A stretch of DNA of 64,000 nt from Bacteroidota bacterium (GTDB lineage: Bacteria > Bacteroidota > JABWAT01). The notes beneath the pieces are model-generated. The model was given only the letters and a program-made list of their open reading frames with translations, did no database searches and was not told the DNA's origin. Position numbers and translations under genes: made by a program. Below are positions 1 to 64,000 of the stretch, one piece after another. The DNA is taken from positions 707 to 64,706 of the forward strand of contig JAIUNL010000015.1 of assembly GCA_020161835.1 (NCBI GenBank), written 5' to 3'. Positions within the stretch are counted from its first letter, which is position 1. Every line of letters begins with the position of its first letter.

Positions 1-462
1 TTGTTTCCCATTTAAACCGTTTGGATTTCTAAACCCTTTTATCTCATCCAGCCAATTTACAACACCATCATCTCTGAATAAACCGGAATCTGGTGACATC
101 CAAATCAATTCACCGGTATATTTATTGAATCCCTTGGTTGAAAAGATATCGTTTACAACAATGAGCCGAGAATTGATTGTTAAATTAGACCCAACGATAT
201 CGCGTTCTTTGCCAGTTATATTTGCTTTCCAGATTTCCTTTCCTGTTGCAAGTTCACGGCATTCAATATCTGGTCCATTATGAAAATAAACCCGGTTACC
301 GTCAATCAAGGGCGACTCCCAACCTTGGTGGGGTTCTACTTTATTTAACTTGGTCTGCCAGACTAATTTTAAAACGGAGGAAGACCCTTTTGGGTCTCCT
401 CCGTTTTCAGAACAGGAAAATGAAAGTAAAATCAGAAAAAGTATGAAAATGGAATATTTCAA
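1..462 (-). CDS. PQQ-like beta-propeller lipoprotein, partial (3' end runs off the window). Tandem paralog of 482..1696. Apparent TTG start.
   Basis: The reverse strand of 1-462 translates in frame to (M)KYSIFILFLILLSFSCSENGGDPKGSSSVLKLVWQTKLNK...PLIDGNRVYFHNGPDIECRELATGKEIWKANITGKERDIV... This is colinear with the N-terminus of the 482..1696 protein (lipobox Cys, same repeat motifs). There is no in-frame ATG, so a TTG at 460-462 is the proposed start. Confidence 0.5.
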   Translation of the reverse strand, partial: MKYSIFILFLILLSFSCSENGGDPKGSSSVLKLVWQTKLNKVEPHQGWESPLIDGNRVYFHNGPDIECRELATGKEIWKANITGKERDIVGSNLTINSRLIVVNDIFSTKGFNKYTGELIWMSPDSGLFRDDGVVNWLDEIKGFRNPNGLNGKQ

Positions 463-481
463 ATACTTATACCAGCCATCT

Positions 482-1696
482 TCATTTCACAATCTGATAA
501 ACATAAAAATTGAGCACTCCAAAGGCAGCAATATACCCGTTTTTAATATCTTGTGACAAAATGGAATCATTGGGCTGATCAAACTCTTCTATTATCTCAC
601 CAGTATTGATATCAATGATGTACCATTCGTTCTGGCTAAACGTATGGGGTTTGAACACATACCGATTCCCATCATAACTACTTGGAAATGAATTGCCGTC
701 ATAATCCGATAACTTTTTCCAATATATTAATTTACCGGTTTCGGGATTAAGGCAGTACCAGTTATCACGACTCCCAGTAACAAACAATTTGTTTTTTTCT
801 TTATCCAGGATCAGACAATTAGCACTAGGATAGTCTTTTCTGTAAACGGAGTATTCAAGTTCAAATTTCCAAAGAACCTTTCCGTCAGTCAACCTGTATT
901 TGATTACTGTACCGTCATCAAATACACTGAACCCAACCTCCCCGTCTAAAACCGGCGCAGAAAATAAATTACTTTTTGTTGATAAATATATGCTTCCGAT
1001 ATCAAGATGAACATACCTGGGTTTTACCCGGATTTTAAATTCAAGTTGACCGGTGTATGGATTAAATTTCATGATCTCGCCAAACCCATAAATGGGGTCA
1101 TTGCGTGAGTCGTAGGAAAAAGCAAAAGTGTTGATCAATAAACCATCAGGTATGCCAATTACTGCATTTACCCTTCCGGTATCCAAAACGAATTCTTTTA
1201 TAGTATTTCCCGAAAAAAGATCATATTGAATAAATTTCTTTGCGTTTTCAATAGTAGGATGGCGATAACCAAAATTCTCGTCTATCCAACTCAAACTACC
1301 ATAATCACGTTGAACCCCCGAATCAGGTGCCAACCAAAGTTGCTCACCCGTAATTTTATTCATACCCCTAGTTGAGAATGCATCATCTATGACAATTTGT
1401 GTAGAATTGACGGGGAAATTAGTACCAATATAATCTTTTGTTGTGCCTGCTACATTTTTGGTCCAAAGTAACTTCCCGGTTGTCAACTCCCTGCAATCAA
1501 TATTTGGGCCATTTGGAAAATAGACACGATTTCCATCTATTATTGGTAACTCAAATCCTTGCAATCCAAGGTTTTTATTCAAAGGTGATTTCCAAATAAG
1601 TTTTAAAACAGAAGAGGAAGTTGCTCCCTCTTCTGTTTTATTACAACCCATTAGCAACATGATATATAAGGCGATAAAATAAATCAGGTTCTTCAT
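482..1696 (-). CDS. Lipoprotein with PQQ-like/BamB-like beta-propeller repeats.
   Basis: Signal peptide plus lipobox (LLMGCNK). Repeated motifs of the form 'DG.VYF...G...C.EL.TGK.LW...'. 404 aa. Confidence 0.55.
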   Translation of the reverse strand: MKNLIYFIALYIMLLMGCNKTEEGATSSSVLKLIWKSPLNKNLGLQGFELPIIDGNRVYFPNGPNIDCRELTTGKLLWTKNVAGTTKDYIGTNFPVNSTQIVIDDAFSTRGMNKITGEQLWLAPDSGVQRDYGSLSWIDENFGYRHPTIENAKKFIQYDLFSGNTIKEFVLDTGRVNAVIGIPDGLLINTFAFSYDSRNDPIYGFGEIMKFNPYTGQLEFKIRVKPRYVHLDIGSIYLSTKSNLFSAPVLDGEVGFSVFDDGTVIKYRLTDGKVLWKFELEYSVYRKDYPSANCLILDKEKNKLFVTGSRDNWYCLNPETGKLIYWKKLSDYDGNSFPSSYDGNRYVFKPHTFSQNEWYIIDINTGEIIEEFDQPNDSILSQDIKNGYIAAFGVLNFYVYQIVK

Positions 1697-1708
1697 AATT
1701 TAACGCTA

Positions 1709-3280
1709 CTATTTATGATCACGAATCCAATTTTTTGCATCAATCATGGTTGTGGTTTGATCCCCATTCCAAGGTTTCACCACATACAAAGAAGAAGCGT
1801 GATTGTGGCCGTCATTCTGGTTTGTGTTGGGTGCCTTGAAGTATACAATACCCTGATTACCCTGTTGGTTTGAAACGGTAACCATTCCATCAGTGGCAAC
1901 AGTAGTTACCGAAGTAACACGTATGATTGTCTCATTCCAAATTCTGGAGTAAATAGGGGCACTACATACATCAGCCGAAAGTAGTGAGGGCAACCTGTCA
2001 TAATCATACAAACTAAACCCAACTTCAGGTTCCGGTGTAGGATTTCCATAATAAATATCACCGCACTTTTCAAGCCAGGCCTCATCAATTTCCTTATGCG
2101 TTACCACTATGGTTTCATAGGTATATTTCAGATCATTTGAAACATCCTGACTAACCCAGTCCAATTTATCAACGGCATCTCGTGAAACTGCATACCGGTC
2201 TCTTGCTGCTCTTGCGTTTGCCACCGTGCCACTATGGGAACCAAAAAAGAACCACTGGTTGTAGTAGTTCGCCCTATCATTGTATTTGTTTCTTTTATAA
2301 TGAAAATAACTTTTAACGGCCTCAATGTTTCCAACCGCATTTAGAGGTCCTTTATAAAAATCATCACTAAAATTTTCCATTCCCTCAAACAAACTCATTA
2401 TATTTACTGCGCCTGGGGCAGAAAGATAAAATCCGGAATTTTCAATTAAATTTACAGAACCTGCGGTGAGATATGAAGGCAAAGAGCCTCCAGCTCTTAG
2501 TGTTGCATATTTAAAATCCTCACCTCCAATAAAACGGTTTTTATTCGCATTTGAAAAACTGGATCCAGGCGAATAACTTCCACCACTGTTTTTTTGAAGT
2601 GACTTAATATCTTCACGGGAATTATCAAAATATCCTTCCAGACCATTTATGATGCCGGTATTCATCAAAGACAAATATTTGTCCATTAAAGCAACATTTG
2701 CCATCCAACCCCACCAAGTTTCATCATCGCCAATAATAGGGTTAAAACCATCTGGTCCGGTCCTTAATTGAGCATAGTAAGAAGCCCATTTTGCTTTTGC
2801 AGCTGCTAATCCGCCTTTTAAATTATTCATACCACCCATTGGGGAGGCAATGGTAACCACCCCCTTGATTTTTAAATTTTGTACGGTGAATTTTGTTGAA
2901 TTATAGGGTTGTTGATCATTAAATAGTTTTGCAACTACTCCTCCAGTGCTATATCCAATTAAAAACCACTCCTTTGTCAGATTTTGAGTTCTCATGATGG
3001 TTGCAACCTGCGCAGCCCTATCATCAACAGACAAGTTTGTTTTAACTCCGTTTGCAAGATTATGGTTAATATACACAATATCAGCGTCTGTGATATTAAG
3101 TGTAGATTTCAAATCATTAACCAGCCGGGTATGGTCATACCCACTTTTAAACTCATCAGGACTTCCGCCGAGACCAGGGATAAAAACAACACCGTATCCC
3201 TGACTGAAACCAGAAGATGCAGAAAAAACAAACGCAAGTAAAATAAATATCTTTTTCATTTCAGGCTCCTTATCGGGCAA
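1709..3280 (-). CDS. Secreted alpha/beta-hydrolase, lipase/esterase-like.
   Basis: N-terminal signal peptide. The true start may be the MKKIF... at 3259. GxSxG nucleophile elbow (LIGYSTGGVVA). 523 aa. Confidence 0.55.
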   Translation of the reverse strand: MPDKEPEMKKIFILLAFVFSASSGFSQGYGVVFIPGLGGSPDEFKSGYDHTRLVNDLKSTLNITDADIVYINHNLANGVKTNLSVDDRAAQVATIMRTQNLTKEWFLIGYSTGGVVAKLFNDQQPYNSTKFTVQNLKIKGVVTIASPMGGMNNLKGGLAAAKAKWASYYAQLRTGPDGFNPIIGDDETWWGWMANVALMDKYLSLMNTGIINGLEGYFDNSREDIKSLQKNSGGSYSPGSSFSNANKNRFIGGEDFKYATLRAGGSLPSYLTAGSVNLIENSGFYLSAPGAVNIMSLFEGMENFSDDFYKGPLNAVGNIEAVKSYFHYKRNKYNDRANYYNQWFFFGSHSGTVANARAARDRYAVSRDAVDKLDWVSQDVSNDLKYTYETIVVTHKEIDEAWLEKCGDIYYGNPTPEPEVGFSLYDYDRLPSLLSADVCSAPIYSRIWNETIIRVTSVTTVATDGMVTVSNQQGNQGIVYFKAPNTNQNDGHNHASSLYVVKPWNGDQTTTMIDAKNWIRDHK

Positions 3281-4184
3281 TTACTTTTATATGGGTTCGG
3301 GTTTCAACAGTTTCAGAAATAACTTCCGCTCCATTTCCGTCATCTCTGAACAGACGGGAATGAATAACACTTGGGAACCATCTTCCGGCCTTTAAAACGT
3401 AATTATATTTGGTTAGCAGATCAAGTTTACCATTTGTAAAAACTGCATCCTGTAAAATATTTCCTGTTTTTTTATCCATCATAGTATGGGTTACTGAGGT
3501 ATTGTCCTGGCTTTTCTGAACAATTGACATCAGACCCTGATCATTGATGTTAATACTTCCGCCACTTTTTAAAATTTCAGCCTGCATCAACTCAAGTTTC
3601 TTGCCTCCAATTCCAGGTAAGGTATCCAAGTCAAGTGAATCTGCCATCAATGTGAATTTTTGCTTCCATTCGTTTCGAAGCGCCATTTCTTCTCCAGAAG
3701 GCGAATACTTGGTTGCCTTTCCGTTTCTTGCATAATTGGTTATTCCTGTTTCATCAAAAACTACACGAACGATTTCATTATCAATATCATTCTGGGATTT
3801 TTGAATTTCATCGGGTCCCGGGTTCCCTTGTTTTGACGGCGGAAATGCATTGCCATCATAGGTTCCATCAATAAATAATTGATCAATCCGGTAAGTGCCC
3901 TTTCCATCAAATGCACCACTAACCTGTGATTTTTCATATCGGGTTAAAATAGGTGCATCCTGATAGTCACCACTTGTTTTTCCAAGCAATCCGGCACGGA
4001 TTCTGGGTTTTACCGAAATCACTTCTTCCTGGTAAGATAAGAGGTAACCCTGTGTGGGTCTTAACTTTGTTTTAGAAGATGAATTTATACTATCTCCTTC
4101 TTCCAGATACTTGGGTTCTGCACAACCAGCCAGTATGAAAAGTAAACTGCCAAGGCAAATGCCTGGCAACAGCATTTTTGTCAT
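3270..4184 (-). CDS. Hypothetical lipoprotein.
   Basis: Signal peptide with lipobox (ILAGCAEP). No recognisable catalytic motif. Confidence 0.45.
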   Translation of the reverse strand: MTKMLLPGICLGSLLFILAGCAEPKYLEEGDSINSSSKTKLRPTQGYLLSYQEEVISVKPRIRAGLLGKTSGDYQDAPILTRYEKSQVSGAFDGKGTYRIDQLFIDGTYDGNAFPPSKQGNPGPDEIQKSQNDIDNEIVRVVFDETGITNYARNGKATKYSPSGEEMALRNEWKQKFTLMADSLDLDTLPGIGGKKLELMQAEILKSGGSININDQGLMSIVQKSQDNTSVTHTMMDKKTGNILQDAVFTNGKLDLLTKYNYVLKAGRWFPSVIHSRLFRDDGNGAEVISETVETRTHIKVIAR

Positions 4185-4342
4185 TGTATCTCCTTAATTT
4201 ATGTGGGACGAGTGGTAGCCTACCCGGTACCTGATACAAATGTCAAAAAAAAACACTTACTGTCAATAGTTTGTGACAAATTTTAATGTTTGTCAAGATA
4301 CAATCTGGTTTTAAGATGTACGTTGTACGGGGTACGCTGTAC

Positions 4343-4399
4343 AAAAAAACCCGGTCCCCGAGTGTCAGTCGTAAGACTGATTTATCGAGGGGCCCGGGT
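4343..4399 (-). terminator. Rho-independent terminator, read on the minus strand.
   Basis: An 11-bp GC-rich stem, ACCCGG(T)CCCC / GGGG(C)CCGGGT, around a ~23-nt loop. On the minus strand it is followed by a run of 7 T. It lies downstream of the minus-strand gene 4651..4956. Confidence 0.5.
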
Positions 4400-4650
4400 A
4401 TGCGTTGAGGTTGGGATTTAAAATTTCTGCATCTCGGTATGTCCGTCTTTCGACGGACTACTCGACGACCGGATACCCAGAACCAATGCACTCAAAAGTC
4501 GGGTCATGAAATGTGTGAAGCAAATCCATACCTTTTCCGTCAAACCAAATACACAATACTCTTCCACTTTTCCCTTCCATTTCTTTGGCCAAATTTCAGT
4601 GTTCTTCCGGCTTTCCTTCGTCCGTCTTTCGTTGGTCTTTCGTTGTGGAA

Positions 4651-4956
4651 CTAACCTGGGTCTGTTCCACTCCTGCTTAGGAAATCGGAGAGCGCAGCAT
4701 GATATGCGGTTCGGTTTTCACCGGCAAGGTCTTCATACTTTTTCAGCGACACTGGATCTGACAGAACACTTTTTGCAAAGGCAACCGCTTCCCGGAACCG
4801 GTTTTGTTTTTGAATTTGGTCGGGAGAGGTTCGGGATGGCCAGGTTTTGGGTGCGAGAGCAAGAACGGTCTCCCTGCCTGATTGTTTAAAAATGAGTTGT
4901 TTCCCCAGCTTTCCGCTTAAACCGGTGGTGATAATGTTGTCTTTGACGATGGCCAT
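4651..4956 (-). CDS. Hypothetical small protein (101 aa).
   Basis: ORF only. No recognisable motif. Confidence 0.3.
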   Translation of the reverse strand: MAIVKDNIITTGLSGKLGKQLIFKQSGRETVLALAPKTWPSRTSPDQIQKQNRFREAVAFAKSVLSDPVSLKKYEDLAGENRTAYHAALSDFLSRSGTDPG

Positions 4957-5087
4957 TGGAAACTCTCTTTACTTCGGGATATCGGGGTGCAAGATCAGAA
5001 AGGGGAAATTAAAAGGAAAGGGAGAAAAATGGTACCTGGGTGGTAATGGCGGAAATCTTTATCAGGGTGTATGCTCTGACTCTTTAA

Positions 5088-5564
5088 TCAGAACAAAGAA
5101 AATTGTGTTTCTTTTTTAGGATAGAATACCCCGATGATGACGAAAGGATTTTTTGCTCTTCTCATGTGCCATTCTTTTGTTGACCCGAGAAAGAGATAAA
5201 TATCCTTTTCTTTCAGGAATTCCAGTTCATATTTCTCACGAACTTTTTCGAGGGCTTCTGCTTCTATTCCCTCCGCCGATTTAAAACATTTCCAATAGAG
5301 TGCTCCAATTTCCCAATCTTCAATCATCATGCGGCTTTCCCTATCCTCTTCATCCAAAAACCGGTAGTAAAACTTATAAGGTAATTTTGGAATTTGAATT
5401 TCAGGATTTTTATCCGGATCAAATAACTCACCTTGTTTTCTAAGTTCTTTCCACTCGTCTTTCCACTCCCGGATTTCTTCCTTCTCTACTTCAAAGCTGA
5501 TGATGGTTTTCGGTTTAAAGGTTGCCAGTGATCGGTTTAGGGGTGCTTTAGAATCTTCAATCAA
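5088..5564 (-). CDS. Hypothetical protein. Third gene of the Panacea-DUF488 operon.
   Basis: 158-aa acidic protein. It starts 6 bp after the upstream gene, in the same orientation. Confidence 0.45.
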   Translation of the reverse strand: MIEDSKAPLNRSLATFKPKTIISFEVEKEEIREWKDEWKELRKQGELFDPDKNPEIQIPKLPYKFYYRFLDEEDRESRMMIEDWEIGALYWKCFKSAEGIEAEALEKVREKYELEFLKEKDIYLFLGSTKEWHMRRAKNPFVIIGVFYPKKETQFSLF

Positions 5565-5570
5565 TTTTGT

Positions 5571-5918
5571 CTAACTGGTATACACTTCTGATGTACATAT
5601 CTTTTTGCGTTCCTCCCAATTATTTCTTGTATCCAGTTTACCAAAAAGCTGTATATCTTTAAAATCATAATTAACAGGTGAGTGGCTCTCCGGACGAAAA
5701 TCATCCGTTCGCTTCACCAGGTCCAGTTCCATCCAGTTATACTTGAATGACTCAACCTTGCCATCTTTACGCAAACCGCGTAAAAATTTCAGCGGAACCG
5801 GATAGATGCGGATCCATTCACCTGTTTCCAGAATGCCAGCGGTGCAAACTAATTCGTCATAACTGCGGGATGGCAGTGGATAGGTCGTTACCGTTAAAAG
5901 AACTTTTCTTCTGGCCAT
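5571..5918 (-). CDS. Hypothetical protein. Second gene of the Panacea-DUF488 operon.
   Basis: 115 aa. It starts 2 bp after the stop of 5921..6805. Confidence 0.45.
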   Translation of the reverse strand: MARRKVLLTVTTYPLPSRSYDELVCTAGILETGEWIRIYPVPLKFLRGLRKDGKVESFKYNWMELDLVKRTDDFRPESHSPVNYDFKDIQLFGKLDTRNNWEERKKICTSEVYTS

Positions 5919-5920
5919 TT

Positions 5921-6805
5921 TTAAAGATGGTTGACTTCGTATTCAAAATCAGGTAAGTTTTCTATAGCCTCTGCCAGGTGTTTTCGGTGGCATTGGCAAC
6001 TATTCGCTTCGAAACAAGTTAAAGCAATACGTTTACTCTCCCGAAGCAAGTTTAAAATGCGTAACTGAGTACCGCTCGTTTCGGTAAGATTGTTTTGACG
6101 GTAAACAGCGAATAATTGATCATAATCGCTTTGTGTATTCAATTCCCTGCGTTGTTCTGATTGAATACCAACTTCAGGAAAATGCACATACCGGATACCC
6201 AAACTCTCACAATAACGGCTTAACGAACTTTTGCTGAAACCGAATTTCATACTCAACGGATTGTTTCGGACATCCACTAAAACTTTTATATCATTTTTGA
6301 CCAGCTGGTTTAAATAGTCTTCCAGCGAAAGACCTTCATAACCGATTGTGAAGAGAACGGTTTTATCGTTTCCGGGATGACTTAATTTCACCTTTTCAAA
6401 TTGCGCTTCGGATAATATTTCTTTTGCCTTTATACTGTTTATTGCCCAATAAGGAAATTTAAGGTAAGTATATTTCATCAATTCGCCAGCGGTCATGCCA
6501 CCAAATTGCGCTTTGATACCGGCAAGCAGGTTTCTGTCATCTTCTTTGAGGAGTTTTAAGTAATCGGTCTTCTCTTTACTGATGTAATGTACCGGTGTTT
6601 CATCTACCATTCCCCGGCGAACCATCGCACCTAAATCGGCAACGGCTGAATAGGAATAACACCCAAACTTATAGGGGATAAAATCATAGTCAGGTTTGAC
6701 CTGACGTTGGGTAAAAAGGAAAAGCAACTTTTGCAGACTGATTTTATCTATCTGTCCCTCAAAAAGCTGCAATAAACTCAGGATAATTTTTCTTCTGTAA
6801 AACAT
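5921..6805 (-). CDS. Fusion protein: N-terminal Panacea-like (DUF4065/SocA-like) domain plus C-terminal DUF488 domain.
   Basis: The N-terminal segment ISLQKLLFLFTQ...FIPYKFGCYSYSAV resembles the Panacea signature (LQKLLYF...W.YGPV..VY). The C-terminal segment LFTIGYEGLSLEDYLNQLVKNDIKVLVDVRNNP...LGIRYVHFPEVG...IALTCFEANSCQCHRKHLAEAI matches the DUF488 pattern (TIGHS...LVDVR...GI.Y.......AL.C.E.....CHR). Confidence 0.55.
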   Translation of the reverse strand: MFYRRKIILSLLQLFEGQIDKISLQKLLFLFTQRQVKPDYDFIPYKFGCYSYSAVADLGAMVRRGMVDETPVHYISKEKTDYLKLLKEDDRNLLAGIKAQFGGMTAGELMKYTYLKFPYWAINSIKAKEILSEAQFEKVKLSHPGNDKTVLFTIGYEGLSLEDYLNQLVKNDIKVLVDVRNNPLSMKFGFSKSSLSRYCESLGIRYVHFPEVGIQSEQRRELNTQSDYDQLFAVYRQNNLTETSGTQLRILNLLRESKRIALTCFEANSCQCHRKHLAEAIENLPDFEYEVNHL

Positions 6806-7000
6806 GCAGCAAAGGTAGTGAAAACACCATTCTGTTACTAAATCGATACAAAGAATAAAATTGTTTTGGGAATTGAATTCGAGATACGCAGTACCCCTTA
6901 CCTTGTAAAGGAAACGGTCACCGGGTGTCCGTCCGGAGACGAATGTATCGGGGTGCGGGAAAAGGAAGTGGAAATAAAAATTAAAAAAACAATAAAAAAT

Positions 7001-10000
7001 CTATAACTCAACCTCACCACTGATAAGAAAATGCTGAAGAAGGTTGTGAATTTTTATATTCACCTTAAAAAGTGGAATAACACTTCCTTCCTTTTTTTCA
7101 AAATAGGCTTTAGCCTTTTCTTTATCTACAGACTCCTTTAAATCATCAAAACGCCCGAATTGATTGATATTCAGTTCATTTATACCCGTATTCATCATGG
7201 CTCTCAGTTTGGTTTCATCCAGACCAAGAAGTTCTGAAATATGCCGGATCTGATCGTTTTTTGCTTTGGATTGATAATCTGCAATATAATCACGGAAGGT
7301 TTTATCGCTTGCAATTGAAGCATCCCCGCTTTCAACATCATGAAGGAATATGTTGGCAAATTTCTGCTCGTCCCGGGTAAGAAACGCAAACGATTTGTGC
7401 AGATCATTTAAGGTCTGTTCCTTTTGGTCCCTGTCAATATCTTTCTGTTCCAGCATTTTAAGGTACTTTTCAAAACGGGAGTTCATATATTCTGCATTAA
7501 TAATCCCGGTATCGATCTCGGTTAAATAACCATCAATTTCAAATGGAACTTCTTCAGATCCACCTTCGCCACCACCACCACTATTTAACTCCTTATACCG
7601 AAGAGCCAGAATCAGAAACGAATTTTCATCAAAACTCATTTCGATGATTGATTTTGCTTTCCCTAAAACCGTCTCGAATTCATATTTTGACTCACTCCAT
7701 GTAAAGCCCTGTATTTTGGATGCTTCCAGATACGTGTTGAATTCTTTAAAAAGCCTTGCGAAATTGCCTCGTTCAGAAAGATCATCCGGCAATTTTTCAA
7801 AGTTTTGGATCCCGGCGTGTATGAATACCTGAAAAATTTCATCGAATACTGAATTCAGCTTTTTCAGGTTTTCATCCAAATGATCGACAAACAGTGCAAG
7901 TGGTTTGTCTCCCGAATACATTTTTACTGCCTGATTCACATACTGTTCTACTGTGTGTGGTTTCCGGTAATACCGGATGGTACCGAAAGGTTTATCTGGC
8001 CCAAACAGGCGGTTAGTTCGTGAAAAGGCCTGAATAACGTGTTCAAACTTAAGAACCTTGTCCATGTAAAGGGTATTGATCCATTTGGAATCAAAACCGG
8101 TCAGCATTTGATCGACCACAATTAAAAGATCAATCTGTTTTTCCCGATTTTTTTCTATCCGGGTGTAGGGCTCCTTGTGGGCAAGCCGTGCGGCTATATC
8201 TTTTTTCAAATTCCCATGACTTGAAAGTGCAAAATCCATTCCAAAGGTTTGATTGTAGTCTCCGATAATTTCAACCAGACCGTCTTCTTTAAATTTTACA
8301 TTCCCGTGATTATCAATATTCGGATCGAAAAGTGCAGTTATTTTCAAGTCCGTTTTTTCTTTTTTCAATAAACGGTAATAGTCAACAGCCTCAGAAATAC
8401 TGCTGGTGGCAAAAAGCGCATGAAACTTCCCGTTCCGGCTAAGAGTCAGCCATTTATCTGCAATATCACTTACGACAGCCTGCTGATGCTCGATGCGCTC
8501 ATACTGTGAAGTTGGAAGGTAATCCTCAATTCCTTTCACATATTTCCCGTTTGTGTCAAGGAAACCGGCCATTTTCACCTTTGACGCATCCATAAACTTA
8601 TAATAAACTTTGCTCTTTTTCGGGTCTTTGATGGCTTCCTTTTCACTGGTTGCCTTTGCCTCTGCGATGGCAACAGCTTTTCTCAGGTCGTGGTCTTTAT
8701 AGGTCATAACCTTATACGGATCGAAACCCAGAACATTTTTGTCCCGGATGCCATCGGCAATACTGTATCGATGTAACTCATCGCCAAAAACAGTTGACGT
8801 GGTGTTCAGTTTTTTTTGGTTCTCATCCTGAATGGGAGTGCCGGTAAAACCAAAGAACAAGGCCTCAGAAAATGTTTTCTTGATCGATGTCAGCATTTTA
8901 CCAAAGGTTGACCGGTGTGCTTCATCCACAATAAAGACAATCCGTTTTGACTTCATAAGCTTAATATCGTGGGAATTGAGTCCCCCATCTTCATCTTTGA
9001 TATTGCTCATTTTTTGGATGGAAGTAACGATAAGCGTATCGGCAGGTTTGGTACTTTTGAGTTTGGAAACTAAAACGCCGGTATTTTCGGTGGCCTGAAC
9101 CTCTTCGTTTTCGTCTGCAAAATTGCTGTATTCCTTAAGTGATTGGGTTCCCAGTTCTATCCGGTCCATCAAAAAAAGAACTTTGTCTGCATCCTTCGAG
9201 TTTGCTATAAGTTGTGCCGATTTAAAACTGGTCATGGTTTTGCCGGAACCGGTGGTATGCCAGATGTATCCACCCCGCTGGGAATGTGCTTTCCAGTCGG
9301 TTTTTGAAACTTTATCCGAAATAGCGTTGGCAGCATAATACTGGTAACTGCGCATGACCTTCAGAATGCCGTCAGAATCATCGGCAACCGTGTAGAACCC
9401 GATTAGTTGATGTGCCATCGGAATGGAGAGGAGTGTTGAAGCAATGAGTGCCCACTGATTGATGGGTTCATTGTTGAAATCGGCCCAATGGAAATAATAA
9501 TCTTTATTGAATTTGCCATCGGGACCGGGATTGGCAAAATAGACCGTTTCGCCGGGTTCCATAGCCACAAAAATCTGAATGAGAGAAAACAACCCTGTAA
9601 AAATGCCCTCACCGGTATATTTTTCAATTTGGTTACAGGCTTGACTGACCGGAATTCCACTCCGTTTCAGTTCGATGTGGATGACCGGCATACCGTTGAT
9701 CAGCAGCAACAGATCACCCCGGCGGTCATTCAGGATTTTTGATTTGCTTGTAAAATGGGGTTGATGCACAATCTGATACCGGCTTTGCCCTGCGGCAATC
9801 TCACGGCGGTCGTAGATTTTCAGACTGACTTCTTTACCAAAATGATCAGGATCGGCAGGATTGTCACGGACGATTGAAACGGTTTTGCCATTGATAAACC
9901 CGTTCAGCTTTAATGGCGTTCTTAGCCGGGTAATCTGTTCAAGAATCTGGGCCATTTCACCATTGGTTAGGGGTGTTTCATTCAGGCGGTCGATCCCACG

Positions 10001-10141
10001 GTTGTTTTCGAAAAGAATAGAAGCCCAGTTTTGCAGTAACTCACCCTCAGTGGGGTGTTTCAGAATATCGTTTTCCCACCCTTTATTCCTCAGAATTTCG
10101 ATAAGTGCTTCTTCAAAACCGGATTCGCTGGCAAATGACAT
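7001..10141 (-). CDS. hsdR: Type I restriction enzyme, R subunit (HsdR).
   Basis: 1046 aa. HsdR-type N-terminus (SESGFEEALIEILRNKGWE). Walker A (HTTGSGKTMTSF). DEAH box (FIVDEAHRS). It is the last gene of the hsdM-hsdS-hsdR run. Confidence 0.9.
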   Translation of the reverse strand: MSFASESGFEEALIEILRNKGWENDILKHPTEGELLQNWASILFENNRGIDRLNETPLTNGEMAQILEQITRLRTPLKLNGFINGKTVSIVRDNPADPDHFGKEVSLKIYDRREIAAGQSRYQIVHQPHFTSKSKILNDRRGDLLLLINGMPVIHIELKRSGIPVSQACNQIEKYTGEGIFTGLFSLIQIFVAMEPGETVYFANPGPDGKFNKDYYFHWADFNNEPINQWALIASTLLSIPMAHQLIGFYTVADDSDGILKVMRSYQYYAANAISDKVSKTDWKAHSQRGGYIWHTTGSGKTMTSFKSAQLIANSKDADKVLFLMDRIELGTQSLKEYSNFADENEEVQATENTGVLVSKLKSTKPADTLIVTSIQKMSNIKDEDGGLNSHDIKLMKSKRIVFIVDEAHRSTFGKMLTSIKKTFSEALFFGFTGTPIQDENQKKLNTTSTVFGDELHRYSIADGIRDKNVLGFDPYKVMTYKDHDLRKAVAIAEAKATSEKEAIKDPKKSKVYYKFMDASKVKMAGFLDTNGKYVKGIEDYLPTSQYERIEHQQAVVSDIADKWLTLSRNGKFHALFATSSISEAVDYYRLLKKEKTDLKITALFDPNIDNHGNVKFKEDGLVEIIGDYNQTFGMDFALSSHGNLKKDIAARLAHKEPYTRIEKNREKQIDLLIVVDQMLTGFDSKWINTLYMDKVLKFEHVIQAFSRTNRLFGPDKPFGTIRYYRKPHTVEQYVNQAVKMYSGDKPLALFVDHLDENLKKLNSVFDEIFQVFIHAGIQNFEKLPDDLSERGNFARLFKEFNTYLEASKIQGFTWSESKYEFETVLGKAKSIIEMSFDENSFLILALRYKELNSGGGGEGGSEEVPFEIDGYLTEIDTGIINAEYMNSRFEKYLKMLEQKDIDRDQKEQTLNDLHKSFAFLTRDEQKFANIFLHDVESGDASIASDKTFRDYIADYQSKAKNDQIRHISELLGLDETKLRAMMNTGINELNINQFGRFDDLKESVDKEKAKAYFEKKEGSVIPLFKVNIKIHNLLQHFLISGEVEL

Positions 10142-10164
10142 TGTGATTTAAGCCTTTTTATAAT

Positions 10165-11361
10165 TCATACAAACATCTTTTCCAGACAGGCCTTTTTGAT
10201 GGCCTTTAGTTTTTCTAGTTCTTGCAAATGAAGTGTAATAATGGTTTCGTGATTTTGAAAATATCCTGCTATTTTTTCTTGCTCTTCTTTCTTTGGAAGT
10301 TTAAAAGGGGTAGCTTTTGCTTGCTCAATTGTATAATGTGAGATTGTTCCAATATGAGTAATGCTATTTACATAATTTCTGAAAGTTGAAGTTGAAAAAA
10401 AAGTATATAAAAAAGAACCGTTAATTTCTTCGGTATTTTTTAACCATAGCAAATCTCCATCTTTGAAGTATAAAGGCTCATTAGTCTTAACCAAAAAAGG
10501 AATCCCAATTGAACCACCACCAGTAACCAGAAGGTCATTTTTTTGAACGGAACCAGACTTTTTCAATAACTCTTCATATAAATTCTGAGAGATATATGCT
10601 TTTTTATTATCTGAGCCATAATATGCAGAAATAACATCACTCGTCCTAAAAAATGGTACTCCAGAATCTGTCCATTCATTCTTATGAACACGAGAAGCTG
10701 ATGAAATTTCCATTACCTCCCCCAACTTCCGTTCTTCCCACTTGCCCGTAAACTCTTTAAAACGAATTTCAGGCACATCTGAACCCGATTTGGGAAACAT
10801 TTTTTCGAGCATGGCCGTATTTAAAGTGGTCAGCTTGTCGTATTTGCGCTGATGCAGAGTGATGAGAATGTCAAGCTGGTTGAAATATTCTCCAATTTTT
10901 TCTTGTTCAAAAATATTTAAAGGCGCTAAAAGCTCAAGCTTCATCATTGTTTCTGCATTGAGTTTTGCACGCCCCCCACCTACCAAAAAAGGTTCAATTT
11001 GGGTTTGAGAAATAACATATTTAAGATATTTATTTTTAGCGATATCCTGTTTTGCCTGAAGAACATGAGCATGGTTATTTACCCATATTTTTCCATTTAC
11101 GAACTGTACAGGATAATCTTTCAAATCGTTTGCACCGTCTTCGGCAACGAGAATAAATTCTCCATCATGGGTAAAACCTTCAACATAATCCTGAATACCA
11201 TTTGCACCATAGTAAGGTGTGTCACCCGGTATCCTTTCAGAAGCAGTTATAGGGACTCTCAAATTGTCATATCTATCAGCAATATCTTTTAATTCAAACT
11301 TATCCCAATCCTCATTAAATCCTTTAAACCGAATATCCGGTTTAGTTTTTCCCTCAGTCAT
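10165..11361 (-). CDS. hsdS: Type I restriction-modification specificity subunit (HsdS), two target-recognition domains.
   Basis: 398 aa with duplicated TRD architecture and conserved central and C-terminal spacer repeats. It overlaps the hsdM stop by 8 bp. Confidence 0.85.
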   Translation of the reverse strand: MTEGKTKPDIRFKGFNEDWDKFELKDIADRYDNLRVPITASERIPGDTPYYGANGIQDYVEGFTHDGEFILVAEDGANDLKDYPVQFVNGKIWVNNHAHVLQAKQDIAKNKYLKYVISQTQIEPFLVGGGRAKLNAETMMKLELLAPLNIFEQEKIGEYFNQLDILITLHQRKYDKLTTLNTAMLEKMFPKSGSDVPEIRFKEFTGKWEERKLGEVMEISSASRVHKNEWTDSGVPFFRTSDVISAYYGSDNKKAYISQNLYEELLKKSGSVQKNDLLVTGGGSIGIPFLVKTNEPLYFKDGDLLWLKNTEEINGSFLYTFFSTSTFRNYVNSITHIGTISHYTIEQAKATPFKLPKKEEQEKIAGYFQNHETIITLHLQELEKLKAIKKACLEKMFV

Positions 11362-13939
11362 TGTTGTTCCCTTTTAACAGCAACTGAAATTCAGCAAGTC
11401 CTTTCAGGTCGTGTTCATTGCCCGTAAGGTCATCAATCAGGGAAGCTAACGTTTTTTCCGTTTCGTGAATCTGCTCCATCACGTCTTTGTAAGTGGTGGC
11501 ATATTTCAAAGCAAGGGTTTGTACTTTGGCAGCGAGTTCAGTTATGACTGTTTCAGGCAGTTTATGCAGGGAACTCAGGAGCGGGGTTATCCATTTTAAT
11601 TCCAGTAAGTGGTGCACCTGGTCATCGGTAAGCGCTTCAATGGTTTCTTTGGTGAGGTTATGCAGTTTCGTCGCTTCGGTTCTGAGCCGGGCTTTCAAAT
11701 CTTTCTCCTCGGAAATCAGTTCTGCGAGTTTCAGAATTTTTGCTTCCAGAGTTTCTTCTGCAAACACTTCATTCTTCTTCAGGCTGGCCTGTATCTGTTT
11801 TGCTTCTTTGGTAATGGCAGAGGATACAAAGCTGTCACCGGCTTCGTTGGTTAGTTCGCTTTCTTTTTCTTCTTCCGTCAGGGTTTCCATTATTTCATCG
11901 TAACCGGCACTAATTTCTGCCAGCCGGTTTTCCATTGTTTTCAGATTCTGGTATTCTGTGTTGAGGTAAGTTTTTTGCACGAGTTCAAAGGGAAGCACAC
12001 GCCCGGTCCATCCGTCCTGTACTTCCTGCGAAGTGTTTCCTACGGTCTTCTTCAACACCAGGTTCGGGTCTACTTTTCGGGTGGTTTCAAATCCTTCGGT
12101 TTGTATGATTTCCAGATCACCGGCTATTTTTATCCATTCATCATCAAGAAGCTGAAATGCCCCGTATTTATCAATCAATGAAAAGGATTTGAGCCGGTTA
12201 AAAATTTCATTGCTCAGAATGGTTTCTTCTTTTGATAGAGTCACTGACAGCATATTTTTAAGCAAGTCATTCCGTAGTGTGCCGTCAAAACCAGCGAAGG
12301 CGGTTTTAAATTTGCCTGAAAAGGTTTGTACACTTTTATGTTCCCTGATGGCCGCCTTTACATCAGTTACTTTCAAACCGACATACGGTGAACCGTTATT
12401 CAGAAACAATGCCTCACGCAAACCCGGCAGCGCATTCCAGTAGAGCGACAACCCGTCAATTTCCTTTTTTGGTATTCCGCCAAACATCGAGGCATAAAGA
12501 TCCCAGCTTTCGGCCTTTTCAGACGAATCGACATACCGGGGAATGTTCAGGTTATAGTCGTTTGACCGTATTTCTTCCCGGCTTACCACTTTCGAAAAGT
12601 TGGGAACTGGGTAACGGCCAACCACAGTATCGGCAATCCGTTTAATGTCAGAAGCCCTGAGCTGGTTGTTTTTTCCAACTTTCGTGAATCCTTTCGAGGC
12701 ATCAACAATCAGCACATCGGTGTTTGTCCGTTTTTGCTTCAGCACCATGATAATGGTTGGGATTCCTGTACCAAAGAAAATATTGCCCGGAAGCCCGATG
12801 ATAGTATCAATGTGATTACATTCAATCAGGTTTTTACGGATGGCTCCTTCTTCACCCCCACGGAACAACACCCCGTGTGGCAGCACGATGGTCATAATGC
12901 CATCGGGTTTAACGTGGTAGAGATCGTGAAGCAGAAAAGCATAATCGGCTTTGGTTTTAGGTGCCAGACCAAAACGGGCATAACGGGGGTCGGTTTCTTT
13001 ATTGGCAGAATCCCATTTCTGTGAATAAGGCGGATTTGAAACCACGGCATCAACATAAAGCGGATTGTAGGTATTAACCGGGTCGTTTTCTTCGAAATAG
13101 GGCCAGTCATCCTCAAGTGTATCGGCGTTGCGGGTGAAAATATTATCAGCCAGAATTCCACGCATCACCAGGTTCATCCGGGTAAGGTTGTAGGTATTCT
13201 CCTTCAATTCCTGAGCATAGTACATGATACTGTTATCGTTGGCGAAGTGCCTGGCTACACTTCGGCCAATATTGATCAACAAGGATCCGGACCCACTTGT
13301 CGGATCATAAATTTTGATTTCTGTTCTGTCTTTTAAATGATTGGCCACAATTTCTGACATCAGCACAGAAACTTCGTGGGGGGTGTAAAACTCACCGGCT
13401 TTTTTACCGGCATTTGCTGCAAACATTCCGATGAGGTATTCATAGATAAATCCCAATACATCATAATCCTGTTGCCCATCCATCGGAATATCTTTAATGA
13501 GATGGATCAGCTGACTGATGGCCTTTGTCTGGGCACCTGAACTATCACCCAGTTTACTCAATCCGGTTTCGAGGGTGTTAAATATTTTCTCAAACAGTTT
13601 TTTATGTTTCGGGTAGATTGAACGGTTGAAAGCAGAAAGGGCATCACGGACGTTAGACACATCAAAGTCATTCCCCATGCTAATCCAGGTCGAAAACAAA
13701 TCCTTATGGGCAATAAAAAAACCAATATTGCTTTTGAAATATTCCGCATCACCATCAGAAAGAGTGATTAAATCGTTTTCTGTAAAATCTTCCCTTTTGG
13801 CAAATTTGATTTCCTGCTCAGACAGGTACTTATAGAAGATAAACCCCAGTATGTAATCTTTGTATTCATTTGCTTCAATTTTCGACCGCATCTGGTTGGC
13901 AGATTCCCAGATTTTTGCAGCCAATTGCTGTTTGTTCAT
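11354..13939 (-). CDS. hsdM: Type I restriction-modification N6-adenine DNA methyltransferase (HsdM), long form with a C-terminal coiled-coil extension.
   Basis: HsdM N-terminal domain. SAM-binding region. NPPY catalytic motif (VVSNPPYSQKWD). About 300 extra C-terminal residues rich in E/K/L heptad-like sequence. Confidence 0.9.
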   Translation of the reverse strand: MNKQQLAAKIWESANQMRSKIEANEYKDYILGFIFYKYLSEQEIKFAKREDFTENDLITLSDGDAEYFKSNIGFFIAHKDLFSTWISMGNDFDVSNVRDALSAFNRSIYPKHKKLFEKIFNTLETGLSKLGDSSGAQTKAISQLIHLIKDIPMDGQQDYDVLGFIYEYLIGMFAANAGKKAGEFYTPHEVSVLMSEIVANHLKDRTEIKIYDPTSGSGSLLINIGRSVARHFANDNSIMYYAQELKENTYNLTRMNLVMRGILADNIFTRNADTLEDDWPYFEENDPVNTYNPLYVDAVVSNPPYSQKWDSANKETDPRYARFGLAPKTKADYAFLLHDLYHVKPDGIMTIVLPHGVLFRGGEEGAIRKNLIECNHIDTIIGLPGNIFFGTGIPTIIMVLKQKRTNTDVLIVDASKGFTKVGKNNQLRASDIKRIADTVVGRYPVPNFSKVVSREEIRSNDYNLNIPRYVDSSEKAESWDLYASMFGGIPKKEIDGLSLYWNALPGLREALFLNNGSPYVGLKVTDVKAAIREHKSVQTFSGKFKTAFAGFDGTLRNDLLKNMLSVTLSKEETILSNEIFNRLKSFSLIDKYGAFQLLDDEWIKIAGDLEIIQTEGFETTRKVDPNLVLKKTVGNTSQEVQDGWTGRVLPFELVQKTYLNTEYQNLKTMENRLAEISAGYDEIMETLTEEEKESELTNEAGDSFVSSAITKEAKQIQASLKKNEVFAEETLEAKILKLAELISEEKDLKARLRTEATKLHNLTKETIEALTDDQVHHLLELKWITPLLSSLHKLPETVITELAAKVQTLALKYATTYKDVMEQIHETEKTLASLIDDLTGNEHDLKGLAEFQLLLKGNNND

Positions 13940-14182
13940 ACGTGTGCTTTTGGGTCTTATTAAATTGAATGTGGTCTATTAAAGGTTTTCAAGATAGTAA
14001 TATTGTACTATAAAAATTGCGGTAAGCTGGCAAAAAACAGCATTTTGTCAATCTTTGGCCGGAAAAAGTAGTTTAGGTTCCATTTTACAATTCAACAGGA
14101 AACCTTTTGAACTTAAACCTCATTGTTTCCGCAAAGAAATGACAGAAGTAATTTTCGTATATTTGCAATCAGAGGTGATAAC

Positions 14183-14677
14183 ATGGAAAATATACTTTTC
14201 CTTTCCTACAATAAAGATTCTGACATGGGTCAGCATTCAGCACTAAGGCTTCAAACTATAGCCGGGCTTTACGGCTTTTCAGTTGTTTTACCTTTACGCC
14301 GTCCCAATTCAAGTGCAATTAACCAGGAAACAAAAACCCGGATTGATTCTGCTGACATGGTCGCAATCTTTGCTCTTGAAGGGGTTTCTAAAGGCGTGAA
14401 TGAAGAAATTGTTTATGCCTCACAGAAAAATAAGCCGGTTATTGTTTTGTTCCAAAAAGGGATGCCCCAGAGTGGCTTCCCCAAAAATGACAATATCAGA
14501 GCCGTAGAGGTAGATTTTAATTCGATTGACAAAGCCTCATATGAAGTTGCAGAATTTCTGAAAGGTCAGTTTTCGGCCCGTACAAAAAAAGGTAAAGAAA
14601 CTGCCGGTTCCGGTTCCGCTCTCATTCTTTTGGGGTTGGGACTTTTAGCTGCATGGGCATTGACTAAAGATAAATGA
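14183..14677 (+). CDS. TIR-like (DUF1863/ThsB-like fold) protein with a C-terminal transmembrane helix.
   Basis: The ORF track begins at 14123, but the ATG at 14183 is preceded by GAGGTGA, and a -7 TAtaTTTG box lies just upstream. The N-terminus ENILFLSYNKDSD resembles TIR beta-A (VFISYSHKD / FFSFHYQD). The C-terminus SALILLGLGLLAAWAL is hydrophobic. Confidence 0.4.
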   Translation: MENILFLSYNKDSDMGQHSALRLQTIAGLYGFSVVLPLRRPNSSAINQETKTRIDSADMVAIFALEGVSKGVNEEIVYASQKNKPVIVLFQKGMPQSGFPKNDNIRAVEVDFNSIDKASYEVAEFLKGQFSARTKKGKETAGSGSALILLGLGLLAAWALTKDK

Positions 14678-15204
14678 GGAAACCAACAGCTATCATTGAT
14701 ACTTCAGTTCTGCTTTGTCTTTTCCGTCTTAATATTCTTGATAAACTGAATCTTTTATTCTCTGAAATCCGAGTTCCAAGAAAAGTTGAATCAGAATTTC
14801 TTTTCCGTACTGATCCGACAGAAGCAAGTGCCAGATTCAAGTTTATTACCAGCTTTTATGAAAGTCACCGGAGATGGTTTATTCAATGTAATGAATACGA
14901 TTCTGCAACGGTTGAAATTTATGTCAAGATTGAAAAACTTGATCCGGGTGAATCTGAAGTTTTTGCACAAAACCAGTATCTTGATAATACCCATACACTT
15001 TTGATTGATGAAAAAAAAGCCCGGAAAGTAGCCTTTAAAAAACAAGCAACCGTTCATGGCTTTTTATTTATTCTGGCGTCACTTGATATTAAATACGGTA
15101 TCTGTGATTATCAAAAAGGCATCACCATACTTCAAAAAGAAGGGTTAGGCCATTTTCCCGAAACCCTTGTTAAATCGGTTTACCAGTACGTAAAGGATAA
15201 CTGA
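14674..15204 (+). CDS. DUF3368-family PIN-like nuclease (toxin-like).
   Basis: The N-terminus AIIDTSVLLCLFRLNILDKLNLLFSEIRVPRKVESEF matches the DUF3368 PIN signature (ViDtS.li.L.kig.ldlL..ly.ei.iP..V..E). The ATGA start overlaps the upstream stop. Confidence 0.55.
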   Translation: MRKPTAIIDTSVLLCLFRLNILDKLNLLFSEIRVPRKVESEFLFRTDPTEASARFKFITSFYESHRRWFIQCNEYDSATVEIYVKIEKLDPGESEVFAQNQYLDNTHTLLIDEKKARKVAFKKQATVHGFLFILASLDIKYGICDYQKGITILQKEGLGHFPETLVKSVYQYVKDN

Positions 15205-15464
15205 TTTCTTCCGACCTAATAAATTATCTACAAAATCAGTTGGAATCAACCATTTGGTGATGATAGGTTATCCAAAACCAAATAACTTTCTTAACTTTTT
15301 TCGGTTTATAGTATATTTCGTATATTTGAATTGGTGTTTGAAAAAGCACCTACAAACCTGCCATCAACAATGCCGGAAAACCCAACTTTACCTATGTGAA
15401 GCGGTGCCGGTTCGGGCGGGTTTTTTTTTGCTTTTTTTTGTAGCCTTTTCTTACCTTTGCTATT

Positions 15465-15565
15465 GCTCTTCCTACCTGAACGGGGGCTTTGTGTCGGCGT
15501 GTCTGAGGTAGCAGACTCCATTGCCGTAATCTGAAATAACAAATGCCCCTGAGCCTCATTTTTTT
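15465..15565 (+). ncRNA. Candidate structured small RNA, repeat family A, copy 1. It has its own promoter and terminator.
   Basis: Upstream -33 TTTG, a 20-nt spacer, then -7 TAccTTTG at 15452-15459. Hairpin GTCTG-AGGTAG-CAGAC at 15501-15516. Its loop is complementary to the upstream CTACCT at 15472-15477. An outer stem GGGGGCTTTG / CAAATGCCCC encloses both. A T8 run follows. Confidence 0.5.
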
Positions 15566-15566
15566 T

Positions 15567-15640
15567 GTGTGGGGGAAACGCTCAGGGCGATGAGTGCGGG
15601 GGTTCCACTGGAACGTATTGACACGCCCCCACCGCTTTTT
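15567..15640 (+). ncRNA. Structured repeat family B, copy 1. Terminator- or attenuator-like.
   Basis: GTGGGGG ... CCCCCAC stem followed by CGCTTTTT. A second internal G-run (GCGGGGG) offers alternative pairing with the same C-run. A near-identical copy lies at 16815-16887. Confidence 0.4.
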
Positions 15641-15751
15641 CTGATATACATTGTTTTGGCTACAAGTTCCTTCTTCTCCGGTTCACAAGTCCTCAACTTA
15701 AGACATGTTTGTCTTTGCTTTTTTTCGTGCTGGTTTCTTACCTTTGCCGTT

Positions 15752-15865
15752 GCTCTTCCCAACTGAACGGGGGCTTTGCGTCGGCGTGTCTGAGTTGGCA
15801 GACTCCAGTGCCGTGGACTTAAACAGCAAATGCCCCTGAGCAAATTATTCGGTATTTTAATTTTT
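15752..15865 (+). ncRNA. Candidate structured small RNA, repeat family A, copy 2.
   Basis: Same promoter boxes (TTTG, a 21-nt spacer, then TAccTTTG at 15739-15746). Same hairpin and outer stem. Upstream CCAACT pairs with hairpin loop AGTTGG. Relative to copy 1 these are compensatory substitutions. Confidence 0.5.
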
Positions 15866-15912
15866 CCCCTCCTTTTATTCAATTTAAAGAATGAACCGCT
15901 TTATCCAGGTAT

Positions 15913-16281
15913 ATGATGGCACCCCAAACACAAATAACGGTAACGCCAGGATGGACCTTCCCGGTTTCAATCATTTCTTACACGAGTGAAGGAAATTCTT
16001 TTTTTTATTGTCCGGAACTGAATTTGATTGGTTATGGGGCGTCTGAACAGGAGGCTCAAAAGTCCTTTCAAATTTCAAAAAGGGAATTCTTTAGGTTTTT
16101 AAAGACGAATCCTTCCTTTTTTCTTGAATTAAAAAAACTGGGTTGGACGGGGTCTGAGAATTCGAAAAAAATGTGCCCGCCATCATGGGCATTTCTTTTA
16201 GAAAATGATGAGATCATCAGGGAAGTGGTGGCAATCAATAATTTCTCAAAGAAACAAGTCAAAATGAGAATTACAACGTGA
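15913..16281 (+). CDS. HicB-like (UPF0150) antitoxin-fold protein.
   Basis: FPVSIISYTSEGNSFFYCPELNLIGYGASEQEAQKSF matches the HicB N-terminal pattern (EDGGY.v.vPdLPGC.s.GdT.EEA..n..EAI). Confidence 0.4.
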   Translation: MMAPQTQITVTPGWTFPVSIISYTSEGNSFFYCPELNLIGYGASEQEAQKSFQISKREFFRFLKTNPSFFLELKKLGWTGSENSKKMCPPSWAFLLENDEIIREVVAINNFSKKQVKMRITT

Positions 16282-16284
16282 TAT

Positions 16285-16458
16285 GGCTTTAAAATCACAA
16301 CAGTCCGAACTTAATTTGTCTGAAAAACGACTTGTAGGATTTCAAAGCCGAAAGACCTGGAAAAAACAGCATCACAGGAAATTACGTCGAATGATGAAAC
16401 AAAATCAGGAGTTTGTTCCTCACTACAACCGTTATTTTCATGGTTTAATACTCTAACA
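16285..16458 (+). CDS. Possible small basic protein (57 aa), directly downstream of the HicB-like gene.
   Basis: ATG 4 bp after the upstream stop. Translation: MALKSQQSELNLSEKRLVGFQSRKTWKKQHHRKLRRMMKQNQEFVPHYNRYFHGLIL. Too short for the ORF track. No motif recognised. Confidence 0.2.
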
Positions 16459-16814
16459 ACAGATATTATATCTTACAGCATAAAATTCCTGGTTTACCCA
16501 GTTTTGAATTTGGTTTGTCTTGGCTTTTAAATTATAAATTGAAAAGTCAGATACCAGATTGGGTAAATTTTGGGTTATACTTCTGGATACATTTTCATCT
16601 TTATGCATCAAATATTCCTTCCGTCCCGGCATGGATACGCCGGATAGCGGTAAAGGGAAGTTGGGAAAGTCTGGGGCTTAAACCCCAGACAACCAACTGA
16701 AGCTGACTCAAAAAGTATAAAAACTGGAACCCATTTTTCAGGTCAGGGCTTTGTCTTTTGGCGGCCTAAGATTGACAGTTTTCATTTTTTCTTCGGTTCT
16801 GATATTTTTGTTTT

Positions 16815-16887
16815 GTGTGGGGGAAACGCTCTGGGCGTTGCGTGCAGGGTTTCCAATGGAAGGCATTGACACGCCCCCACCGTTTTT
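16815..16887 (+). ncRNA. Structured repeat family B, copy 2, about 80 nt upstream of ORF 16969..17280.
   Basis: Near-identical to 15567-15640, with the same G-run/C-run stem and T-run. Confidence 0.4.
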
Positions 16888-16968
16888 AATTCTTGAGTCC
16901 GGGTTACAATTCAATTTTATTTATCCTAACCATTCAAAAAAGAAATTACAATTTTCTGCGTTCATTTT

Positions 16969-17280
16969 ATGGTAATCCAAAAAGCTACCTACTTTCATGA
17001 AGATATAATTCCAACTCTGATTCTGGAGACAGATCTGGGTGAAGTTGTTATTGATCCAACCAGCATTAAAATCGAACTGCTTGAACAGGATCTCATTTAC
17101 GTTGGGTACCCAGATCAACTTCCTGTTTTGACTTTTACCTGGGAAGACAAAAAAGGTAAGCAGGTGGTAAAGGTGCCAGGTTATACAAATGATGAACTGG
17201 TTTTAAAACTGGTAAGACAGTTTCTGAGTGATTGGGATCTTGACATTTTGAAAAACGGCCAGGTTATCTATCCTGTATAA
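16969..17280 (+). CDS. Hypothetical protein (103 aa).
   Basis: ORF preceded by a family B repeat. No motif. Confidence 0.3.
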   Translation: MVIQKATYFHEDIIPTLILETDLGEVVIDPTSIKIELLEQDLIYVGYPDQLPVLTFTWEDKKGKQVVKVPGYTNDELVLKLVRQFLSDWDLDILKNGQVIYPV

Positions 17281-18039
17281 AAACATGTCATTCAGGGAAG
17301 GCTCCCCGACTTCCACGCGAACCTCATTTTCATGAGTCCTACGGCTGGGAGATTCACCGTGTTTCTGAATGACACTTTTCTAAAATACGGTAGTTGGTTT
17401 ATTATTTCAACTGAGTTTAGAGCAACCGTTGTGTTGTTCAACCTTTTCTTTCCTGAGTGCACTTGCCATTATTATACCCGGCGTTTAATTTTGAATAAAA
17501 AGAAGGCTGAATGGCTTCCTGTTACCTGGTTGATAATGGGGACAACAGTGAAATCAGGATGCCTTTTTCTGTTTTTATCAGCTTTCAGGTAAAAGTCCCG
17601 AACTCATTTTTGGTTTATGATATGCAATAATTTCTGAAACCCATCATTAACATCAAAAAGGAAAAGTGACTTGTTGAAGGTTGTAAATTCAGACAAACAA
17701 TTGCCAGTTTAAGTTTTGATGCCTAATTTTATCCTGAAACGGGAAACTTTTCAATCTGCCCTGACCTTGGTACGACAGCCTGCATTGAAGAAAAGTGTCC
17801 CGTTTTGCTTTTTATTCAGTACCAGACATAGGCTCGACACATTCATTGCTGTTTGCAATGTCCGCTAAACTCATCCATCTTTAAATTCAGGAAAAGGGTT
17901 CTGTTTTTTAAAATCCTCCTTTGTAATCGAGAGTAGTAGAAAATCAGGTTCACCCTTTTCCGCCTATTTGCCAGGTGCCATTAACCATTCTTGCTTCATT
18001 TATCACCCAGGTTCATTAACTTGTCGATCTAATCACAAT

Positions 18040-18131
18040 ATTTTACTTATAAGTAAATCATTTCTTTACGATATTTGCTAATTGCATAAAATTATACCGA
18101 CATTTGTAGTATCATTTCACTTTTAAGTGAA
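18040..18131. promoter_or_regulatory. Two perfect palindromes upstream of the HigB/HigA-like pair. Probable operator sites.
   Basis: TTACTTATAAGTAA (14 bp, at about 18041-18054) and TTCACTTTTAAGTGAA (16 bp, at about 18116-18131), within 140 bp upstream of 18179. Confidence 0.4.
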
Positions 18132-18178
18132 TCATAATCTCGAAATAGGCGTTTTCACTAAACCATTCTTTAAACCAT

Positions 18179-18673
18179 TTGAACTACGAAATAGTCGAAT
18201 TACAGCCATTCAGTGGGAGTGAGGCAAAGATTTACTCCCTTATTCCAAAGGGAGAAGATGAAACCTTGTTCGAGAAGTTCGTGGTGGAGTACAAGGCCGG
18301 ATTTAAAAATGAAGTAAAAGATATAATCAAAACCATTTATCAGATTGGTCATACAACAGGAGCAAGAAGTTCGTTCTTTAAGCAACATGAAGGGAAGTAT
18401 GGTGACTTCGTTTGTGCCTTGTTTGATGTACCGGAAAAGAATTTGAGAGTGTATTGTATCCGGTTCGGAATGGTGGCTGTTATTCTCGGTGGTGGTGGAG
18501 AAAAAGCAGAGGGTGTCAGAGCATGGCAGGATGATGAAAAGTTATCAAAAGAAGCAAATCAAATGATTGACTATGCAAAGGATATTTTGAAGCGACTTGA
18601 TGACGGTGATTTGTATTGGTCAAAAGATAAAACAGAGTTAGAAGGAAATTTAAAAAATTACGATGATGAATAA
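18179..18673 (+). CDS. HigB-like toxin of the Gp49/DUF891 family (RelE/ParE superfamily).
   Basis: NLRVYCIRFGMVAVILGGGGEKAEG...I..A resembles the Gp49 motif (RV.Y.......VLLHGF.KK.QK.P..EI..A). It is followed, with an overlap, by an XRE-type HTH gene. Confidence 0.45.
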   Translation: MNYEIVELQPFSGSEAKIYSLIPKGEDETLFEKFVVEYKAGFKNEVKDIIKTIYQIGHTTGARSSFFKQHEGKYGDFVCALFDVPEKNLRVYCIRFGMVAVILGGGGEKAEGVRAWQDDEKLSKEANQMIDYAKDILKRLDDGDLYWSKDKTELEGNLKNYDDE

Positions 18674-19124
18674 GCCAACAAAAGCGAGAAAATATAATAG
18701 TTCAATACTCAATGAACTATTGGACGAAATTACACCATTGGAAATGGAACAAACAAAAGTGAAAATGCAACTTGCTGCTTCTATTGAAGATTATATGAAT
18801 GCAAAAGGTTGGAATAAGTCGCAGTTTGCTGAAAAGGTTGGGAAAAATCCGTCCGAAATTACAAAATGGTTTAGCGGCACACAAAATTTCACCATTGATG
18901 TGTTGACTGAAATTGCTTCTGCACTTGGGGTTGAGCTACCTGCCTTATTTGGCAAAAAGCAAGTCCAGATGATTTATCGAAAAGAAATTGTCGTTAAAGC
19001 TGCCGCCCCCCAACCAACTATTTTTATGACAACACCTATGTCACATGGCATAGATGTCTATGGGTATAATCTATTTGCAATTCAAGGGAACAAAACAGCA
19101 CTCACAAAAAATTACCAGGCATAA
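18663..19124 (+). CDS. HTH XRE-family antitoxin-like protein (HigA-like).
   Basis: HTH_XRE segment GWNKSQFAEKVGKNPSEITKWFSGTQNFTIDVLTEIASALGVEL. It overlaps the upstream toxin-like gene by 11 bp. Confidence 0.55.
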   Translation: MMNKPTKARKYNSSILNELLDEITPLEMEQTKVKMQLAASIEDYMNAKGWNKSQFAEKVGKNPSEITKWFSGTQNFTIDVLTEIASALGVELPALFGKKQVQMIYRKEIVVKAAAPQPTIFMTTPMSHGIDVYGYNLFAIQGNKTALTKNYQA

Positions 19125-19125
19125 A

Positions 19126-19581
19126 ATGGCTAAGATTGAGAATGCAGACGTCAACGTCGAAATAAAAATAAAAGCAATTGAACTATTAAAGGGTTCCTTA
19201 CAGTTACCTGCAGTCCCCAATACTACGGTTACAACATTTAATTTTAACATTAGTATTGAAAGTAGGGCGGATGCGCCAAACAAACTTGTCTTTGTAATTG
19301 TCAATGTTGATATAAAAAATGATGACTACTCACTTGTCCTTGGGGCACTTTCGGTGAGCTGCATTTTTGAAATTGTCAATTTTGATGAAGTAATTAAAAG
19401 TGATGGGAACGGGAACCTTGTTTTACCTCTGCGGTTGATTGAAACACTCAACAGCATTTCGATTTCAACAACCAGAGGGGTTATGTTTTCTACTTTCAAA
19501 GGAACCTTTTTACATGGAGCAATCCTTCCAATAATTGACCCTAAACAATTTCAACCCGATACCCCAAAAGTCGGAAAATAG
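19126..19581 (+). CDS. Hypothetical protein.
   Basis: ATG at 19126, 2 bp after the HigA-like stop. The ORF track gives 19054 as the start, but the overlap makes that unlikely. No motif. Confidence 0.3.
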   Translation: MAKIENADVNVEIKIKAIELLKGSLQLPAVPNTTVTTFNFNISIESRADAPNKLVFVIVNVDIKNDDYSLVLGALSVSCIFEIVNFDEVIKSDGNGNLVLPLRLIETLNSISISTTRGVMFSTFKGTFLHGAILPIIDPKQFQPDTPKVGK

Positions 19582-19850
19582 TGATTTGCAGGCACTGAAA
19601 GCTAACACCCACAGCCCACCTGAACAAAACCAGCCACCTTACTAATTGGAATCAGCCCAAAGTAAGTGTCACTTATTATAGAATTTATCTTCAACTGATT
19701 TAAATTCCGCGAATCGTTTGGGGAGAATTATCATTTGCCCTACGAATTGTCCGTTTTCCATCCCACCGCTTTGCGACTTTTGCGCCTTTGCGGTCTCCCC
19801 AGTATTTTTTCCTTGACAATTCAAAACCAACTTCATACTTTTGATTCATT

Positions 19851-20765
19851 ATGATATCATTTCAATATCATTACGAAAGGACAAACAAAATGACACAGGA
19901 ATTCTCTGCAAAAACTCAAAGCGGATGGCTGGTATTACCCCTTCTCATTCTCCTCCTGATTGCAGATATCGCCGGTATTGCCTTCACCACTCAACTGGAT
20001 GAATCCTTGGTTCCCTGGTTTCTGATTCCGCTCCTTCTGGCCGGAATTATCATTCTGATTCTGTTTGGCGGATTTTTTACCCTTGAACCAAATGAATCAG
20101 CCGTCCTGATTTTCTTCGGAAAATATGAGGGAACTGAAAAAATATCAGGTTTCCGCTGGACGAATCCGTTCAACGTCAAAAAGAAATTATCGCTCAGAAC
20201 CCGCAACTTTGACAGCCAGAAACTGAAAGTGAATGATAAAAAGGGGAATCCGATCGAAATTTCCGTCGTGGTGGTCTGGAAAATCGGAAATACCGCCCAG
20301 GCTGTGTTTGATGTTGAAAATCAGCATGAATTTGTAACCGTTCAGGCCGAATCTGCAATCCGCCATGTGGCAACTTCTTATGCCTATGACAGTTCCGATT
20401 CTGAAGAATTCAGTTTAAGATCTTCCCTGTCAGAAGTTTCTGAAGAACTCGAAAAAGAAATTCAGGAACGGGTGAAAGATGCTGGTGTCATCATTTCAGA
20501 AGCCAGAATCAACCACCTGGCCTACGCACCCGAAATAGCCGGAGCTATGCTTCAGCGTCAGCAGGCAGAAGCAATTATTGCGGCAAGAACCAAAATTGTG
20601 GATGGCGCAGTTGGTATGGTTCAAATGGCTCTTATCAGACTCAAAGAAGAAGGCGTCGTCGATCTCGACGAAGAACGGAAGGCTGCAATGATAAGCAATC
20701 TGCTTGTCGTTCTCTGCGGAGATAAATCAACCACACCGATCATCAATGCGGGTACAATTTATTAA
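19851..20765 (+). CDS. SPFH/band-7 domain membrane protein.
   Basis: Two N-terminal TM segments followed by an SPFH core. The start is possibly the MTQEF at 19890. Confidence 0.6.
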   Translation: MISFQYHYERTNKMTQEFSAKTQSGWLVLPLLILLLIADIAGIAFTTQLDESLVPWFLIPLLLAGIIILILFGGFFTLEPNESAVLIFFGKYEGTEKISGFRWTNPFNVKKKLSLRTRNFDSQKLKVNDKKGNPIEISVVVVWKIGNTAQAVFDVENQHEFVTVQAESAIRHVATSYAYDSSDSEEFSLRSSLSEVSEELEKEIQERVKDAGVIISEARINHLAYAPEIAGAMLQRQQAEAIIAARTKIVDGAVGMVQMALIRLKEEGVVDLDEERKAAMISNLLVVLCGDKSTTPIINAGTIY

Positions 20766-20766
20766 G

Positions 20767-21114
20767 ATGGCAATAACCCGAAATCAAAAACTGTTGCTGC
20801 TTTCTGCATTCCCCTTTTTTCTGGCGGGAACAGACAGTGTTTTCCATGGAAACTGGATTGCCATTTCGCTGAATCTTGCAATGGGCGGACTTAATCTGTT
20901 AGGTCTGTTCTGGATTGAAAAACATCATTTTCCTGTCCAGATCGGATTAAGTATTGCAAATTCAGCGATGGCTTTTACAACTGCCTGGTTGTTTAAAGAA
21001 GCAGGAAAAGAGTATCTTCCGCTGATCTGGTTGTTTGTGGGACTTTTATTCCTGTTTACCGCCTGGAATTTCTGGCGTAAAGGGAATGCTGAAAAAAATA
21101 GCCGGAGTGTCTGA
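20767..21114 (+). CDS. Small integral membrane protein.
   Basis: ATG 2 bp after the SPFH stop. Three hydrophobic helices. Co-transcribed with SPFH, in the NfeD-like position. Confidence 0.4.
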   Translation: MAITRNQKLLLLSAFPFFLAGTDSVFHGNWIAISLNLAMGGLNLLGLFWIEKHHFPVQIGLSIANSAMAFTTAWLFKEAGKEYLPLIWLFVGLLFLFTAWNFWRKGNAEKNSRSV

Positions 21115-21332
21115 TGGCTTCACCGGCCGATAAAAAGAAGAATTTGCTGCTCCGTATTGACCCTTCCCTCTGGAATGATCTGAATGCCATGTCTGCTGAC
21201 GAACTCAGAAGTCTGAATGGCCAGATTGAATACATCCTGAGGGAATCGGTCAAAAAGTGGAAAAAGCAAAATCCAAATCAGGAAAAGCCACCTGACCCGA
21301 CAGATGACGACGACAAAATCTGGATGGGGTAA
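21114..21332 (+). CDS. Arc/MetJ-type ribbon-helix-helix DNA-binding protein.
   Basis: KKNLLLRIDPSLWNDLNAMSADELRSLNGQIEYILRESV is an RHH signature (beta strand, helix, SLN.QIEYLL). Confidence 0.5.
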   Translation: MASPADKKKNLLLRIDPSLWNDLNAMSADELRSLNGQIEYILRESVKKWKKQNPNQEKPPDPTDDDDKIWMG

Positions 21333-21394
21333 ATTGGTATAATTTTTAATTCAAAATTATAAATTTTAAATTGAAAATGTTTTCCCAAACTCCC

Positions 21395-21530
21395 CTCCTT
21401 TTTAAGGAGGGGGAATCCCGAACGCTTTCGGGATGGGGTGGTTTTCTTAAGTTTGGTTTTCAGAAAACAGCCAAACCACCCCGGCTTCGCCACCCCTCCT
21501 TTAAAAAAGGAGGGGAATCATTACTCATAT
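21395..21530. repeat. REP-like palindromic element pair (family 'CCCCTCCTT-N-AAGGAGGGG ... GGGGTGGTTT').
   Basis: Hairpins CCCCTCCTTTTTAAGGAGGGGG and ATCCCGAACGCTTTCGGGAT, followed by GGGGTGGTTT. An inverted partial copy (AACCACCCCGGCTTCGCCACCCCTCCTTTAAAAAAGGAGGGGAAT) lies at 21477-21525. Related copies lie at 28305-28330, 28568-28612, 28858-28900 and 36305-36365. Confidence 0.6.
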
Positions 21531-21565
21531 ACTCATATTTTACAATAACTTATACGCCTATCTCT

Positions 21566-22579
21566 ATGAAAACTATTCTCGTTACAGGCGGAGCCGGATA
21601 CATCGGCAGCCACACGTCCCTCGCCCTGCTCAATGCCGGTTATCACGTTATTGTGGTTGACAACCTCCTCAACAGCAAAACTGAATCCCTGAAAAGAGTT
21701 GAACGGTTAACTGGCAAAAAAATAACCTTCCACCAAACTGATCTGTTAGATCAATCAGGTCTGGAAGCCATTTTTGCACAAGAAAAAATTGATGCGGTTA
21801 TTCACTTTGCCGGATTAAAATCAGTGGGTGAATCGGTCAGACTTCCCCTTTACTACCATCATAACAACATTACCGGAACTCTACTATTATTGGAAGTGAT
21901 GAAAAAGGCGGGTGTAAAAAACCTGGTTTTCAGTTCATCTGCAACCGTTTATGGTGACCCGGCCTCTGTTCCCATCCTTGAAACGTTTCCCCTCTCCGCA
22001 ACAAATCCATACGGGCGGACGAAATTGTTCATCGAGGAAATCCTTCGTGATTTGTTCGTTTCCGATAAATCATGGAATCTGACTTTGCTCAGGTATTTTA
22101 ATCCTGTTGGCGCACATGAATCCGGACAGATCGGTGAAGATCCGAACGGAATCCCGAATAATTTACTCCCGTATATTTCTCAGGTTGCGGTTGGTAAACT
22201 GAAAGAATTATCCGTTTTCGGGAATGATTACCCAACACCCGACGGAACGGGTGTGAGAGATTACATTCACGTGGTTGATCTTGCAGACGGACATGTGAAA
22301 GCAGTAAAAAAACTGGAAGGAAATCCGGGCTTGCAGGTTTACAATCTGGGAACAGGAATCGGTTACTCGGTTCTGGATATGATCAAGGCCTTTGAAAAAG
22401 CCTCCGGGAGAAAAATTCCTTACCGCATTTCAGAACGTCGTCCCGGAGATATTGCAGCTTGTTATGCTGATTCATCAAAGGCAAATCTGGAACTTGGCTG
22501 GAAGGCCGAACGTAATCTTGATGCAATGTGTTCGGATGCATGGCGGTGGCAGTCTCAAAATCCGAACGGGTATGTTTAA
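21566..22579 (+). CDS. galE: UDP-glucose 4-epimerase.
   Basis: [10 protein letters not shown] Rossmann motif, YxxxK motif, 338 aa. The upstream 65 codons of the tracked ORF are REP-element sequence, not coding. Confidence 0.85.
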
Positions 22580-22689
22580 AATTTAACTTCTTTTAGTTTT
22601 AGCAGAAAACTCGTCGTGTCATTCTGAGTGGCACCGCAAAGCGGGGCTGTATCGAAGAACGACACGACCCCTGCTCCGCTTCCAAATCC

Positions 22690-24135
22690 CTACAAACTTA
22701 CAAGCATATCTTTCAGTGTGCTGCTATCGACAATTCCCGAATGACCAAGAATCTGAGATACCAATTCTTTTCTGATGGTTGCTCTGATTTTATTCCAGGT
22801 CTCTGCATTTCTTGAAGTCATAGGTTGAAAAATATATCCGGCAGTCAGAACCAATTCATTTCTGTCGGGAGAATAAACTGAAGCCCTAATTGCTACCTTC
22901 CCGGTTAATGCTTTTTGAAGATCCTGACGGGTTTTCCATGTTTTTGCTATGAACAAATTTCCAAGATAATCGGTACGGCTGAATTCGATTTTAGTCAGGG
23001 AATTCAGTGTTTCCGGATGACCAAAAGAAATTACCATTTCTTCAATATGCTTAACCAGATTCCGTTTTTCTTCACCTGATAAAAACCCTGATGTCCTGAT
23101 CACATCTTTTAACCGGATTTTTTCTTCCGTTACAATTCCGGTAGCTGTTTTTAAATCACTGTGAGAAATCAATTTTGGCATATAGAACCGACTGAATTCA
23201 TCACCCAATACCAAATCTGCTGTTTTTAGAATTTGTATAAATCTGGGTTGATTGTCATTTTCAGGGAAATACTGACCATAAACTGCCCTGAACGGATAGC
23301 TTAGGTTCGGTGAGGTTGATTCCAGAATTCTCCAGTTCAGATAAATTTTCATTTGTTCGAGGGTGTAAACTTCACTCAATTTTGCAAAAGCATATTGAAT
23401 CTGATGTGCGTGCCGGATGCCTAACCGGCTGCTCTTGCCATCAAGGACTGCCAGATAATCCTTCCAGCCGAATTCCTTTTCGGTTTCAAGTTCTGAATCA
23501 AATAAAATCGCTTCGTTCATCCAGAAATCGTCAATCGACTGAATGACCATTACGGACTTCTCAATAGTATTAAACTCCTCATCCGTCAGCTCAAGTAATC
23601 CTGAAATCAGTTCGGTTTGTTTGGCAGAAGAAAGGCTTGTTGCATAATCGGGAAGGGTTGCTACAGGAGAAATGTATCCGTCACTTACTTTCATATCAAA
23701 AAAGGGTCTGATTCCGATTTTATGAAGAAGACCCAGAATTCTGGGTAGTTGCTGCCATGAATTGAGGAGATTAACCTGATCCATGTAAGGAAGAACAGGA
23801 TTTATGCCGGCACTTTCAATTGCTTCGTTGTTCATTCCGGCTGAATAGAAATCTCCTAAGAAATGTGTCAGTTCTGTTTGATGGATGGAATTGACAGACG
23901 CATTATAAGTCAGCCATGCTTCCAGTTCTTCCTGATTTTCAAGTGTCGAATACCAGGGATCAAGTTCAGTGACGGCTTCGGTAACCGTTATTTCAGCAAA
24001 AGGTCCGTCAAGCGGACCTTTTGCAAGTGAAGTTGCTGATGGATTTGTTCCGGATGGGATTCCGGCCAGTGTGGTGAATCCGGTTAAGGTTACCAACAAT
24101 CCTGACAGCGTGAATATTTTTATAACCATTTTCAT
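22690..24135 (-). CDS. Secreted protein with a peptidase-M13 N-terminal-like domain only. No HExxH catalytic domain.
   Basis: Signal peptide. FLGDFYSAGMNNEAIESAGINPVLPYM...LHKIGIRPFFDMKVSDG resembles the M13 N-domain (FY.sCMdeeaIe..g..PL...F...V..D). 481 aa with no zinc-binding motif. Confidence 0.4.
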   Translation of the reverse strand: MKMVIKIFTLSGLLVTLTGFTTLAGIPSGTNPSATSLAKGPLDGPFAEITVTEAVTELDPWYSTLENQEELEAWLTYNASVNSIHQTELTHFLGDFYSAGMNNEAIESAGINPVLPYMDQVNLLNSWQQLPRILGLLHKIGIRPFFDMKVSDGYISPVATLPDYATSLSSAKQTELISGLLELTDEEFNTIEKSVMVIQSIDDFWMNEAILFDSELETEKEFGWKDYLAVLDGKSSRLGIRHAHQIQYAFAKLSEVYTLEQMKIYLNWRILESTSPNLSYPFRAVYGQYFPENDNQPRFIQILKTADLVLGDEFSRFYMPKLISHSDLKTATGIVTEEKIRLKDVIRTSGFLSGEEKRNLVKHIEEMVISFGHPETLNSLTKIEFSRTDYLGNLFIAKTWKTRQDLQKALTGKVAIRASVYSPDRNELVLTAGYIFQPMTSRNAETWNKIRATIRKELVSQILGHSGIVDSSTLKDMLVSL

Positions 24136-24556
24136 TTTAAACTCCTTCGACCTGAATCCTTCGTTGTGACCGTTTGGGTCTGGCCTGACCCGTTTTTGTG
24201 CACGGATGAGTTATTCGGCTGGAGTTTGGTAATGATTCAGGAAAAAACACTGTATTACCAGGATTTAATTTATGTAAAGCCGAAAGATTTTCGGTAATGC
24301 TATGTTTTTACTGACTTTAATTCGTGACGGCACTATGATTAGAATTTACGTTCTTAACAAGAAACAGGCATAACCACAAAGTTCACAAAGGAATAAATAA
24401 CCATTTTTCGAATTGTTTTTTCATCCATAACTATGAATTTTCTTTGTGTACTTTGCCTTTTTCTTTGTGGACTTTGTGTTTAATCCCCCCGTTTTTCCTT
24501 CCCGAATGTGCTTTTCCCGATTGATTTTCCGATTTTTGTAAAAAGCCGGAAAAACC

Positions 24557-25702
24557 ATGTCCTTTCTCTACCAAAACCTGATCAAACCCATCCTTTTCAA
24601 ATACGATCCTGAACTTGTTCACGATGTTCTTGTGCAGTATGCCAATCAGCTTCAAAAATACCCTGAGCTCATGTCCCTCATACACGACTATCTGGTCGAT
24701 GAAACCAAATGGAAACCGGTTACCTTATGGAATATCACCTTTCCCAACCGGGTCGGACTTGCAGCCGGATTTGATAAGAATGTTCAGGCGCCGTGGTTTT
24801 GGTGGATGCTGGGATTTGGTCACATTGAGTTTGGTGGGGTAACTGAGTTTGGCCAGCCGGGAAATCCGTTGCCAAGAATATTCCGTCTTCCTTCTGATAA
24901 AGCCATCATCAACCGGATGGGATTTAACAATGACGGGATGAATGTAATCGCTGACAGATTGGATAAATTAAAAAACTTTCCCATTCCGGTCGGAGTTAAT
25001 CTCGGGAAAAACAAATGGGTGCCCAATGAACAGGCACCTGATGCTTTTCTGGCAGTTTTCAAAAAGCTTTACAATCACGCCGACTTTTTTGTTGTCAACG
25101 TCTCGTCACCCAATACACCCAACCTTAGAAAACTTCAGGATGCCGACTCCCTTCAGCAGATTTTTCATAGTTTGCATTCGTTTCGTGCCCAACAATCAAT
25201 TTCAAAACCGGTTCTGCTGAAACTAGCTCCCGATTTGTCAGACTTTCAAAGGGAAGAAATTGCGGGACTGGTGAATACTCTGCAAATAGACGGACTTGTT
25301 ATTTCAAATACGACTCTTGACCGTTCGGGGTTACAAAGTCCGTTTAAACTTTCTTCTCAAACCGGCGGACTTTCTGGCCTTCCGGTAAAAAACAGATCCA
25401 CCGACATGATCAGGCAATTCAAAACCTGGCTGCCCGATTTACCCATTATCGGATCTGGTGGGATTTTTTCAGCAGAAGATGCAAGGGAAAAGTTAGATGC
25501 CGGGGCAGATCTGGTTCAGCTTTATACCGGATTTATTTTCGAAGGACCTGAATTGGTCAGAGAAGTAGCAAAAGTAAGTCCAACTGAACCTTCGAATAAC
25601 CAAAGAAGAATGTGCGGTACCATGCTTGCCTGGAAAATAGAAGCGGAAAAGGAAAAGAAAAGGTTAGAAAAGCAGATAGAAGAAGTTAATTCGAAGGATT
25701 AA
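24557..25702 (+). CDS. pyrD: Dihydroorotate dehydrogenase (quinone), class 2.
   Basis: GLAAGFDKN, GFNNDG, SSPNTPNLR and IGSGGI motifs. Confidence 0.85.
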   Translation: MSFLYQNLIKPILFKYDPELVHDVLVQYANQLQKYPELMSLIHDYLVDETKWKPVTLWNITFPNRVGLAAGFDKNVQAPWFWWMLGFGHIEFGGVTEFGQPGNPLPRIFRLPSDKAIINRMGFNNDGMNVIADRLDKLKNFPIPVGVNLGKNKWVPNEQAPDAFLAVFKKLYNHADFFVVNVSSPNTPNLRKLQDADSLQQIFHSLHSFRAQQSISKPVLLKLAPDLSDFQREEIAGLVNTLQIDGLVISNTTLDRSGLQSPFKLSSQTGGLSGLPVKNRSTDMIRQFKTWLPDLPIIGSGGIFSAEDAREKLDAGADLVQLYTGFIFEGPELVREVAKVSPTEPSNNQRRMCGTMLAWKIEAEKEKKRLEKQIEEVNSKD

Positions 25703-25794
25703 ATGCTTCGAAATGGGTGGCGTCAATTTTATTGGTGTTTCAGAAAGGACGTAGCCCTGACCTGTTTGTAGATTAAAAGTCAATGAAAATAAAA

Positions 25795-25853
25795 AAAGCT
25801 CCGTAGGAGCGATCTGTTAGAAATTGAATAATGGGTCGCTCCTACGGAGCTTT
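25795..25853. repeat. 18-bp-stem perfect hairpin (AAAGCTCCGTAGGAGCGA / TCGCTCCTACGGAGCTTT). Part of a MITE-like composite repeat.
   Basis: Degenerate homologs of this hairpin and of the adjacent TTCTACAAACGGGTCGCACCTCTGGTGC segment recur in the 28300-28900 tandem repeat. Confidence 0.5.
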
Positions 25854-25945
25854 CCTAATTTGTGGGGTTTGCTTCTACAAACGGGTCGCACCTCTGGTGC
25901 TTCAAAATGAAATTGGCAATTTTTATAAAACTGGGTTTACTAGTG

Positions 25946-26015
25946 CGTAATTCGCAATTCGCAATTCGCAATTCGCAATTCGCAATTCGCAATTCGCAAT
26001 TCGTAATTCGTAATT
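25946..26015. repeat. Heptanucleotide tandem repeat (AATTCGC) of about 10 units, the last units being AATTCGT.
   Basis: Directly visible: taattcgcaattcgcaattcgc...attcgtaattcgtaatttcc, between the convergent genes pyrD and mlaE. Confidence 0.85.
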
Positions 26016-26018
26016 TCC

Positions 26019-26798
26019 TCAATCAAAAAACAAACTCCAAAGAACATAATCTGCAACCAGAATCGAAGCCGACGACAGCACAAAAGCCTTAATAGTTGAC
26101 TTCCCGACGCCTTCTGCACCACCTTCAGTCTGAAACCCAATGTGGCAGCCAAGTAAAGCGGTAAGTCCACCAAAAACAACAGACTTTGAAATTCCGTAAA
26201 TCAGATCATTCAGGATGAAGTATTTCTGAACCGAATAAAAAAAAGTGGGTGCAGAAACGCCCAAAAAAGAATTGGCTACAACAAAAGAGCCGAAAAGTGC
26301 AACCGCATTTGCAAAAATGACGAGAACCGGAAGCATGGTAATAGCTGCCAGAAAACGGGGCATTGCAAGAAAACGGGTGGGTGGAATTGACATCACCTGA
26401 AGCGCATCGAGCTGTTCGGTTACCTTCATAGTTCCGATTTCTGCAGCAATTGAAGCGCCCACCCGACCGGCAATAATAATTCCGGTCAAAACCGGACCCA
26501 ATTCCAGAAAAATTGCCCGGCTAACCGCCGAACCAACAAAAGAGTTAGGCATCATACCTTTAAACTGATAAGCCGCCTGAAGAGCAGCAACCGCTCCGGT
26601 AAAAACGCCAATGACCAGTACAAGCGGAAGTGACCCCACCCCGATCAGGTGCATTTGCTGAAGCACTAAAGCACGGTCACGCCATAACCGGTTTAGCGAG
26701 AGCAGAATATCCCTCAATAAAGTGGCAACAGCCCCAAAATCCCTGAAGAATATTTGGGTTTTCCGACCGATCAGATTGAATAAAAACTTGGTTAACAT
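26019..26798 (-). CDS. mlaE: MlaE/YrbE-family ABC transporter permease.
   Basis: 259-aa polytopic membrane protein with the conserved MlaE C-terminal region (GGAEGVG). Confidence 0.7.
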   Translation of the reverse strand: MLTKFLFNLIGRKTQIFFRDFGAVATLLRDILLSLNRLWRDRALVLQQMHLIGVGSLPLVLVIGVFTGAVAALQAAYQFKGMMPNSFVGSAVSRAIFLELGPVLTGIIIAGRVGASIAAEIGTMKVTEQLDALQVMSIPPTRFLAMPRFLAAITMLPVLVIFANAVALFGSFVVANSFLGVSAPTFFYSVQKYFILNDLIYGISKSVVFGGLTALLGCHIGFQTEGGAEGVGKSTIKAFVLSSASILVADYVLWSLFFD

Positions 26799-26900
26799 AT
26801 TACAATTTAAACATTTAAAGTCATTTTTTCCCTATCCGCAAACCACAAAGTTGAGTTTTCAACCTGATTTCATGAAATTGTTGTAAAATCTGGAGTCCCC

Positions 26901-27680
26901 TTGTCTCAAATCCCAATGACTATTCTGGAAAAAATCGTTCAGACCAAGATGCAGGAAATCACCCACATCAAGGCTCAGGCTCAGCCACACGTTCATCAGA
27001 CCAAACCAACGCTTTCTTTTCGTAAGGCCATTCACCAGTCTGAAATCCAGATTATTGCAGAAATTAAAAAGGCTTCTCCAAGTCGGGGAATCCTGATTGA
27101 GAATTTTAATCCGACTGAACTTGCTAAACAATATGCTGAGGGCGGGGCTGCTGCTTTTTCGGTTTTAACTGATGAACATTATTTTCAGGGAAGTTTAACT
27201 GACCTTTCAACAGTTTGTGAACTTGAATTAAAACCTGCAATCCGGAAAGATTTCATCATTGATCCGGTTCAGATTGAGCAGGCTTTTTCGGCAGGAGCAA
27301 GTGCAGTTTTGTTGATTGTTGCGATTTTATCAGATCGCCAATTGAAAGAATTATACAAGGTTGCCCATAATCTCAAACTTGATGTGCTGGTTGAAGTGCA
27401 CACTTTACCCGAACTCAGACGATCTTTTATCCTCGAAAACCCCATCATCGGCATTAACAACCGGAATCTGCATAATTTTCATGTGGATCTGAATGTGGCC
27501 CTGTCATTGGTAAAACATTTACCGGCTGATTACACCAAAGTGACTGAATCAGGAATTTTCACACGCGAAGATATGCTGAAGATGCAGGACGCCGGGTTTC
27601 AGGCAGCACTGATCGGAGAAAGTCTCGTCAAATCCGGCGATCCGGTAAAAAAACTGAAAGAACTTCTTGGTAAAAGTTAA
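26901..27680 (+). CDS. trpC: Indole-3-glycerol phosphate synthase.
   Basis: IIAEIKKASPS...G motif and IGINNRNL motif. Confidence 0.85.
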   Translation: MSQIPMTILEKIVQTKMQEITHIKAQAQPHVHQTKPTLSFRKAIHQSEIQIIAEIKKASPSRGILIENFNPTELAKQYAEGGAAAFSVLTDEHYFQGSLTDLSTVCELELKPAIRKDFIIDPVQIEQAFSAGASAVLLIVAILSDRQLKELYKVAHNLKLDVLVEVHTLPELRRSFILENPIIGINNRNLHNFHVDLNVALSLVKHLPADYTKVTESGIFTREDMLKMQDAGFQAALIGESLVKSGDPVKKLKELLGKS

Positions 27681-28278
27681 AATCTGCGGATTAACCCGTT
27701 TAGAGGATGCCAATCTTGCAGTTGAACTTGGGGCCTCTGCTCTTGGGTTTATTTTTGCACCTGTAAGTAAACGTTTCAATCCGCCCGAAAACCGGGACTG
27801 GATCAGAAACTTGAAAGTTTCCGTCCCAAAAGTTGGCGTGTTTATGGATCAGCCGGTTTCAGAAATCAACGAAATTGCTGAATTCTGTAAACTCGACCGG
27901 ATTCAGTATCACGGTTTTTTAACGAATTCAGAACAAACTGGTTTATCTGTTCCCTTCTGGCAAGTGATTTCTTCCGAAGATCTCGCATCGAGCACAATTC
28001 CTATCCATCCCAACATTGAATTTTACCTGATTGACAGTTCAATCAAAGGAAAAACTGGCGGAACCGGAATTCCCTTCGACTGGAAAGTTCTGCAAAATTT
28101 AAATCTCCCGAAACCTATCATTGTCGCCGGCGGATTGTCACCGGATAATGTTTCAGATTTGCTTTCAGTTTATCCTGCAGATTTCATTGATCTCTCAAGC
28201 GGGGTTGAACAAAGTCCGGGAATCAAGGATGCAGGGAAAATGAGAAGATTGTTTGAGGTTTTAAGGGGTGATTGGTAA
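27667..28278 (+). CDS. trpF: Phosphoribosylanthranilate isomerase.
   Basis: VKICGLT...D motif. 203 aa. Overlaps the trpC stop. Confidence 0.8.
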   Translation: MVKVKICGLTRLEDANLAVELGASALGFIFAPVSKRFNPPENRDWIRNLKVSVPKVGVFMDQPVSEINEIAEFCKLDRIQYHGFLTNSEQTGLSVPFWQVISSEDLASSTIPIHPNIEFYLIDSSIKGKTGGTGIPFDWKVLQNLNLPKPIIVAGGLSPDNVSDLLSVYPADFIDLSSGVEQSPGIKDAGKMRRLFEVLRGDW

Positions 28279-28299
28279 CCAGTTACAAATTACAGGTAA

Positions 28300-28900
28300 C
28301 GGGTTAAAACTCCCCTCCTTTGCAAGGTGGGAATTAAAACATTTTGCAGCACCAGAGGTGCGACCCATTTGTAGATAAGAAATTTGTGTCCGGTAACAAA
28401 GCTTCGTAGACGCGACCTGTAATGAAATTGGAACCTATAAACTGGTCGCTGCTCTGCAGCTTTATTTGTTTTTCTTTGTGATTTTCTACAAACGGGTCGG
28501 GGCTCTGCCCCTGCAAATATTGTCATTATTCGGTACAACCCTGCTTTGCTGTGGCACTCAGAATGATAATTCTAAACCACCCCGGCTTCGCCACCCCTCC
28601 TTGAAAAGGAGAGGAATTAAAACATTTTGCAGCACCAGAGGTGCGACCCATTTGTAGATAAGAAATTTGTGTCCGGTAACAAAGCTTCATAGAAGCGACC
28701 TGTAATGAAATTGGAACCTATAAACTGGTCGGGGCTCTGCAGCTTTATTTGTTTTTCTTTGTGATTTTCTACAAACGGGTCGGGGCTCTGCCCCTGCAAA
28801 AATTGTCATCCTTCGATACAGCCCTGCTTCGCAGTGCCACTCAGGACGACAATATCAAACCACCCCGGCTTCGCCACCCCTCCTTGAAAAGGAAGGGAAT
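28300..28900. repeat. Tandem duplication of a composite MITE-like unit of about 285 bp. Each copy ends in a REP-like element.
   Basis: 28310-28600 and 28600-28890 are about 90% identical. Each contains an imperfect long hairpin (AAAGCTTCGTAGACGCGACC / GGTCGCTGCTCTGCAGCTTT) and the RC of the 25872-25900 segment. Confidence 0.7.
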
Positions 28901-29013
28901 TTTCACCGCAATCAAAAATCCCAAAAAACAAAAAAGTCAGTTTTACAACTGACTTTTTTGTTTTACCAATCCGACCGGGAGGTCGGTTTTACAGCATTTA
29001 AACCAAACCAGGA

Positions 29014-30423
29014 TTAACTGTTCATGGCTTTCAGCTCATTGACGAGTTTGGAAATGGCATCTTTTGCATCACCAAAATACATCAAAGTATTATCCATGTA
29101 GAACAGATCATTTTCAATTCCGGCATAACCGGCATTCATCGACCGTTTTACAACAATCACAGTTTTGGAATAATCCACATTTAGAATCGGCATACCATAA
29201 ATGGTAGATTGAGGATTATTTCTGGCTGCAGGATTCACTACGTCGTTCGCACCGATAACCAGTGAAATATCCACATTTTTGAAATCGTCGTTGATTTCAT
29301 CCAACGGGAATAACTTGTCGTAGGGAACGTTCGATTCAGCAAGAAGAATATTCATGTGACCCGGCATCCGACCCGCAACCGGGTGAATCGCAAAACGGAC
29401 ATCCGTTCCATTTTTTTCAAGAACATTCATCAATTCTTTCACTGCATGCTGTGCCTGAGAAACAGCCATTCCGTAACCCGGAACAATCATGACCTTGCTG
29501 GCACCGGAGAAAAGCATAGCCGCTTCTTCAGTATCAACCGATTTTACAACTTTATCCACTGCAGACGCATCACCAGCTCCGGTATCCGCAACATTTGCCC
29601 ATCCGCCAAGCAGCACATTCATGATTGACCGGTTCATAGCCTTACACATAATATTGGTAAGAATGATACCTGAAGCACCAACCAAAGCACCGGCAATGAT
29701 GAGCATGTTATTGTCAATCACAAATCCCGTTGCTGATCCGGCAATACCCGAATAGGAATTCAGCAGGGAAATAGCCACAGGCATATCAGCACCACCAATG
29801 GGCATTACAAGCAAAACGCCAAGCAGCAATGAAAGGCCCACAACCAATTCAAAGAACAACATATTGTCAGGTTGTGAGATCCCGAGTCCAATCAGAGTAA
29901 AGATGGCCAGAATCAGAAGGATGACCACCACATTCTGTCCGGGTATTTTCACCACTTTTCCGGTCACAATTCCCTGTAACTTTCCAAAGGCAATCAAAGA
30001 ACCGGTAAAAGTAACAGCTCCGATCAGCAGACTGAGTCCAACCGAAACCAGGAACTTACCTCCGTCATCCGGGAAACCCAGTAAACTGGTGTGATAATAT
30101 TCGGCCATACCAACCAGAGCAGAAGCACCGCCGCCAAATCCGTTGAGCAGACCAACCATTTGTGGCATAGCTGTCATCTGAACTTTGTAGGCCAGAACAG
30201 CACCAATTGCGGAACCAATAACCAGACCGGCAATAATCAGTTCATAAGAAATGATGTGCCGATCCATCAGGGTTACCACAATTGCAAGCAGCATACCAAT
30301 ACCGGAAATCAAATTTCCGTTTTTGGCTGTTGCCGGTGAACTCATCCGCTTAATTCCGAAAATGAACAGAAAAGAAGCAACGAGGTAGGTTATATTAATC
30401 AGAATTTCTTTAAAATTTTCCAT
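29014..30423 (-). CDS. pntB: NAD(P) transhydrogenase subunit beta.
   Basis: 469-aa polytopic N-terminal half plus a C-terminal NADP(H)-binding domain. Confidence 0.85.
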   Translation of the reverse strand: MENFKEILINITYLVASFLFIFGIKRMSSPATAKNGNLISGIGMLLAIVVTLMDRHIISYELIIAGLVIGSAIGAVLAYKVQMTAMPQMVGLLNGFGGGASALVGMAEYYHTSLLGFPDDGGKFLVSVGLSLLIGAVTFTGSLIAFGKLQGIVTGKVVKIPGQNVVVILLILAIFTLIGLGISQPDNMLFFELVVGLSLLLGVLLVMPIGGADMPVAISLLNSYSGIAGSATGFVIDNNMLIIAGALVGASGIILTNIMCKAMNRSIMNVLLGGWANVADTGAGDASAVDKVVKSVDTEEAAMLFSGASKVMIVPGYGMAVSQAQHAVKELMNVLEKNGTDVRFAIHPVAGRMPGHMNILLAESNVPYDKLFPLDEINDDFKNVDISLVIGANDVVNPAARNNPQSTIYGMPILNVDYSKTVIVVKRSMNAGYAGIENDLFYMDNTLMYFGDAKDAISKLVNELKAMNS

Positions 30424-30430
30424 GACTCAC

Positions 30431-30718
30431 TCACTTCTTTTTGAACATGCGGAGCATCCGGTCAGTCACCAGATAGCCACCCACGACGTTAATCATTGCA
30501 AAAACAACAGCTACAAATCCCATTATGCTGCTTGCATTTGTCTCACCGATTCCGGCGGCAATCAAAGATCCGATAATGGTAATTCCTGAAATGGCGTTAG
30601 AACCCGACATCAGGGGGGTGTGCAGCGTTGGCGGTACTTTGTTGATGAGTTCAACACCCACAAATGCAGCCAGAACGAACACATAAATGAGCATGAGCAA
30701 AGATGTACCTTCCATCAT
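30431..30718 (-). CDS. pntA: NAD(P) transhydrogenase subunit alpha, part 2 (membrane).
   Basis: 95-aa three-helix membrane protein between pntAA and pntB. Confidence 0.75.
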   Translation of the reverse strand: MMEGTSLLMLIYVFVLAAFVGVELINKVPPTLHTPLMSGSNAISGITIIGSLIAAGIGETNASSIMGFVAVVFAMINVVGGYLVTDRMLRMFKKK

Positions 30719-30725
30719 GACCTCC

Positions 30726-31874
30726 TTATTTTGTTAAAAGCGGAGCAACCCGCTGATTAATAATTTGTCCCTGATGAACAATCAGAGCACCTTTTACAAT
30801 TTCGTCATTCAGGTCAAGGGTCACTTCACCATTTTTACTGATGTGCCCGAGCAGAGCCAGCAGGTTTTTGGAGTAAAGATCGCTTGACTGTGTTGAAAGG
30901 AGAGCAGGCAAATTGGCGTGACCGATGATTTTAACACCGTGTTTCACAACCGTTTTTCCTTTTTCTGATCCTTCAACATTTCCGCCGAATTCAACAGCCA
31001 TATCAAGAACCACCGAACCGGGTTTCATCGATTTGATCATGGCTTCTGTGACGAGAACCGGTGCTTTTCTGCCGGGAATCAGAGCCGTTGTGATCACAAT
31101 ATCTGCATTTGAAACGTGTTTGGAGATGACATCTTTCTGGCGCTGAAGGAATTCCGGTGAGGCTTCTTTTGCATATCCTCTTTCATCCTGAAGATCAGCC
31201 ATGCCTTCCACTTCAATAAACTTGCCGCCGAGCGACATCACTTCTTCTTTTACAGCAAGCCGTACGTCAGAAACTTCAACGACAGCACCCAGACGTTTTG
31301 CTGTTCCAAGTGCCTGCAATCCGGCAACACCGGCACCCATGATGACAACTCTTGCCGGGGTAATGGTACCGGCAGCCGTCATGAGCAGAGGGAAAATCCG
31401 ACCAAACTCGTTGGCTGCAAGCAGAACAGATTTGTAACCGGCAAGATTTGCCTGAGAAGACAAAGCATCCATACGCTGGGCCTTGGTTGTTCTCGGAACC
31501 ATATCCATAGAAATAAAATCAATTCCGGCAGAAGCACAAGCTGCAGCACTTTCCGGATAAGCCATCACAAAGGCAAGAGCAATCAGTAAACCGCCTTTTT
31601 TCATCATTTCAACTTCAGGTTTTCCTGTTACCGGATGCACATCCGGCCGGCCGACTTTCAAAATCACGTCAGCTTTTTCATAAACTTCCTTTGCGGAAGC
31701 AGCAAGGGTTGCCCCGGCTTTTTCATAATCTTCGTTGAGAAAATGGGCAGAACTTCCTGCATCCTTTTCAACAACAACCTGGAAGCCGGATTTAATCAGT
31801 TTTGCAACTGTATCCGGAACCATGGCCACCCGGAACTCACCGTCCAGGATTTCTTTTGGTACACCAATTATCAC
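30726..31874 (-). CDS. pntAA: NAD(P) transhydrogenase subunit alpha, part 1 (AlaDH-like dI domain).
   Basis: Alanine dehydrogenase/PNT N-terminal and NAD-binding (GAGVAGL) domains. Confidence 0.8.
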   Translation of the reverse strand: MIIGVPKEILDGEFRVAMVPDTVAKLIKSGFQVVVEKDAGSSAHFLNEDYEKAGATLAASAKEVYEKADVILKVGRPDVHPVTGKPEVEMMKKGGLLIALAFVMAYPESAAACASAGIDFISMDMVPRTTKAQRMDALSSQANLAGYKSVLLAANEFGRIFPLLMTAAGTITPARVVIMGAGVAGLQALGTAKRLGAVVEVSDVRLAVKEEVMSLGGKFIEVEGMADLQDERGYAKEASPEFLQRQKDVISKHVSNADIVITTALIPGRKAPVLVTEAMIKSMKPGSVVLDMAVEFGGNVEGSEKGKTVVKHGVKIIGHANLPALLSTQSSDLYSKNLLALLGHISKNGEVTLDLNDEIVKGALIVHQGQIINQRVAPLLTK

Positions 31875-32414
31875 CGTTTCGTCTCCCTATGATATTGAGA
31901 TCGTTTAGTCTTTATATGTAAAGATCATGCATCACTAAAGTTAATAAATTAAAGTACAAAAAAGGAACCGGGACCATTAAGTCTCCATTAGTAAGGGGGA
32001 AAAAAAGATGTCATCCCGGACTTAGCCTGCCCCGAACACTTTCGGGGATCCGGTTAACGAAGTTCTGCGAAGCTCATCCATGCCTTTTTATACTGGATGC
32101 TGATTCAAGTTCAATATGACAACAAGGTTAGCTCCTCTGTGAAATCCTCTTGTGCTCTCTGTGGTTAAGGAATTTTGTATTTCTCTGCGTTCCTCTGTGA
32201 TTAACTCTGCTCCCTCTGCGGTAAAATGAATTTTATCTGCATGAAAATCGATTTCCACCCTCCCAGTTTTTAAATTTAACAGAAATGACCCGGCACTCAA
32301 AACCAATCTATCAGTTTTTGTGTTACTGAGATGGTATAATCAGGGACAAGGGTCACTTTTATTCTTCGGATTTTCAAATTTTAACCTGACCGGTAACCGA
32401 CAGGACTTTACTAC

Positions 32415-33617
32415 ATGATTACTTATTCCAACATCCCCGACAAAACCGGTCATTTCGGACCTTATGGCGGGAAATTTATTCCTGAAACGCTGATTCCCGT
32501 TGCTGAGGAAATTGAGCAGGAATATTACCGTGCCAAAGATGATCCTGCCTTCTGGGATGAATTTGAAGATTTGCTCAAAAATTATGTGGGCCGGCCTTCC
32601 CCGCTTTATGAAGCAAAAAGACTTTCGGCACATATCGGCGGTAACCGCCGGATCTGGCTGAAACGGGAAGATTTAAATCACACCGGCGCCCATAAAATCA
32701 ACAATACGGTCGGACAGGTTTTACTCGCCAACCGGATGGGGAAAAAGAGAATTATCGCTGAAACCGGCGCCGGTCAGCATGGTGTTGCAACTGCAACAGT
32801 TTGTGCCCTTTTCGGACTTCAATGCATCGTCTACATGGGTGAAGAAGATATCCATCGCCAGGAACCCAATGTTTACCGCATGAAATTGCTCGGTGCTGAA
32901 GTTCGTACCGTTACCTCCGGTTCAAAAACACTGAAGGATGCAACCAACGAAGCCATCCGTGACTGGGTTACCAATCCGGATGATACTTATTACATTATTG
33001 GTTCTGTTGTCGGAATGCACCCTTTCCCGATGATTGTCAGAGATTTTCAATCCATTATCGGGAAGGAAACGATCCGGCAGAGTTATGAACAAATCGGTGA
33101 CCTGCCTGATTATGTTCTGGCCTGTGTCGGTGGCGGATCAAATGCGATCGGAATGTTCCACCCGATGATACCTTATTCTGATCAGGTTAAACTCATCGGT
33201 GTTGAAGCTGCCGGACACGGAATTCATACCAATGCCCATGCAGCGACGTTAACACTAGGAACTCCCGGCGTGATCCACGGTGCCATGACCTATCTGTTAC
33301 AGGATGCAGCCGGACAGGTTCAGATTGCCCATTCGATTTCTGCAGGATTGGATTACCCAGGCGTCGGACCTGAACATTCCTACCTGAAAGATCAGAAAAT
33401 TGTGGAATACTATTCAGCAACAGATTCTGAAGCTTTAAAAGCAGTAACACTTCTTTCCAGACTGGAAGGAATTATTCCAGCTCTTGAAAGTGCCCATGCC
33501 ATCGCTTATCTTCTGGAAAATCCGGGTAAATTCGCCGAAAACACACACATTGTCATCAACCTTTCCGGTCGTGGCGATAAAGATCTGGCAACTTATATGC
33601 GGGAGCTGGATCTGTAA
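32415..33617 (+). CDS. trpB: Tryptophan synthase beta chain.
   Basis: GGKFIPETL and [12 protein letters not shown]-lysine motifs, GGGSNA motif. 400 aa. Confidence 0.9.
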
Positions 33618-33729
33618 TTTCAATTGAAACTCAGAAATTAGTTTTTTGATCTGAATTTTTACTACGGCATCTAAGAGTTGTTATTCCCGCGAAGGCGGGA
33701 ATCCAGTATTTAATCTTTTTTAGTTAAAC

Positions 33730-34035
33730 ATGAACACCTACTACGTTTATATCCTGGCAAGTAAACGAAATGGTACTCTGTACATCGGTGTTACAAACAA
33801 CTTAATTCGACGAGTTTTTGAACATAAATCAGGTAAATTTGATGGTTTTTCAAAAAAATACAACACGAATCAATTAGTTTGGTTTGAAGAAACCAATTCA
33901 ATTGACGCAGCAATTTTGAAAGAAAAATAATTGAAAAAGTGGAACCGGGAATGGAAAATCAGGATTATCGAAGAAAATAATCCTGAATGGAATGATCTTT
34001 CAGTTAATTGGTTTGAAATTGGAGAACAGCTTTAA
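33730..34035 (+). pseudogene. GIY-YIG nuclease-family small protein interrupted by an in-frame TAA (or a read-through stop). Flanked by inverted palindromic repeats.
   Basis: YYVYILASKRNGTLYIGVTNNLIRRVFEHKSGK is a GIY-YIG motif. TAA at 33928-33930 sits where the family has Q (EKQLKKW). The same frame continues LKKWNREWKIRIIEENNPEWNDL to a TAA at 34033-34035. Confidence 0.55.
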
Positions 34036-34112
34036 TTAAATGCTGGATTCCCGCCTTCGCGGGAATGACAATATTGAAGGATATTGCATTCATGACAAAC
34101 TTTTAGTAATCA

Positions 34113-34772
34113 ATGAACTCATTTTTTGATGTAAACGATTTCACCCGTCCCCCGGGTTTTCCTGATTCCCGATTTGACCTTGAATTGAGTTTGATCCAGT
34201 CCGGCAAAAAAGCGGTTGTCGGTGTTGATGAGGCCGGGCGTGGACCTTTGGCTGGTCCGGTTGTTTCTGCCGCTGTTATTTTAGATCCCGAAAACCTAAA
34301 CTGGTCACTGAACGACAGTAAAAAATTATCTGAATCCCAGCGAAATGAACTTTTCATCTGGATTCAATCCAATGCTGTTTCTTATGGGATCGGGATGGCT
34401 TCTGTTGAGGAAATTGACCGCCTGAATATTCTTCAGGCAACTGTTCTCTCGATGAACCGTGCAATTGAAAACCTGAGTATAAAAGCAGATTTTGTTTTAG
34501 TTGATGGAAATTATGGAATCCCGGGCAGACGACAAGTAAAAGCCATTGTAAAAGGTGATGCGCTGAGTTTATCCATTTCAGCTGCATCAATTCTGGCAAA
34601 AGTAACCCGTGATCAGATCATGACTGACCTTCACCGTGAATTCCCCGTTTACGGTTTTAACAGAAACAAAGGCTACGGAACCCTTGAACACAGAAAGGCA
34701 ATGAAAATCCATGGACAATGTCCCCACCACAGAAAATCATTCAAACTCAAATCCGACCCGGAAGATCGGTGA
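34113..34772 (+). CDS. rnhB: Ribonuclease HII.
   Basis: VGVDEAGRGPLAGPVV motif. Confidence 0.85.
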   Translation: MNSFFDVNDFTRPPGFPDSRFDLELSLIQSGKKAVVGVDEAGRGPLAGPVVSAAVILDPENLNWSLNDSKKLSESQRNELFIWIQSNAVSYGIGMASVEEIDRLNILQATVLSMNRAIENLSIKADFVLVDGNYGIPGRRQVKAIVKGDALSLSISAASILAKVTRDQIMTDLHREFPVYGFNRNKGYGTLEHRKAMKIHGQCPHHRKSFKLKSDPEDR

Positions 34773-35118
34773 ATGGGCAGAAACGGCTGCCTGTGAATTT
34801 CTAACCGGGAAAGGTTACCGCATCGTCAAACGAAACTTCACCTTCTCAAAGGCAGAAATTGACATCATTGCGGTTAAAGATAAAACCTTGGTTTTTATTG
34901 AAGTGAAAATGAGATCCCGACTCGACTACGGACAACCCTTTGATGCCGTTACCCCGAAGAAAATCAGAATGGTCATGCTTGGAATCAATGGTTTTTTACT
35001 GGTCAACAAAAATTTTAAGGATTTTGATCAGCGGTTGGATGTGATCAGTATTGCGAGGATAAACGGAGAAGTGACGATTGATCACTTTGAAAACATTACG
35101 CAGATGATGAGTTTTTAG
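34711..35118 (+). CDS. yraN: YraN-family (UPF0102) endonuclease. The start is uncertain: the tracked ATG overlaps rnhB by 62 nt.
   Basis: EWAETAACEFLTGKGYRIVKRNFTFSKAEIDIIAVKDKTLVFIEVKMRS matches the YraN core. Confidence 0.65.
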   Translation: MDNVPTTENHSNSNPTRKIGEWAETAACEFLTGKGYRIVKRNFTFSKAEIDIIAVKDKTLVFIEVKMRSRLDYGQPFDAVTPKKIRMVMLGINGFLLVNKNFKDFDQRLDVISIARINGEVTIDHFENITQMMSF

Positions 35119-35191
35119 GTGAGGAATCGGGGGAAAATCAGATCATGGGCGACCAGCCGGTCGCACCGACTTATAACTTATAACTTGCCAC

Positions 35192-35497
35192 TTATAACTT
35201 ATCTCCTTGTTTTCTGTAGATCGGAATGGCAGAACACCCTTCGCCGAACATGAGATACCCGACAACGGGAACGAGATAAGCAGCAATGAGCATATAAGAC
35301 CAGGTTGGAACCGGGATCTCCCCGCATCCTTTTACCAGAACGGTTTGATCTTTATACTGATCCCAGTTGTGAGCTTTCAGGGCAGCACGAAACTGCTTTT
35401 CCCGAAGCAGACCCCCTTCAATAAAATCCTGCATATCAACCGTAACGAAAGGTGATTCTTTGGGTGCAATGGGTTGCTGGATGTTTAAATCTTGCAT
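35192..35497 (-). CDS. Hypothetical protein.
   Basis: ORF only. It overlaps the upstream ORF by 13 nt. Confidence 0.3.
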   Translation of the reverse strand: MQDLNIQQPIAPKESPFVTVDMQDFIEGGLLREKQFRAALKAHNWDQYKDQTVLVKGCGEIPVPTWSYMLIAAYLVPVVGYLMFGEGCSAIPIYRKQGDKL

Positions 35498-35832
35498 AGC
35501 TTGAATGTAAACTCGTTTAATTTTTCTATTTGAATCTGATCTCCCGGTTTTACACCGGCTTCCTTTAAAAACTGAAAGGTTCCCGGGCGGCTTTGTGATC
35601 GTTCTGAAATCAGGAACTTGCCATTTTCAATAGATGACAAAAATGTCCATCCAAGATCAGTTTCAAAAGTAACCGGGAGCAGAGGGAATCCCGGTTTTAT
35701 TGAGTTTCCCTCTTTATCTGAAATACTTTGGGGGGAAAACCAGTCCAGAATATCAAAAACCGGTATTCCCTTTTCGAGAAACCAGAGATGTTGCTCATCT
35801 CTGACCAGGATGGTGTACTTAATTGACATCAA
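35485..35832 (-). CDS. Hypothetical protein.
   Basis: ORF only. Translationally coupled to the iscA-like gene upstream. Confidence 0.3.
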   Translation of the reverse strand: MMSIKYTILVRDEQHLWFLEKGIPVFDILDWFSPQSISDKEGNSIKPGFPLLPVTFETDLGWTFLSSIENGKFLISERSQSRPGTFQFLKEAGVKPGDQIQIEKLNEFTFKLCKI

Positions 35833-36155
35833 ACGCTGAAAGATTCACCACAACCACAAGTTCTTGATGCGTTCGGGTTGTTGAAAACAAATCCTTTACC
35901 GTTGAGGCCGTCAGAGAAATCAAGAACGGTTCCAGCCAGGTAAAGAAGTGACTTCCCATCAACAACCAGACTGACGCCATTTTCGGTGATTTTTTCATCA
36001 CCCTCTTTCATTTCGTTGTCGAAGGCGAGACTGTAAGATAGGCCTGAACAACCACCACCCACAACTGAAACACGCAGATGATAATCTGAAGGAACCTGTT
36101 TTTCTTCCATAATGGAATGTACGTGCGAAGCTGCTTTTTCTGAAACACTGATCAT
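35829..36155 (-). CDS. HesB/IscA/ErpA-family iron-sulfur cluster insertion protein.
   Basis: GGGCSGLSY...CGCG motifs. 108 aa. Confidence 0.8.
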   Translation of the reverse strand: MISVSEKAASHVHSIMEEKQVPSDYHLRVSVVGGGCSGLSYSLAFDNEMKEGDEKITENGVSLVVDGKSLLYLAGTVLDFSDGLNGKGFVFNNPNASRTCGCGESFSV

Positions 36156-36412
36156 AAAAACCTCAAAAATCTTTTAAAAATTGAATCTATATATAAAAGT
36201 CAAGAATCGGGGAAATAATTCCAAATAGGAAGAAAAAAAAGTGAATAGGTGGTATGTGGTATGTGGTATGTCGTTACGGGTCACGAATGACGGGTTACTG
36301 GAATTAAATTCCCCTCCTTTTCAAGGTAGGGCAATCCGGCAAGCGCCGGATGGGGTGGTTTTCTGAATCTTCTAATCGGAATTTGCATCGCAGAACTGTC
36401 GATTCAAAATTC

Positions 36413-37561
36413 TTAACTCGTTATCCGCCCAATGGTTTCGGTCAAAATTGAGATAGCATGATCAATTTCTTCCTGTGTATTCATCCGTCCCAAACTGATC
36501 CGGATTGTATTTTCTGCAAGAGCGGACGGCATTCCCATCGCCAAAAGCACATGAGAAGGTGCTGGATTTGCCGAAGAGCAGGCTGAGCCCGAAGAAACAG
36601 CAATCTGTTTTAGCGATTTGATAAGTTGTTTCGGCCGCAATCCGGGAACTGAAAAACTGAGGGTATTTGGAAGGCGGGGTGCATCTGCACCATTTATGAT
36701 AATCTGAGGAAATGAGGCAAGTAGGGCCTTTTCAATTTGATTCCGGTAATCGCCTACTTTTAACGAATCTTGGTTCATCCTGCTTTTTGCGAGTTCACAG
36801 GCTTTCCCAAATCCCACAATTGCCGGAACGTTTAGTGTTCCCGAACGAAGTCCTGATTCATGTCCACCCCCATCAATTAACGGGAGAATAACTGACCGAG
36901 GAACCCGTTTGGAAATATACAATGCCCCTGCACCTTTGGGTCCGTAAAGTTTATGGGATGACAGAAGCAGAAAATCAACACCCAGTTCTTTCACATCAAT
37001 TGATATTTTTCCACCCGCCTGAACGGCATCACAAAGAAAAAAAGATCCGGTACGTCTGGCAATTTCAGAAAGTTCACTGACAGGTTGAATAACACCAGTT
37101 TCATTATTGGCCAGCATCACTGCCGACAATAAAGACTGATCGTCAACACATGACTTAAAATCATCGGCGGAAACAAGCCCGGAAGCAAGAACAGGAATTT
37201 CTCTGCAGGAAAATCCGAACGCAGAAAGTGTACCGGCAGGATCAAGGATTGCCTTATGTTCTGTTGATGATACTGAAAGTGATTTCCGGGTATTACGGGG
37301 ATTTAATGCCAATCCTTTAATGACCAGATTTGATGCTTCTGTTGCACCGGAAGTGAAAATAATTTCTTCGGGATGGGCATTGATGAGAGAAGCAACCTGT
37401 TCTCGGGCAAGACGAACTGCAACATCGGCTTCAAGACCAAACCGATGAACGGAAGAAGAATTTCCAAAATGCCGGGAAAAATAAGGCAACATAGCCTCAA
37501 CCACAGCCTCGTCTACAGGTGTGGTTGAGTTATAATCAAGATAGAGTGGAATGTCAGCCAT
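36413..37561 (-). CDS. Cysteine desulfurase (class V aminotransferase, NifS/IscS-like).
   Basis: SSHKLYGPKGAGALY contains the PLP lysine. An active-site Cys loop is present. 382 aa. Confidence 0.8.
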   Translation of the reverse strand: MADIPLYLDYNSTTPVDEAVVEAMLPYFSRHFGNSSSVHRFGLEADVAVRLAREQVASLINAHPEEIIFTSGATEASNLVIKGLALNPRNTRKSLSVSSTEHKAILDPAGTLSAFGFSCREIPVLASGLVSADDFKSCVDDQSLLSAVMLANNETGVIQPVSELSEIARRTGSFFLCDAVQAGGKISIDVKELGVDFLLLSSHKLYGPKGAGALYISKRVPRSVILPLIDGGGHESGLRSGTLNVPAIVGFGKACELAKSRMNQDSLKVGDYRNQIEKALLASFPQIIINGADAPRLPNTLSFSVPGLRPKQLIKSLKQIAVSSGSACSSANPAPSHVLLAMGMPSALAENTIRISLGRMNTQEEIDHAISILTETIGRITS

Positions 37562-37575
37562 TCAGAATGGCGTTC

Positions 37576-37932
37576 TCAGCTTTTCCCCATAAGATCACGC
37601 GGAACCGGATCTGAATTCGGGTTTTTTTGATTAAACAGGTCAAGTTCTGCGCCAATATCTGAGTTAAGGTAATCATCTATTGCAAGTAAAATACTGTGTT
37701 TGAGAATTTCGGGCAGTGGCTTGCCGTGGTTATCAAATCCATCAAGTGCGATTTGAATAGTAATTGCCGAGTGTTTGATGGCAATGTCACGGGTCACCCC
37801 TTCATCGAGCAACTGCTGGGTAAGACGACGCTGAATAGTCTCTTTGCGGTCATGAGCTGTGGCAGCGAACTGGGTTTGTTGATTTTCCATTATGGTAATC
37901 CCTATTGGTAAACGTGGTTTTGCCGGAAGCAA
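37576..37932 (-). CDS. Small conserved hypothetical protein, paralog of 38097..38417.
   Basis: Shared core QRRLTQQ(L/M)(L/M)D.GV.R..AIKH...TI.IA...FD.H.K. The true start is probably at MENQQ. Confidence 0.35.
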   Translation of the reverse strand: MLPAKPRLPIGITIMENQQTQFAATAHDRKETIQRRLTQQLLDEGVTRDIAIKHSAITIQIALDGFDNHGKPLPEILKHSILLAIDDYLNSDIGAELDLFNQKNPNSDPVPRDLMGKS

Positions 37933-38096
37933 TAATTAAAACCGGCCAACACTTATCAACCAGAAGTCTTCCAATCGTAAATATACGATTGTCTGTTCAA
38001 TAGAAATTCAACAAAAATCACAAATTTAGGGCAATTTTTACCCGGGGCAATGAAACGGTTTAAACGGAATGAAGAGAAATACCATTTCCCAAAAGG

Positions 38097-38417
38097 TCAG
38101 GCAGGCAAAACCGGGTTTGGCTGCCAGGGTGCAGGCGAAAGATAGACAACTTTTGAATTGTCCCGTCCTGCCCGTTTTTTTTCAGATAAAGATTGTCTGA
38201 AATTATTCTTTATTATCTGGGATACTGATTTATTGTGCGAATCAAAAGTTTCAACTGCAATATCAATGGTAACCCGTGCATGTTTGATGGCAAGCGGACG
38301 GTCAACACCAATATCCATCATTTGCTGGGTCAGACGACGTTGGAACATGTTTTTCCGCATCTCATCCCATTTACTTTTCTTGTCAGAACCATCCATACTA
38401 TTTCTCTTTTCTGGCAA
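38097..38417 (-). CDS. Small conserved hypothetical protein, paralog of 37576..37932.
   Basis: Same core motif. Confidence 0.35.
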   Translation of the reverse strand: MPEKRNSMDGSDKKSKWDEMRKNMFQRRLTQQMMDIGVDRPLAIKHARVTIDIAVETFDSHNKSVSQIIKNNFRQSLSEKKRAGRDNSKVVYLSPAPWQPNPVLPA

Positions 38418-38642
38418 TAATATTCTTCTTTTGATGTGGAGTTAAATTTAATTTGGAACGGCTAAACTCAGTATGCTGACATCAGTCTGAGGTTTGTTTT
38501 GTTCCATTTCGGAAGGTGAAATTAATCGATTACCACCACATATCAAATATTGGAAAAATCAAAGTGGAAGCGCTTAGCCTAATAGAAACAACAACTTAAA
38601 TACTTTTCTGACAAATATTATTTTTGGCAAATGTGATCGGGA

Positions 38643-39329
38643 TCATCTAAATATTTTAAGGTCTTTACCTAAATCTCGGGCGGCAGGTGTGAGCCGTGTA
38701 AAACTTTCAAGTCTGATTGTCTGATTTTTGCGTTTTGCGACCCTGACATCATTTTCGGTGATGATCCTGCTAAAGGTCAGAATTGAGTCGTCATTTAAAA
38801 TACGGTTGAAATCAAGTGTAATCTCTTCAGGGATTCCAGTAACTGATTTCCACTTTTCTGGCAGAATTAGGCTTAAACGGTCGTGAGAGGCTATAATGAC
38901 TGGTGCTGAATGAAAAATAAGAGTCTGGTTTCTGGTTTTAAGTGTTACCTCAGCAACACACTCTTTGATATCTTCACTTTCTTTTGATGGAGACCAGATC
39001 ATCGGTGTAACGGAAAAGGAGGCCCCCCGTCGTTTTACCGTTCCAGCCGGACCCAAAAAAGTAAGATCCTGATCAGAAAAACGTGAATAAAGAGAACCTG
39101 TCAGGCCTGGCAGATTGGCCGAATCAAGAAAAAGCCGGGGAGAAAGGTAATCATTACGAAGTACCGGAAGAAAGTACCGAACCCCTTCAAGCTCAACTGC
39201 AACCGTTTCTGATGAAAGTGAGACTCCTTTTTCAGTTGTCCAGGTTAACGGAGTCAACCCGAATAATTCCCTGATCAGAAGGGGGGGTAAAGCCACACAG
39301 TCTGGCAAAAAAACAACATCACCAGTCAT
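38643..39329 (-). CDS. Hypothetical protein.
   Basis: 228 aa. ATGA-coupled to the rpiB-like gene. Confidence 0.35.
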   Translation of the reverse strand: MTGDVVFLPDCVALPPLLIRELFGLTPLTWTTEKGVSLSSETVAVELEGVRYFLPVLRNDYLSPRLFLDSANLPGLTGSLYSRFSDQDLTFLGPAGTVKRRGASFSVTPMIWSPSKESEDIKECVAEVTLKTRNQTLIFHSAPVIIASHDRLSLILPEKWKSVTGIPEEITLDFNRILNDDSILTFSRIITENDVRVAKRKNQTIRLESFTRLTPAARDLGKDLKIFR

Positions 39330-39970
39330 GACAGGGTAAACTTTGCTTCTAAGTCTCTGATTTTTTTTACACGTGCTTCGTGTCTTCCGGGTTCGGGAAC
39401 CGATTTTAGAAAAGCCTGGATGACTGATTTGCAGGTTTCAGAACCAAGAGCTTTTGACCCGAGAGTCAACGCATTTGCATGATTGTGCTGACGGGCATTC
39501 CGGGCTGTAAATTCGTTGTAACAGCAGGCAGCAAGAATACCAGGGATTTTATTCAAAGCCATTGCGGACCCGATACCGGCACCATCAATCATGATACCGA
39601 TTGCGGAAGGTGTTTGTTTAACCCTTAACCCGACGGCAAAGGCAAAATCAGGATAATCAACCGCAGCCTCAGACGTTGTTCCCACATCCTCAACCTGATA
39701 GCCCATTGAAACCAACCAGGGAATCAACTCAGTTTTTAACGAAAATCCGCCATGATCAGAACCGATGATGATTGTTTTCACTTCAAGAACCACGTTTGAA
39801 GGACTTGAACTTACCGCACCAACAGGCTGCTCTTCAACAAATTTGACCTGTTTTTCCTTTGCAGCATCTTTTGCCAATGAGGTAATCAGTGCATTTTTGG
39901 GCACGGAAAGAATTTTAGTGCCGGATGCAGCTTTTAATACATCTTTTTCGGTAATCAGTTGTTTTTTCAT
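39326..39970 (-). CDS. rpiB: Ribose-5-phosphate isomerase B (RpiB/LacAB family) with an N-terminal extension of about 60 aa.
   Basis: IIIGSDHGGF, GIMIDGAGIGSAM and CCYNE motifs. Confidence 0.7.
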   Translation of the reverse strand: MKKQLITEKDVLKAASGTKILSVPKNALITSLAKDAAKEKQVKFVEEQPVGAVSSSPSNVVLEVKTIIIGSDHGGFSLKTELIPWLVSMGYQVEDVGTTSEAAVDYPDFAFAVGLRVKQTPSAIGIMIDGAGIGSAMALNKIPGILAACCYNEFTARNARQHNHANALTLGSKALGSETCKSVIQAFLKSVPEPGRHEARVKKIRDLEAKFTLS

Positions 39971-41373
39971 GCAGGTAATCCGATCACACGTAATTTTTCA
40001 AGTAAAACAGAAGGTCCGCCAACCGAAATGGGAACACGTTGACCTTTTTTATCACAAAATCCGGTAGAAGTTTCAAGATAAAAATCATTTCCGACACCAA
40101 CAACTTTTTCAAGCGCATCCTGAATCTTTCCTACAATTTGCAGATTGTAAACCGGGTGTTTTCGTTTCCCGTTTTTGATCAGATACCCGTGAAGGATTTC
40201 GAATTTAAAATCACCGGTTTCTGAATTGACGATGCCATTTCCAGAGTCGGTAACTTCTATTCCTTCACTGATCTGATTAAAAAGCTGAATCCGTGATGAA
40301 TTTCCGGGATGGACGATGGTATTGGTCATGCGGGTTTGGACGGGCTGGTCAAATCCGGACCTTCGGCCATTTCCTGTTGGGTGAATTCCCTTCACATCTG
40401 CAGTTTTACGATCTGCAAGAAGAGTATGAAATCTTCCCTTTTCAATTAAAAGAGTTTTTGAAACCGGAGTTCCTTCATCATCACATCCCAGTGATCCACG
40501 TCCACCCGGAAAAAGTCCCTCATCAGAAATCGTGAGCAGTTCACTTCCTGTCTTGTCTCTTAGGGATGAAAAAATCCCGGATTCATTGTCAGCTTCACAG
40601 GCATGACCTATAATCTCATGAAAAAACATCATTCCCCACCCGGGCGGGAGTAAAATATCGTAAAATCCATTTTCTATCGGATGGGATCCGGCTGCAAATT
40701 CTGCCTTTTGAAGGGCAGCTAAAACAACCTTGAACGGATCTGACACCTGAGCTCCGGAAACTGAATCCCGTTCTCCCAAACGTGAACTTCCCGAGAATAT
40801 CTTCCCTTTTCTTCGAAGGTAAACGGTACACATCCAGTCAGAATGCACTTCATTCCTGATAAAACCCGGAGAATATTCAGTAATGCCTAAAACCTGCCTG
40901 CTTTCACTTTCAGCCTGAAAAGCAACATTGATAATTTCTTTGGATTTTTGACGGATCCAGTCATTGCACCTGTAAAGCATTTCCATAATAACAGAAGGAT
41001 CAGTTGGCAATTTGGGTCCTGACTGCACCTCAAATCGGTTCAGAACCAGGTCTTTTTTGTCAAATCTGGCAGAACGTAAATTGAAAAAACTGGAAAGTGA
41101 CCCGAAGGTAAATGGAAGGAGAAGCTCGTCGCCGGTTTTGGTATCAGAAAGAGAAAAACCGGAGGAGAAAACCGGATCATGCAGACTAGCTTTTCCAGAT
41201 TCAAATGAAATCTGCCTGCTGAACCGAAGTTCGCCAAAAAGAACCTGATCAGGAATAGAAAATGAAGCAAGCTTAGAAATAACGTCAGAAGTAAGCCAGG
41301 AAGGAGTTAACCTGGCAGGGGGGAGAAAATGAAGATCAGGCCGGAAATCATCCGGAAGGTCAGGCTTCTTCAT
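39967..41373 (-). CDS. TldD/PmbA-family metallopeptidase.
   Basis: HEIIGHACE motif, 468 aa, glycine-rich C-terminal region. Confidence 0.65.
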
Positions 41374-42631
41374 CCCCGATCAGAGAATCGAAAATGGAGG
41401 CGTCATGATTGGCAGAATTTTCAGAACCCAGGATAGCATGCGACATTTTATCCCGTTTGGTTTCGAGATATTTCTGATTGACTGAATTCGGTTCAATTTC
41501 TAGAGGAACACGTTCAATCACTTCAAGACCATAACCATTCAGTCCAACAATTTTCTTGGGGTTATTGGTCATCAAACGCATGGTTTTTACGCCAAGATCA
41601 CAAAGAATCTGGGCACCAATTCCGTAATCACGCAAATCGGGTTTAAAACCAAGTTCAAGATTGGCTTCTACGGTATCTTTGCCCTGATCCTGAAGCACAT
41701 AAGCTTTCAGTTTGTTGATCAGACCAATTCCCCGCCCTTCCTGACGCATATACAGCACAATGCCACGACCGGCTTTGGAAACCTGGCGCATAGCTGCTTC
41801 AAGCTGTTCACCACAATCGCAACGTTGAGACCCGAAAACATCACCCGTTAAACATTCGGAATGGACCCGAACCAAAACCGGCTCCCCATTGGCAACGTCA
41901 CCTTTAACGAGAGCAATGTGAGTTTTACCGTCAACCAAACTGTCATAAGCAACAATAGTAAAGTCACCAAAACGGGTTGGAAGATTCACTTCAGCAGCAC
42001 GGGAAATCAGTTTGGTTTTTTGTAACCGAAAGGCAATCAGATCTTTTATTGTAATAATTTTCAGTGAAAATCGTTCAGCAACTTTGATCAGATCTGGCAA
42101 ACGGGCCATTGTTCCGTCATCATTCATAATTTCACAAATGATTCCTGCGGGGAAACAACCGGCAAGGCGGGCAAGATCAACACTGGCTTCTGTGTGTCCG
42201 GCACGGCGGATGGATCCACCGTCAGCAGCAATAAGGGGGAAAATATGTCCGGGACGGGTGAAGTCGTCAGCACTTTTTTCAGAGTTGACAATGGCCTGAA
42301 TCGTTTTTGACCGGTCAGAAGCAGAAATTCCCGTTGTAACCCCATCGTGTTTGTAATCAATTGAAATGGTAAACGGAGTTCCGTATTTGGAATCGTTTTT
42401 AGGAACCATAAGTTCAAGATTGAGCTGGGTTGCCCGTTCACGGGTAATCGGAGCACAGATCAACCCACGACCGAAAGTGGCCATGAAGTTGATCATTTCC
42501 GGAGTCGCAAACTGGGCTGCAGCTACGAAATCGCCCTCGTTCTCCCGGTCTTCATCATCCACGACGATGATTACTTTTCCTGACCGGATATCTTCAAGGG
42601 CTGATTCGATGGAGTCAAACGGGTGAGACAT
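41360..42631 (-). CDS. ribBA: Bifunctional 3,4-dihydroxy-2-butanone-4-phosphate synthase / GTP cyclohydrolase II.
   Basis: [10 protein letters not shown] motif (DHBP synthase). C-terminal GCH-II with a CxC...C zinc motif. Confidence 0.85.
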
Positions 42632-42957
42632 TATTTCACTTCAGTAGATTTAACAACTGTTCCGATTGCAGATTTGTCATATTTAATTCTGACGTTTTCA
42701 GCAAGTTTTAAAATGACAACATTATCTTCAACGGCATCCACAACACCGTGTGCGCCACCGGTTGTGATGATTTTGTCACCTTTCTGAAGGTTTTTGATCA
42801 TGAGTTCACGCTCATTTTGTTTCTTTTTCTGAGGGCGGATCATGAAAAAGTAAAAGACTACGAAAATCAGCACGATTGGCAGTAAATTGGCAATCAGACT
42901 TCCGGTAGTGCTTTGTCCGGGTGCGGGTGGTGCAAACAATAAAAGGGTAGTAAGCAT
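42631..42957 (-). CDS. yajC: Preprotein translocase subunit YajC.
   Basis: 108 aa, single TM segment, [12 protein letters not shown] motif. Confidence 0.75.
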
Positions 42958-43215
42958 AAATCCTCAGTTAAATTGTAGACAATATGAACAAAATGAATCC
43001 GGCTAAGGTTCAGCCGGAGTGTAAAATTAAGAAAGTAGCAGGTTGAATCCCAATCAGAACACAAATAACTGTGGAAAGGGCTTTCCTTTCAGGTCATTTT
43101 ATATTGGAAATAAATTAATTTTTCTGCCCAATCTCCCTCTCCCTTGACTTTATTTGACATAATATTGACATTGGAAGCGCTTCTGTAACAACCAACAACA
43201 TGAAAGAGGAAAAAT

Positions 43216-45390
43216 ATGAGAACGTGGTTATTGTCTGTTTTATTGGTACTGGGATTTGCAGGCTCTGCAAGTGCTCAGGTATATGATTTGTGGCTTTTCG
43301 ACGGAGTCGGACCTGCCCCAACTGCTGTAACACCCAAAGGTGTAGGTAATCTTAGCTCTGCAACCGTTGTGGCTACAGCAACTACCACAAATGCTGGTTA
43401 TATCTACCGCCAGACCGACTGGTCAAACAAATGGACCAACGCTACCAATGTTGTAAATACTGCTATGACCTTTTCAAGTGCTGGTGGTCCTGGATCACCT
43501 GACGGACGTTTCAGTGTAACCCTTGATAAATATTATACATTCAACGTTCCAACAGTACCTGTATTTGGTGACAATGTTACCGAATTTGCCATTCTTGAAA
43601 CTGCCGGTTCACCAACCGCAATCTCAAGTTTGACCCGGAATTTTCCAACACCAACTCCATCAAACATGGTTGAAATCACAGTTACCCTTGCTGCTTCACC
43701 TGGTGTAGACGAGCTGGTTTATGTCATCTATTCAACTGATGCCTGGAGTACCTATACCGCAGCAGCTGTTTTTATGGAAGGTAATGTTGGATTTGCCAAT
43801 ATTCCCGCCCAAACCCTGGGAACAACGGTGTCTTATTATGCCATGACTTCACCGGTTGCTTCTGCTTCATGGGGAACATCAAAAGATGTTCTAACTTTGA
43901 GACTTAACAACAATGGTGGACTAAATTACAGCTACACTGTCAGTGCCGGACCCGATGAAACCAACCCAACAGACGTTTCTGATCTTAGTGCAACTGCTGA
44001 TGAAAACCTGAATAAAATTGTACTCACCTGGTCACCGGTGACAGAAGCCAATTTTGAAACCTACGAAATTTACTATAACACCACGGGTGAAGTTTCTACC
44101 AGCGATACCAAAATCGACAAAACAACACTTCCTTCACTCGGTTCAATTGCTACCAGTACAGCTACCATTTCAGGTCTTAATTGGGGCACCACTTACTTTT
44201 TCACAATCAGAGGAGTTGACGTTTCCGCCAATGCAGGTACACTTTCAAATGAAGTCAGTGCCTCAACAATTGCTGAACCAATCGTTCTCATGGATGGAAC
44301 ATTTGATGGAGAAGGTAAATGGGGATCACCTGTTGCAACTGCTGATCAGGTTGCCGGATGGTTTGATGTGAATGCTAAGAAACTTTACATCACCTATGAT
44401 GCAACCTATGTTTACTTTGCTGTAGAAGTTACCTATTCCTCATGGCAAAAATGGGTATTCCTCATTAACACAATCCCGGGTGCCGGTGGTTCTGTTACTG
44501 CTGCAAATGATGCCACAACTTATGGTCATGCCCAATTACCTGATTTTGCAATTGTACAAAATGGTGTAAATGCAACCTTGAAAGTATGGAACGGAAGTGC
44601 CTGGGAAGATCATGCAACTTCATTAACTGCAGGTGTATGGACTGGTTTTTCAACAAGCTATGTTGAAGTCAGAATCCTGAAATCCATGCTGAATGATGTT
44701 TCACCTGGTGATGTTCAGTTTTATATCACAGGCAATAATGCTGGTGAACACAGTTCATTTGATTCAGTTCCTGATGATTTGGTTATGACTAGCTGGAATA
44801 ATCCGCTAACCTTATCAAACTATGCAACTTCAGTTACCCTTCCAGTTGAACTTGCTTCCTTCACCGGAAAAATGGTTAACGGAAATGTTCTGCTTAGCTG
44901 GTCAACAGCTTCTGAAAAGAATAACTACGGATTTGAAGTTGAGAAAAATCTTGGAAACGGTTGGAATAAAGTTGGATTTGTTGCCGGAAACGGAACTACA
45001 ACTGAAGCCAAATCCTATTCCTTCTCAGATTCAAAAGTCAGCGATAAAGCTACCTATCGCCTGAAACAATTGGATCTTGACGGAACCACTTCCTATTCTG
45101 CTTCAATCGAAGTATTCTCTGGAGTTGCTGAATCTTTCGAATTAAAAGGAAACTATCCGAATCCGTTCAACCCATCAACGGTGATCGAGTTTTCGCTTCC
45201 TTCTGCAGGAACAGTTGATTTTGCAGTATTTAACACTTTAGGTCAACTTGTTTCTTCATCAAAAGTGAACGGAATCAGTGGTCTTAATCAGCTTTCATTT
45301 AAAGCTGACGGACTTTCATCAGGTGTTTATTTCTACCAATTAACCTTTAACGGAAAATCGGTAACCAAAACAATGAGCTTCCTGAAATAA
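43216..45390 (+). CDS. Large secreted protein with a T9SS C-terminal sorting domain and a fibronectin-III-like module.
   Basis: Signal peptide. C-terminus NYPNPFNPSTVIEFSLP...GVYFYQL is a Por/T9SS CTD. Tandem paralog of 45554..47809. Confidence 0.7.
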   Translation: MRTWLLSVLLVLGFAGSASAQVYDLWLFDGVGPAPTAVTPKGVGNLSSATVVATATTTNAGYIYRQTDWSNKWTNATNVVNTAMTFSSAGGPGSPDGRFSVTLDKYYTFNVPTVPVFGDNVTEFAILETAGSPTAISSLTRNFPTPTPSNMVEITVTLAASPGVDELVYVIYSTDAWSTYTAAAVFMEGNVGFANIPAQTLGTTVSYYAMTSPVASASWGTSKDVLTLRLNNNGGLNYSYTVSAGPDETNPTDVSDLSATADENLNKIVLTWSPVTEANFETYEIYYNTTGEVSTSDTKIDKTTLPSLGSIATSTATISGLNWGTTYFFTIRGVDVSANAGTLSNEVSASTIAEPIVLMDGTFDGEGKWGSPVATADQVAGWFDVNAKKLYITYDATYVYFAVEVTYSSWQKWVFLINTIPGAGGSVTAANDATTYGHAQLPDFAIVQNGVNATLKVWNGSAWEDHATSLTAGVWTGFSTSYVEVRILKSMLNDVSPGDVQFYITGNNAGEHSSFDSVPDDLVMTSWNNPLTLSNYATSVTLPVELASFTGKMVNGNVLLSWSTASEKNNYGFEVEKNLGNGWNKVGFVAGNGTTTEAKSYSFSDSKVSDKATYRLKQLDLDGTTSYSASIEVFSGVAESFELKGNYPNPFNPSTVIEFSLPSAGTVDFAVFNTLGQLVSSSKVNGISGLNQLSFKADGLSSGVYFYQLTFNGKSVTKTMSFLK

Positions 45391-45412
45391 GGGTTTGTTT
45401 TAAGTTATTTAA

Positions 45413-45440
45413 AAGCCCGTCATCCGACGGGCTTTTTTTT
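45413..45440 (+). terminator. Rho-independent terminator.
   Basis: AAGCCCGTCATCCGACGGGCTTTTTTTTT. Confidence 0.6.
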
Positions 45441-45553
45441 TATGAGTCATTTCCCATTTAATTCCTGATTTTTTTGTATTTATCTGCCCGATTTTCTTTT
45501 TTTTTATTATTTTTACTTCAAACGTTCCCCAATTTAATGATGACGAGGAAGCA

Positions 45554-47809
45554 ATGAAAACACGGTTACTACCCCTATTCTTTCTGCTGGGTTTTACCCT
45601 TACCGCAGAAGCACAAGTTTATGATTTATGGTTGTTTGATGGCGTGGGTCCCGCACCAACCGCTGTTACCTCCAAAGGTTTTGCAGGATTAAGCTCAGCG
45701 ACTGTTCAGGCCACGGCTACAACAACAAACGCAGGTTACATTTATCGTCAAACAAACTGGGCAAATAAATGGACAAATGCAGTAAATACGGTCAATACTG
45801 CGATGACATTTTCGAGCGCAGGTGGAAGCGGATCTCCCGATGGTCGGTTTAGTGTTACGCTTGGGAAATATTATACGTTTAATGTTCCAACTACTCCTTT
45901 GGTTGGAAACACATCCCAACTTTTTTCAATTTTGGAAACTTCTTCAGCACCGGTTACCATCAGCAGTGTTACCCGGGATATCATTTCCCCTGCTCCAACC
46001 GATGCACCCTTAATTACAGTAAACCTGAGCGCTGCACCCGGTGCAGATCAGTTTGTTTATCTCAGATACACAACAGATGCCTGGAGTACAAGTACCCCTC
46101 TTTTAGTCCCCATCACCGGAACTTCGGGTTCTGTTACGATTCCGGCTCAATCTGAGGGAACTGTCGTTTCGTATTATGCACTGACTACACCTGTTACTTC
46201 TTCTTCATGGGGCGCAAACATTGATGTACTGACCCTTAAAGCAAATAACAATGCCGGAACCAATTACAACTACACATCGGCCACAGCAGCAGATACGACA
46301 CCACCATCAACCATTTCAGATCTTACTGCCACTGCAGATGCTGATCTGGCCAGAATCACCCTTTCCTGGACACCGGCTACGGAAGACAACTTTGATACTT
46401 ATGAAATTTTCTACAATCTGACCGGTTCAGTTTCCGATGTCGATTCCAAATTTGATAAAAACCAATTTATTGCACTGGGTACCCGTACATCCAATTCAGT
46501 AACACTGACCGGACTTTCATGGGGGAGCACCTATTATTTTAAAATTCGTGGCGTTGATCAGGCAACCAACAAAGCAACATTGTCGAACGAAGTGTCTGCA
46601 TCTACTATAGCCGAACCTCTTATCATTATGGATGGTCTTTTTGATGGTGAATCAAAATGGGGAGCGCCAGTTGCAATTGCTGACGGTGTTGCAGGTTGGT
46701 TTGACGTCAATGCAAAAAAAATGTACGTCACCCATGACGCCAATTATGTATATTTGGGTGCTGAAGTTGATTATGCATCCTGGCAAAAATGGGTATTTTT
46801 AATCAACACAATTTCAGGAGCAGGAGGTTCGGTTTCTGCGGCCTCAGATGTTGCCACTTATGCGCATTCTCAGCTTCCAGATTTTGCAATCGTTCAGAAC
46901 GGATTAAACGCCAACCTGAAAACTTGGGATGGAAGTGCCTGGGTTGATCATGCTACTTTACTTACAGAAGATGTTTGGACAAAATTCACCACGACATTTG
47001 TTGAAGTCAGAATCCTTCAATCCATGATCGGAAATGTAACCTCAGGTGATGTTCAGTTTTATATTTCCGGAAATAATGCAGGGGAGCATAGTTCATTTGA
47101 TTCCGTTCCTGATGATTCTTCTATGGCCGCTTGGAATGATCCGCTTTCGCTTTCAAAATATGCGACTTCCGTTACGCTTCCAGTTGAGCTTGCATCTTTC
47201 ACCGGAAAATGGATAAATGGAAATGTGTTGCTGAATTGGGCAACAGCGACTGAGACGAATAACTTCGGATTTGAAATACAAAAAAGAATCGCGGAGCCTG
47301 AGGCTCTCGAAGGCTCTGCTTCGGGCATCTCAAACCAGGACCCTTCGAGAGCCTCAGGGTCCAGGTCAGAATGGGAGACAATTGGTTTTGTTGCCGGTAA
47401 AGGCACCACCACAGAAGCACAGTCTTATAGTTTTTCGTCACCTGTCACCAGTCCCCTGTCACCGGCGCTTTACCGTCTTAAACAGATTGATCTGGATGGA
47501 ACTACGACCTTTAGTCAATCGATAGAAGTTTCTGGTGGAAATAAACCTGCTGTTTTCTCTACCCGTAATTATCCGAATCCATTTAATCCATCGACAACCA
47601 TTGAATTCACCCTTACCGAATCTCAACCGGTTCACTTCGAGTTGTTCAACATCATTGGGCAACGAATCATGAGTAAAAGTCTTGGCAGGATGGATGCAGG
47701 ACTTCACTCCTGGTCAATGGATGGATCTTTTCTTGCGAGTGGATTTTATACCTACCGGTTAACGGCAGGAAATCAATCAACAACCCGGATGATTCAGTTA
47801 ATCAGGTAA
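45554..47809 (+). CDS. T9SS-sorted secreted protein, about 70% identical to 43216..45390. It carries an in-frame palindromic insertion.
   Basis: Signal peptide and T9SS CTD. Extra segment IAEPEALEGSASGISNQDPSRASGSRSEW is encoded by the inverted repeat at 47293-47360. Confidence 0.7.
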   Translation: MKTRLLPLFFLLGFTLTAEAQVYDLWLFDGVGPAPTAVTSKGFAGLSSATVQATATTTNAGYIYRQTNWANKWTNAVNTVNTAMTFSSAGGSGSPDGRFSVTLGKYYTFNVPTTPLVGNTSQLFSILETSSAPVTISSVTRDIISPAPTDAPLITVNLSAAPGADQFVYLRYTTDAWSTSTPLLVPITGTSGSVTIPAQSEGTVVSYYALTTPVTSSSWGANIDVLTLKANNNAGTNYNYTSATAADTTPPSTISDLTATADADLARITLSWTPATEDNFDTYEIFYNLTGSVSDVDSKFDKNQFIALGTRTSNSVTLTGLSWGSTYYFKIRGVDQATNKATLSNEVSASTIAEPLIIMDGLFDGESKWGAPVAIADGVAGWFDVNAKKMYVTHDANYVYLGAEVDYASWQKWVFLINTISGAGGSVSAASDVATYAHSQLPDFAIVQNGLNANLKTWDGSAWVDHATLLTEDVWTKFTTTFVEVRILQSMIGNVTSGDVQFYISGNNAGEHSSFDSVPDDSSMAAWNDPLSLSKYATSVTLPVELASFTGKWINGNVLLNWATATETNNFGFEIQKRIAEPEALEGSASGISNQDPSRASGSRSEWETIGFVAGKGTTTEAQSYSFSSPVTSPLSPALYRLKQIDLDGTTTFSQSIEVSGGNKPAVFSTRNYPNPFNPSTTIEFTLTESQPVHFELFNIIGQRIMSKSLGRMDAGLHSWSMDGSFLASGFYTYRLTAGNQSTTRMIQLIR

Positions 47810-47833
47810 GTTTTCCGTTTTTGTATTTTTTGA

Positions 47834-47867
47834 AGCCAGTCCGGCCTTTGCCGGACTGGCTTTTTTT
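47834..47867 (+). terminator. Rho-independent terminator.
   Basis: GCCAGTCCGGCCTTTGCCGGACTGGC followed by T8. Confidence 0.6.
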
Positions 47868-48153
47868 TGTTTTACCCGTGCTACCAATCCCGTGGTTCAT
47901 CCCCGTTTCGTCCGAATGAAATTTATCGTTTTTTTAAAAATTATGTGTTCGGACGATGATAATTATCAACACTCATTATTCCACCGTGTTCGCACACGGG
48001 GCTATTCATATGAAACCCATCGCCTGACCGGTTTTAATTGCACTAACAATTCACCACTTATCATCCCGAAAGTGTTCGGGATCTTCACTTCGTTCGATTG
48101 ACCATTATTTTTGTCATTTATCTCCGACAACTTTTCCCTCCCTGTCAGCTTAA

Positions 48154-48212
48154 AACTGAAATTTTTTCAGACGAAACTGATTTTTTTTCAGACAGGACTG
48201 AAAACTTTTCAG
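48154..48212. promoter_or_regulatory. Three tandem palindromes CTGAAA-N4-6-TTTCAG upstream of the hsp20 pair. Candidate heat-shock operator.
   Basis: ACTGAAATTTTTTCAGAC / ACTGATTTTTTTTCAGAC / ACTGAAAACTTTTCAGTC, at about 21-bp periodicity and about 100 bp upstream of 48305. Confidence 0.4.
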
Positions 48213-48304
48213 TCTCATCTGTCACTCTTTTCACACTCGGATTTTGGCACACACTTTGAAAAAGAAGATGTCAGAAACCTAAATTAAATGAAAGGATAAA
48301 AACA

Positions 48305-48745
48305 ATGTCACTTATCAGATTTAACCCCGCTTTTGACTTACTAAGAGCAGAAAAAGATATCAATCGTCTTTTCAATGAGCTGGCAAACCGTTCAGCCACA
48401 CGTGAATCAAACTCAGTCTGGTCACCCCTTACCGATGTGATCGAAGAAAAGGATCAGTTTCTGCTTCATCTTGATCTGCCGGGTGTCAAACTGGACGATA
48501 TTAAAATTCATGTTCAGGATGGAAAGTTAACCGTTTCAGGAGAAAGGAAACTCGAAACTGAAACCAAGGAAAAAAACTACCATCGGATTGAAAGGTCCTT
48601 CGGAAGTTACTTCCGTTCATTTGAATTGCCCAAAAACATCAATCTTGATTCCATTCAGGCAGAACATAACAATGGACAGCTCACCATAACCCTGCCAAAA
48701 GCAGAGGAAGCAAAACCAAAAGAGATTACAATAAAAGTAAAGTAA
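48305..48745 (+). CDS. Hsp20/alpha-crystallin small heat-shock protein.
   Basis: Alpha-crystallin domain with AENGVLTI-like motif (HNNGQLTITLPK). 146 aa. Confidence 0.85.
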   Translation: MSLIRFNPAFDLLRAEKDINRLFNELANRSATRESNSVWSPLTDVIEEKDQFLLHLDLPGVKLDDIKIHVQDGKLTVSGERKLETETKEKNYHRIERSFGSYFRSFELPKNINLDSIQAEHNNGQLTITLPKAEEAKPKEITIKVK

Positions 48746-48785
48746 CCAAAAGCCAATAAACTCAATCAAAATCAAGGAGGACGCC

Positions 48786-49241
48786 ATGTCACTTATTCGA
48801 TGGAACTCAGGACAAGACCTTCTGAATTTTGAAAAGGAATTCAGGAGAGTTTTTGATCAGGTGAATCCGTTTGGAGAGAAAAACACTGAAACTGATTTAT
48901 ATGAATCTTCCGTTTGGACACCTTTAACAGATATTCTGGAAGATCAGGATCACTTCTTTATAAAATGTGATTTGCCCGGAATCAAAAAGGAGGATGTTAA
49001 AATTCAGTTTGCCAATGGTAAACTCAGTATCAGCGGTGAACGTCAGGTTGAAAACGAAAAGAAAGACCGGAATTATCACCGGATTGAGCGTGTCACCGGG
49101 AAGTTTTTCAGATCATTTCAATTGCCTGACCTGATTAATACTGACCAGATTACGGCCGAATTTGAGAATGGACAACTTACCATTTCCATTCCAAAGTCAG
49201 AAGCTGTAAAACCGAAAGAAATTCCGGTTTTAACAAGATGA
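48786..49241 (+). CDS. Hsp20/alpha-crystallin small heat-shock protein, tandem paralog.
   Basis: FENGQLTISIPK motif. 151 aa. Confidence 0.85.
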   Translation: MSLIRWNSGQDLLNFEKEFRRVFDQVNPFGEKNTETDLYESSVWTPLTDILEDQDHFFIKCDLPGIKKEDVKIQFANGKLSISGERQVENEKKDRNYHRIERVTGKFFRSFQLPDLINTDQITAEFENGQLTISIPKSEAVKPKEIPVLTR

Positions 49242-49253
49242 TGACAAAATCCG

Positions 49254-49290
49254 GCAACAAAAAAGGCGGCTTTCAGCCGCCTTTTTTCTT
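49254..49290 (+). terminator. Rho-independent terminator.
   Basis: AAAAGGCGGCTTTCAGCCGCCTTTTTTCTTTTT. Confidence 0.6.
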
Positions 49291-49519
49291 TTTGGAAATA
49301 AAAGCAAATTTTGGAATTTCCCCCGTTTCGTCCGGAATTGGCATTTTCGGTTTTACAAGATTTATGCCCGGACGAGGGTGGGTCTTTGGGAATTTTTTAT
49401 CTACAATCATTTCACCCCTACAGGGTTTAGATTTTCATTAACCCCGCCAAAAGCCGGGTTCTTGACATTTACAATTTACAATTAACCATTATCCTCTCTT
49501 TTCTTTTTCCCAAAATATA

Positions 49520-49555
49520 AAAAAGCCACCCCGATTGGAGTGGCTTTTTTATATA
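49520..49555 (-). terminator. Bidirectional hairpin terminator for the minus-strand T9SS gene.
   Basis: AAAAAAGCCACCCCGATTGGAGTGGCTTTTTT. An almost identical hairpin at 51890-51925 follows the next gene. Confidence 0.55.
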
Positions 49556-49603
49556 AATCTGAATGTCTCTGCGTTCTCCGTGCCTCCGCGGTAGAATCCC
49601 CCA

Positions 49604-51655
49604 TTATTTCAGGAAGGTGAGTTTTTTGGTCAGTCTCTGGCCTTCAAACTCAGTTACTATCATGTAAACACCCGATGGTATGCCATCTGTAGTGATGTTT
49701 TGGACATAATCTCTGCCCTTTTTCATGAATTCGTTTTTGAGAACTTTCACTTCCTGACCAATCACGTTGAACAACCGGATCGAAACATATCCATCCTTCG
49801 GAATATCAAAAAGCATTTTTGCTTCCGGATTAAAAGGATTTGGATAAATTGAACTGATCTGGAATTCAACAGGAGGTTCATAATCAGGTTGTTGAGGTTT
49901 TCCATCTGTTGGAATAACGGATAGAACCTTATGTTCGGTACGATTTCCATCAATACTAACATCAACCAGTTTGTAATAGTACGTCACGGAATTAATGACC
50001 TGAGGATCAGTCAGCGAATATTTGCCTCCCTGATCTCCTTTGCCACGAAGTTCACTTTTTGAGGTATAACTGGCAACCAGTCTGAAATCAGATTTTTCTC
50101 TTGCTGACCGATAAATTTCAAATCCAGCATGATTGAGTTCTGAAGCCGTTTCCCAGTTTAACGTAACTTTATTGTTTCCAGGGGTTGCAGACCAGGAAAG
50201 TAACTCAATTGGGAGTGGTGTATCGCCGTCACCAATAGTAAATTCAGAAAATGACGTAACGGTAAAGGAAACAGTTCTCGGATCGGTTCCTGTGTTAAAT
50301 ACTGCACCAGGAACAATAACCCAAGTCAGTCCGCCATCATTGCTTTTTAGGACATATAAATCACCCAGGTTGATTCCATTATCATTTGAGGCAGGCCAGG
50401 AAAAGTCAACATCAACCGGATTTCCACCAGGCTGATTGGTTGGTGTAATCGTCCATGATTGATTGATACTTGTTCCAATTCCAGCACCAGGACCAGACTC
50501 ACGGAGGATGGTTGTATTTCCAAGATTGAAAGCAGCAGGGTCAACAGAAATTCCCAAACCGCCAAAATTCAAAACAGGAGCTGCATTGATATCAGCCAGG
50601 CCCTGAACCGTTCCGACGATATATGTAGCTGGCGTTTCACCTGAAATTGAACCGGTTGTACCCAGATCAATTCCATTAGAACCTGTGTTTACGGTAGCAC
50701 CGATTGTCAGAGTTCCTGTAACCGTTAGGTCTCCAGTCAGAGTAGTAGGGGCTGAATAGGTCACATTGGTTACCGAACCTTGTGTTGGTGGACCAACCGT
50801 ATAGGAATAATTCGAGCCACTATTAGTATTCGATTTAATAGTAATCATATCTGCATCACTCCATGGAGTTGATACAGTTGTGGTGAGTGCGTAATAAGAA
50901 ACAACCGTTCCTTCAACCTGTGCCGGAATTATTGCAGTTGCTGAGGCACCAGTAACCGAGGCAAGAACGGCATCAGAAGAGAACCATCCATCAGCGGTAT
51001 ACCTGATATACACTTTTTCTTCTGCAGATTTGCTTCCGCTCAGCGTTACCGTAATGGAAACTGCATCGTCAGGAGTTGGTGTTTCGGCAGGAACAGAAAC
51101 TGAAGAAATCGTAACCGGATCACCAGTAGTTTCCATAAAAATGGCTTCGGTATTGGTATAGCCAATATCTTTCCAGTTCATAGTGTACCATTTATCATCT
51201 ACAACTGTAATGGAGTTATTTGGATCTGCACCAAAAGTGTAGGTCTGTATTGTATTCATTGAAACATTGGTTCCTGTCCATTTGTTATTCCATGGGCTAC
51301 CAGTAGGACCCGATGTAAACAGGAATTCATAAGTACCGCCTGTTACGTCACCACCAGATGCAGCAACCTTTATGGTGGTTGAATAACGTCGCGTTCCAGT
51401 AGTTTTCAGCGTGACTTGTCCAGAAACCTGAGTTAAACTTCCGAGTGCTGAGCCAGTAGCAGGCGGATTTGTATAGCTATTCCATGCGCCAGGTAAATTC
51501 AATCCTTCCGGCTCCCAAATTTGCGGAGGAGCAAGAACACTTTGTGCCGTTGGTGTTTCAATTTGAGCAAATACCAGAATTGGGGTAAGTGCAAATAGAA
51601 TCGTTAACATTTTTTTCATAGATACCTCCCGATTATAAAAAGAATAAAGTAACAA
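49604..51655 (-). CDS. T9SS-sorted secreted protein (683 aa).
   Basis: Signal peptide. C-terminal module of about 200 aa (FN3-like plus T9SS CTD, ...SIYPNPFNP...) about 75% identical to the C-terminus of 51963..57278. Confidence 0.65.
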   Translation of the reverse strand: MLLYSFYNREVSMKKMLTILFALTPILVFAQIETPTAQSVLAPPQIWEPEGLNLPGAWNSYTNPPATGSALGSLTQVSGQVTLKTTGTRRYSTTIKVAASGGDVTGGTYEFLFTSGPTGSPWNNKWTGTNVSMNTIQTYTFGADPNNSITVVDDKWYTMNWKDIGYTNTEAIFMETTGDPVTISSVSVPAETPTPDDAVSITVTLSGSKSAEEKVYIRYTADGWFSSDAVLASVTGASATAIIPAQVEGTVVSYYALTTTVSTPWSDADMITIKSNTNSGSNYSYTVGPPTQGSVTNVTYSAPTTLTGDLTVTGTLTIGATVNTGSNGIDLGTTGSISGETPATYIVGTVQGLADINAAPVLNFGGLGISVDPAAFNLGNTTILRESGPGAGIGTSINQSWTITPTNQPGGNPVDVDFSWPASNDNGINLGDLYVLKSNDGGLTWVIVPGAVFNTGTDPRTVSFTVTSFSEFTIGDGDTPLPIELLSWSATPGNNKVTLNWETASELNHAGFEIYRSAREKSDFRLVASYTSKSELRGKGDQGGKYSLTDPQVINSVTYYYKLVDVSIDGNRTEHKVLSVIPTDGKPQQPDYEPPVEFQISSIYPNPFNPEAKMLFDIPKDGYVSIRLFNVIGQEVKVLKNEFMKKGRDYVQNITTDGIPSGVYMIVTEFEGQRLTKKLTFLK

Positions 51656-51889
51656 AAAGGTCTGTTAATCTCAATATAACAAAACAATATTTTACAATTA
51701 AGTTGAAAAACTATTGTGGAATCTAATTGGGAAAATGAACCTTATCAACCGGGGCTAAAATCATATCACCCCGTCAGCTGACGGGTTTTGAATTCCATTA
51801 ACCATTTACCATTGATCATCCCGAAAGTGTTCGGGATCTTCGCTTCGCTCGATTAACCATTATCTTCTTTGTCCTTTTTCCTGCAAAAA

Positions 51890-51925
51890 AAAGCCACCCC
51901 GAATGGAGTGGCTTTTTAAATTTCA
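51890..51925 (-). terminator. Hairpin terminator.
   Basis: AAAAAAAAGCCACCCCGAATGGAGTGGCTTTTT. Confidence 0.5.
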
Positions 51926-51962
51926 CTGCCCTAAAAGAACCCCGGGCGATAAAACTCCCCCG

Positions 51963-54900
51963 TTATTTAAGGAAGGTAAGACTCTTGGTTAATCTCTGAC
52001 CGCCAAACTCAACTGAAACCATATAAACGCCTGACGGAAGTCCATTTGTAGTAATGTTTACAACCTTTTCACGGCCTTTTTTCATGATTTCATTTCGGAT
52101 TACCTGAACTTCCTGTCCGATCACGTTATACAATCTAATCACGACCAAACCATCGTTTGGTAAGTCAAATACCAGATTCGTTGTTGGGTTGAACGGATTC
52201 GGGTAGATGGAACTGATTTTAAAGGTAATCGGAACAACGAACCCTGGTTGAACAGGTTTTCCATCTGTTGGAATAACGGTAAGAATTTTGTGTTCTTTAC
52301 GCTTTCCGTCAACACTTACATCTACCAGTTTATAATGGTAGGTTTCCATGTTAAGTACCGATTGATCAACAATGGAATACTTCCCGCCTGTATTTCCCTT
52401 AGGTTTAAGTTCATTTGATGAAATATAACTTTTAAATAACCGGAAGTTTTCCTTTGTGGTTGTTGACCTGTAAATCTCAAAACCATCATGATTCAGCTCG
52501 GATGCCGTTTCCCAATTCAAAGTTACTTTCTTGTTTCCTGGTGTCGCAGTCCAGGATAGCAATTTAATTGGCAGTGGTGAATCCCCATCACTAACCGTCC
52601 AGTCAGAAAATGACGTCGTTGTGAAAGTAATGGATCTTGGATTTGTTCCTGTTGAAAATGGACCTGCATGCATTTGCCAGGTTACGCCATTGTCATCTGA
52701 TTTCCAGACAAACAGATTTGAAGGGTTTCTGCCATTATCATCAGCAGATGGCCAGGTAATGGTTACATCTACTGCACCGGATGGCTGACTGGTTGGTGTA
52801 ATGGTCCAGCGACGGTTGATTCCTACACCCAAGGCAGCTACCGAAGGACCTGTCCGGCGGATGACTACTGTTGAACCCAGATTATTCCCATTCGGATTGA
52901 TAGTAAGCCCAAGACCAGCTATACCAACAGGTGAACCACCACTCAATGTTGGGTTTGCATTGACCGTACCCAAAATGTAGTTGGTTGTCGTTTCACCTGA
53001 AATGGAACCGGTAGTTCCCAGATTAATGGAATTAGAACCCGTACTCAGATTGGCACCCGAAATCGTTAGGGTTCCAGAAACCGTGAGGTTACCGGTGAGG
53101 GTTGTATTGCCAGAAATTTGAGCATCAACATGTGAACCGGAAGTTGGGTTTGAAGCTACAACCGTAACAGTTAAACCAAGAGTCAAATCATCAATTCTCC
53201 AGTTTGCGGTATTCGCACTTGGACTACCGGCACCACTATGACCGTAAATCCGGTATGTAATTGCAGATCCGTTCGGACTCTTTGATGAAAATCCTGAATT
53301 TGATTTAAGTTCCCAGGTACCAGTTGTCAATAAAATACCGCTAGCAAGTGTTGTTGCATAACCATCAAGTGATGACCGGAGAGAGTATGCAGCTGGTCCA
53401 GTACCAGTTGAACGGCTTCCAAAAGAAAAAGAACTGAGGGTTACATTATATCCTGCATCTGGAGTTAACGAAAACTCAAAATAGGCACTTCCTGAGGCAC
53501 CGGTAGTAATGCCACCAGTTCTTGCAGCAGCACCGGCATTGTTGGTTCCTGATGCACCTGCATAACCAGTAGAAGGTGAAGTTGTGGTCAACAGTGTGGT
53601 GGTCCCGTTATTGTTCCCCTGACTTACGGCTGAAACGGTCAGGTTGCTGACCGGTGTGGATGAAGGACTTGCTGTTGCAAAATTCCAGGTTACTGTACTG
53701 GCGGAAACTGCTTCAATGATGGCCGTAAACACCACATTATTCGTTGATGTTAAATCGGATCCAGAATAATCATCAATCTGATCCTGAGAAACAGAAACAG
53801 TAACATTTGCATTTTCATCATAATCTGTAGCCGTACCTGTGATTGCAATCGTAACCTGAGTTGCATTAACCTGAGTAACGGTTCCCTTTGAAAGTCCGGC
53901 AGGAAGGTTATTCAGAGTCCAGGCAGATTGTGAAAAAGTTGAGGAAATGGTTCCACCAGCAAGGGTTACGGTCAGAATTTCACCTGATTCAGATCCTTCA
54001 GTAATACTTCCGTCACCTGCAACTGTAATACTTTCAGCATCATCATTTGCAGTGAAGGTAAATCCGGAATTGGCAGATGCCGATCCTGAAGATGTAACGA
54101 CCAATTCAGCATGATCAATGGTCACAATCGGACTGAAATTGGTATCATAATCAGTTGTCCGGTTTCCGGAAAGTGTAATGGTAGCCTGAGTATCACTCAC
54201 ACGATTCAGTGCCCCTTTTGTAACACCTGCAGGCAGATTGGTCACTGCCCAGTTTCCGGTTGTGAGTGAAGGTTCAAACGTATCGTTGGTCAGATTAACA
54301 GTAATGACAGAAGCATCTTCAGATGATTCTGTTGCAGAACCGGATAAAGTGATTGAAGCATTATCATCATCAGTGATCGTAAGCGTATGAGTCGTTTGGG
54401 CACCCAAAGTTGCGGAGGATCCACCTGTAACGTTCTGAAGCGTGAAACCAAGGGTTTCATTGCCTTCCATAACTGCATCATCGGTTACGGTTAAGGTAAC
54501 GGTTTCTGATGTCGAAGATCCAGCCGGGAAAGTAACCGTTTGAGTTGTGTAAGTATTGATATCTGCAGCAGAACCGGTGCCACTGGTAAGAGCAACATCG
54601 ACGGTTGTAGCGACAGATCCACTCGGATTGGCAATAGAAACAGTCAGATCAATAGTACCACCGGATTCAGCAACAGAAGATGTTGCAGTGCTGAATTGGA
54701 CGGTTGTTGGATTGGCGATAGGTCCCTGAAGACTTGATTCTACAGCAGTTCCTGTTGTCACACCTGTTGTAGCAACCGGTGTAACTTCGAAGGAAATATG
54801 TTTACCATTATCACCGGAAACCAGTGTGTAAGTCAATGAAGTTGCACCGCCAATTGCGGCTTTGTTTGTTCCTGAACCGTCATCACTACGCATCCAACGG

Positions 54901-57278
54901 AAGGTTGAAGTTCCCTGAACATCAGATTCAGAATCAGAATAAGTGTAACTTCCGGTTAAAAGTTGGCCAACGTTTAGTGTTCCTGAGAAAGAAACCGATG
55001 AAGCTGTTGGTGCGGTGTTTGCAGGAGCAACTGAAGTAGATCCTGTAACAATAATATCATCCCCGGTTCCATCACCAATCCCACCAGAACCACCCGTTGC
55101 TTCAGCATACATGTAGAACCGGTATGTTACTGGTACGGAGGAGTTATTTTGTGTAAAGGTAAAAGTAAATGATTGTGTTGACGTGTTATCAACAATAGAA
55201 AATACCTGATCGAGATCTGATGCATATCCATCTACAGAACTGCGAAGAGCAACGGCACTGGGACCGGTTGCAGACCGCTGAAGATTGATAAAAATTGAAC
55301 TTACGCTGAACTGGAATCCTGTTTGAGGAGTGATGGTAAATTCCATATACTTATTTTCACTAACTGCATTGGCTATGGAGGTCAATGCCCAGTTGGTTGC
55401 GTTTAAACGTTGGGCATTCGTGGTGGCAGTTAATCCCGCTCCCCGGCTCATCGTTGAAGCAGTCAAGTTAGCGTCATTGCCACTGGAGCTAACAGTTGTT
55501 TCATCTCCGGCTAAGCTGACAAATTCAAAGGTAAGAAATACTGGTTCAACGGTGGCGGTCAGAGTCACGCCTGTGTTGGCTGTCAGATTTGCTCCGGTAT
55601 ACTCATCAACTTCCGCTTCATTTACTGAAACAGTCACATTGGTGATGTTTGCGTCGTAATCGATTGTAGCATTACCGCTGAGGACAATTGTTACTGAGGT
55701 GGCGGATGTGCGGGTAACAGTTCCTTTGGTCACACCGGTTGGCAGGTTTGAAACAGTAAAATTGGCTGCATTGATGGTGCTGATAAAGGTTCCGCCCACC
55801 AGAGTAACAGTAATGATTTCACCATTTTCTGCGCCTTCGGTGATTGATCCGTCATCAGCAATGGTTATGCTTTCGGCATCATTGGTCGCTGTAAATGTAA
55901 AACCGCTGTTATCCGATACACTTCCGGATGCCAGTGTGGTCAATTCCTCATGGGATACTGAAACAGTAAGGTTGGTGATATCAGAATCATAATCTGTGAT
56001 CCGGTTTCCTGAAAAGGCAATGGTAGCCTGGGTATCAGAATCACGGGTGATTGATTCCACAGTAACACCGGCTGGAAGGTTGGTGATTGTCCAGTTAGTA
56101 GGAGTTAATGAACCGACAAAGGTATCATTGGCAAGGGTTACTGTTACAGTTCCGGCATCTTCATTGCTTTCACCAACGGAACCACTGATGGAAATGGAAG
56201 CTGAAGGCGGAGTATCATTATCTGTAATGACAATATTCTGGGAAAGGGTGGAACCCAAAACAAGTCCGGAAGTTGGACTTGATATGGTGACGGTTGCTGT
56301 TTCTGATCCTTCAATATCGCCATCATCTACCACAGTGAAAGTGGTTGTTCCGGTTGTTGCCCCACTTAAAATTGTAATGGATGTGGCCCCAAGAGTATAG
56401 TCACCAGCGGTGATTCCAGTTCCTGTAACGGCAACATCCACAGTTTGGTCACCAGAAACGGCAGAAGAGGATGTTGCAGTAAGTGTGATTGAGGCTGGTG
56501 TAGCTTCTGATCCAGAATTTGAAGTCACAGATAGATTTACTATTGGGGTTGAAAGTGGTGTTACTGAAGCCCAAGAAGTACCAACTAATATTCCATCCAC
56601 AAGCACCGTCGGAGCATTTGAAGTATTTCCCTGACGAAGTGCAACAGTTCCAGCACCAGTTGCAGAAATATCAGTCTCAGAGCTTGTCCCAGTTAAAGTT
56701 GCACTAGGTTCTGAACCGCCTAAAGTTGGGTCAATAAATAGGGCGGCTTGGTCGTTTGTTGCTCCAGATACAAAGGTGTACTTCAAAACGATATAATGAA
56801 CTGTATTATATGTTAAGACAGTGGAAGAGTAAGTAACGTTTGTTCCTGCCTTACTAAAGCCTATAAAATAGCCACCAGTTGTAGATTTTGCATAAATCCT
56901 ACCTTTAAAATCCGAACCGATTGTTGCAGGTGCAATATGAAAGAAGTAATCCCCAGTCGCCTGAGCCGCCGTAACATTGACCATTAAACCAACATAAATA
57001 GATCCACTTGATATGGCTGTAAAGCCTCTGTTTATATCTTCACCTGATGTTGTAAGGCTTGCAGCAAACCCAATTGCAGAATTTGAAGATCCTGAATAAC
57101 TTAGCCCGGTGCCTGTGGATGTTACAGAAATAACATTGGTTCCACCCCCACTGTGAGCAGTCCAGCCATTTGAAGTTAAGGCGGTTCCCCCAGTGTAATT
57201 AAAATTTTCGGTTAAACTCTGTCCCCAAACACTCATTCCAACAAGCAAACTTGCGATTAACAGTAACCCTTTTTTCAT
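51963..57278 (-). CDS. Giant T9SS-sorted surface protein (1771 aa) with repeated Calx-beta-like / Ig-like modules.
   Basis: Signal peptide. Many repeats of the pattern G...T.T.T...TV.DD...EG.E. T9SS CTD at the C-terminus. Confidence 0.65.
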   Translation of the reverse strand: MKKGLLLIASLLVGMSVWGQSLTENFNYTGGTALTSNGWTAHSGGGTNVISVTSTGTGLSYSGSSNSAIGFAASLTTSGEDINRGFTAISSGSIYVGLMVNVTAAQATGDYFFHIAPATIGSDFKGRIYAKSTTGGYFIGFSKAGTNVTYSSTVLTYNTVHYIVLKYTFVSGATNDQAALFIDPTLGGSEPSATLTGTSSETDISATGAGTVALRQGNTSNAPTVLVDGILVGTSWASVTPLSTPIVNLSVTSNSGSEATPASITLTATSSSAVSGDQTVDVAVTGTGITAGDYTLGATSITILSGATTGTTTFTVVDDGDIEGSETATVTISSPTSGLVLGSTLSQNIVITDNDTPPSASISISGSVGESNEDAGTVTVTLANDTFVGSLTPTNWTITNLPAGVTVESITRDSDTQATIAFSGNRITDYDSDITNLTVSVSHEELTTLASGSVSDNSGFTFTATNDAESITIADDGSITEGAENGEIITVTLVGGTFISTINAANFTVSNLPTGVTKGTVTRTSATSVTIVLSGNATIDYDANITNVTVSVNEAEVDEYTGANLTANTGVTLTATVEPVFLTFEFVSLAGDETTVSSSGNDANLTASTMSRGAGLTATTNAQRLNATNWALTSIANAVSENKYMEFTITPQTGFQFSVSSIFINLQRSATGPSAVALRSSVDGYASDLDQVFSIVDNTSTQSFTFTFTQNNSSVPVTYRFYMYAEATGGSGGIGDGTGDDIIVTGSTSVAPANTAPTASSVSFSGTLNVGQLLTGSYTYSDSESDVQGTSTFRWMRSDDGSGTNKAAIGGATSLTYTLVSGDNGKHISFEVTPVATTGVTTGTAVESSLQGPIANPTTVQFSTATSSVAESGGTIDLTVSIANPSGSVATTVDVALTSGTGSAADINTYTTQTVTFPAGSSTSETVTLTVTDDAVMEGNETLGFTLQNVTGGSSATLGAQTTHTLTITDDDNASITLSGSATESSEDASVITVNLTNDTFEPSLTTGNWAVTNLPAGVTKGALNRVSDTQATITLSGNRTTDYDTNFSPIVTIDHAELVVTSSGSASANSGFTFTANDDAESITVAGDGSITEGSESGEILTVTLAGGTISSTFSQSAWTLNNLPAGLSKGTVTQVNATQVTIAITGTATDYDENANVTVSVSQDQIDDYSGSDLTSTNNVVFTAIIEAVSASTVTWNFATASPSSTPVSNLTVSAVSQGNNNGTTTLLTTTSPSTGYAGASGTNNAGAAARTGGITTGASGSAYFEFSLTPDAGYNVTLSSFSFGSRSTGTGPAAYSLRSSLDGYATTLASGILLTTGTWELKSNSGFSSKSPNGSAITYRIYGHSGAGSPSANTANWRIDDLTLGLTVTVVASNPTSGSHVDAQISGNTTLTGNLTVSGTLTISGANLSTGSNSINLGTTGSISGETTTNYILGTVNANPTLSGGSPVGIAGLGLTINPNGNNLGSTVVIRRTGPSVAALGVGINRRWTITPTSQPSGAVDVTITWPSADDNGRNPSNLFVWKSDDNGVTWQMHAGPFSTGTNPRSITFTTTSFSDWTVSDGDSPLPIKLLSWTATPGNKKVTLNWETASELNHDGFEIYRSTTTKENFRLFKSYISSNELKPKGNTGGKYSIVDQSVLNMETYHYKLVDVSVDGKRKEHKILTVIPTDGKPVQPGFVVPITFKISSIYPNPFNPTTNLVFDLPNDGLVVIRLYNVIGQEVQVIRNEIMKKGREKVVNITTNGLPSGVYMVSVEFGGQRLTKSLTFLK

Positions 57279-57663
57279 AAGCTTATTCCTGATTTATAAA
57301 TTTTCGAACTAAAAAGAACTTCATCCGGTGGGTTCGGTACCGGATTTTACAAAAAATCAACATGCAAAAGTACACGTTTTTTTACCCCAAGCAACCCAAA
57401 TTCCACTTTCACCACATAATTTAAAGAAAGTCTACCTAAAACCTTTCATTATAGTGGTTTAGGCATAAAGGCAATGGAAACAAGGAGTTAGTAGTTTAGT
57501 AGGTAGTAGGTGGTTGCTGACAGGCACTTCGACTTGGTTACTGAGCAAAGTCGAAGTACCGCTCAGTGACCGTCCACCCCGTCCGGCAGTTGCCGGACAC
57601 CCTTCGATAAAAATTTGAACTTCGTTCAAATTCACTCAGGGTGACACTCATTTTGTTTTAATA

Positions 57664-60078
57664 CTATTGTCTACTACCTACGACCTTGTGATTCCAAAAA
57701 TTCAGATAAATCTGTTCCCAGCTTTGTGATTCTGCATAGGTTCTGGCAGCTTTTGACATTTCTTTTCTTTTAACGTCATCCGTCAACAGGTCAATAAGGG
57801 CCGTTGCCAGTTCATCGGTGTTTTTGGCGTGAGTCACGATGCCTGTAATTCCGTCCTGAACAATATCTTTCGGACCCCCAATATTGCTCACGATGGCCGG
57901 AACACCGCTTGCAAGCGATTCCAGAACCACATTTCCGAAGGTATCCGTCGTGCTGGGAAAGAGAAAAACATCTGCTGAGGCAAAACTTTTATAGAGTGAT
58001 TCTCCACCCATGAATCCGGTGAAAACTGTGTTTGTATCTTTCAGTTCAGATTTTAATTCTTTCAGATAAGGTCCGTCACCCACAATCACCAACGATGCAG
58101 ACGGAACGGCTTTATGGACTTTCTTCCAGACTTCCGGCAGCAGATCAAGATCTTTTTCCTTCGCAACCCGGCCAACATAAATAACTTTTTTTCCGCCATT
58201 CAGGCCAAAACTGTCAAAGGCGTGTTTCACTCTTTTGGTTGGTGAGAAGGATTCCAGATCAGTTCCGTGCGGGAACAGGAACATTTTAGTTGGATCAATT
58301 CCCTTCCTGACCAGCTGATTCCGGTAATGGGAACTGGGCACGTAAACCAGATCGGCCTGATCATAAAACCAGGTCATGTATTTCCAGGCCACTTCTTCCA
58401 TGGCTTTGTCATCGGTGTAATACCGCACATATCCGGGAAAATCGGTGTGATAAATCATGGTGATTTTCAGATTGAGCAGTTTTGCGGCCCATAATGCAGC
58501 AAGTCCAACAGAACCCGGCGTTGAAATAATAACTTCGGTAAACCCTTCCTTCTCGAAATATTGCACCATTTCAAGAAACGGCGGAAAGGCAATCGTAAAC
58601 GAATCATTCTGCGGAAGTTTAAAGTCACCGACGGGAGTAAAGTTTTTCAGCGGGAGTCCGTGATCCTGAATTTCTTCGTTGGTACAGGTGATGATGACAA
58701 GCTGATGTTTGTGCTTCAACCCAGCTTCCACCATTTTCCTGATGACGACTGCAACCCCATTCACATCAGTAAACGTATCAGTCACCCAGGCCTTTTTCGG
58801 ATTGGAGTAAAAATCCAGATCTTTCCTGAGATATTTTTTGCTGACCGTCCGGAAGAATTCACGGCTCTTGTTATAATTGAGGAAGGAAATGAGGTAAGGA
58901 ACCATCCCGATTCCGACAGGAACGATGGAAGAAAGACTTTGAATGGATCCGAAAATGGATCCTTCTGAAATTTTATTGATGGCTTTCCGGGTAAATCTGA
59001 ACAGTAATTCATTCGTTACCCGGTTGGCGACTTCGAAGGTTTTGGCATTCAGTTGCCGGTTTTTTTGAGGATCGAGGATGTTTTCATCCTTCCCCCACTC
59101 TTCATTCAGATGGTTAAGATTTGACATCAGGTATTGTTTGAAATCCTGCTGTGATTTTTTCCCACGGAGCCGGTTGATGACAAAGGTCATTTTATCCCGG
59201 AACGATATGGAAGCTTCTTCACTTCCAACAAAACCGCCGACTACATTCATGGCATTACCAAAGCCTCCGTTTGATCCCTTTCCAACAAAATACTTATTTC
59301 TGTAGTAGGAAAAAATCGTATAGTAGAGTCCATGGGCAAAACTGACCGAAGTTTCCGGAATACAGGTGGCATCCGAGTGTTTTTCTGCAATTCCCAGTAA
59401 AAAATCAGGAACGGTTTCAGCATCTTTTACAAACGTATAACCCCGGGCAATAAATAATCCGCTGTGATCATCAGATCCGCCTGTGTACCCTTTCTGCCAG
59501 CCAGCTGGTGCGATCGGGAGTCCGGTATGATCGGCAAGGATACGGTCGTAGACTTCGGGTGTGAGTGCCCGGGTGACCTCCCGAATCAGTTTATTTTCGA
59601 TGGCGTTACTTTGTCCGTTAGCCACTTCAAGCACATCAAAAAGCAGCAGACATTTTTCAAACGTTTCAATTGTCAGTTTCCCGGCTACATTATATAAAGG
59701 ATGCGCACAGGAATGTACGATTTTTTCCTGACGGAGATAACCAAGCAAATCGTAGACATTTTCACGGAGGTGTTCAATGTCAGCAAATTGTTTTTCGGTG
59801 ATGCCGTAACAGGGAACGTGGATGGCACAACCGTCTTCAGGAAACCAGGTGGTCGCTTCCACACTGATAAAGGCATCGGGATGATGGGCAATTTCCAGCG
59901 CTCCGTTGATGGTATCATGATCGGTAATCGTTACAAAATCCATTCCCCGGCGTTTGGTTGATTCATAAAGAAAGGCGGGCTGGGTGTAGGATTCAGGTGC
60001 ACCGATCTGGCGGAGCAGCCATTCTGAAGGTTTGTCACTGTATTTGGAGTGGATGTGCAGATCTGCTTTTTTCAGCAT
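57664..60078 (-). CDS. Fusion of an N-terminal PHP (histidinol-phosphatase-like) metal-dependent phosphoesterase domain and a C-terminal family-4 (GT4/group 1) glycosyltransferase.
   Basis: N-terminus DLHIHSKYSD...ITDHDT is the PHP motif. C-terminus ...FPSTTDTFGNVVLESLASGVPAIVSN is the GT4 E-x7-E region. 804 aa. Confidence 0.6.
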   Translation of the reverse strand: MLKKADLHIHSKYSDKPSEWLLRQIGAPESYTQPAFLYESTKRRGMDFVTITDHDTINGALEIAHHPDAFISVEATTWFPEDGCAIHVPCYGITEKQFADIEHLRENVYDLLGYLRQEKIVHSCAHPLYNVAGKLTIETFEKCLLLFDVLEVANGQSNAIENKLIREVTRALTPEVYDRILADHTGLPIAPAGWQKGYTGGSDDHSGLFIARGYTFVKDAETVPDFLLGIAEKHSDATCIPETSVSFAHGLYYTIFSYYRNKYFVGKGSNGGFGNAMNVVGGFVGSEEASISFRDKMTFVINRLRGKKSQQDFKQYLMSNLNHLNEEWGKDENILDPQKNRQLNAKTFEVANRVTNELLFRFTRKAINKISEGSIFGSIQSLSSIVPVGIGMVPYLISFLNYNKSREFFRTVSKKYLRKDLDFYSNPKKAWVTDTFTDVNGVAVVIRKMVEAGLKHKHQLVIITCTNEEIQDHGLPLKNFTPVGDFKLPQNDSFTIAFPPFLEMVQYFEKEGFTEVIISTPGSVGLAALWAAKLLNLKITMIYHTDFPGYVRYYTDDKAMEEVAWKYMTWFYDQADLVYVPSSHYRNQLVRKGIDPTKMFLFPHGTDLESFSPTKRVKHAFDSFGLNGGKKVIYVGRVAKEKDLDLLPEVWKKVHKAVPSASLVIVGDGPYLKELKSELKDTNTVFTGFMGGESLYKSFASADVFLFPSTTDTFGNVVLESLASGVPAIVSNIGGPKDIVQDGITGIVTHAKNTDELATALIDLLTDDVKRKEMSKAARTYAESQSWEQIYLNFWNHKVVGSRQ

Positions 60079-60559
60079 AATTCCTTTTTATAAATTCTTT
60101 TACCACGAAGGAAATTCAGCGTGCACAAAGAAATTTCCATTTTTTATTTAGTATCTATAAAATCATTTTACCCCACGAAAAGCCAACAGAATGTCATTCC
60201 CGCGAAGGCGGGAATCCAGTATCGAAGGCGTGGATCCCCGTTTTCACGGGGATGACAACAGAGGTTCCATTTGGGCATTGAGTTACTAAAGAAATTAAAA
60301 TTTGAGTCTTTGCGATTAATGCATTCCTGTATTTTCTTCTGCAAAGTTCGGGAAGTGGTTTTACCTGAATGCGAAGGGGATGTTAAGGATTGATGAAGAA
60401 AGTTGAAAACTCTCTGGCCAGGTTGCCAATTCCCATGTTCTTATGATCCCCGTCAACAAATCAGCATGCTTTGGTTCTGGTATGATCTTCAGCACGTTTG
60501 GTTACCCGGATTTTCCTGATTTTTGATTCGGAAATAACATCCCGGAACGAGGAAACCAA

Positions 60560-60797
60560 AATGTCTGGCATCTGCGAAAACTGCATCCATTCTACTTTTA
60601 CGACCGGTTCGTTTGACCGGTGCAAACTGGCAGAACAATTGAAAGACAAACCAGCCGGATTATCTGGCGAACATTATTATGCGGTAAAACCTTATTTTTA
60701 TTTTCAGGTTCACCGGAAGGCAAGCTGCGCTCAGTTTGAAGAAAAACTAAAAGCGCCCGTGTTACTTTGGGGACAGAAGAGTCAGATCAAAACCTGA
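60560..60797 (+). CDS. Small cysteine-containing hypothetical protein (78 aa).
   Basis: ATG at 60560 preceded by AGGAAACC. Motifs CENC...C...C. Followed by a terminator hairpin at 60822-60857. Confidence 0.3.
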
Positions 60798-60859
60798 TGT
60801 ACCCAATCAGCATTTAGCAATAATAAAAAAGCCAGTCCTGCGACTGGCTTTTTTATTTG

Positions 60860-60946
60860 CGGAAAAGGGGGGATTCGAACCCCCGTTACCATTACTGGTA
60901 AAACGGTTTTCGAGACCGTCGCGATCAACCACTCTGCCACTTTTCC
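60860..60946 (-). tRNA. tRNA-Ser (anticodon CGA), class II with a long variable arm.
   Basis: Minus-strand read: GGAAAAG-TG-GCAGAGTGGTTGATCGC-G-ACGGT-CTCGAAA-ACCGT-TTTACCAGTAATGGTAA-CGGGGGTTCGAATCCCCC-CTTTTCC-G. T-arm GGTTCGAATCC. CCA is not encoded. A terminator hairpin lies directly downstream. Confidence 0.8.
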
Positions 60947-61205
60947 GGGGTTGTTTTCTAACTTCCAAACAAAGTTTGAGTCATTTAAAGTTTGCACTTA
61001 TCCCGCATCAAGGCACCCATTAATTTAGTCGTAACGAGATTTTAGCTCTTCAAAAATGGGATTTTATGCAGTGCAAAAGTCCTGATATCTGATTTTCCCG
61101 TCGTTAGTAATTAATGCAATTTTTTATAAGGCTCCAATTATCGGAAATGCACGTAACTAAGGCAATAAAAGAACAAAAAAAGAAACCAGGAAAACTCAGT
61201 TGTTA

Positions 61206-62855
61206 TCAATTCACATCCTTTACAAGCCTCACGGATCTCCCCCAAAGCTTTCGTCCCTCAAAGAGAGAAAGTTTACTTCCGGAACTCAGAGATGCAGTAT
61301 TTGTAAATTCTGGAACAGTTGTAGACGGGGTTGATGTCCAAAACGCGGTTTGGCTGTACATATACTCATAACCACCATTATCAGGAGATGCCGCGCCCCC
61401 AGGCAAAGCAGTAAAACCGGAGCTGTTTGTTCCATTGTTATTATTTTTCCAATTAACTGTGCCTGATTCTTTAAGTTTATCCCCAGCGATATTGACTCCT
61501 CCCAGGTAATTTGCCAGTTTTTCAAAATCAGCTAAAGTTGGGACCCGCCAACCAGGGGGTGCAAGTTTTCCAGTTTCAACTGTAAACCAATTATATAAAT
61601 ACCCAAATTTCTGAACGTTCTGATCCTGATCATCGTAGGCACAACGTAATCCGGAAACAGCAAAACGCCAGTTATAACTATCTATATTCAATCTTTCCAA
61701 AGGAATCTCGGTTCCATCATTATAATGCGATACCCGCAGATTCTGGACTGTCCAAATTTGAGTTCCGATTTGAACTAAATCATACACATTACCGTCGATG
61801 TCAGTTAATTGAGGCATTGTTAAAAATGTTTTTTCGTCCCCATAAATTGTATCCAATTCGTTAATGAAAAAGGAACGGTAAAAATACCGCTTTTCTGGGG
61901 TAAGATTTGAAATTGAAGCTTCAAAGAGTGTATTATCTGTAATAGTTTTATTTACAATAGTTTTTGAAACCAATTTGGCATCAGGATTTGGATTCAAATC
62001 CCAGCATAGTCCGTGTGCAATAATTCGCAACCCTCTAGACGCATCAATCTTGCCTCCTGAAACTGCAGAAGCATTCCGGAATCCGTACGCATCAGTTGTC
62101 GTTGCAACGGGTCTTTTGAATGTCGTATAAGTTTTTGACCTACTATAAGCAATTCCGGTTGAATTTATAGCATAAGCCCGGAAATAACAGGTGGTTGAAG
62201 GTGGAAGATTATTTACAGTTAGGATATTTCTATAAACACCAAGTTGTCCAGTTACTTTCTTTTGATCAACGGTTGGATTGTCAGTTAAGCCCCAGCAAAC
62301 ACCTATTTCTAAAACCTGGTCTCCTTCATCACTTTCTAAAGTAACATCCCAAGCTCTTGAGCGGTAGCTTGAATTTTCATAAACTTCAGATATAGAAACT
62401 TTTGGAATATCCTTATCAATTTTAAAAGAAATCTGGTTACCATATTCTATATGATCATAATATGAAAACCCCAGCTTTTTTTTAATGACCGCAAATGCTC
62501 TTACATAATAAGTAGAACCTCTTGCAATTGAATTCATTCTTACAGAATAAGTCCCGGAAGATTTATTTGTTGAATGAACAACTCCGGTTTCAACGGTAGG
62601 ATTTGAAAAATAAGAATAACAGATTCCAATTGCTGTAACTTTTATATCTCCTTCAACCGTTACGGTCACCCCTGAAATTGCTGACAAACCCTGGATTGAA
62701 TCTGCTTCCAGGGTAGTAACATGTATTTCTTTGTCTTCTTCAGGAAATATAGATAAATCACAAGAATTTAAACCTGTCCCGGCTATCATTATAATAAAAG
62801 CAAAAACGAATAAAAAGATGTATTTATTCTGAAATGCCAGTCGAATCGTTTTCAT
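61206..62855 (-). CDS. Lipoprotein with a C-terminal Fibrobacter-succinogenes major paralogous domain (FISUMP) and N-terminal Ig-like repeats.
   Basis: Lipobox LNSCD. C-terminus QKFGYLYNWF...PGWRVPT...AFWTST...GRSVRLVKD is the FISUMP signature. Confidence 0.6.
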   Translation of the reverse strand: MKTIRLAFQNKYIFLFVFAFIIMIAGTGLNSCDLSIFPEEDKEIHVTTLEADSIQGLSAISGVTVTVEGDIKVTAIGICYSYFSNPTVETGVVHSTNKSSGTYSVRMNSIARGSTYYVRAFAVIKKKLGFSYYDHIEYGNQISFKIDKDIPKVSISEVYENSSYRSRAWDVTLESDEGDQVLEIGVCWGLTDNPTVDQKKVTGQLGVYRNILTVNNLPPSTTCYFRAYAINSTGIAYSRSKTYTTFKRPVATTTDAYGFRNASAVSGGKIDASRGLRIIAHGLCWDLNPNPDAKLVSKTIVNKTITDNTLFEASISNLTPEKRYFYRSFFINELDTIYGDEKTFLTMPQLTDIDGNVYDLVQIGTQIWTVQNLRVSHYNDGTEIPLERLNIDSYNWRFAVSGLRCAYDDQDQNVQKFGYLYNWFTVETGKLAPPGWRVPTLADFEKLANYLGGVNIAGDKLKESGTVNWKNNNNGTNSSGFTALPGGAASPDNGGYEYMYSQTAFWTSTPSTTVPEFTNTASLSSGSKLSLFEGRKLWGRSVRLVKDVN

Positions 62856-63006
62856 AAAATGTCCTGTATTTATATTTCGTTAATCCCGGGAAAAGAATTC
62901 AAGCAGGAGTCTATTGTAAACCCACGGTAGTGGAATCAATAGAAATTTTAGATACTGGTTTTGAAATTATTAAGGAGGTCAGATTTAATCCACCTTTTAT
63001 CTGTCT

Positions 63007-63516
63007 TTAATCCAACAACTCAACCGGTATCGTTTTCTTTATTTTCTCTGCCTGATCTGCTGTGAGCAGGGTTTTCATTTTCAAAACGGGCTTTTTGTAA
63101 GAAGCATCAAGCTTCATTTTCTCATAAACTTTCCCGTTGATATAAAACAGAATACTTTTCCTTTTTTTACCTTTTGCCAGTGTGTTCAGTTTTTTAAGTC
63201 CGGCCTTGGTGAGTGTCAGTGAAAGCTGAACATCTTCAGTTTTGTTTTTGATAAACTCAACTTTTTCAAGATCTGAATTTTCAAGCTGGACAACCGGATC
63301 AAGAATCAGAACGTCATTTTTTCCCTGAAGATCCTGAATCAGGGAATCATCCACGCCATCAGCTGATTTTGCTTCGAGATGAATACGAAAGACAAACGGA
63401 TCCGGCTTTGCAACTTCCACAACAGGTTCAGGCTTTACAACCGGTTGCGGAGCCTGGCAGGCTGCCAATCCAACAATAGCTAACCCTAAAAATAATAATC
63501 GTTTATCCATCTTCAC
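63007..63516 (-). CDS. Hypothetical lipoprotein.
   Basis: Signal peptide with lipobox (LAACQ). 169 aa. Confidence 0.4.
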   Translation of the reverse strand: MKMDKRLLFLGLAIVGLAACQAPQPVVKPEPVVEVAKPDPFVFRIHLEAKSADGVDDSLIQDLQGKNDVLILDPVVQLENSDLEKVEFIKNKTEDVQLSLTLTKAGLKKLNTLAKGKKRKSILFYINGKVYEKMKLDASYKKPVLKMKTLLTADQAEKIKKTIPVELLD

Positions 63517-63944
63517 TCCGTCATCATCGCCAGGTAACTTTCGGGAATATTCGTTGCTTTTCCTGAATTGTCAACAAAAACAAGAACAGAATCCGCTGTG
63601 TGAATCAGGTCATTCTTCTGGTTGAACAATTCGTAAGAGATCGTCATGGCAACTCTTTTTTTGGATGAGATCCAGGTATGAATCGAGATTTCATCATCCA
63701 TGTAAGCCGGTTTTTTAAATTCCATGTGTACGGATGCGACAACCGGTACTGCTTTTTGATGCAAAAAATCATCAAAACTCATTCCCTTTTCTTTCAGGAA
63801 AAAAACACGGGCAGATTCGAGCCAGTTCAGGTAAACCGCATTGTTTACGTGATGGAAAAAATCAAGTTCGTATGATTGAACTGTTGTTTTGAAAATGATC
63901 GTATCCGAAATCCGGTGTTTTAAACCATCCATTTTTTGAACCAC
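63513..63944 (-). CDS. Acyl-CoA thioesterase, hotdog fold (YbgC/4HBT-like).
   Basis: YELDFFHHVNNAVYLNWLE... is the 4HBT signature. 143 aa. Confidence 0.65.
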   Translation of the reverse strand: MVQKMDGLKHRISDTIIFKTTVQSYELDFFHHVNNAVYLNWLESARVFFLKEKGMSFDDFLHQKAVPVVASVHMEFKKPAYMDDEISIHTWISSKKRVAMTISYELFNQKNDLIHTADSVLVFVDNSGKATNIPESYLAMMTE

Positions 63945-64000
63945 CCTTTTGATATAAATAACCAGGAAACGAGCGAACCCAGAATGACGCCGGTCAGATC

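What the first reader, a model, noticed from the sequence alone, without database searches (positions are those of the whole stretch)
14123..15204. Overlapping pair: membrane-anchored TIR-like protein and DUF3368 PIN nuclease
A roughly 164-aa protein has a TIR/DUF1863-like N-terminus (ILFLSYNKDSD, beta-A-like) and a C-terminal TM helix. Its stop overlaps the start of a DUF3368 PIN-domain protein (ATGA). DUF3368 toxins normally pair with small UPF0175 antitoxins. A TIR-like membrane partner is atypical. TIR domains are NADase or signal-generating modules in Thoeris and CBASS-like defense, so this could be a new TIR-plus-nuclease arrangement. It sits on the opposite side of the RM operon from the Panacea-DUF488 operon.
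Basis: partly seen in the sequence, partly recalled or inferred. Interest (0 to 1): 0.7.

Follow-up and report, generated by a model that had tools for sequence, protein, structure and literature searches.

The report
Membrane TIR-like protein paired with PIN nuclease
Two overlapping genes, one for a membrane-anchored TIR/NDT-like protein and one for a VapC-type PIN nuclease, form a strictly conserved and apparently undescribed pair that looks like a new toxin–antitoxin or phage-defence module.

Summary

A is followed directly by B in all 38 fetched loci with enough downstream sequence. Flanks differ across about 21 lineages of Bacteroidota, and the pair also sits on a Leptospira plasmid. Two look-ups starting from B homologues found A directly upstream. 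No UPF0175 gene and no ThsA-like gene is present. The pair lies in a defence island (PDC-M19, type I RM, PDC-M64).

The most likely reading is a TA-like or abortive-infection module. B would be the RNase effector. A would be a tail-anchored partner that replaces UPF0175 and probably binds or cleaves a nucleotide. No activity was tested. I found no prior description. Novelty: new variant of a known kind.

The parts
14158..14165 (+). Candidate Bacteroidetes-type -7 promoter element (TATATTTG, consensus TAnnTTTG), 17 nt upstream of gene A's ATG
   Evidence: the motif is present here and lies 14-17 nt before the start in L005, L010, L014, L027, L028 and L029. It is conserved in L013. The consensus itself is from my own knowledge of Bacteroides promoters and was not tested.
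14183..14677 (+). Gene A: 164-aa tail-anchored TIR/NDT-like protein, member of an unannotated family
   Evidence: The AF2 model has pLDDT 86 and pTM 0.84. The family has 242 clusters at 50% identity with E<=1e-3.
14183..14575 (+). Cytoplasmic Rossmannoid (TIR/NDT-type) domain, residues 1-131 (b1 3-9, aA 14-30, b2 32-35, aB 48-56, b3 59-63, aC 70-81, b4 86-91, b5 105-111, aE 116-129)
14405..14407 (+). Codon for E75, the candidate catalytic or ligand-binding glutamate on helix aC
   Evidence: E in 87 and D in 4 of 92 family members.
14612..14665 (+). C-terminal transmembrane (tail-anchor) helix, residues about 144-161 (SALILLGLGLLAAWALT), followed by a 3-4 residue polar tail
   Evidence: G151 is present in 82 of 92 members and G153 in 75 of 92. 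There is no N-terminal signal peptide, because the N-terminus is strand b1.
14674..14677 (+). ATGA overlap between gene A's stop and gene B's start (translational coupling)
   Evidence: In the homologous loci the two genes overlap or lie at most about 22 nt apart.
14674..15204 (+). Gene B: 176-aa VapC-like PIN-domain protein of the COG2405/DUF3368 clade, with conserved acidic residues D9, E41, E93 (GExE) and D112

Best explanation
This is a mobile two-gene toxin-antitoxin-like or abortive-infection module. Gene B encodes a catalytically competent VapC-type PIN ribonuclease, which is the toxic effector. Gene A is made first, from the same short-leader transcript, and is translationally coupled to B. 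It takes the place of the usual UPF0175 antitoxin. A is a tail-anchored membrane protein whose cytoplasmic TIR/NDT-like domain binds B and keeps it inactive at the inner face of the membrane. A's pocket is lined by nearly invariant N10, P37, R39, T50, R53 and E75, which suggests A also binds or cleaves a nucleotide such as NAD+ or a (modified) NMP. Release or activation of the PIN would then follow a nucleotide cue, a membrane cue during phage infection, or loss of A. What is shown: gene structure, folds, residue conservation, strict bidirectional co-occurrence, mobility between phyla, and defence-island context. What is inferred: which partner is toxic, physical binding between A and B, membrane insertion, any enzymatic activity of A, RNA as the target, and any role in phage defence.
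For: B has a VapC-like PIN fold with the acidic tetrad conserved. COG2405/DUF3368 PINs are predicted TA toxins whose antitoxin lies upstream (PMC5499597). A occupies that upstream position with an ATGA overlap. A-then-B is found in 38 of 38 loci across about 21 lineages with unrelated flanks. It is also found on a Leptospira plasmid, and look-ups starting from B find A upstream. This is the behaviour of a self-contained mobile module. Neighbours are often TA or defence genes: MNT/HEPN and DUF2442/DUF4160 in L001, an AAA_15 ATPase in L011, an integrase in L026, and PDC-M19, type I RM and PDC-M64 in the window. B hits the PADLOC defence candidate PDC-S70. B is frameshifted while A stays intact in L011/L012 and L034, and the reverse is never seen; this is weak evidence. 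Both genes are under purifying selection. There are precedents for non-VapB partners of VapC-like PINs in validated defence (HEC-03, an ABC ATPase plus PIN) and for Rossmannoid DprA-like antitoxins (ShosA, PsyrA). A's conserved Glu and polar residues are documented.
Against: A has no recognisable DNA-binding or intrinsically disordered toxin-binding region of the kind found in classical type II antitoxins. A near-invariant catalytic-position Glu is not needed for simple sequestration, so A may be an enzyme with a different role. No A-B complex could be modelled with these tools. Many loci sit among housekeeping genes (lepA, the trp operon, recA-cinA, uvrB), so enrichment in defence islands is not established statistically. 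The frameshifts in B may be assembly errors, and L011 and L012 are identical in sequence, so they may not be independent. No toxicity, neutralisation or phage data exist.
Confidence: 0.5

Rival explanations
1. Thoeris-like signalling pair. A is an active TIR enzyme that oligomerises in the membrane when it senses infection and converts NAD+ into a signalling nucleotide. That nucleotide binds and activates the PIN effector B, which is harmless without it. B therefore needs activation by A's product rather than neutralisation by A.
For: The Glu at the TIR catalytic position is nearly invariant. TIR_2 or ThsB_TIR profile hits occur in 34 and 8 of 92 members respectively. The best PDB sequence hit is a ThsB cyclic-ADPR synthase, E=1.7e-4. 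The conserved small-residue motif in the TM helix (G151, G153) could drive the self-association that TIR active sites need. This is an inference from established TIR enzymology. Loss of B with A intact would also be tolerated under this model.
Against: B is a bare PIN domain plus two or three C-terminal helices, with no SLOG, Macro, SAVED, CARF or other known nucleotide-sensor domain. The window protein itself does not reach any TIR threshold. The best structural matches are NMP N-glycosidases (MilB, BcmB, DNPH1) as much as TIRs. The WxxxE-type aromatic residue four positions before the Glu is not conserved (position 71). Tight translational coupling in the antitoxin-then-toxin order is typical of TA pairs rather than sensor-effector pairs.
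Confidence: 0.2
2. Reversed roles. A is the toxin, either an NAD+/nucleotide-depleting glycosidase or a membrane-disrupting glycine-zipper helix. B is its antitoxin or regulator, with the PIN fold used for binding or for autoregulatory RNA cleavage.
For: TIR and other NAD+ glycohydrolases are well-known toxins and abortive-infection effectors (PMC8494770). A's TM helix is unusually conserved and rich in small residues. Some TA families do have the toxin gene first.
Against: B keeps all four PIN acidic residues across the family, which argues for catalysis rather than a scaffold role. B is frameshifted with A intact in two lineages, which should be lethal or strongly counter-selected if A were an unneutralised toxin (weak evidence). 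COG2405 PINs are the toxin partner in their other known contexts.
Confidence: 0.12
3. Not a conflict system. The pair is a housekeeping or stress-related membrane-associated RNA-processing or nucleotide-salvage pair: an NDT/DNPH1-like nucleotide hydrolase plus an RNase. It merely happens to lie near defence genes in this window.
For: Several homologous loci are flanked by housekeeping genes such as lepA, the trp operon, recA/cinA/ligT and uvrB. The best fold matches include the nucleotide-metabolism enzymes MilB and DNPH1.
Against: The distribution is patchy, with only 8 of 185,579 GTDB species representatives found by the close-family patterns. Flanks are unrelated between lineages. The pair occurs on a Leptospira plasmid in a different phylum. 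Other TA or defence genes are frequent neighbours. These are hallmarks of accessory, horizontally moving modules, not core metabolism.
Confidence: 0.08

Closest known systems
COG2405/DUF3368 PIN - UPF0175 (COG2886) predicted type II toxin-antitoxin pairs (Makarova 2009; Matelska 2017, PMC5499597)
   Different: The upstream partner is not the small UPF0175 protein. It is a 164-aa TIR/NDT-fold protein with a conserved catalytic-position Glu and a C-terminal TM anchor. The literature states that UPF0175 is found exclusively with COG2405. The only other partners it lists are HTH plus DUF955.
Thoeris (ThsB TIR + ThsA) and other TIR NADase defence proteins (SARM1, SPARTA TIR-APAZ, TIR-STING)
   Different: No ThsA-type effector (SIR2-SLOG or TM-Macro) is present. 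The effector candidate is a bare PIN with no known sensor domain. A is tail-anchored. The window protein fails all TIR profile thresholds. NADase activity is untested.
NDT-family nucleotide N-glycosidases (MilB, BcmB, DNPH1/Rcl, nucleoside 2-deoxyribosyltransferase)
   Different: The Pfam score (16.7 bits) is below the cutoff (28.8). The 'GT' dipeptide that precedes the Glu in that motif is not conserved in A's family. NDT enzymes are soluble metabolic enzymes, not membrane-anchored partners of a nuclease.
HEC-03 (ABC ATPase + VapC-like PIN), an experimentally validated phage-defence system (bioRxiv 10.1101/2024.01.29.577857)
   Same: [quoted passage not shown] The logic is the same: a non-canonical partner acts as sensor or regulator of a PIN.
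   Different: The partner there is a soluble ABC ATPase, not a TIR/NDT-like membrane protein. There is no detectable sequence relationship to A.
ShosTA / PsyrTA (Rossmannoid DprA-like antitoxins)
   Same: These are two-gene TA systems with proven phage defence, in which the neutralising partner is a nucleotide-binding Rossmannoid domain rather than a DNA-binding antitoxin.
   Different: Their toxins carry PRTase domains, not a PIN. Their antitoxins are soluble DprA-like proteins. No PADLOC ShosA or PsyrA model hit A.
PADLOC PDC-S70 (single-gene PIN defence candidate)
   Same: Gene B matches six PDC-S70 models, the best at E=8.5e-16.
   Different: PDC-S70 is defined as a single gene, is mostly archaeal and is unvalidated (PMC12988326). 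Here the PIN is obligatorily paired with gene A, which that definition does not capture.

Membership tests
TIR domain (Pfam TIR_2 PF13676 / ThsB_TIR PF08937 / TIR PF01582) | Significant match to a TIR profile | tested here: inconclusive
   The window protein has no TIR-family Pfam hit at E<=10 and only PADLOC ThsB at E=0.011. At family level, 34 of 92 members hit TIR_2 at E<=0.01 (best 1.4e-9), 8 hit ThsB_TIR and 2 hit TIR. NCBI names one member a TIR domain-containing protein.
TIR domain (Pfam TIR_2 PF13676 / ThsB_TIR PF08937 / TIR PF01582) | Flavodoxin-like alpha/beta fold with a five-stranded parallel sheet | tested here: met
TIR domain (Pfam TIR_2 PF13676 / ThsB_TIR PF08937 / TIR PF01582) | Conserved catalytic glutamate on helix aC | tested here: met
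   E75 is E in 87 and D in 4 of 92 members.
TIR domain (Pfam TIR_2 PF13676 / ThsB_TIR PF08937 / TIR PF01582) | NAD+ cleavage or cyclic-ADPR isomer production dependent on self-association | not testable with these tools
   This needs a biochemical assay.
Nucleoside 2-deoxyribosyltransferase-like N-glycosidases (PF05014; MilB/BcmB/DNPH1) | Match to PF05014 above the gathering score | tested here: not met
   16.7 bits against a cutoff of 28.8, E=0.0085. Only 6 of 92 members hit at E<=0.01.
Nucleoside 2-deoxyribosyltransferase-like N-glycosidases (PF05014; MilB/BcmB/DNPH1) | Nucleophile Glu within the (D/P)-G-T-x-x-E-x-G-x-A motif | tested here: inconclusive
   The Glu and the following x-x-(Y/F)-A align. 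The preceding G-T is replaced by variable residues (consensus 'LSxxVxxExxYA').
DUF3368 / COG2405 PIN (PF11848) | Match to PF11848 | tested here: inconclusive
   With the local PF11848.13 the window protein has no hit at E<=10, and only 1 of 16 clade members hits, at E=0.25. Precomputed PF11848.14 hits are recorded for all 9 homologues at 44-95% identity and for the downstream genes of most look-ups. The difference probably reflects the model version.
DUF3368 / COG2405 PIN (PF11848) | PIN fold with conserved acidic active-site residues | tested here: met
DUF3368 / COG2405 PIN (PF11848) | Upstream UPF0175 (PF03683) antitoxin partner | tested here: not met
   The upstream gene has a TIR/NDT fold and no PF03683 hit. 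No other conserved small ORF is seen between or beside the pair in 38 loci.
Type II toxin-antitoxin module (VapBC-like) | Two small co-directional, tightly coupled genes with mobile, patchy distribution | tested here: met
   ATGA overlap. 38 of 38 loci are paired with unrelated flanks. The pair occurs on a plasmid in another phylum.
Type II toxin-antitoxin module (VapBC-like) | Antitoxin with a DNA-binding domain (RHH, AbrB, HTH or Phd) for autoregulation | tested here: not met
   No such domain is found in A by Pfam, NCBIfam or PADLOC or in the structure model.
Type II toxin-antitoxin module (VapBC-like) | Toxicity of one partner, neutralised by direct binding of the other | not testable with these tools
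   This needs expression and pull-down experiments.
Thoeris | ThsA-type effector (SIR2-SLOG or TM-Macro) next to the TIR gene | tested here: not met
   The neighbours in the window are type I RM, PDC-M19, PDC-M64, an HTH protein and unannotated small ORFs. In the other loci the only conserved neighbour is the PIN gene.
PADLOC PDC-S70 (candidate single-gene PIN defence) | Match to PDC-S70 HMMs | tested here: met
   Gene B matches six models, the best (PDLC05071) at E=8.5e-16. The candidate itself is unvalidated.

The most novel reading that the evidence does not exclude
Gene A is a catalytically active, membrane-tethered TIR/NDT-type N-glycosidase that acts as an infection sensor. It would recognise or cleave NAD+ or a phage-specific (modified) nucleotide at the membrane, in the way its best structural matches MilB and DNPH1 act on hydroxymethyl-pyrimidine nucleotides. 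This chemistry would control a VapC-like PIN RNase. Control could work through a small-molecule product, through covalent modification of the PIN or its RNA target (a type VII-like enzymatic antitoxin), or through ligand-induced release. That would be a new class of nucleotide-gated PIN defence system, found mainly in Bacteroidota.
Probability: 0.3. Interest if true: 0.8.

Novelty: new variant of a known kind. Interest (0 to 1): 0.62.

Why it matters
PIN/VapC toxins are among the most abundant TA toxins. The COG2405/DUF3368 branch was thought to pair with UPF0175, or with HTH plus DUF955. This work defines a sizeable unannotated family (242 clusters at 50% identity) of tail-anchored TIR/NDT-like proteins that pair obligatorily with their own PIN clade.

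If A merely sequesters B, it is a new antitoxin fold and a rare membrane-anchored antitoxin. If A's conserved Glu pocket is catalytic, the module would link TIR/NDT nucleotide chemistry to RNase-mediated growth arrest. That would be a new sensor-effector logic for abortive infection, in a phylum (Bacteroidota) whose defence systems are poorly explored.

The result also shows that the 'single-gene' PADLOC candidate PDC-S70 hides at least one two-gene system. The module is only about 1 kb, so it is easy to clone and test.

Tried and rejected
1. Divergent UPF0175 antitoxin. Rejected: A has a confident Rossmannoid fold and no PF03683 hit.

2. PEP-CTERM or VPDSG-CTERM sorting signal at A's C-terminus. 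The hits are at noise level (E=2.5 and 7.6), and A has no signal peptide. I read it as a tail anchor.

3. Start at TTG 14123. Rejected in favour of ATG 14183: homologues align from MENIL/MTKSI, the promoter motif lies inside the extension, and the start is conserved in L013.

4. Phage-encoded module. There were no hits in IMG/VR using close-family patterns, none in the GenBank phage collection for A or B and none in PHROGs. The Leptospira plasmid locus does have phage-like peptidase neighbours.

5. A-B fusion proteins, which would be evidence of interaction. None was seen among the 150 best family representatives, all of which are under 250 aa.

6. Sequence match of B's profile to any PDB chain. 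None at E<=0.1, so fold comparison was needed.

7. The afdb50 fold library was unavailable.

8. The search for related loci with the broad alignment A2 failed for lack of a conserved stretch. The genome and metagenome surveys therefore sample only the closer half of the family. Distant members were covered by four direct look-ups instead.

9. The sigma-70 promoter and terminator scan gave nothing convincing, as expected for a Bacteroidota-type genome.

10. Trimming the TM region to bring the SARM1 alignment into the printed PDB output lost the SARM1 hits. That point should be treated as a lead, corroborated.

11. The frameshifts in B as evidence of toxin decay are kept only as weak evidence.

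12. Model coordinates are not exposed, so I could not check whether the conserved residues cluster in 3D.
Full report
**1. The observation**

The region holds two + strand ORFs. ORF A runs 14123..14677 from a TTG, or 14183..14677 from the first ATG, which gives 164 aa. ORF B runs 14674..15204 and gives 176 aa. A's TGA stop overlaps B's ATG, giving ATGA at 14674-14677.

The ATG at 14183 is the likely start, for three reasons:
- All homologues align from this position.
- The closest relative, L013, conserves the MENILFLSYNKDSD N-terminus.
- A Bacteroidetes-type -7 element (TAnnTTTG; here TATATTTG at 14158-14165) lies 17 nt upstream, inside the TTG extension. The same motif lies 14-17 nt upstream of the start in 6 of the 19 homologous loci examined. 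The consensus itself is from my own knowledge.

Both genes are under purifying selection relative to L013. Synonymous:nonsynonymous codon changes are 24:13 for A and 19:9 for B.

**2. Gene A**

Direct profile searches on the window protein give only sub-threshold hits:
- Pfam Nuc_deoxyrib_tr, E=0.0085 (16.7 bits against a cutoff of 28.8)
- two SLOG families
- PADLOC ThsB, E=0.011

A word-indexed homologue search found only 10 clusters. An exhaustive HMMER profile search then found 242 representatives at 50% identity with E<=1e-3, and 143 with E<=1e-10. Nearly all are 150-190 aa and match end to end. Most have no Pfam annotation. In a 92-member alignment, 34 members hit Pfam TIR_2 (best 1.4e-9), 8 hit ThsB_TIR, 6 hit Nuc_deoxyrib_tr, 3 hit Nuc_deoxyri_tr2 and 2 hit TIR. 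NCBI names one member a TIR domain-containing protein.

AlphaFold2 gives a confident model (pLDDT 86, pTM 0.84). It shows a b-a-b-a-b-a-b-b-a Rossmannoid domain (residues 1-131), a short basic linker and a long C-terminal helix at 135-163.

Fold comparisons agree with each other:
- Foldseek ranks MilB, the SARM1 TIR, BcmB, DNPH1 and the SPARTA TIR as the compact-domain hits.

A therefore belongs to the TIR/NDT N-glycosidase superfamily. Neither sequence nor fold places it cleanly in one branch.

Conservation across the 92 members:

| Residue | Members conserved (of 92) |
|---|---|
| P37 | 92 |
| I54 | 89 |
| R22 | 88 |
| E75 | 87 (plus 4 Asp) |
| R39 | 87 |
| A79 | 86 |
| T50 | 81 |
| N10, T25, R53 | 80 each |

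E75 lies on helix aC. It aligns with three reference glutamates:
- the Glu of 'REEIDYG' in the ThsB structure 9uv0 (profile E=1.7e-4)
- the nucleophile Glu of 'PGTHIEIGWA' in the CMP N-glycosidase 4jen
- SARM1 E642 in 'KEIVTAL'. Its score and span match the full-length SARM1 hits, and PDB titles name the E642A and MilB E103A mutants.

By analogy with TIR structures, N10 (AA loop), P37 and R39 (BB loop), T50 and R53 (aB) and E75 (aC) should surround one pocket.

The C-terminal helix is strongly hydrophobic and its sequence is conserved (consensus GIGLGLLAL; G151 in 82 of 92 members, G153 in 75 of 92). A short polar tail follows it. A has no signal peptide. Together these features describe a tail-anchored protein with its enzyme-like domain in the cytoplasm.

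**3. Gene B**

The window protein gets no hit in the local Pfam copy at E<=10, and only 1 of 16 clade members touches PF11848.13, at E=0.25. All nine close homologues (44-95% identity) and the downstream genes in most look-ups do carry precomputed PF11848.14 hits. B also matches six PADLOC PDC-S70 models, the best at E=8.5e-16.

D9, E41 and E93 (in the GExE motif) are invariant, and D112 is nearly invariant. B is therefore a probably active VapC-like PIN of the COG2405/DUF3368 branch. It has no extra sensor domain.

**4. The pairing**

- Six context look-ups for close A homologues and four for distant ones (28-32% identity) all show a PIN gene immediately downstream.
- Scanning all fetched loci with HMMs for A and B gives A directly followed by B in 38 of 38 loci with enough downstream sequence. 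The gap is at most about 22 nt, or the genes overlap. This covers about 21 lineages. In the two remaining loci the contig ends.
- Two look-ups starting from B homologues find an A-family gene directly upstream.
- Flanking genes are unrelated between lineages. They include lepA, the trp operon, recA-cinA, uvrB, MNT/HEPN and DUF2442/DUF4160 TA pairs, an AAA_15 ATPase, an integrase and type I RM.
- All eight GTDB hits are Bacteroidota: Saprospiraceae, Runella/Spirosomataceae, Kordia and unclassified members.
- The only hit for either protein among 72,556 plasmids is a Leptospira interrogans plasmid that carries the complete overlapping pair, including A's TM helix.
- No hits were found in viral contigs, GenBank phages or PHROGs.
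- B is frameshifted while A stays intact in L011/L012 (identical sequences) and in L034. The reverse was not seen. This is suggestive but weak.

**5. Window context**

The pair lies in a defence island:
- PDC-M19A, a DUF488 protein, at 5921..6805
- PDC-M19B, split over two ORFs, at 5571..5918 and 5088..5564
- type I RM genes hsdR, hsdS and hsdM at 7001..13939, transcribed divergently from the pair
- PDC-M64B at 18179..18673, an HTH protein at 18663..19124 and PDC-M64C at 19054..19581

**6. Interpretation**

Matelska et al. 2017 (PMC5499597) describe COG2405/DUF3368 PINs as predicted TA toxins. They state that UPF0175 is found exclusively with them, and that HTH plus DUF955 forms an alternative three-component arrangement. 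Here the upstream antitoxin position is held by a completely different protein.

The simplest reading is partner replacement. B is the RNase toxin or effector, and A is its cognate neutraliser. A's strict conservation of a catalytic-position Glu and of several Arg, Thr and Asn residues suggests it also binds or turns over a nucleotide. Its conserved TM helix suggests that membrane localisation or oligomerisation matters.

Precedents exist for both halves of this logic:
- HEC-03 is a validated defence system in which a VapC-like PIN works with a partner unrelated to VapB.
- ShosTA and PsyrTA are TA-type defence systems whose antitoxins are Rossmannoid, DprA-like proteins.

I give about 0.5 to the model 'B effector, A neutralising or regulatory partner'. 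The rivals get about 0.2 for Thoeris-like signalling, where B's lack of a sensor domain is the main objection; about 0.12 for reversed roles; and about 0.08 for a non-conflict function.

**7. Novelty**

Full-text searches found no description of this pairing. I searched for DUF3368, COG2405, PDC-S70, TIR+PIN+toxin-antitoxin and 'TIR-PIN'. PDC-S70 is catalogued as a single-gene, unvalidated PIN candidate.

The library lacks many subscription-journal papers, so prior mention in comparative-genomics supplements cannot be excluded.

I rate this a new variant of a known kind: a PIN-toxin TA or abortive-infection module with a new, membrane-anchored TIR/NDT-like partner family. Interest is about 0.6. 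It would rise to about 0.8 if A proves to be a catalytic nucleotide sensor.

Noticed in passing
window 15420-15554 / 15707-15841 and 15559-15639 / 16807-16887: Just downstream of gene B there are two pairs of direct repeats in apparently non-coding DNA: 135 nt at 84% identity and 81 nt at 88% identity. The 81-nt unit has GGGGG...CCCCC ends flanked by T-runs. There is no Rfam hit. Predicted folding is not clearly better than shuffled sequence (z between -0.6 and -1.6). The core 18-mer occurs only twice in the window and in none of the fetched loci.
   Followed up: partly
The DUF488 protein (5921..6805) is PDC-M19A (E=2.3e-124). PDC-M19B is split across two adjacent ORFs, 5571..5918 matching profile positions 3-108 and 5088..5564 matching 114-269. 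This suggests a frameshifted or interrupted gene. No Panacea/DUF4065 hit was seen.
   Followed up: partly
window 18179-19581 (+ strand): A second candidate defence operon lies here: PDC-M64B (18179..18673, E=1.8e-41), an HTH_3 protein (18663..19124) and PDC-M64C (19054..19581, E=1.3e-17). Together with the type I RM genes this makes the region a defence island.
   Followed up: no
L041 (Leptospira interrogans plasmid pLiSL47, NZ_CP092989.1, record 20033-21245): A complete TIR-like plus PIN pair sits on a spirochaete plasmid, next to M15 and D-Ala-D-Ala carboxypeptidase-type (endolysin-like) genes. Both genes are annotated only as hypothetical proteins. This is the only hit outside Bacteroidota, and it implies inter-phylum transfer of the intact module.
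   Followed up: partly
Gene B and its clade (window 14674-15204; alignment A4): The local Pfam-A copy (PF11848.13) fails to detect this PIN clade, while precomputed PF11848.14 annotations do detect it. Annotation of these proteins therefore depends on the Pfam release.
   Followed up: yes
L011 155-2142 / L012 190-2177: In one lineage the pair lies directly downstream of an AAA_15/AAA_21 (ABC/OLD-like) ATPase gene and a 235-aa gene of unknown function. This may be another defence system. In the same locus the PIN gene is frameshifted.
   Followed up: no

Follow-up and report, generated by a model that had tools for sequence, protein, structure and literature searches.

The window, i.e. the whole stretch of 64,000 nucleotides of a Bacteroidota contig analysed here, contains a direct repeat (15420-15554 and 15707-15841, 84% identity, no further copy in the window) whose two members, A1 and A2, raise the question of whether they specify a structured RNA and, if so, what such an RNA might do. 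A preliminary description of this DNA had read them as two promoter-bearing units with -33 TTTG and -7 TAccTTTG boxes at identical spacing, and both pairs of boxes can be read directly in the sequence. The units are single, lie 287 nt apart and have a promoter each. The same spacing and the same boxes are kept in a third copy, on contig L009, while the spacer sequence varies among the three copies and differs in L009. The promoter type of A1 fits the source of the DNA, a Bacteroidetes MAG. The elements of the two units, all on the + strand, are as follows.

15427..15459, + strand: A1 promoter of the Bacteroidota type, with -33 TTTG at 15427-15430, a 21-nt spacer and -7 TAccTTTG at 15452-15459
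15463..15556, + strand: A1 RNA of about 94 nt, from the predicted fold, pair counts and covariance model R2
15463-15468/15551-15556, + strand: A1 helix P0
15472-15477, + strand: CTACCT, 5' strand of the A1 pseudoknot, complement of the loop AGGTAG
15482-15492/15539-15550, + strand: A1 helix P1 (outer stem), 11 pairs with one bulged U and one G·U pair
15495-15499/15522-15526, + strand: A1 helix P2
15501-15505/15512-15516, + strand: A1 helix P3, the hairpin GTCTG-loop-CAGAC (whole span 15501-15516)
15506-15511, + strand: AGGTAG, loop of A1 P3 and 3' strand of the pseudoknot
15560-15567, + strand: run of eight U after P0 of A1
15714..15746, + strand: A2 promoter, with -33 TTTG at 15714-15717, a 21-nt spacer and -7 TAccTTTG at 15739-15746
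15750..15843, + strand: A2 RNA of about 94 nt with the architecture of A1, from the fold, pair counts and model R2
15759-15764 with 15793-15798, + strand: A2 pseudoknot, CCAACU with AGUUGG

The outer stem proposed earlier (GGGGGCTTTG / CAAATGCCCC) and the GTCTG hairpin were both found, the former with the bulge and the wobble pair given above, and the whole fold is enclosed by the closing helix P0 (GCUC/GAGC, 4-6 bp). The single-sequence folding z-scores of the A cores were modest (-1.5 to -2.1). The complementarity between the hairpin loop and the upstream strand is present in both units, and in A2 the partners AGTTGG and CCAACT have changed together at two pairs, as had been claimed; an additional, third compensatory pair (U-A to C-G) lies at the inner end of the outer stem. 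Over the 92-nt core A1 and A2 differ at 12 positions, six compensatory and six unpaired, and no pair is broken. When 12 random substitutions were simulated, any 6-bp helix was kept with at least two compensatory pairs in 19 of 20000 trials. With the L009 copy included, the three close copies show three compensatory pairs and no disruption.

The third copy was found by a protein search with a chimeric six-frame translation of the elements. On L009, a phage-like contig, the element runs antisense within an ORF; read on the opposite strand it codes for the last strand and the linker of a PBECR2 nuclease domain. A direct repeat of 12-13 nt flanks the A element there. PBECR2 (Pfam PF18810) is a domain of phage polyvalent proteins, and the paper on it (Iyer et al. 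2017, PMC5512222) covers the protein only and mentions neither an RNA element nor an antisense transcript. The genes with the element encode polyvalent or virion-associated phage proteins. Sequence comparison revealed the same coding relic on the opposite strand of both window copies:

15420..15554, - strand: reverse complement of A1, relic of PBECR2 domain-end and linker coding sequence, reading AQGHLLFQITAMESATSDTPTQSPRSGRKSNSKGKK...
15707..15841, - strand: reverse complement of A2, the same relic, reading AQGHLLFKSTALESANSDTPTQSPRSVGKSNGKGKK...

The A peptides match the domain ends of the proteins P0039, P0021, P0013 and P0019 (E 0.002-0.03) collinearly and over the last strand and linker only, and they align with the native domain end G-x-L-[LIV]-[YF]-x-x-T-A-L...Q-S-P of distant homologues. 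The position of the RNA is the PBECR2 domain end in P0039, P0119 and P0012. In PBECR2 genes one strand of P1 complements the G-x-L codons of the last strand of the domain and the other complements the Q-x-P codons of the linker. Since the reverse complement of the units is PBECR2 domain-end coding sequence, the family is very probably an antisense gene overprinted on a PBECR2 gene, of which the window copies are detached versions. They no longer encode the domain: a search of the flanks with a domain-core profile found no PBECR2 core or remnant beside A1 or A2, and no intact ORF adjoins them. The reverse frame is still open in both (45 codons each), which fits a recent derivation from coding DNA and weakens the argument for selection in the host.

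The flanking DNA also bears on the ancestry of the units. Upstream of A1 we detected a neighbouring sRNA-like unit, the U element, and the end of a former gene:

15290..15432, + strand: U element, comprising a 5' hairpin, a -7 box (15321-15328) and a stem resembling a terminator, with U9 after it
15250..15290, - strand: remnant of the 5' end of a GIY-YIG gene, from the alignment to L009

The U element shares 81% identity with positions 6834-6988 of L009, its fold z-scores were -3.0 and -3.7 on the + strand only, and the empty site is visible in contig L010. As judged from these alignments, the U element was co-inherited with A1 and the U-A1 segment derives from a phage like contig L009, a phage origin that the GIY-YIG remnant marks. 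Contigs carrying the DUF3368 protein were identical to the window and added no variation. A search of GenBank phages and PLSDB plasmids with 15274-15870 by blastn gave no match, and neither did a U-block pattern in IMG/VR. The gene orf122, which begins downstream of A2, is an orphan.

A rival reading is that A1 and A2 are decaying PBECR2 gene fragments of a degraded prophage, the boxes and helices being incidental to a lysine-rich linker and to the palindromic codon pairs G/P and L/Q. The recognisable PBECR2 C-terminal motif in a frame that is open in both copies, the adjoining U element with the GIY-YIG remnant, and the modest z-scores all agree with such decay. It does not account for the ends of the window copies, both of which terminate precisely at promoter and P0 and have no adjoining PBECR2 core, or for the pattern of substitutions: the differences between A1 and A2 are mostly non-synonymous, while synonymous sites within the helices are fixed or compensated. 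Together with the family-wide evidence described below, these observations make the decay of gene fragments very improbable.

A covariance model built from the three A copies only (R1) matched, antisense at the PBECR2 domain end, L020, L022, L019, L012, L014/L018 and L013 (E 9e-9 to 1e-3), and model R2 added L029, L025, L015, L021 and L026 (E 1e-7 to 8e-5). Under R2 the window copies scored 93 bits (A1, E 1.5e-22) and 100.7 bits (A2, E 1.3e-24). The sources of the loci include Brocadia, Nitrospirota, Ignavibacteriales, Dependentiae and Geobacter MAGs as well as viral and other metagenomic contigs. The P0-P3 architecture is common to the 11 further members, with the exception of L013, which has neither P0 nor the pseudoknot. 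In every locus examined outside the window the RNA occupies one position of one PBECR2 subfamily, antisense to the gene, and the proteins encoded by the overlapped genes range from 277 to 2919 aa. Members from different phyla share the sequence UCCAGUGCCGUC (complement of ACG GCA CTG GA) even at its synonymous sites. The fold is kept while the overlapped protein diverges in L025, L021, L026 and L015, and in L029 the ORF is broken, yet the RNA and a perfect promoter are kept.

A scan against Rfam, suggested in the preliminary description, matched no family to the RNA. Among the curated models of Rfam 15 only tRNA-Ser passed its gathering threshold in the window; nothing credible was detected at E<=10 in 14500-18000 or 15440-15660, and eight other family members gave no match at E<=1. 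None of the models fits, those of C4 antisense RNA, ToxI, riboswitches and the pistol, hatchet, twister and HDV-like ribozymes included, and we found no description of the RNA family in the literature. Four exact-pattern DNA scans of IMG/VR were empty or returned chance matches in GC-rich coding DNA, a hairpin pattern had no match in GTDB genomes, and a metagenome pattern scan gave one match, by chance. The only PBECR2 homologues found in cultured phages were those of two Campylobacter phages, both without the RNA. The RNA family appears to be previously undescribed and, as far as the loci found here indicate, usually antisense to a phage PBECR2 gene in many bacterial phyla.

The covariation of the fold was measured on a 14-sequence alignment fitted by hand to the structure, about 10 of whose 14 rows represent independent lineages. 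In this alignment 93.4% of cells pair, as compared with 63.2% in shuffles (0 of 500 reached the observed value) and 39-47% in slid controls, and changes on both sides were seen in 29 of 33 pairs, those of the pseudoknot included. Compensatory pairs beyond controls, as expected of a structured RNA, were observed for the family; on a model-made alignment RNAalifold scored 18 of 26 pairs as compensated. A pseudoknot lies outside what covariance models can represent, and this helix was evaluated by permutation. All six pseudoknot pairs form in 7 of 12 lineages versus 11% of cross-pairings (permutation test, 2 of 20000), and at least seven different sequence pairs preserve it. The preliminary description had staked the pseudoknot on covariation among homologues, and this covariation is present in both the alignment and the permutation test; its reading of promoter-bearing genes, with the concerted change marking a functional helix, is borne out by 11 further homologues and by their host-type promoters. 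Covariation of the fold in 14 sequences from several phyla, with divergence of the overlapped peptide, speaks against decayed gene fragments.

The strand on which the structure acts was indicated by wobble pairs. G·U pairs outnumber A·C pairs by 32 to 4, which argues that the folded strand is the one antisense to the ORF and speaks also against decay. The antisense strand has the more favourable folding energy in L012, L013 and L014 (in L014 -57.8 kcal/mol antisense versus -42.4 sense, 15 kcal/mol apart), and slightly so in the three A-core folds. Promoters resembling TTGACA-17-TATAAT, scored as consensus matches, were found upstream of 7 of 11 non-Bacteroidota members versus 2.5% of control windows, an enrichment that decaying fragments would not be expected to show; the Bacteroidota copies have TTTG-21-TAnnTTTG promoters instead, also scored as consensus matches. 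No good sigma-70 match was present upstream of L019, L013 and L022. In the members examined in detail the host-type promoter ends 5-12 nt before P0, and a terminator after P0 is clear in some members only (A1, L014 and L026).

These data also bear on a sense-strand role, in which the structure would work within the polyvalent-protein mRNA as a ribosome pausing signal at the domain boundary, a processing site or a target for autoregulation by the PBECR2 RNase; the window copies would then be inert. In its favour the element of the phage-type loci always lies inside an ORF at a domain boundary, every Watson-Crick helix can form in the sense direction as well, and one pair of L013 is G·U on the sense strand only. 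The 32 to 4 excess, the energy difference in L014 and the promoters, which point antisense, disagree with it, as do the window copies, which lie outside any ORF and are co-oriented with promoters of their own; a reading of the sequence upstream in L009 disclosed no in-frame slippery site. We consider a sense-strand role improbable. A feature of the DNA itself, either a folded single-strand site for recombination or priming or a quasi-palindrome perfected by template-switch mutation, seems hardly credible. Template switching can mimic compensatory changes in inverted repeats, DNA hairpins tolerate G·T wobbles, and polyvalent-protein genes are modular and shuffled (P0002 and P0003 share a C-terminal module only). 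A DNA site would nevertheless not be expected to maintain a crossing, pseudoknot-type pairing with conserved unpaired junction bases, or to carry promoters directly upstream whose type changes with the host phylum; no recombinase gene lies nearby, and the attC boxes RYYYAAC/GTTRRRY are absent from the sequence. We conclude that A1 and A2 very probably belong to a real, transcribed family of structured RNAs antisense to PBECR2.

What this antisense RNA does is a separate question. Because it normally lies opposite a PBECR2 gene, the RNA may be an antidote to, or a regulator of, that phage weapon, and its most likely role, as judged from its position, would be that of an antisense or antitoxin-like RNA controlling the PBECR2 module. 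The candidate RNA would be made constitutively by the host RNA polymerase and would pair with the mirror-folded stretch of the PBECR2 mRNA to which it is perfectly complementary, a mechanism set by geometry. The outcome would be a block of translation or cleavage, as for lambda OOP and for type I antitoxins with a 3' overlap. The conservation of the fold and of the junction nucleotides across phyla at the expense of the protein sequence suggests that protein binding may be an additional or alternative mode of action, the most plausible partner being the PBECR2 domain itself in a type III-like manner. We propose this antidote or regulator function tentatively, at somewhat less than an even chance.

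The window copies have no PBECR2 ORF, and their setting is of interest in this respect. The preliminary description had placed them in an island of small TA-like genes; the island stands, and it is a defence island rather than one of TA genes alone, with a type I R-M system and the PADLOC candidates PDC-S70 and PDC-M64. Here A1 and A2 might serve as orphan immunity RNAs acting in trans against related incoming phages, and A2, whose RNA lies 70 nt upstream of orf122 (15913-16281), may additionally be a promoter and leader for that gene. A rival reading is a real antisense RNA whose job is unrelated to PBECR2, such as a decoy or inhibitor of a host defence system, a ribozyme or a mobile promoter-plus-leader cassette, with its position an accident of overprinting. 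Overprinted genes move poorly, so linkage alone proves little; the window copies work, if at all, without PBECR2; A2 precedes orf122 and A1 runs into B1; and a Campylobacter phage PBECR2 homologue lacks the RNA. The constancy of one position in one PBECR2 subfamily points the other way, no Rfam ribozyme or riboswitch model matches, and RNA partners would be natural for an RNase-fold domain. We regard a PBECR2-unrelated job as somewhat unlikely. The constant co-occurrence with PBECR2 might reflect an overprinting accident that became frozen, not a functional link. Taken as a whole, the explanation that combines the RNA family, the antidote or regulator role and the orphan window copies is the best we can offer, and we place it a little short of even.

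If this explanation holds, a protein-coding gene carries, overprinted on it, a deeply conserved gene for a non-coding RNA whose promoter is swapped to suit each host phylum and whose fold dictates part of the protein sequence, so that G-x-L...Q-x-P would be the translation of the two strands of one helix. It would also be the first candidate regulator or antidote for the poorly understood PBECR2 nucleases of phage polyvalent proteins, with toxicity and control directly testable, and defence islands could contain RNA immunity genes invisible to protein-based annotation. The lesson for method is that apparent conserved linker motifs of proteins can be shadows of antisense RNA structure. A more specific and quite unlikely version is that PBECR2 has a fold-dependent partner in this RNA, a single-unit antisense-encoded antitoxin or inhibitory substrate mimic that keeps the nuclease inert until the polyvalent protein is delivered, and that promoter-plus-RNA units captured into defence islands disarm the injected effector. 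Were it true, RNA and nuclease would form a toxin-antidote pair of a new RNA-protein class, and the captured units would be the first case of a host using RNA to counter a phage anti-host effector.

Several known types of element were compared with the A units and rejected. An integron attC site does not fit, as the ends read CTGAAC...CCCCTGAGC with no GTTRRRY and no integrase was present in the ORFs examined; nor does a diversity-generating retroelement TR/VR pair, since the 12 differences involve all four bases and the ORFs examined include no RT. An in-frame insertion of the MITE or Rickettsia-palindromic-element type is rejected because distant PBECR2 proteins have native sequence homologous to the A peptide. 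As a programmed frameshift stimulator it fails because the GGGAAAG that precedes it in L009 is in the wrong frame and antisense is favoured by the strand test, and Frpo-type single-strand promoters differ from the promoters here, which are of the ordinary duplex type and lie upstream of the fold.

Among RNA antitoxins, those of the ToxI type are tandem repeats of about 36 nt that precede the gene of a ToxN/AbiQ-family toxin, share its transcript and are processed by the toxin. Like ToxI, CptI and TenpI, the RNA described here is pseudoknotted and associated with an endoribonuclease, and direct protein binding is conceivable, in line with the preliminary description, which had suggested small regulatory RNAs or type III-like antitoxin RNAs; unlike them, it occurs as separate units with their own promoters, on the opposite strand and with a nuclease of another fold. 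A type III array of direct repeats of about 34-45 nt is absent (TRF detected only a T-run), and no ToxN/AbiQ/CptN-family gene was found beside A1 or A2 among the neighbouring ORFs with Pfam and PADLOC. The c4 RNA of P1 and P7, which RNase P processes, uses loop sequences to act in trans on ant mRNA and is not overprinted on its target. The A elements resemble it as putative phage-encoded structured immunity RNAs in which small concerted base changes, heteroimmune variants in the case of c4, may define variants (compare the pseudoknots of A1 and A2), and differ in that no Rfam model, the C4 family included, matches and in that the family is normally overprinted on its putative target.

The toxins of type I systems (TxpA/RatA, BsrG/SR4, Fst/RNAII) are small membrane peptides with their own mRNA. 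As in these systems, where a constitutive antisense RNA overlaps the 3' end of the gene for a harmful protein, antidote and putative poison would be inseparable; the putative target here differs, being an RNase module inside a multi-domain phage protein, and a type I-like small toxic peptide was rejected given the length of the overlapped proteins. In layout the family resembles cis-antisense RNAs. A promoter and RNA opposite an overlapped ORF were found in L009 and in 11 other loci, with sigma-70-like promoters in 7 of the 11 non-Bacteroidota ones; the window copies have no overlapping ORF. Lambda OOP and P22 sar are simple stem-loop phage cis-antisense RNAs confined to close relatives. Like them, the family consists of a short structured RNA with a predicted strong promoter of its own opposite the 3' part of a phage gene and is expected to pair with the mRNA; unlike them, it has four helices and a pseudoknot with junction bases kept across phyla, overlaps a domain boundary inside very large ORFs, and includes stand-alone copies in a host chromosome.

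The RNA copies A1 and A2 belong to a 135-bp direct repeat (15420-15554 and 15707-15841; 84% identity) in a MAG labelled Bacteroidetes bacterium, and no further copy was found when the window was scanned with R2, a covariance model rebuilt from nine sequences. At the start of each unit, TTTG and TAccTTTG are separated by a 21-nt spacer, the layout of the Bacteroidota -33/-7 promoter consensus established by work on Bacteroides promoters. The RNA of each copy contains the following elements.

P0, closing helix: GCUC/GAGC
P1, 11 pairs with one bulge: GGGGGCUUUGY/RCAAAUGCCCCU
P2: CGGCG/UGCCG
P3, hairpin: GUCUG/CAGAC
P3 loop: six bases that can pair with a hexamer of the 5' tail

At 12 of the 92 core positions A1 and A2 carry different bases. 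Six of the differences combine into three compensatory pairs, of which P1 contains one and the loop-tail helix two; the other six fall at unpaired sites, and no pair is broken. Of 20000 trials with 12 randomly placed substitutions, 19 preserved any 6-bp helix that carried two compensatory pairs. Since all differences are compensatory or unpaired, and given this simulation, the preliminary description was accurate in recording two paralogous units with identically spaced promoter boxes, an outer stem (P1), the GUCUG/CAGAC hairpin (P3) and a loop-to-upstream pairing with two compensatory pairs.

The Rfam scan that had been proposed there was run, and no Rfam 15 family matched the window copies or eight other family members. 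Scanning viral, genome and metagenome collections for exact patterns gave chance matches only, blastn of the A region against phage and plasmid collections returned nothing, and contigs with the neighbouring DUF3368 protein did not differ from the window. Because gene callers sometimes read through RNA genes, we queried protein space with concatenated stop-free six-frame translations of the elements, and one protein, P0002, was matched. Its locus is a 12.4-kb phage-like contig (L009/L011) with genes for a D5-type primase, holin, M15 peptidase, SLT, transglutaminase and GIY-YIG. The third A copy, on the L009 minus strand (6521-6392), keeps the promoter boxes with a different spacer and has the loop-tail pair of A2. 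It sits in frame within P0002, between PBECR2 (PF18810, residues 43-139), a domain that Iyer et al. 2017 (PMC5512222) predict to be a phage-injected RNase, and a C-terminal module also present in the protein P0003. This A region is flanked by an imperfect direct repeat of 12-13 nt (TACTTT(T)CCCG(G)A; L009 6363-6376 and 6522-6534); read on the coding strand, each repeat copy includes a slippery-looking heptamer of the GGGAAA(A)G type.

A profile intended for the A peptide was run against 1.84 billion representative proteins; dominated by its PBECR2 part, it returned 648 polyvalent-type proteins. The A peptide AQGHLLFQMTALESANSDTPTQSPRS aligns with the native domain end of distant homologues:

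P0039: SGRLIYKSTALEANLATSPDQSP
P0010: KGELLYMMSTALDASAPASPKQS
P0119: NGRLVFQTTAL...NQP

Sequence comparison showed the A peptide to be native PBECR2 sequence, with no insertion. This match to the domain end raised the possibility that A1 and A2 are merely pseudogene debris, and the window peptides alone do match the same domain-end positions (E 0.002-0.03). A core profile search of the flanks found no PBECR2 core beside A1 or A2, so both are clean promoter-plus-RNA units. The changes between them are mostly non-synonymous, and synonymous sites within helices are invariant or compensated.

The DNA of P0039, P0119 and P0012 was retrieved, and then eighteen more PBECR2 loci by means of a four-sequence protein alignment. 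R1, the covariance model built from A1, A2 and the L009 copy, matched the PBECR2 domain end on the minus (antisense) strand at the loci below; E-values of R1 and R2 come from short calibration and are rough.

L020, minus strand: E 9e-9
L022, minus strand: E 2e-8
L019, minus strand: E 9e-7
L012, minus strand: E 3e-6
L014/L018, minus strand: E 2e-4
L013, minus strand: E 1e-3

R2 added L029, L025, L015, L021 and L026. The MAGs carrying members are labelled Ignavibacteriales, Ca. Brocadia (two), Dependentiae, Nitrospirae (two), Ca. Magnetobacterium and Geobacter; all other members lie on viral or metagenomic contigs, and none was found in a cultured phage. Homologues of this PBECR2 subfamily among cultured phages were found only in two Campylobacter phages. 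By the model, Campylobacter phage CC12667_12684_ph15 (L033; PV052265.1 3310-6600) lacks the antisense RNA and is a useful natural negative control.

The DNA of P0039, P0119 and P0012 has the same architecture with different sequences. At L012, P1 strand GGGCGAUUGAUC (codons G-R-L-I) pairs perfectly with GAUCAAUCGCCC (codons D-Q-S-P), followed by CGGC/GCCG and a hairpin whose loop CCUCGC matches GCGAGG just outside P1. RNAalifold found 18/26 pairs compensated in the model-made alignment. A 14-row alignment of a small, partly related sequence set was fitted by hand, checked row by row against the genomic sequence and unchanged by automatic realignment; standard pairs filled 93.4% of its cells versus 63.2 ± 1.6% in shuffles (0/500), and slid controls gave 39-47% paired cells. 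Both sides changed at 29 of 33 pairs, covariation in favour of the fold.

Covariance models R1 and R2 cannot represent pseudoknots, yet this one is kept, with the following sequence pairs: CUACCU/AGGUAG, CCAACU/AGUUGG, CCGCCU/AGGCGG, CCUCGC/GCGAGG, CCAUCU/GGAUGG, CUGCCU/GGGCAG and CUGCCG/CGGCAG; L020, L029, L025 and L015 retain 5/6. The pairing was perfect in 7 of 12 lineages versus 11% of cross pairings, both with free register (permutation test, 2/20000), and the pseudoknot first proposed from concerted changes thus extends to the homologues. L013 (4550-4630, minus strand) keeps P1-P3; no convincing pseudoknot, P0 or sigma-70 promoter was seen there, and this member may have degenerated or be a variant.

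The same structure might instead work in the sense-strand mRNA. The antisense orientation contains 32 G·U pairs versus 4 A·C mismatches, and the reverse ratio is expected if the mRNA strand folded, so the folded strand is the antisense one. The folding energy of L014 agrees (-57.8 kcal/mol antisense versus -42.4 sense). Near-consensus sigma-70 promoters are predicted directly upstream of the RNA, still within the ORFs:

L029: TTGACA-17-TATAAT
L025: TTGACA-17-TACACT
L021: TTGACA-17-TACTAT
L026: TTGACT-17-GATAAT
L015: TTGACA-17-TAAATT
L014: TTGACT-17-TATTGT
L020: TTGACT-17-TATCTT

At least 9/12 consensus matches occurred in 7 of 11 members versus 2.5% of control windows. Bacteroidota copies have the Bacteroidota promoter type in place of this consensus, and L031, a weak Bacteroidales match, carries TAAGTTTG. 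A U-run follows P0 directly in A1, L014 and L026, and is lacking in other members. A DNA-level site was also considered; judging from these predicted promoters, a promoter type that tracks host phylum while the fold stays constant would be difficult to account for if the unit were not a transcribed gene.

P1 is the complement of GGN-NNN-YUG (G-x-L) and CAR-NNN-CCN (Q-x-P), so what looks like a protein motif is a single helix with both of its strands translated, and the middle codons covary (CGA/UCG, AGG/CCU). The junction UCCAGUGCCGUC is the complement of ACG GCA CUG GA (T-A-L-E/D), with synonymous sites conserved across phyla. The peptide has drifted with the fold kept in L025 (GSKTLYVSLANAKA), L021 (KGRMLYDASARG) and L026 (SGWLRYSAPAFAD). 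In L029 (514-610, minus strand; Ca. Magnetobacterium contig) stops break the PBECR2 frame just before the RNA region, yet both the RNA and its promoter, a perfect TTGACA-17-TATAAT, have survived. The RNA may here have outlasted the ORF once more, or the break may reflect a misassembly.

The surroundings of A1 and A2 contain the following features.

7001-13939: type I R-M (hsdR, hsdS, hsdM)
14183-15204: 164-aa ORF and DUF3368 protein; PADLOC candidate PDC-S70 (14674-15204)
15250-15290, minus strand: GIY-YIG gene 5' remnant (KVIWFWITY versus KVTRFYPPY in L009)
15290-15432, plus strand: U element, a second promoter-bearing sRNA-like unit (L009 6834-6988, minus strand)
15559-15639 and 16807-16887, plus strand: B element, a third repeat family (88% identity between copies)
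15913-16281, plus strand: orf122, immediately downstream of A2
18179-19581: three ORFs, one with an HTH_3 domain; PADLOC PDC-M64

The GIY-YIG remnant shows a phage origin for this part of the island. Upstream of A1, 150 bp (U plus some 40 nt, the remnant included) share 81% identity with the L009 P0002-GIY-YIG intergenic region, and the related contig L010 has the empty site; these relations show that the U-A1 segment descends from an L009-like phage. The two genes on either side of U overlap in L010; in L009, U separates them as an insertion of about 135 nt, and ATGAAA is duplicated. U has a -7 box (TATATTTG, 15321-15328), a 5' hairpin with two compensatory pairs versus L009 (GGUG/CACC versus GGGC/GCCC), a block of 32 invariant nucleotides and, just ahead of U9, a terminator-like stem. 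It folds well on the window plus strand only (z -3.0 and -3.7) and has no Rfam match. The B element (GUGGGGG...CCCCCAC, then a U-run) had no homologues in the six-frame protein-space search; B1 begins directly after the A1 U-run, and B2 has its own TATTTTTG box (16803-16810), with orf103 (16969-17280) downstream. For orf122, no homologue beyond itself was found among 5.8 billion protein clusters, nor any Pfam or PADLOC match; by eye, its N-terminus resembles HicB-type antitoxins.

Our analysis showed that these structured RNA genes form a family encoded antisense to the boundary of the PBECR2 domain, two members of which stand detached in a defence island of a Bacteroidota genome, and on the sequence evidence we regard a real antisense structured RNA family as very probable. 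No RNA at PBECR2 is described in Iyer et al. 2017 (PMC5512222), and nothing relevant was found elsewhere in the literature searched. We tentatively infer, at somewhat below even confidence, that the RNA is an antidote or regulator that would control or neutralise the PBECR2 module; we also considered an RNA function unrelated to PBECR2, with accidental linkage. For the antidote or regulator, the default mechanism would be antisense pairing, by analogy with lambda OOP and 3'-overlapping type I antitoxins, which are precedents for such pairing. The conserved tertiary fold hints at protein binding of a type III-like kind. The window copies would work in trans, as orphan RNAs conferring immunity, and orf122 may in addition draw its promoter and leader from A2. 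The A element has neither the tandem repeats nor the ToxN that define type III systems, and lacks the small toxin that defines classical type I; its closest working likeness is a phage cis-antisense RNA or an RNA antitoxin.

Follow-up and report, generated by a model that had tools for sequence, protein, structure and literature searches.

A 72-nt palindromic cassette, probably an RPE/REP-like passenger, translated within a predicted surface loop of a T9SS cargo protein

We analysed a 64,000-nt stretch of a Bacteroidota bacterium contig, hereafter the window, in which the gene of a T9SS cargo protein carries a palindromic segment that is missing from its tandem paralog. The features at this locus, with strand and basis, are as follows.

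45554..47809, + strand: host gene of a 751-aa T9SS cargo protein, with fn3, an unassigned β-sandwich and Por_Secre_tail
44947..44961, + strand: position in the tandem paralog 43216..45390 that corresponds to the empty site, loop NLGNG (paralog alignment)
47171..47548, + strand: FnIII/Ig-like β-sandwich domain, about aa 540-665 (AlphaFold model, FnIII fold matches)
47248..47366, + strand: divergent patch of ~120 nt, made up of the cassette and an upstream substitution cluster (comparison with the relative L001)
47291..47362, + strand: palindromic cassette, 72 nt = 24 codons, peptide AEPEALEGSASGISNQDPSRASGS (gap versus paralog)
47291..47319, + strand: unit 1, stem-loop GCGGAG-CCT-GA-G-GCTCT-C-GA-AGG-CTCTGC (sequence reading, own DNA fold, family covariation)
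47320..47333, no strand assigned: linker between the units, TTCGGGCATCTCAA (comparison with L180 and L206)
47334..47366, - strand: unit 2, ACCTGGAC-CCT-GA-G-GCTCT-C-GA-AGG-GTCCTGGT (repeat pair 47334-47344 / 47356-47366, own fold)
47293..47362, no strand assigned: long hairpin or cruciform, unit 1 paired with unit 2 (repeat search, RNA and DNA folds, sequence reading)

The original prediction had described extra DNA relative to the tandem paralog, inserted with the frame kept into a T9SS surface-protein gene, and within it a 20-bp inverted repeat, 19 of 20 positions complementary, around a 28-nt loop. Alignment of the host gene with the paralog gave a clean gap of 72 nt (24 codons) at 47291-47362, and a Por_Secre_tail match at aa 673-745 of the host protein bore out the T9SS assignment. 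The repeat was found as described, with arms GAGCCTGAGGCTCTCGAAGG (47294-47313) and CCTTCGAGAGCCTCAGGGTC (47342-47361), and it extended to 24 nt on each side (47293-47316 and 47339-47362; 92% complementary, spacing 22 nt). The region encodes EIQKRIAEPEALEGSASGISNQDPSRASGSRSEWETIGFVAG, the paralog counterpart being EVEKNLGNGWNKVGFVAG. The cassette had a GC content of 0.64, compared with ~0.37-0.53 in adjacent 70-nt windows and ~42% in the 64-kb window. Its hairpin was predicted to fold at -47.3 kcal/mol as RNA (z = -4.05) and at -25.5 kcal/mol as DNA (z = -4.6), the latter equalled by 0 of 200 shuffles. Four of the six reading frames of the cassette are open, and the inserted peptide is rich in Ser, Ala, Glu, Gly and Pro, with a hydrophobic fraction of 0.25 versus 0.41 in the whole protein. 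No terminator or promoter was detected at the cassette, the host gene's own terminator lying at 47832-47863. Two independent public assemblies, L180 and L206, also contain the cassette, which excludes an assembly artefact.

The cassette proved to consist of a pair of stem-loop units in inverted orientation (29 and 33 nt), which share the 17-mer core CCT-GA-G-GCTCT-C-GA-AGG and each fold alone as DNA. Unit 1 has an outer stem of 6 pairs (one of them G.T) and 3 core pairs, followed inwards by a candidate tandem G.A/A.G and, at the tip, by a loop of 5 nt that a G-C pair closes. The outer stem of unit 2 forms 7 of 8 pairs and is unlike that of unit 1 in sequence. The two mismatches between the long arms fall on unit positions 3 and 21, which are paired with each other inside each unit, and the change is compensated within the unit (GAGCCT..AGGCTC versus GACCCT..AGGGTC). 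The sole hypervariable block, 47323-47326, lies within the linker: where the window has GGGC, L180 has TTAT and L206 has AAAT. A reading of the spacer as a third, degenerate unit was dropped, since its CG is not conserved in L180 and L206.

The host protein was identical to P0001, encoded on a 135-kb contig of a 'Bacteroidetes bacterium' MAG; its gene had a dN/dS of 0.09-0.15 against four orthologs and, at the sequence level, reads as functional. The insert falls in the loop that joins strands GFEIQK and WETIGFV of a domain whose fold matches were FnIII pairs, and the corresponding loop is 4-7 aa long in most homologs. In the AlphaFold model, the insert was a coil with pLDDT 57-75, whereas the residues on either side reached 90-97. 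The model placed the inserted peptide in a surface loop, a point that the original prediction had proposed to model: the cassette is predicted to add a disordered loop of 24 residues upstream of the T9SS tail.

Comparison with orthologs revealed that this site changes readily. Orthologs at 90, 85, and 80% identity carried inserts at the same site, all of them different; the 66% ortholog and the paralogs carried none, and the reading frame was kept in all four ortholog insert states. The nearest relative, L001, was 97-100% identical from 46604 to the end of the gene except across 47248-47366, and it carried at the site a different element that cannot be derived from the cassette. The substitution cluster in the upstream part of this patch reads ATETNNF here and ASEKNNY in all other orthologs. 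L002 and L003 had inserts unlike those of the window and L001, and L004 had none. Because the inserts differ among L001, L002, and L003 and are absent from L004 and the paralogs, the cassette is dispensable and turns over quickly. The site is a recurrent hot spot of repeat insertion. The cassette is not ancestral sequence; it acts like a self-contained unit that this loop can acquire and exchange for another, and that spreads there. Ancestral sequence shared by all relatives, which the original prediction had named as the finding that would speak against an insertion, was not what the orthologs displayed: their inserts differed or were absent, and those without the segment included the 66% ortholog.

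An almost identical cassette was then located in the same loop of two divergent T9SS proteins, those of L180 and L206/P0141 (49-54% identity in the C-terminal region). The cassette block was 92-93% identical in both, and the flanks had diverged. Against L180, no differences occurred in the 29 positions of unit 1 or in the 23 positions of the unit 2 core; against L206, 6 of 72 cassette positions differed, and the only change in unit 1 turned the G.T pair into G-C. Divergence at synonymous positions was about five-fold lower in the cassette than in the surrounding gene, and in the comparison with L206, 12% of third-codon positions differed within the cassette as against 66% elsewhere (Fisher p = 5e-7). 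All three proteins have the cassette at the same position, in the same frame and in the same orientation, and the bordering residues were similar (KRI^RSE, RRS^GLE, QRS^SSD). The three cassette-bearing genomes have GC contents of 41.9, 46.0, and 47.8%. No target-site duplication was found at any of the three copies, and their flanks have no common direct repeat. Another HMMER protein match, P0140, was rejected as a repetitive protein with a low-complexity 'EPAALTASSSG' match that is not this element.

With regard to further copies, for which the original prediction had proposed a search, related sequences were found in other genomes; within the 64-kb window, no second match to the arm sequence was detected with up to 3 mismatches (0.00 expected by chance). 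Genomes were scanned for exact 17-mers, and the core occurred at no fewer than 120 loci among the matches listed, in Chloroflexota, Acidobacteriota, Bacteroidota, Armatimonadota, Deltaproteobacteria, Treponema, and others. Since about 70 chance matches to a 17-mer are expected in 1.2e12 positions by our arithmetic, the breadth of the family rests on the evidence of the flanking stems and not on raw counts. Of 122 units, 117 formed the first flanking pair, which was represented by at least four pair types. The covariation score was 0.315, compared with 0.151 in shuffles (0 of 500 reached 0.315) and at most 0.152 in slid controls. Among non-identical hairpins of the same layout, GA/GA was the top class (51), and the adjacent stems covaried. 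Members of the family are marked by a variable stem followed by GAG, 4-5 loop bases, TCGA, and the stem complement, so that in the predicted hairpin a pair of neighbouring G.A mismatches sits beneath a loop closed by G-C. With the window copy as query, the GAG..TCGA core matched no Rfam family, nor did the core match any repeat family with which we compared it; a scan of 46800-47900 at a permissive E-value returned only generic miRNA-precursor hairpins of at most 29 bits, against thresholds of 40-100 bits.

The units were rarer in long ORFs (16-34%) than random positions (55-82%), and their gene contexts were unidirectional in 43 cases, convergent in 23, and divergent in 7. Among intergenic units, the G.A strand was the transcribed sense strand in 29 cases versus 14, and on a transcribed G.A strand the first flanking pair was UG 11 times versus GU once, consistent with a tolerated G.T wobble. 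The flank consensus of 120 units was ..(C/G)(A/G/T)(C/T); GTCAY preceded the core in only 14 of the 120, there within the stem. In most genomes the core was found singly, as it was in the viral contigs scanned (11 loci, 8 distinct, single-unit context). Doublets with the core reached approximately 45 or more copies, in both orientations, in one sample series from another organism. No recurrent gene family or transposase lay beside units or doublets in 186 loci, and all-against-all clustering of 323 unit-adjacent ORFs yielded only generic kinase, regulator, and transporter clusters. A literature search with the core and its common variants as literal strings returned nothing relevant. Mostly intergenic and bracketed by covarying stems, the units behave like REPs, with no linked transposase found in the loci compared.

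The 64-kb window contains one cassette and one related composite:

57499..57681, - strand: second hairpin-family locus, a composite of ~180 nt with terminal inverted repeats GTAGGTAGTAG/CTACTACCTAC

In this composite, which lies upstream of a 1771-aa T9SS gene and folds as DNA with z = -5.4, a long inner hairpin interrupts the core of unit A (57598-57645), and a further, inverted unit is nested within unit B (57523-57571).

In-frame palindromic repeats have mainly been regarded as peculiar to Rickettsia and a small number of genomes rich in REPs. The Rickettsia repeats described by Ogata et al. in 2000/2002 are reportedly ~100-150 nt long in the case of RPE-1, confined to Rickettsia, and inserted in frame in functional genes, where they are said to be translated at fold-compatible sites and shared vertically by orthologs. 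Compared by description, the cassette is likewise a translated in-frame palindromic repeat at a fold-compatible site; unlike the RPEs, it occurs in non-orthologous proteins whose flanks have diverged to a very different degree. Likened by description too, the small dispersed repeats of cyanobacteria share with our units a conserved core at the hairpin tip and variable flanks. We know of no enzyme for these repeats, which are said, after Elhai et al. in 2008, to have cores of 21-27 nt at hairpin tips, flanks that vary, and an occasional insertion into genes.

Among the known systems closest to the cassette are the CGTC-tagged REPs, which include Rickettsia RPE-4 and RPE-6 (Di Nocera et al. 2013, PMC3733652). 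These are mostly inverted dimers, intergenic at gene 3' ends and without a linked transposase; they occur in Chlorobi, Bacteroidetes, and other phyla, and a minority lie in frame, where dimers add 20-30 residues (PMC3733652). Their stem comprises 8-9 positions with A/T first pairs, a loop of 4-5 nt, and the tail CCA (PMC3733652). Our units resemble them as short stem-loops that form dimers, lie for the most part between genes at gene 3' ends, have no transposase found near them, and include in-frame copies, and both the 5-nt loop and the stem length fit. The first pairs of the cassette unit, however, are G-C/A-T/G-C and it has two G.A mismatches; judged by the published description, the window units lack the CGTC/TGTC/CCTC tag, a stem that opens with A/T pairs, and the conserved CCA tail, and EPEALEGS/DPSRASGS match none of the listed peptides (VIPAKAGI, DSRLRGND, VMPGLDPGIH). 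Membership of the window copy in this family was therefore rejected for want of tag and tail and for its different core and peptides. Membership in PARCELs (2010, PMC2996958), in which an amphipathic domain of 25 residues is repeated in tandem, was rejected as well: both are dyad-symmetric coding DNA in surface or membrane proteins with a patchy distribution that suggests horizontal spread, whereas the cassette is a single hydrophilic doublet (hydrophobic fraction 0.25), not a tandem array, and comes from a mainly non-coding hairpin family. When the original prediction likened the element to Rickettsia palindromic elements or Correia-like MITEs, the first half of that analogy was apt, and extends to intragenic REPs, for which in-frame dimers of this size are documented (PMC3733652); the MITE half fell away, there being no target-site duplication at the three copies and the arms being separate stem-loop units. 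The within-unit compensation, the cross-phylum core, the insertion hot spot, and the cassette shared by divergent proteins go beyond what had been predicted.

The analysis has demonstrated the anatomy of the cassette, the family to which it belongs, its translation as part of a gene under constraint, its place in a loop, its turnover among orthologs, and its anomalously low divergence. On this basis we favour, with a probability of roughly 0.6, the view that it is an in-frame passenger of the RPE/REP kind, which spreads and is exchanged at a loop that tolerates insertions. It would be a translated copy of a REP-like palindromic repeat, composed of two inverted stem-loop units and placed in frame; with a length that is a multiple of three and an open frame, the gene would stay functional and the element could persist as a passenger, as Rickettsia RPEs do. 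Such an element may be selfish or neutral. Its movement could depend on an enzyme encoded elsewhere that acts in trans on a single-stranded DNA hairpin, on recombination of short patches between domains that are homologous, or on both. In this genome, its arrival or last change may have come through the ~120-nt patch in an otherwise near-identical allele, and under recombinational import the donor of 47248-47366 would have been a homolog reading ATETNNFGFEIQKRI together with the cassette. We saw neither excision nor insertion intermediates, nor any population in which empty and filled sites coexist. One old insertion retained by selection could likewise account for the identical frame, orientation, and position of the cassette in the three proteins.

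A more far-reaching possibility, which we put forward tentatively, is that of a site-specific, homing-like coding hairpin. It would belong to the cross-phylum family (stem-GAG-N4-5-TCGA-stem, tandem G.A), recognise one position in the β-sandwich loop, insert there precisely in frame, and spread between non-orthologous proteins and genomes by means of unlinked machinery. The heptamer-like GTCAGAR beside the cassette might be the sequence recognised. If true, this would add a new route to loop diversity in surface proteins and an uncatalogued superfamily of bacterial repeats.

Rather doubtful, in our estimation, is an old insertion in the ancestor of the domain subfamily that was later exapted, with the hairpin kept for a role in mRNA or DNA, for example in slowing the ribosome before the sorting tail, in control of mRNA decay, or in protein binding, or else with the peptide itself being useful. 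Its shared position, frame, and orientation in three divergent proteins, with loop residues alike, would be expected from such an origin, as would the conservation of the whole cassette but for the 4-nt apex block and the lone stem change that restores a Watson-Crick pair; the sense-strand and UG biases of the family suit a role at the RNA level. However, the element of L001, so closely related nearby, is a different one; L002 and L003 have others again, and neither L004 nor the paralogs have any. Linker bases outside the stems are conserved too, which fits recent common ancestry better than structural selection. No stem covariation was seen when the three copies were compared, and the element is neither a terminator nor a promoter.

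It is improbable that the cassette is a strict REPIN, that is, a doublet of GTAG REPs moved by a RAYT (an IS200/IS605-type tyrosine transposase) encoded elsewhere in the genome (Bertels and Rainey 2011, PMC3116915). Two inverted imperfect palindromes with a spacer that together form a long hairpin are indeed the REPIN layout, and the extragenic bias of the family, the amplification of doublets to dozens of copies in both orientations in one organism, as of a replicative unit, and the lack of target duplication agree with it. Nevertheless, GTAG is absent from both units, no RAYT was found nearby, nor any recurring neighbour gene or transposase at the 186 loci, and the copy in the window is intragenic and translated. 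REPINs are reported to be inherited vertically within lineages (bioRxiv 10.1101/2022.05.22.493013), whereas our core is distributed across phyla.

A classical Correia/NEMIS MITE, a deleted IS with terminal repeats moved by a DDE enzyme and in frame by accident, is very unlikely: the element is short with inverted-repeat ends, and the composite at 57499-57681 has real terminal inverted repeats, but the cassette measures only 72 nt, its 'terminal repeats' fold on themselves, their core mostly occurs singly, and none of the three copies has a target-site duplication. Least credible of all is ancestral loop sequence or a local hairpin born of chance or template switching, for although loop length varies across the domain family, the core and its family-specific features are shared with unrelated genomes, the GC content is far from that of the window, near-identical copies lie within diverged genes, and the 66% ortholog and the paralogs lack the segment.

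If insertion at this loop is targeted, the locus would be a tractable case for how hairpin repeats without an enzyme of their own move, and such repeats would supply secreted proteins with ready-made flexible loops. Many of the spurious small ORFs found in annotations (with peptides such as LRLSKG, PEALEG, and FESLR) probably derive from the core as well, and for this reason recognition of the GAG..TCGA tandem-G.A hairpin core would have practical value.

The inverted repeat at 47293-47362 was as originally described, with arms complementary at 19 of 20 nt, and could be extended to 24-nt arms (92% complementary) spaced 22 nt apart. Alignment of the host gene with its tandem paralog (43216..45390) bore out the original description of extra in-frame DNA, which appeared as a single uninterrupted 72-nt (24-codon) gap. 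The GC content of this cassette is 0.64 versus ~0.37-0.53 in adjacent 70-nt windows, and a long hairpin was predicted for it both as RNA (-47.3 kcal/mol, z = -4.05) and as DNA (-25.5 kcal/mol, z = -4.6). Within the 64-kb window, the arm sequence matched nothing besides itself and its partner at up to 3 mismatches (chance expectation, 0.00). No Rfam family matched the element, and a terminator or promoter role was ruled out. In a scan of viral contigs, the shared 17-mer, CCTGAGGCTCTCGAAGG, occurred as a single copy bracketed by its own short inverted repeats; therefore, the arms in the window were re-read as self-contained stem-loops:

47291-47319, unit 1: GCGGAG-CCT-GA-G-GCTCT-C-GA-AGG-CTCTGC
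47334-47366, opposite strand, unit 2: ACCTGGAC-core-GTCCTGGT

The two units differ in their outer stems, and each is capable of folding alone. Two bases distinguish the arms. They occupy unit positions 3 and 21 (of 23 nt), which pair together; the change from GAGCCT..AGGCTC to GACCCT..AGGGTC is compensatory inside the units but leaves the long hairpin with two mismatches. The cassette arms are two hairpin units, not transposon ends.

An exact-match scan of species-representative genomes located the 17-mer in at least 120 stretches, drawn from many phyla. Because about 70 chance matches are possible in a collection that large by our own arithmetic, the evidence for a family rests on the flanks. 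The first flanking pair was formed in 117 of 122 distinct units (CG, UA, GC, and UG), and the covariation score was 0.315 versus 0.151 in shuffles, of which 0/500 reached 0.315, and at most 0.152 with slid partners. When hairpins with the same layout but non-identical sequence were compared at these loci, the two positions under the loop most often held G-A/G-A (51 cases, versus 32 for the next class), and the adjoining stem covaried (CCT/AGG, GCT/AGC, ATT/AAT, CCC/GGG, and GTT/AAC). Judged from the sequences, this predominance and the covarying stem thus make stem-GAG-N4-5-TCGA-stem' the family signature, in which the G-A/G-A positions may form tandem sheared G.A pairs. The units are depleted in long ORFs, which span 16-34% of them versus 55-82% of random positions; their neighbors are unidirectional genes in 43 cases, convergent in 23, and divergent in 7, and the G.A strand is the sense strand with a bias of 29:14. 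In ORF depletion, neighbor-gene orientation, and strand bias, the family is like the REP sequences described in PMC3733652. No recurrent protein family, transposase in particular, was found beside the units. Doublets of this core with a 34-nt spacer numbered ~45 or more, in both orientations, in one metagenome series, indicating that doublets can amplify as units.

A larger palindromic element was seen at high copy (~45 or more) and in both orientations in loci L137-L202 (contigs Ga0116229_*, Ga0209611_*, Ga0116226/8, and Ga0209208), laid out as GTCAT-core-ATGGGC..22 nt..GCCCAT-core'-ATGAC and often with additional partial units on its flanks (TCATCCTGAG...). ORFs called crudely across these elements translate to VILRLSKDG, ILREPQDD, or SFESLRMT, and the elements are probably a source of spurious ORFs. 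Tandem arrays of the 17-mer core were observed in L018 (an Armatimonadia MAG; period ~200 nt), in L132 (period ~83 nt), and, head-to-tail with a period of 23 nt, in L116 and L032 (Treponema). The window itself holds a second locus of the hairpin family:

57499-57681: ~180-nt composite; terminal inverted repeats, GTAGGTAGTAG/CTACTACCTAC; DNA fold z = -5.4

This composite, upstream of a 1771-aa T9SS gene, contains two GAG..TCGA units, one with a long AT-rich hairpin in place of its loop and the other with a second, inverted unit nested inside its loop, as well as a small GC hairpin, TCCGGCAACTGCCGGA.

The host gene product, a T9SS cargo protein of 751 aa, has fn3 and Por_Secre_tail domains and is identical to the database protein P0001 from a 'Bacteroidetes bacterium' MAG. 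Its dN/dS of 0.09-0.15 versus four syntenic orthologs indicated purifying selection on the gene and translation of the insert. Four of the six cassette reading frames are open, and the one in use gives a hydrophilic, Ser/Ala/Glu/Gly/Pro-rich peptide. In an AlphaFold model of residues 530-751 (mean pLDDT 83.8), the insert formed a low-confidence coil (pLDDT 57-75) with a long, confident β-strand on each side, in an FnIII-like sandwich before the sorting tail, which upheld the guess that the peptide is a surface loop. This 15-kb stretch contains four T9SS cargo genes (43216-45390, 45554-47809, 49604-51655, and 51963-57278) whose C-terminal regions are related; the tandem pair is 60% identical, and the arrangement is kept in relatives L001, L002, and L004.

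At the same position, orthologs of 90, 85, and 80% identity carried different inserts, and no insert was present in the 66% ortholog, in the clade of the tandem paralog, or in more distant homologs. The ortholog comparison proposed originally thus revealed other inserts or no insert, not the same segment throughout. Relative to the empty state, every insert state changes the length by a multiple of three. The inserts of three syntenic orthologs were as follows:

L001: single reverse unit, loop replaced by another small hairpin
L002: unit of the 57523-57571 type, preceded by CAGTAGA-like heptamers
L003: solely heptamer-like AG-rich sequence

Across ~48 homologous domains, this loop usually had 4-7 residues, and in about a third it comprised 9-30 repeat-like residues. 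Heptamer-like sequence was also seen next to the inserts in L001, L002, L003, and L203. In the same loop of a homologous T9SS domain, L205 204-893 (P0110) carries ~10 GTCAGAG heptamers (peptide SEVRGQISEVRGQMSEVR), a 7-nt coding repeat that could switch the gene on and off through slippage, and in that loop of another homologous domain, L204 14-892 (P0073) carries an unrelated strong palindrome, AGTGAACCGTTCACT-GGG-AGTGAACGGTTCACT (-19 kcal/mol as DNA). Compared with L001, the closest relative, the window was 97-100% identical from 46604 to the gene end except at ~47248-47366, a patch comprising the cassette and a substitution cluster upstream of it, whereas the 5' half of the host gene was 73-87% identical (45554-47809 versus L001 10001-12223). 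At the sequence level, this pattern indicated that, relative to L001, the host gene is mosaic through recombination, and the divergent patch in a near-identical 3' half indicated that the acquisition of the cassette, or a change in it, is very recent compared with the surrounding sequence.

Near-identical cassettes were found in two divergent proteins. A gene fragment from the metagenome scan, L180, reads IQRSAEPEALEGSASYISNHDPSRASGSSSDWETIGFVAG; over its C-terminal 142 residues, identity to the window protein is ~49%. With the 31-residue insert as query, an exhaustive HMMER search matched P0141 (DNA locus L206), a T9SS protein of 987 aa that has a Laminin_G_3 N-terminal region and carries the insert in the same loop. 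Window and L180 differed at 0/29 positions in unit 1, 0/23 in the unit 2 core, and 4/14 in the linker, versus 16 across the next 89 coding bases. The L206 cassette differed at 6/72 positions: one change converts a G.T stem pair to G-C, four make up the apical tetranucleotide block as in L180, and one lies in the unit 2 loop. Third-codon differences from L206 were 3/24 inside the cassette versus 121/183 outside (Fisher p = 5e-7), the latter including 36/60 in the 30 codons on either side. The three genomes have GC contents of 41.9, 46.0, and 47.8%. Beyond the feet of the unit stems the copies are no longer similar, and removal of the 72 nt would leave a normal-length loop in each protein. The L180 contig also carries a single unit with the same loop type 4.5 kb from its cassette.

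We lean toward recent spread of these copies, perhaps by repeated precise insertion at one site, because the insert turns over rapidly in the closest relatives and linker bases outside the stems are conserved. Both observations count against one old insertion held by selection, a reading we nevertheless keep alive, since frame, orientation, and position are identical and the loop flanks similar in all three proteins. Cassette movement may involve single-stranded hairpin recognition. The MITE reading was abandoned, as no target duplication was seen among the three copies, the arms are self-folding units, and MITE hallmarks are thus absent.

The description that fits the element best is a REP-like doublet cassette that is in frame and translated. 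Di Nocera et al. catalogued intragenic REP dimers (PMC3733652), which are the same phenomenon. So are Rickettsia RPEs, and to that extent the proposed RPE likeness stood; with the MITE hallmarks missing and the defining tags of the GTAG and CGTC REP classes also lacking, the element was filed as REP/RPE-like in working rather than as a member of any named REP or RPE family. No description of the hairpin core was found in Rfam, the peptide lists of PMC3733652, or a literal-string literature search.

Elsewhere in the window, a convergent intergenic region holds an inverted repeat at 25787-25861 with 33-nt arms containing GCTCCGTAGGAGCGA (GTAG included). A tandem array of a heptanucleotide, (AATTCGC) x 9.6, comes next at 25949-26015 and directly adjoins gene 26019..26798 (-) at its 3' end.
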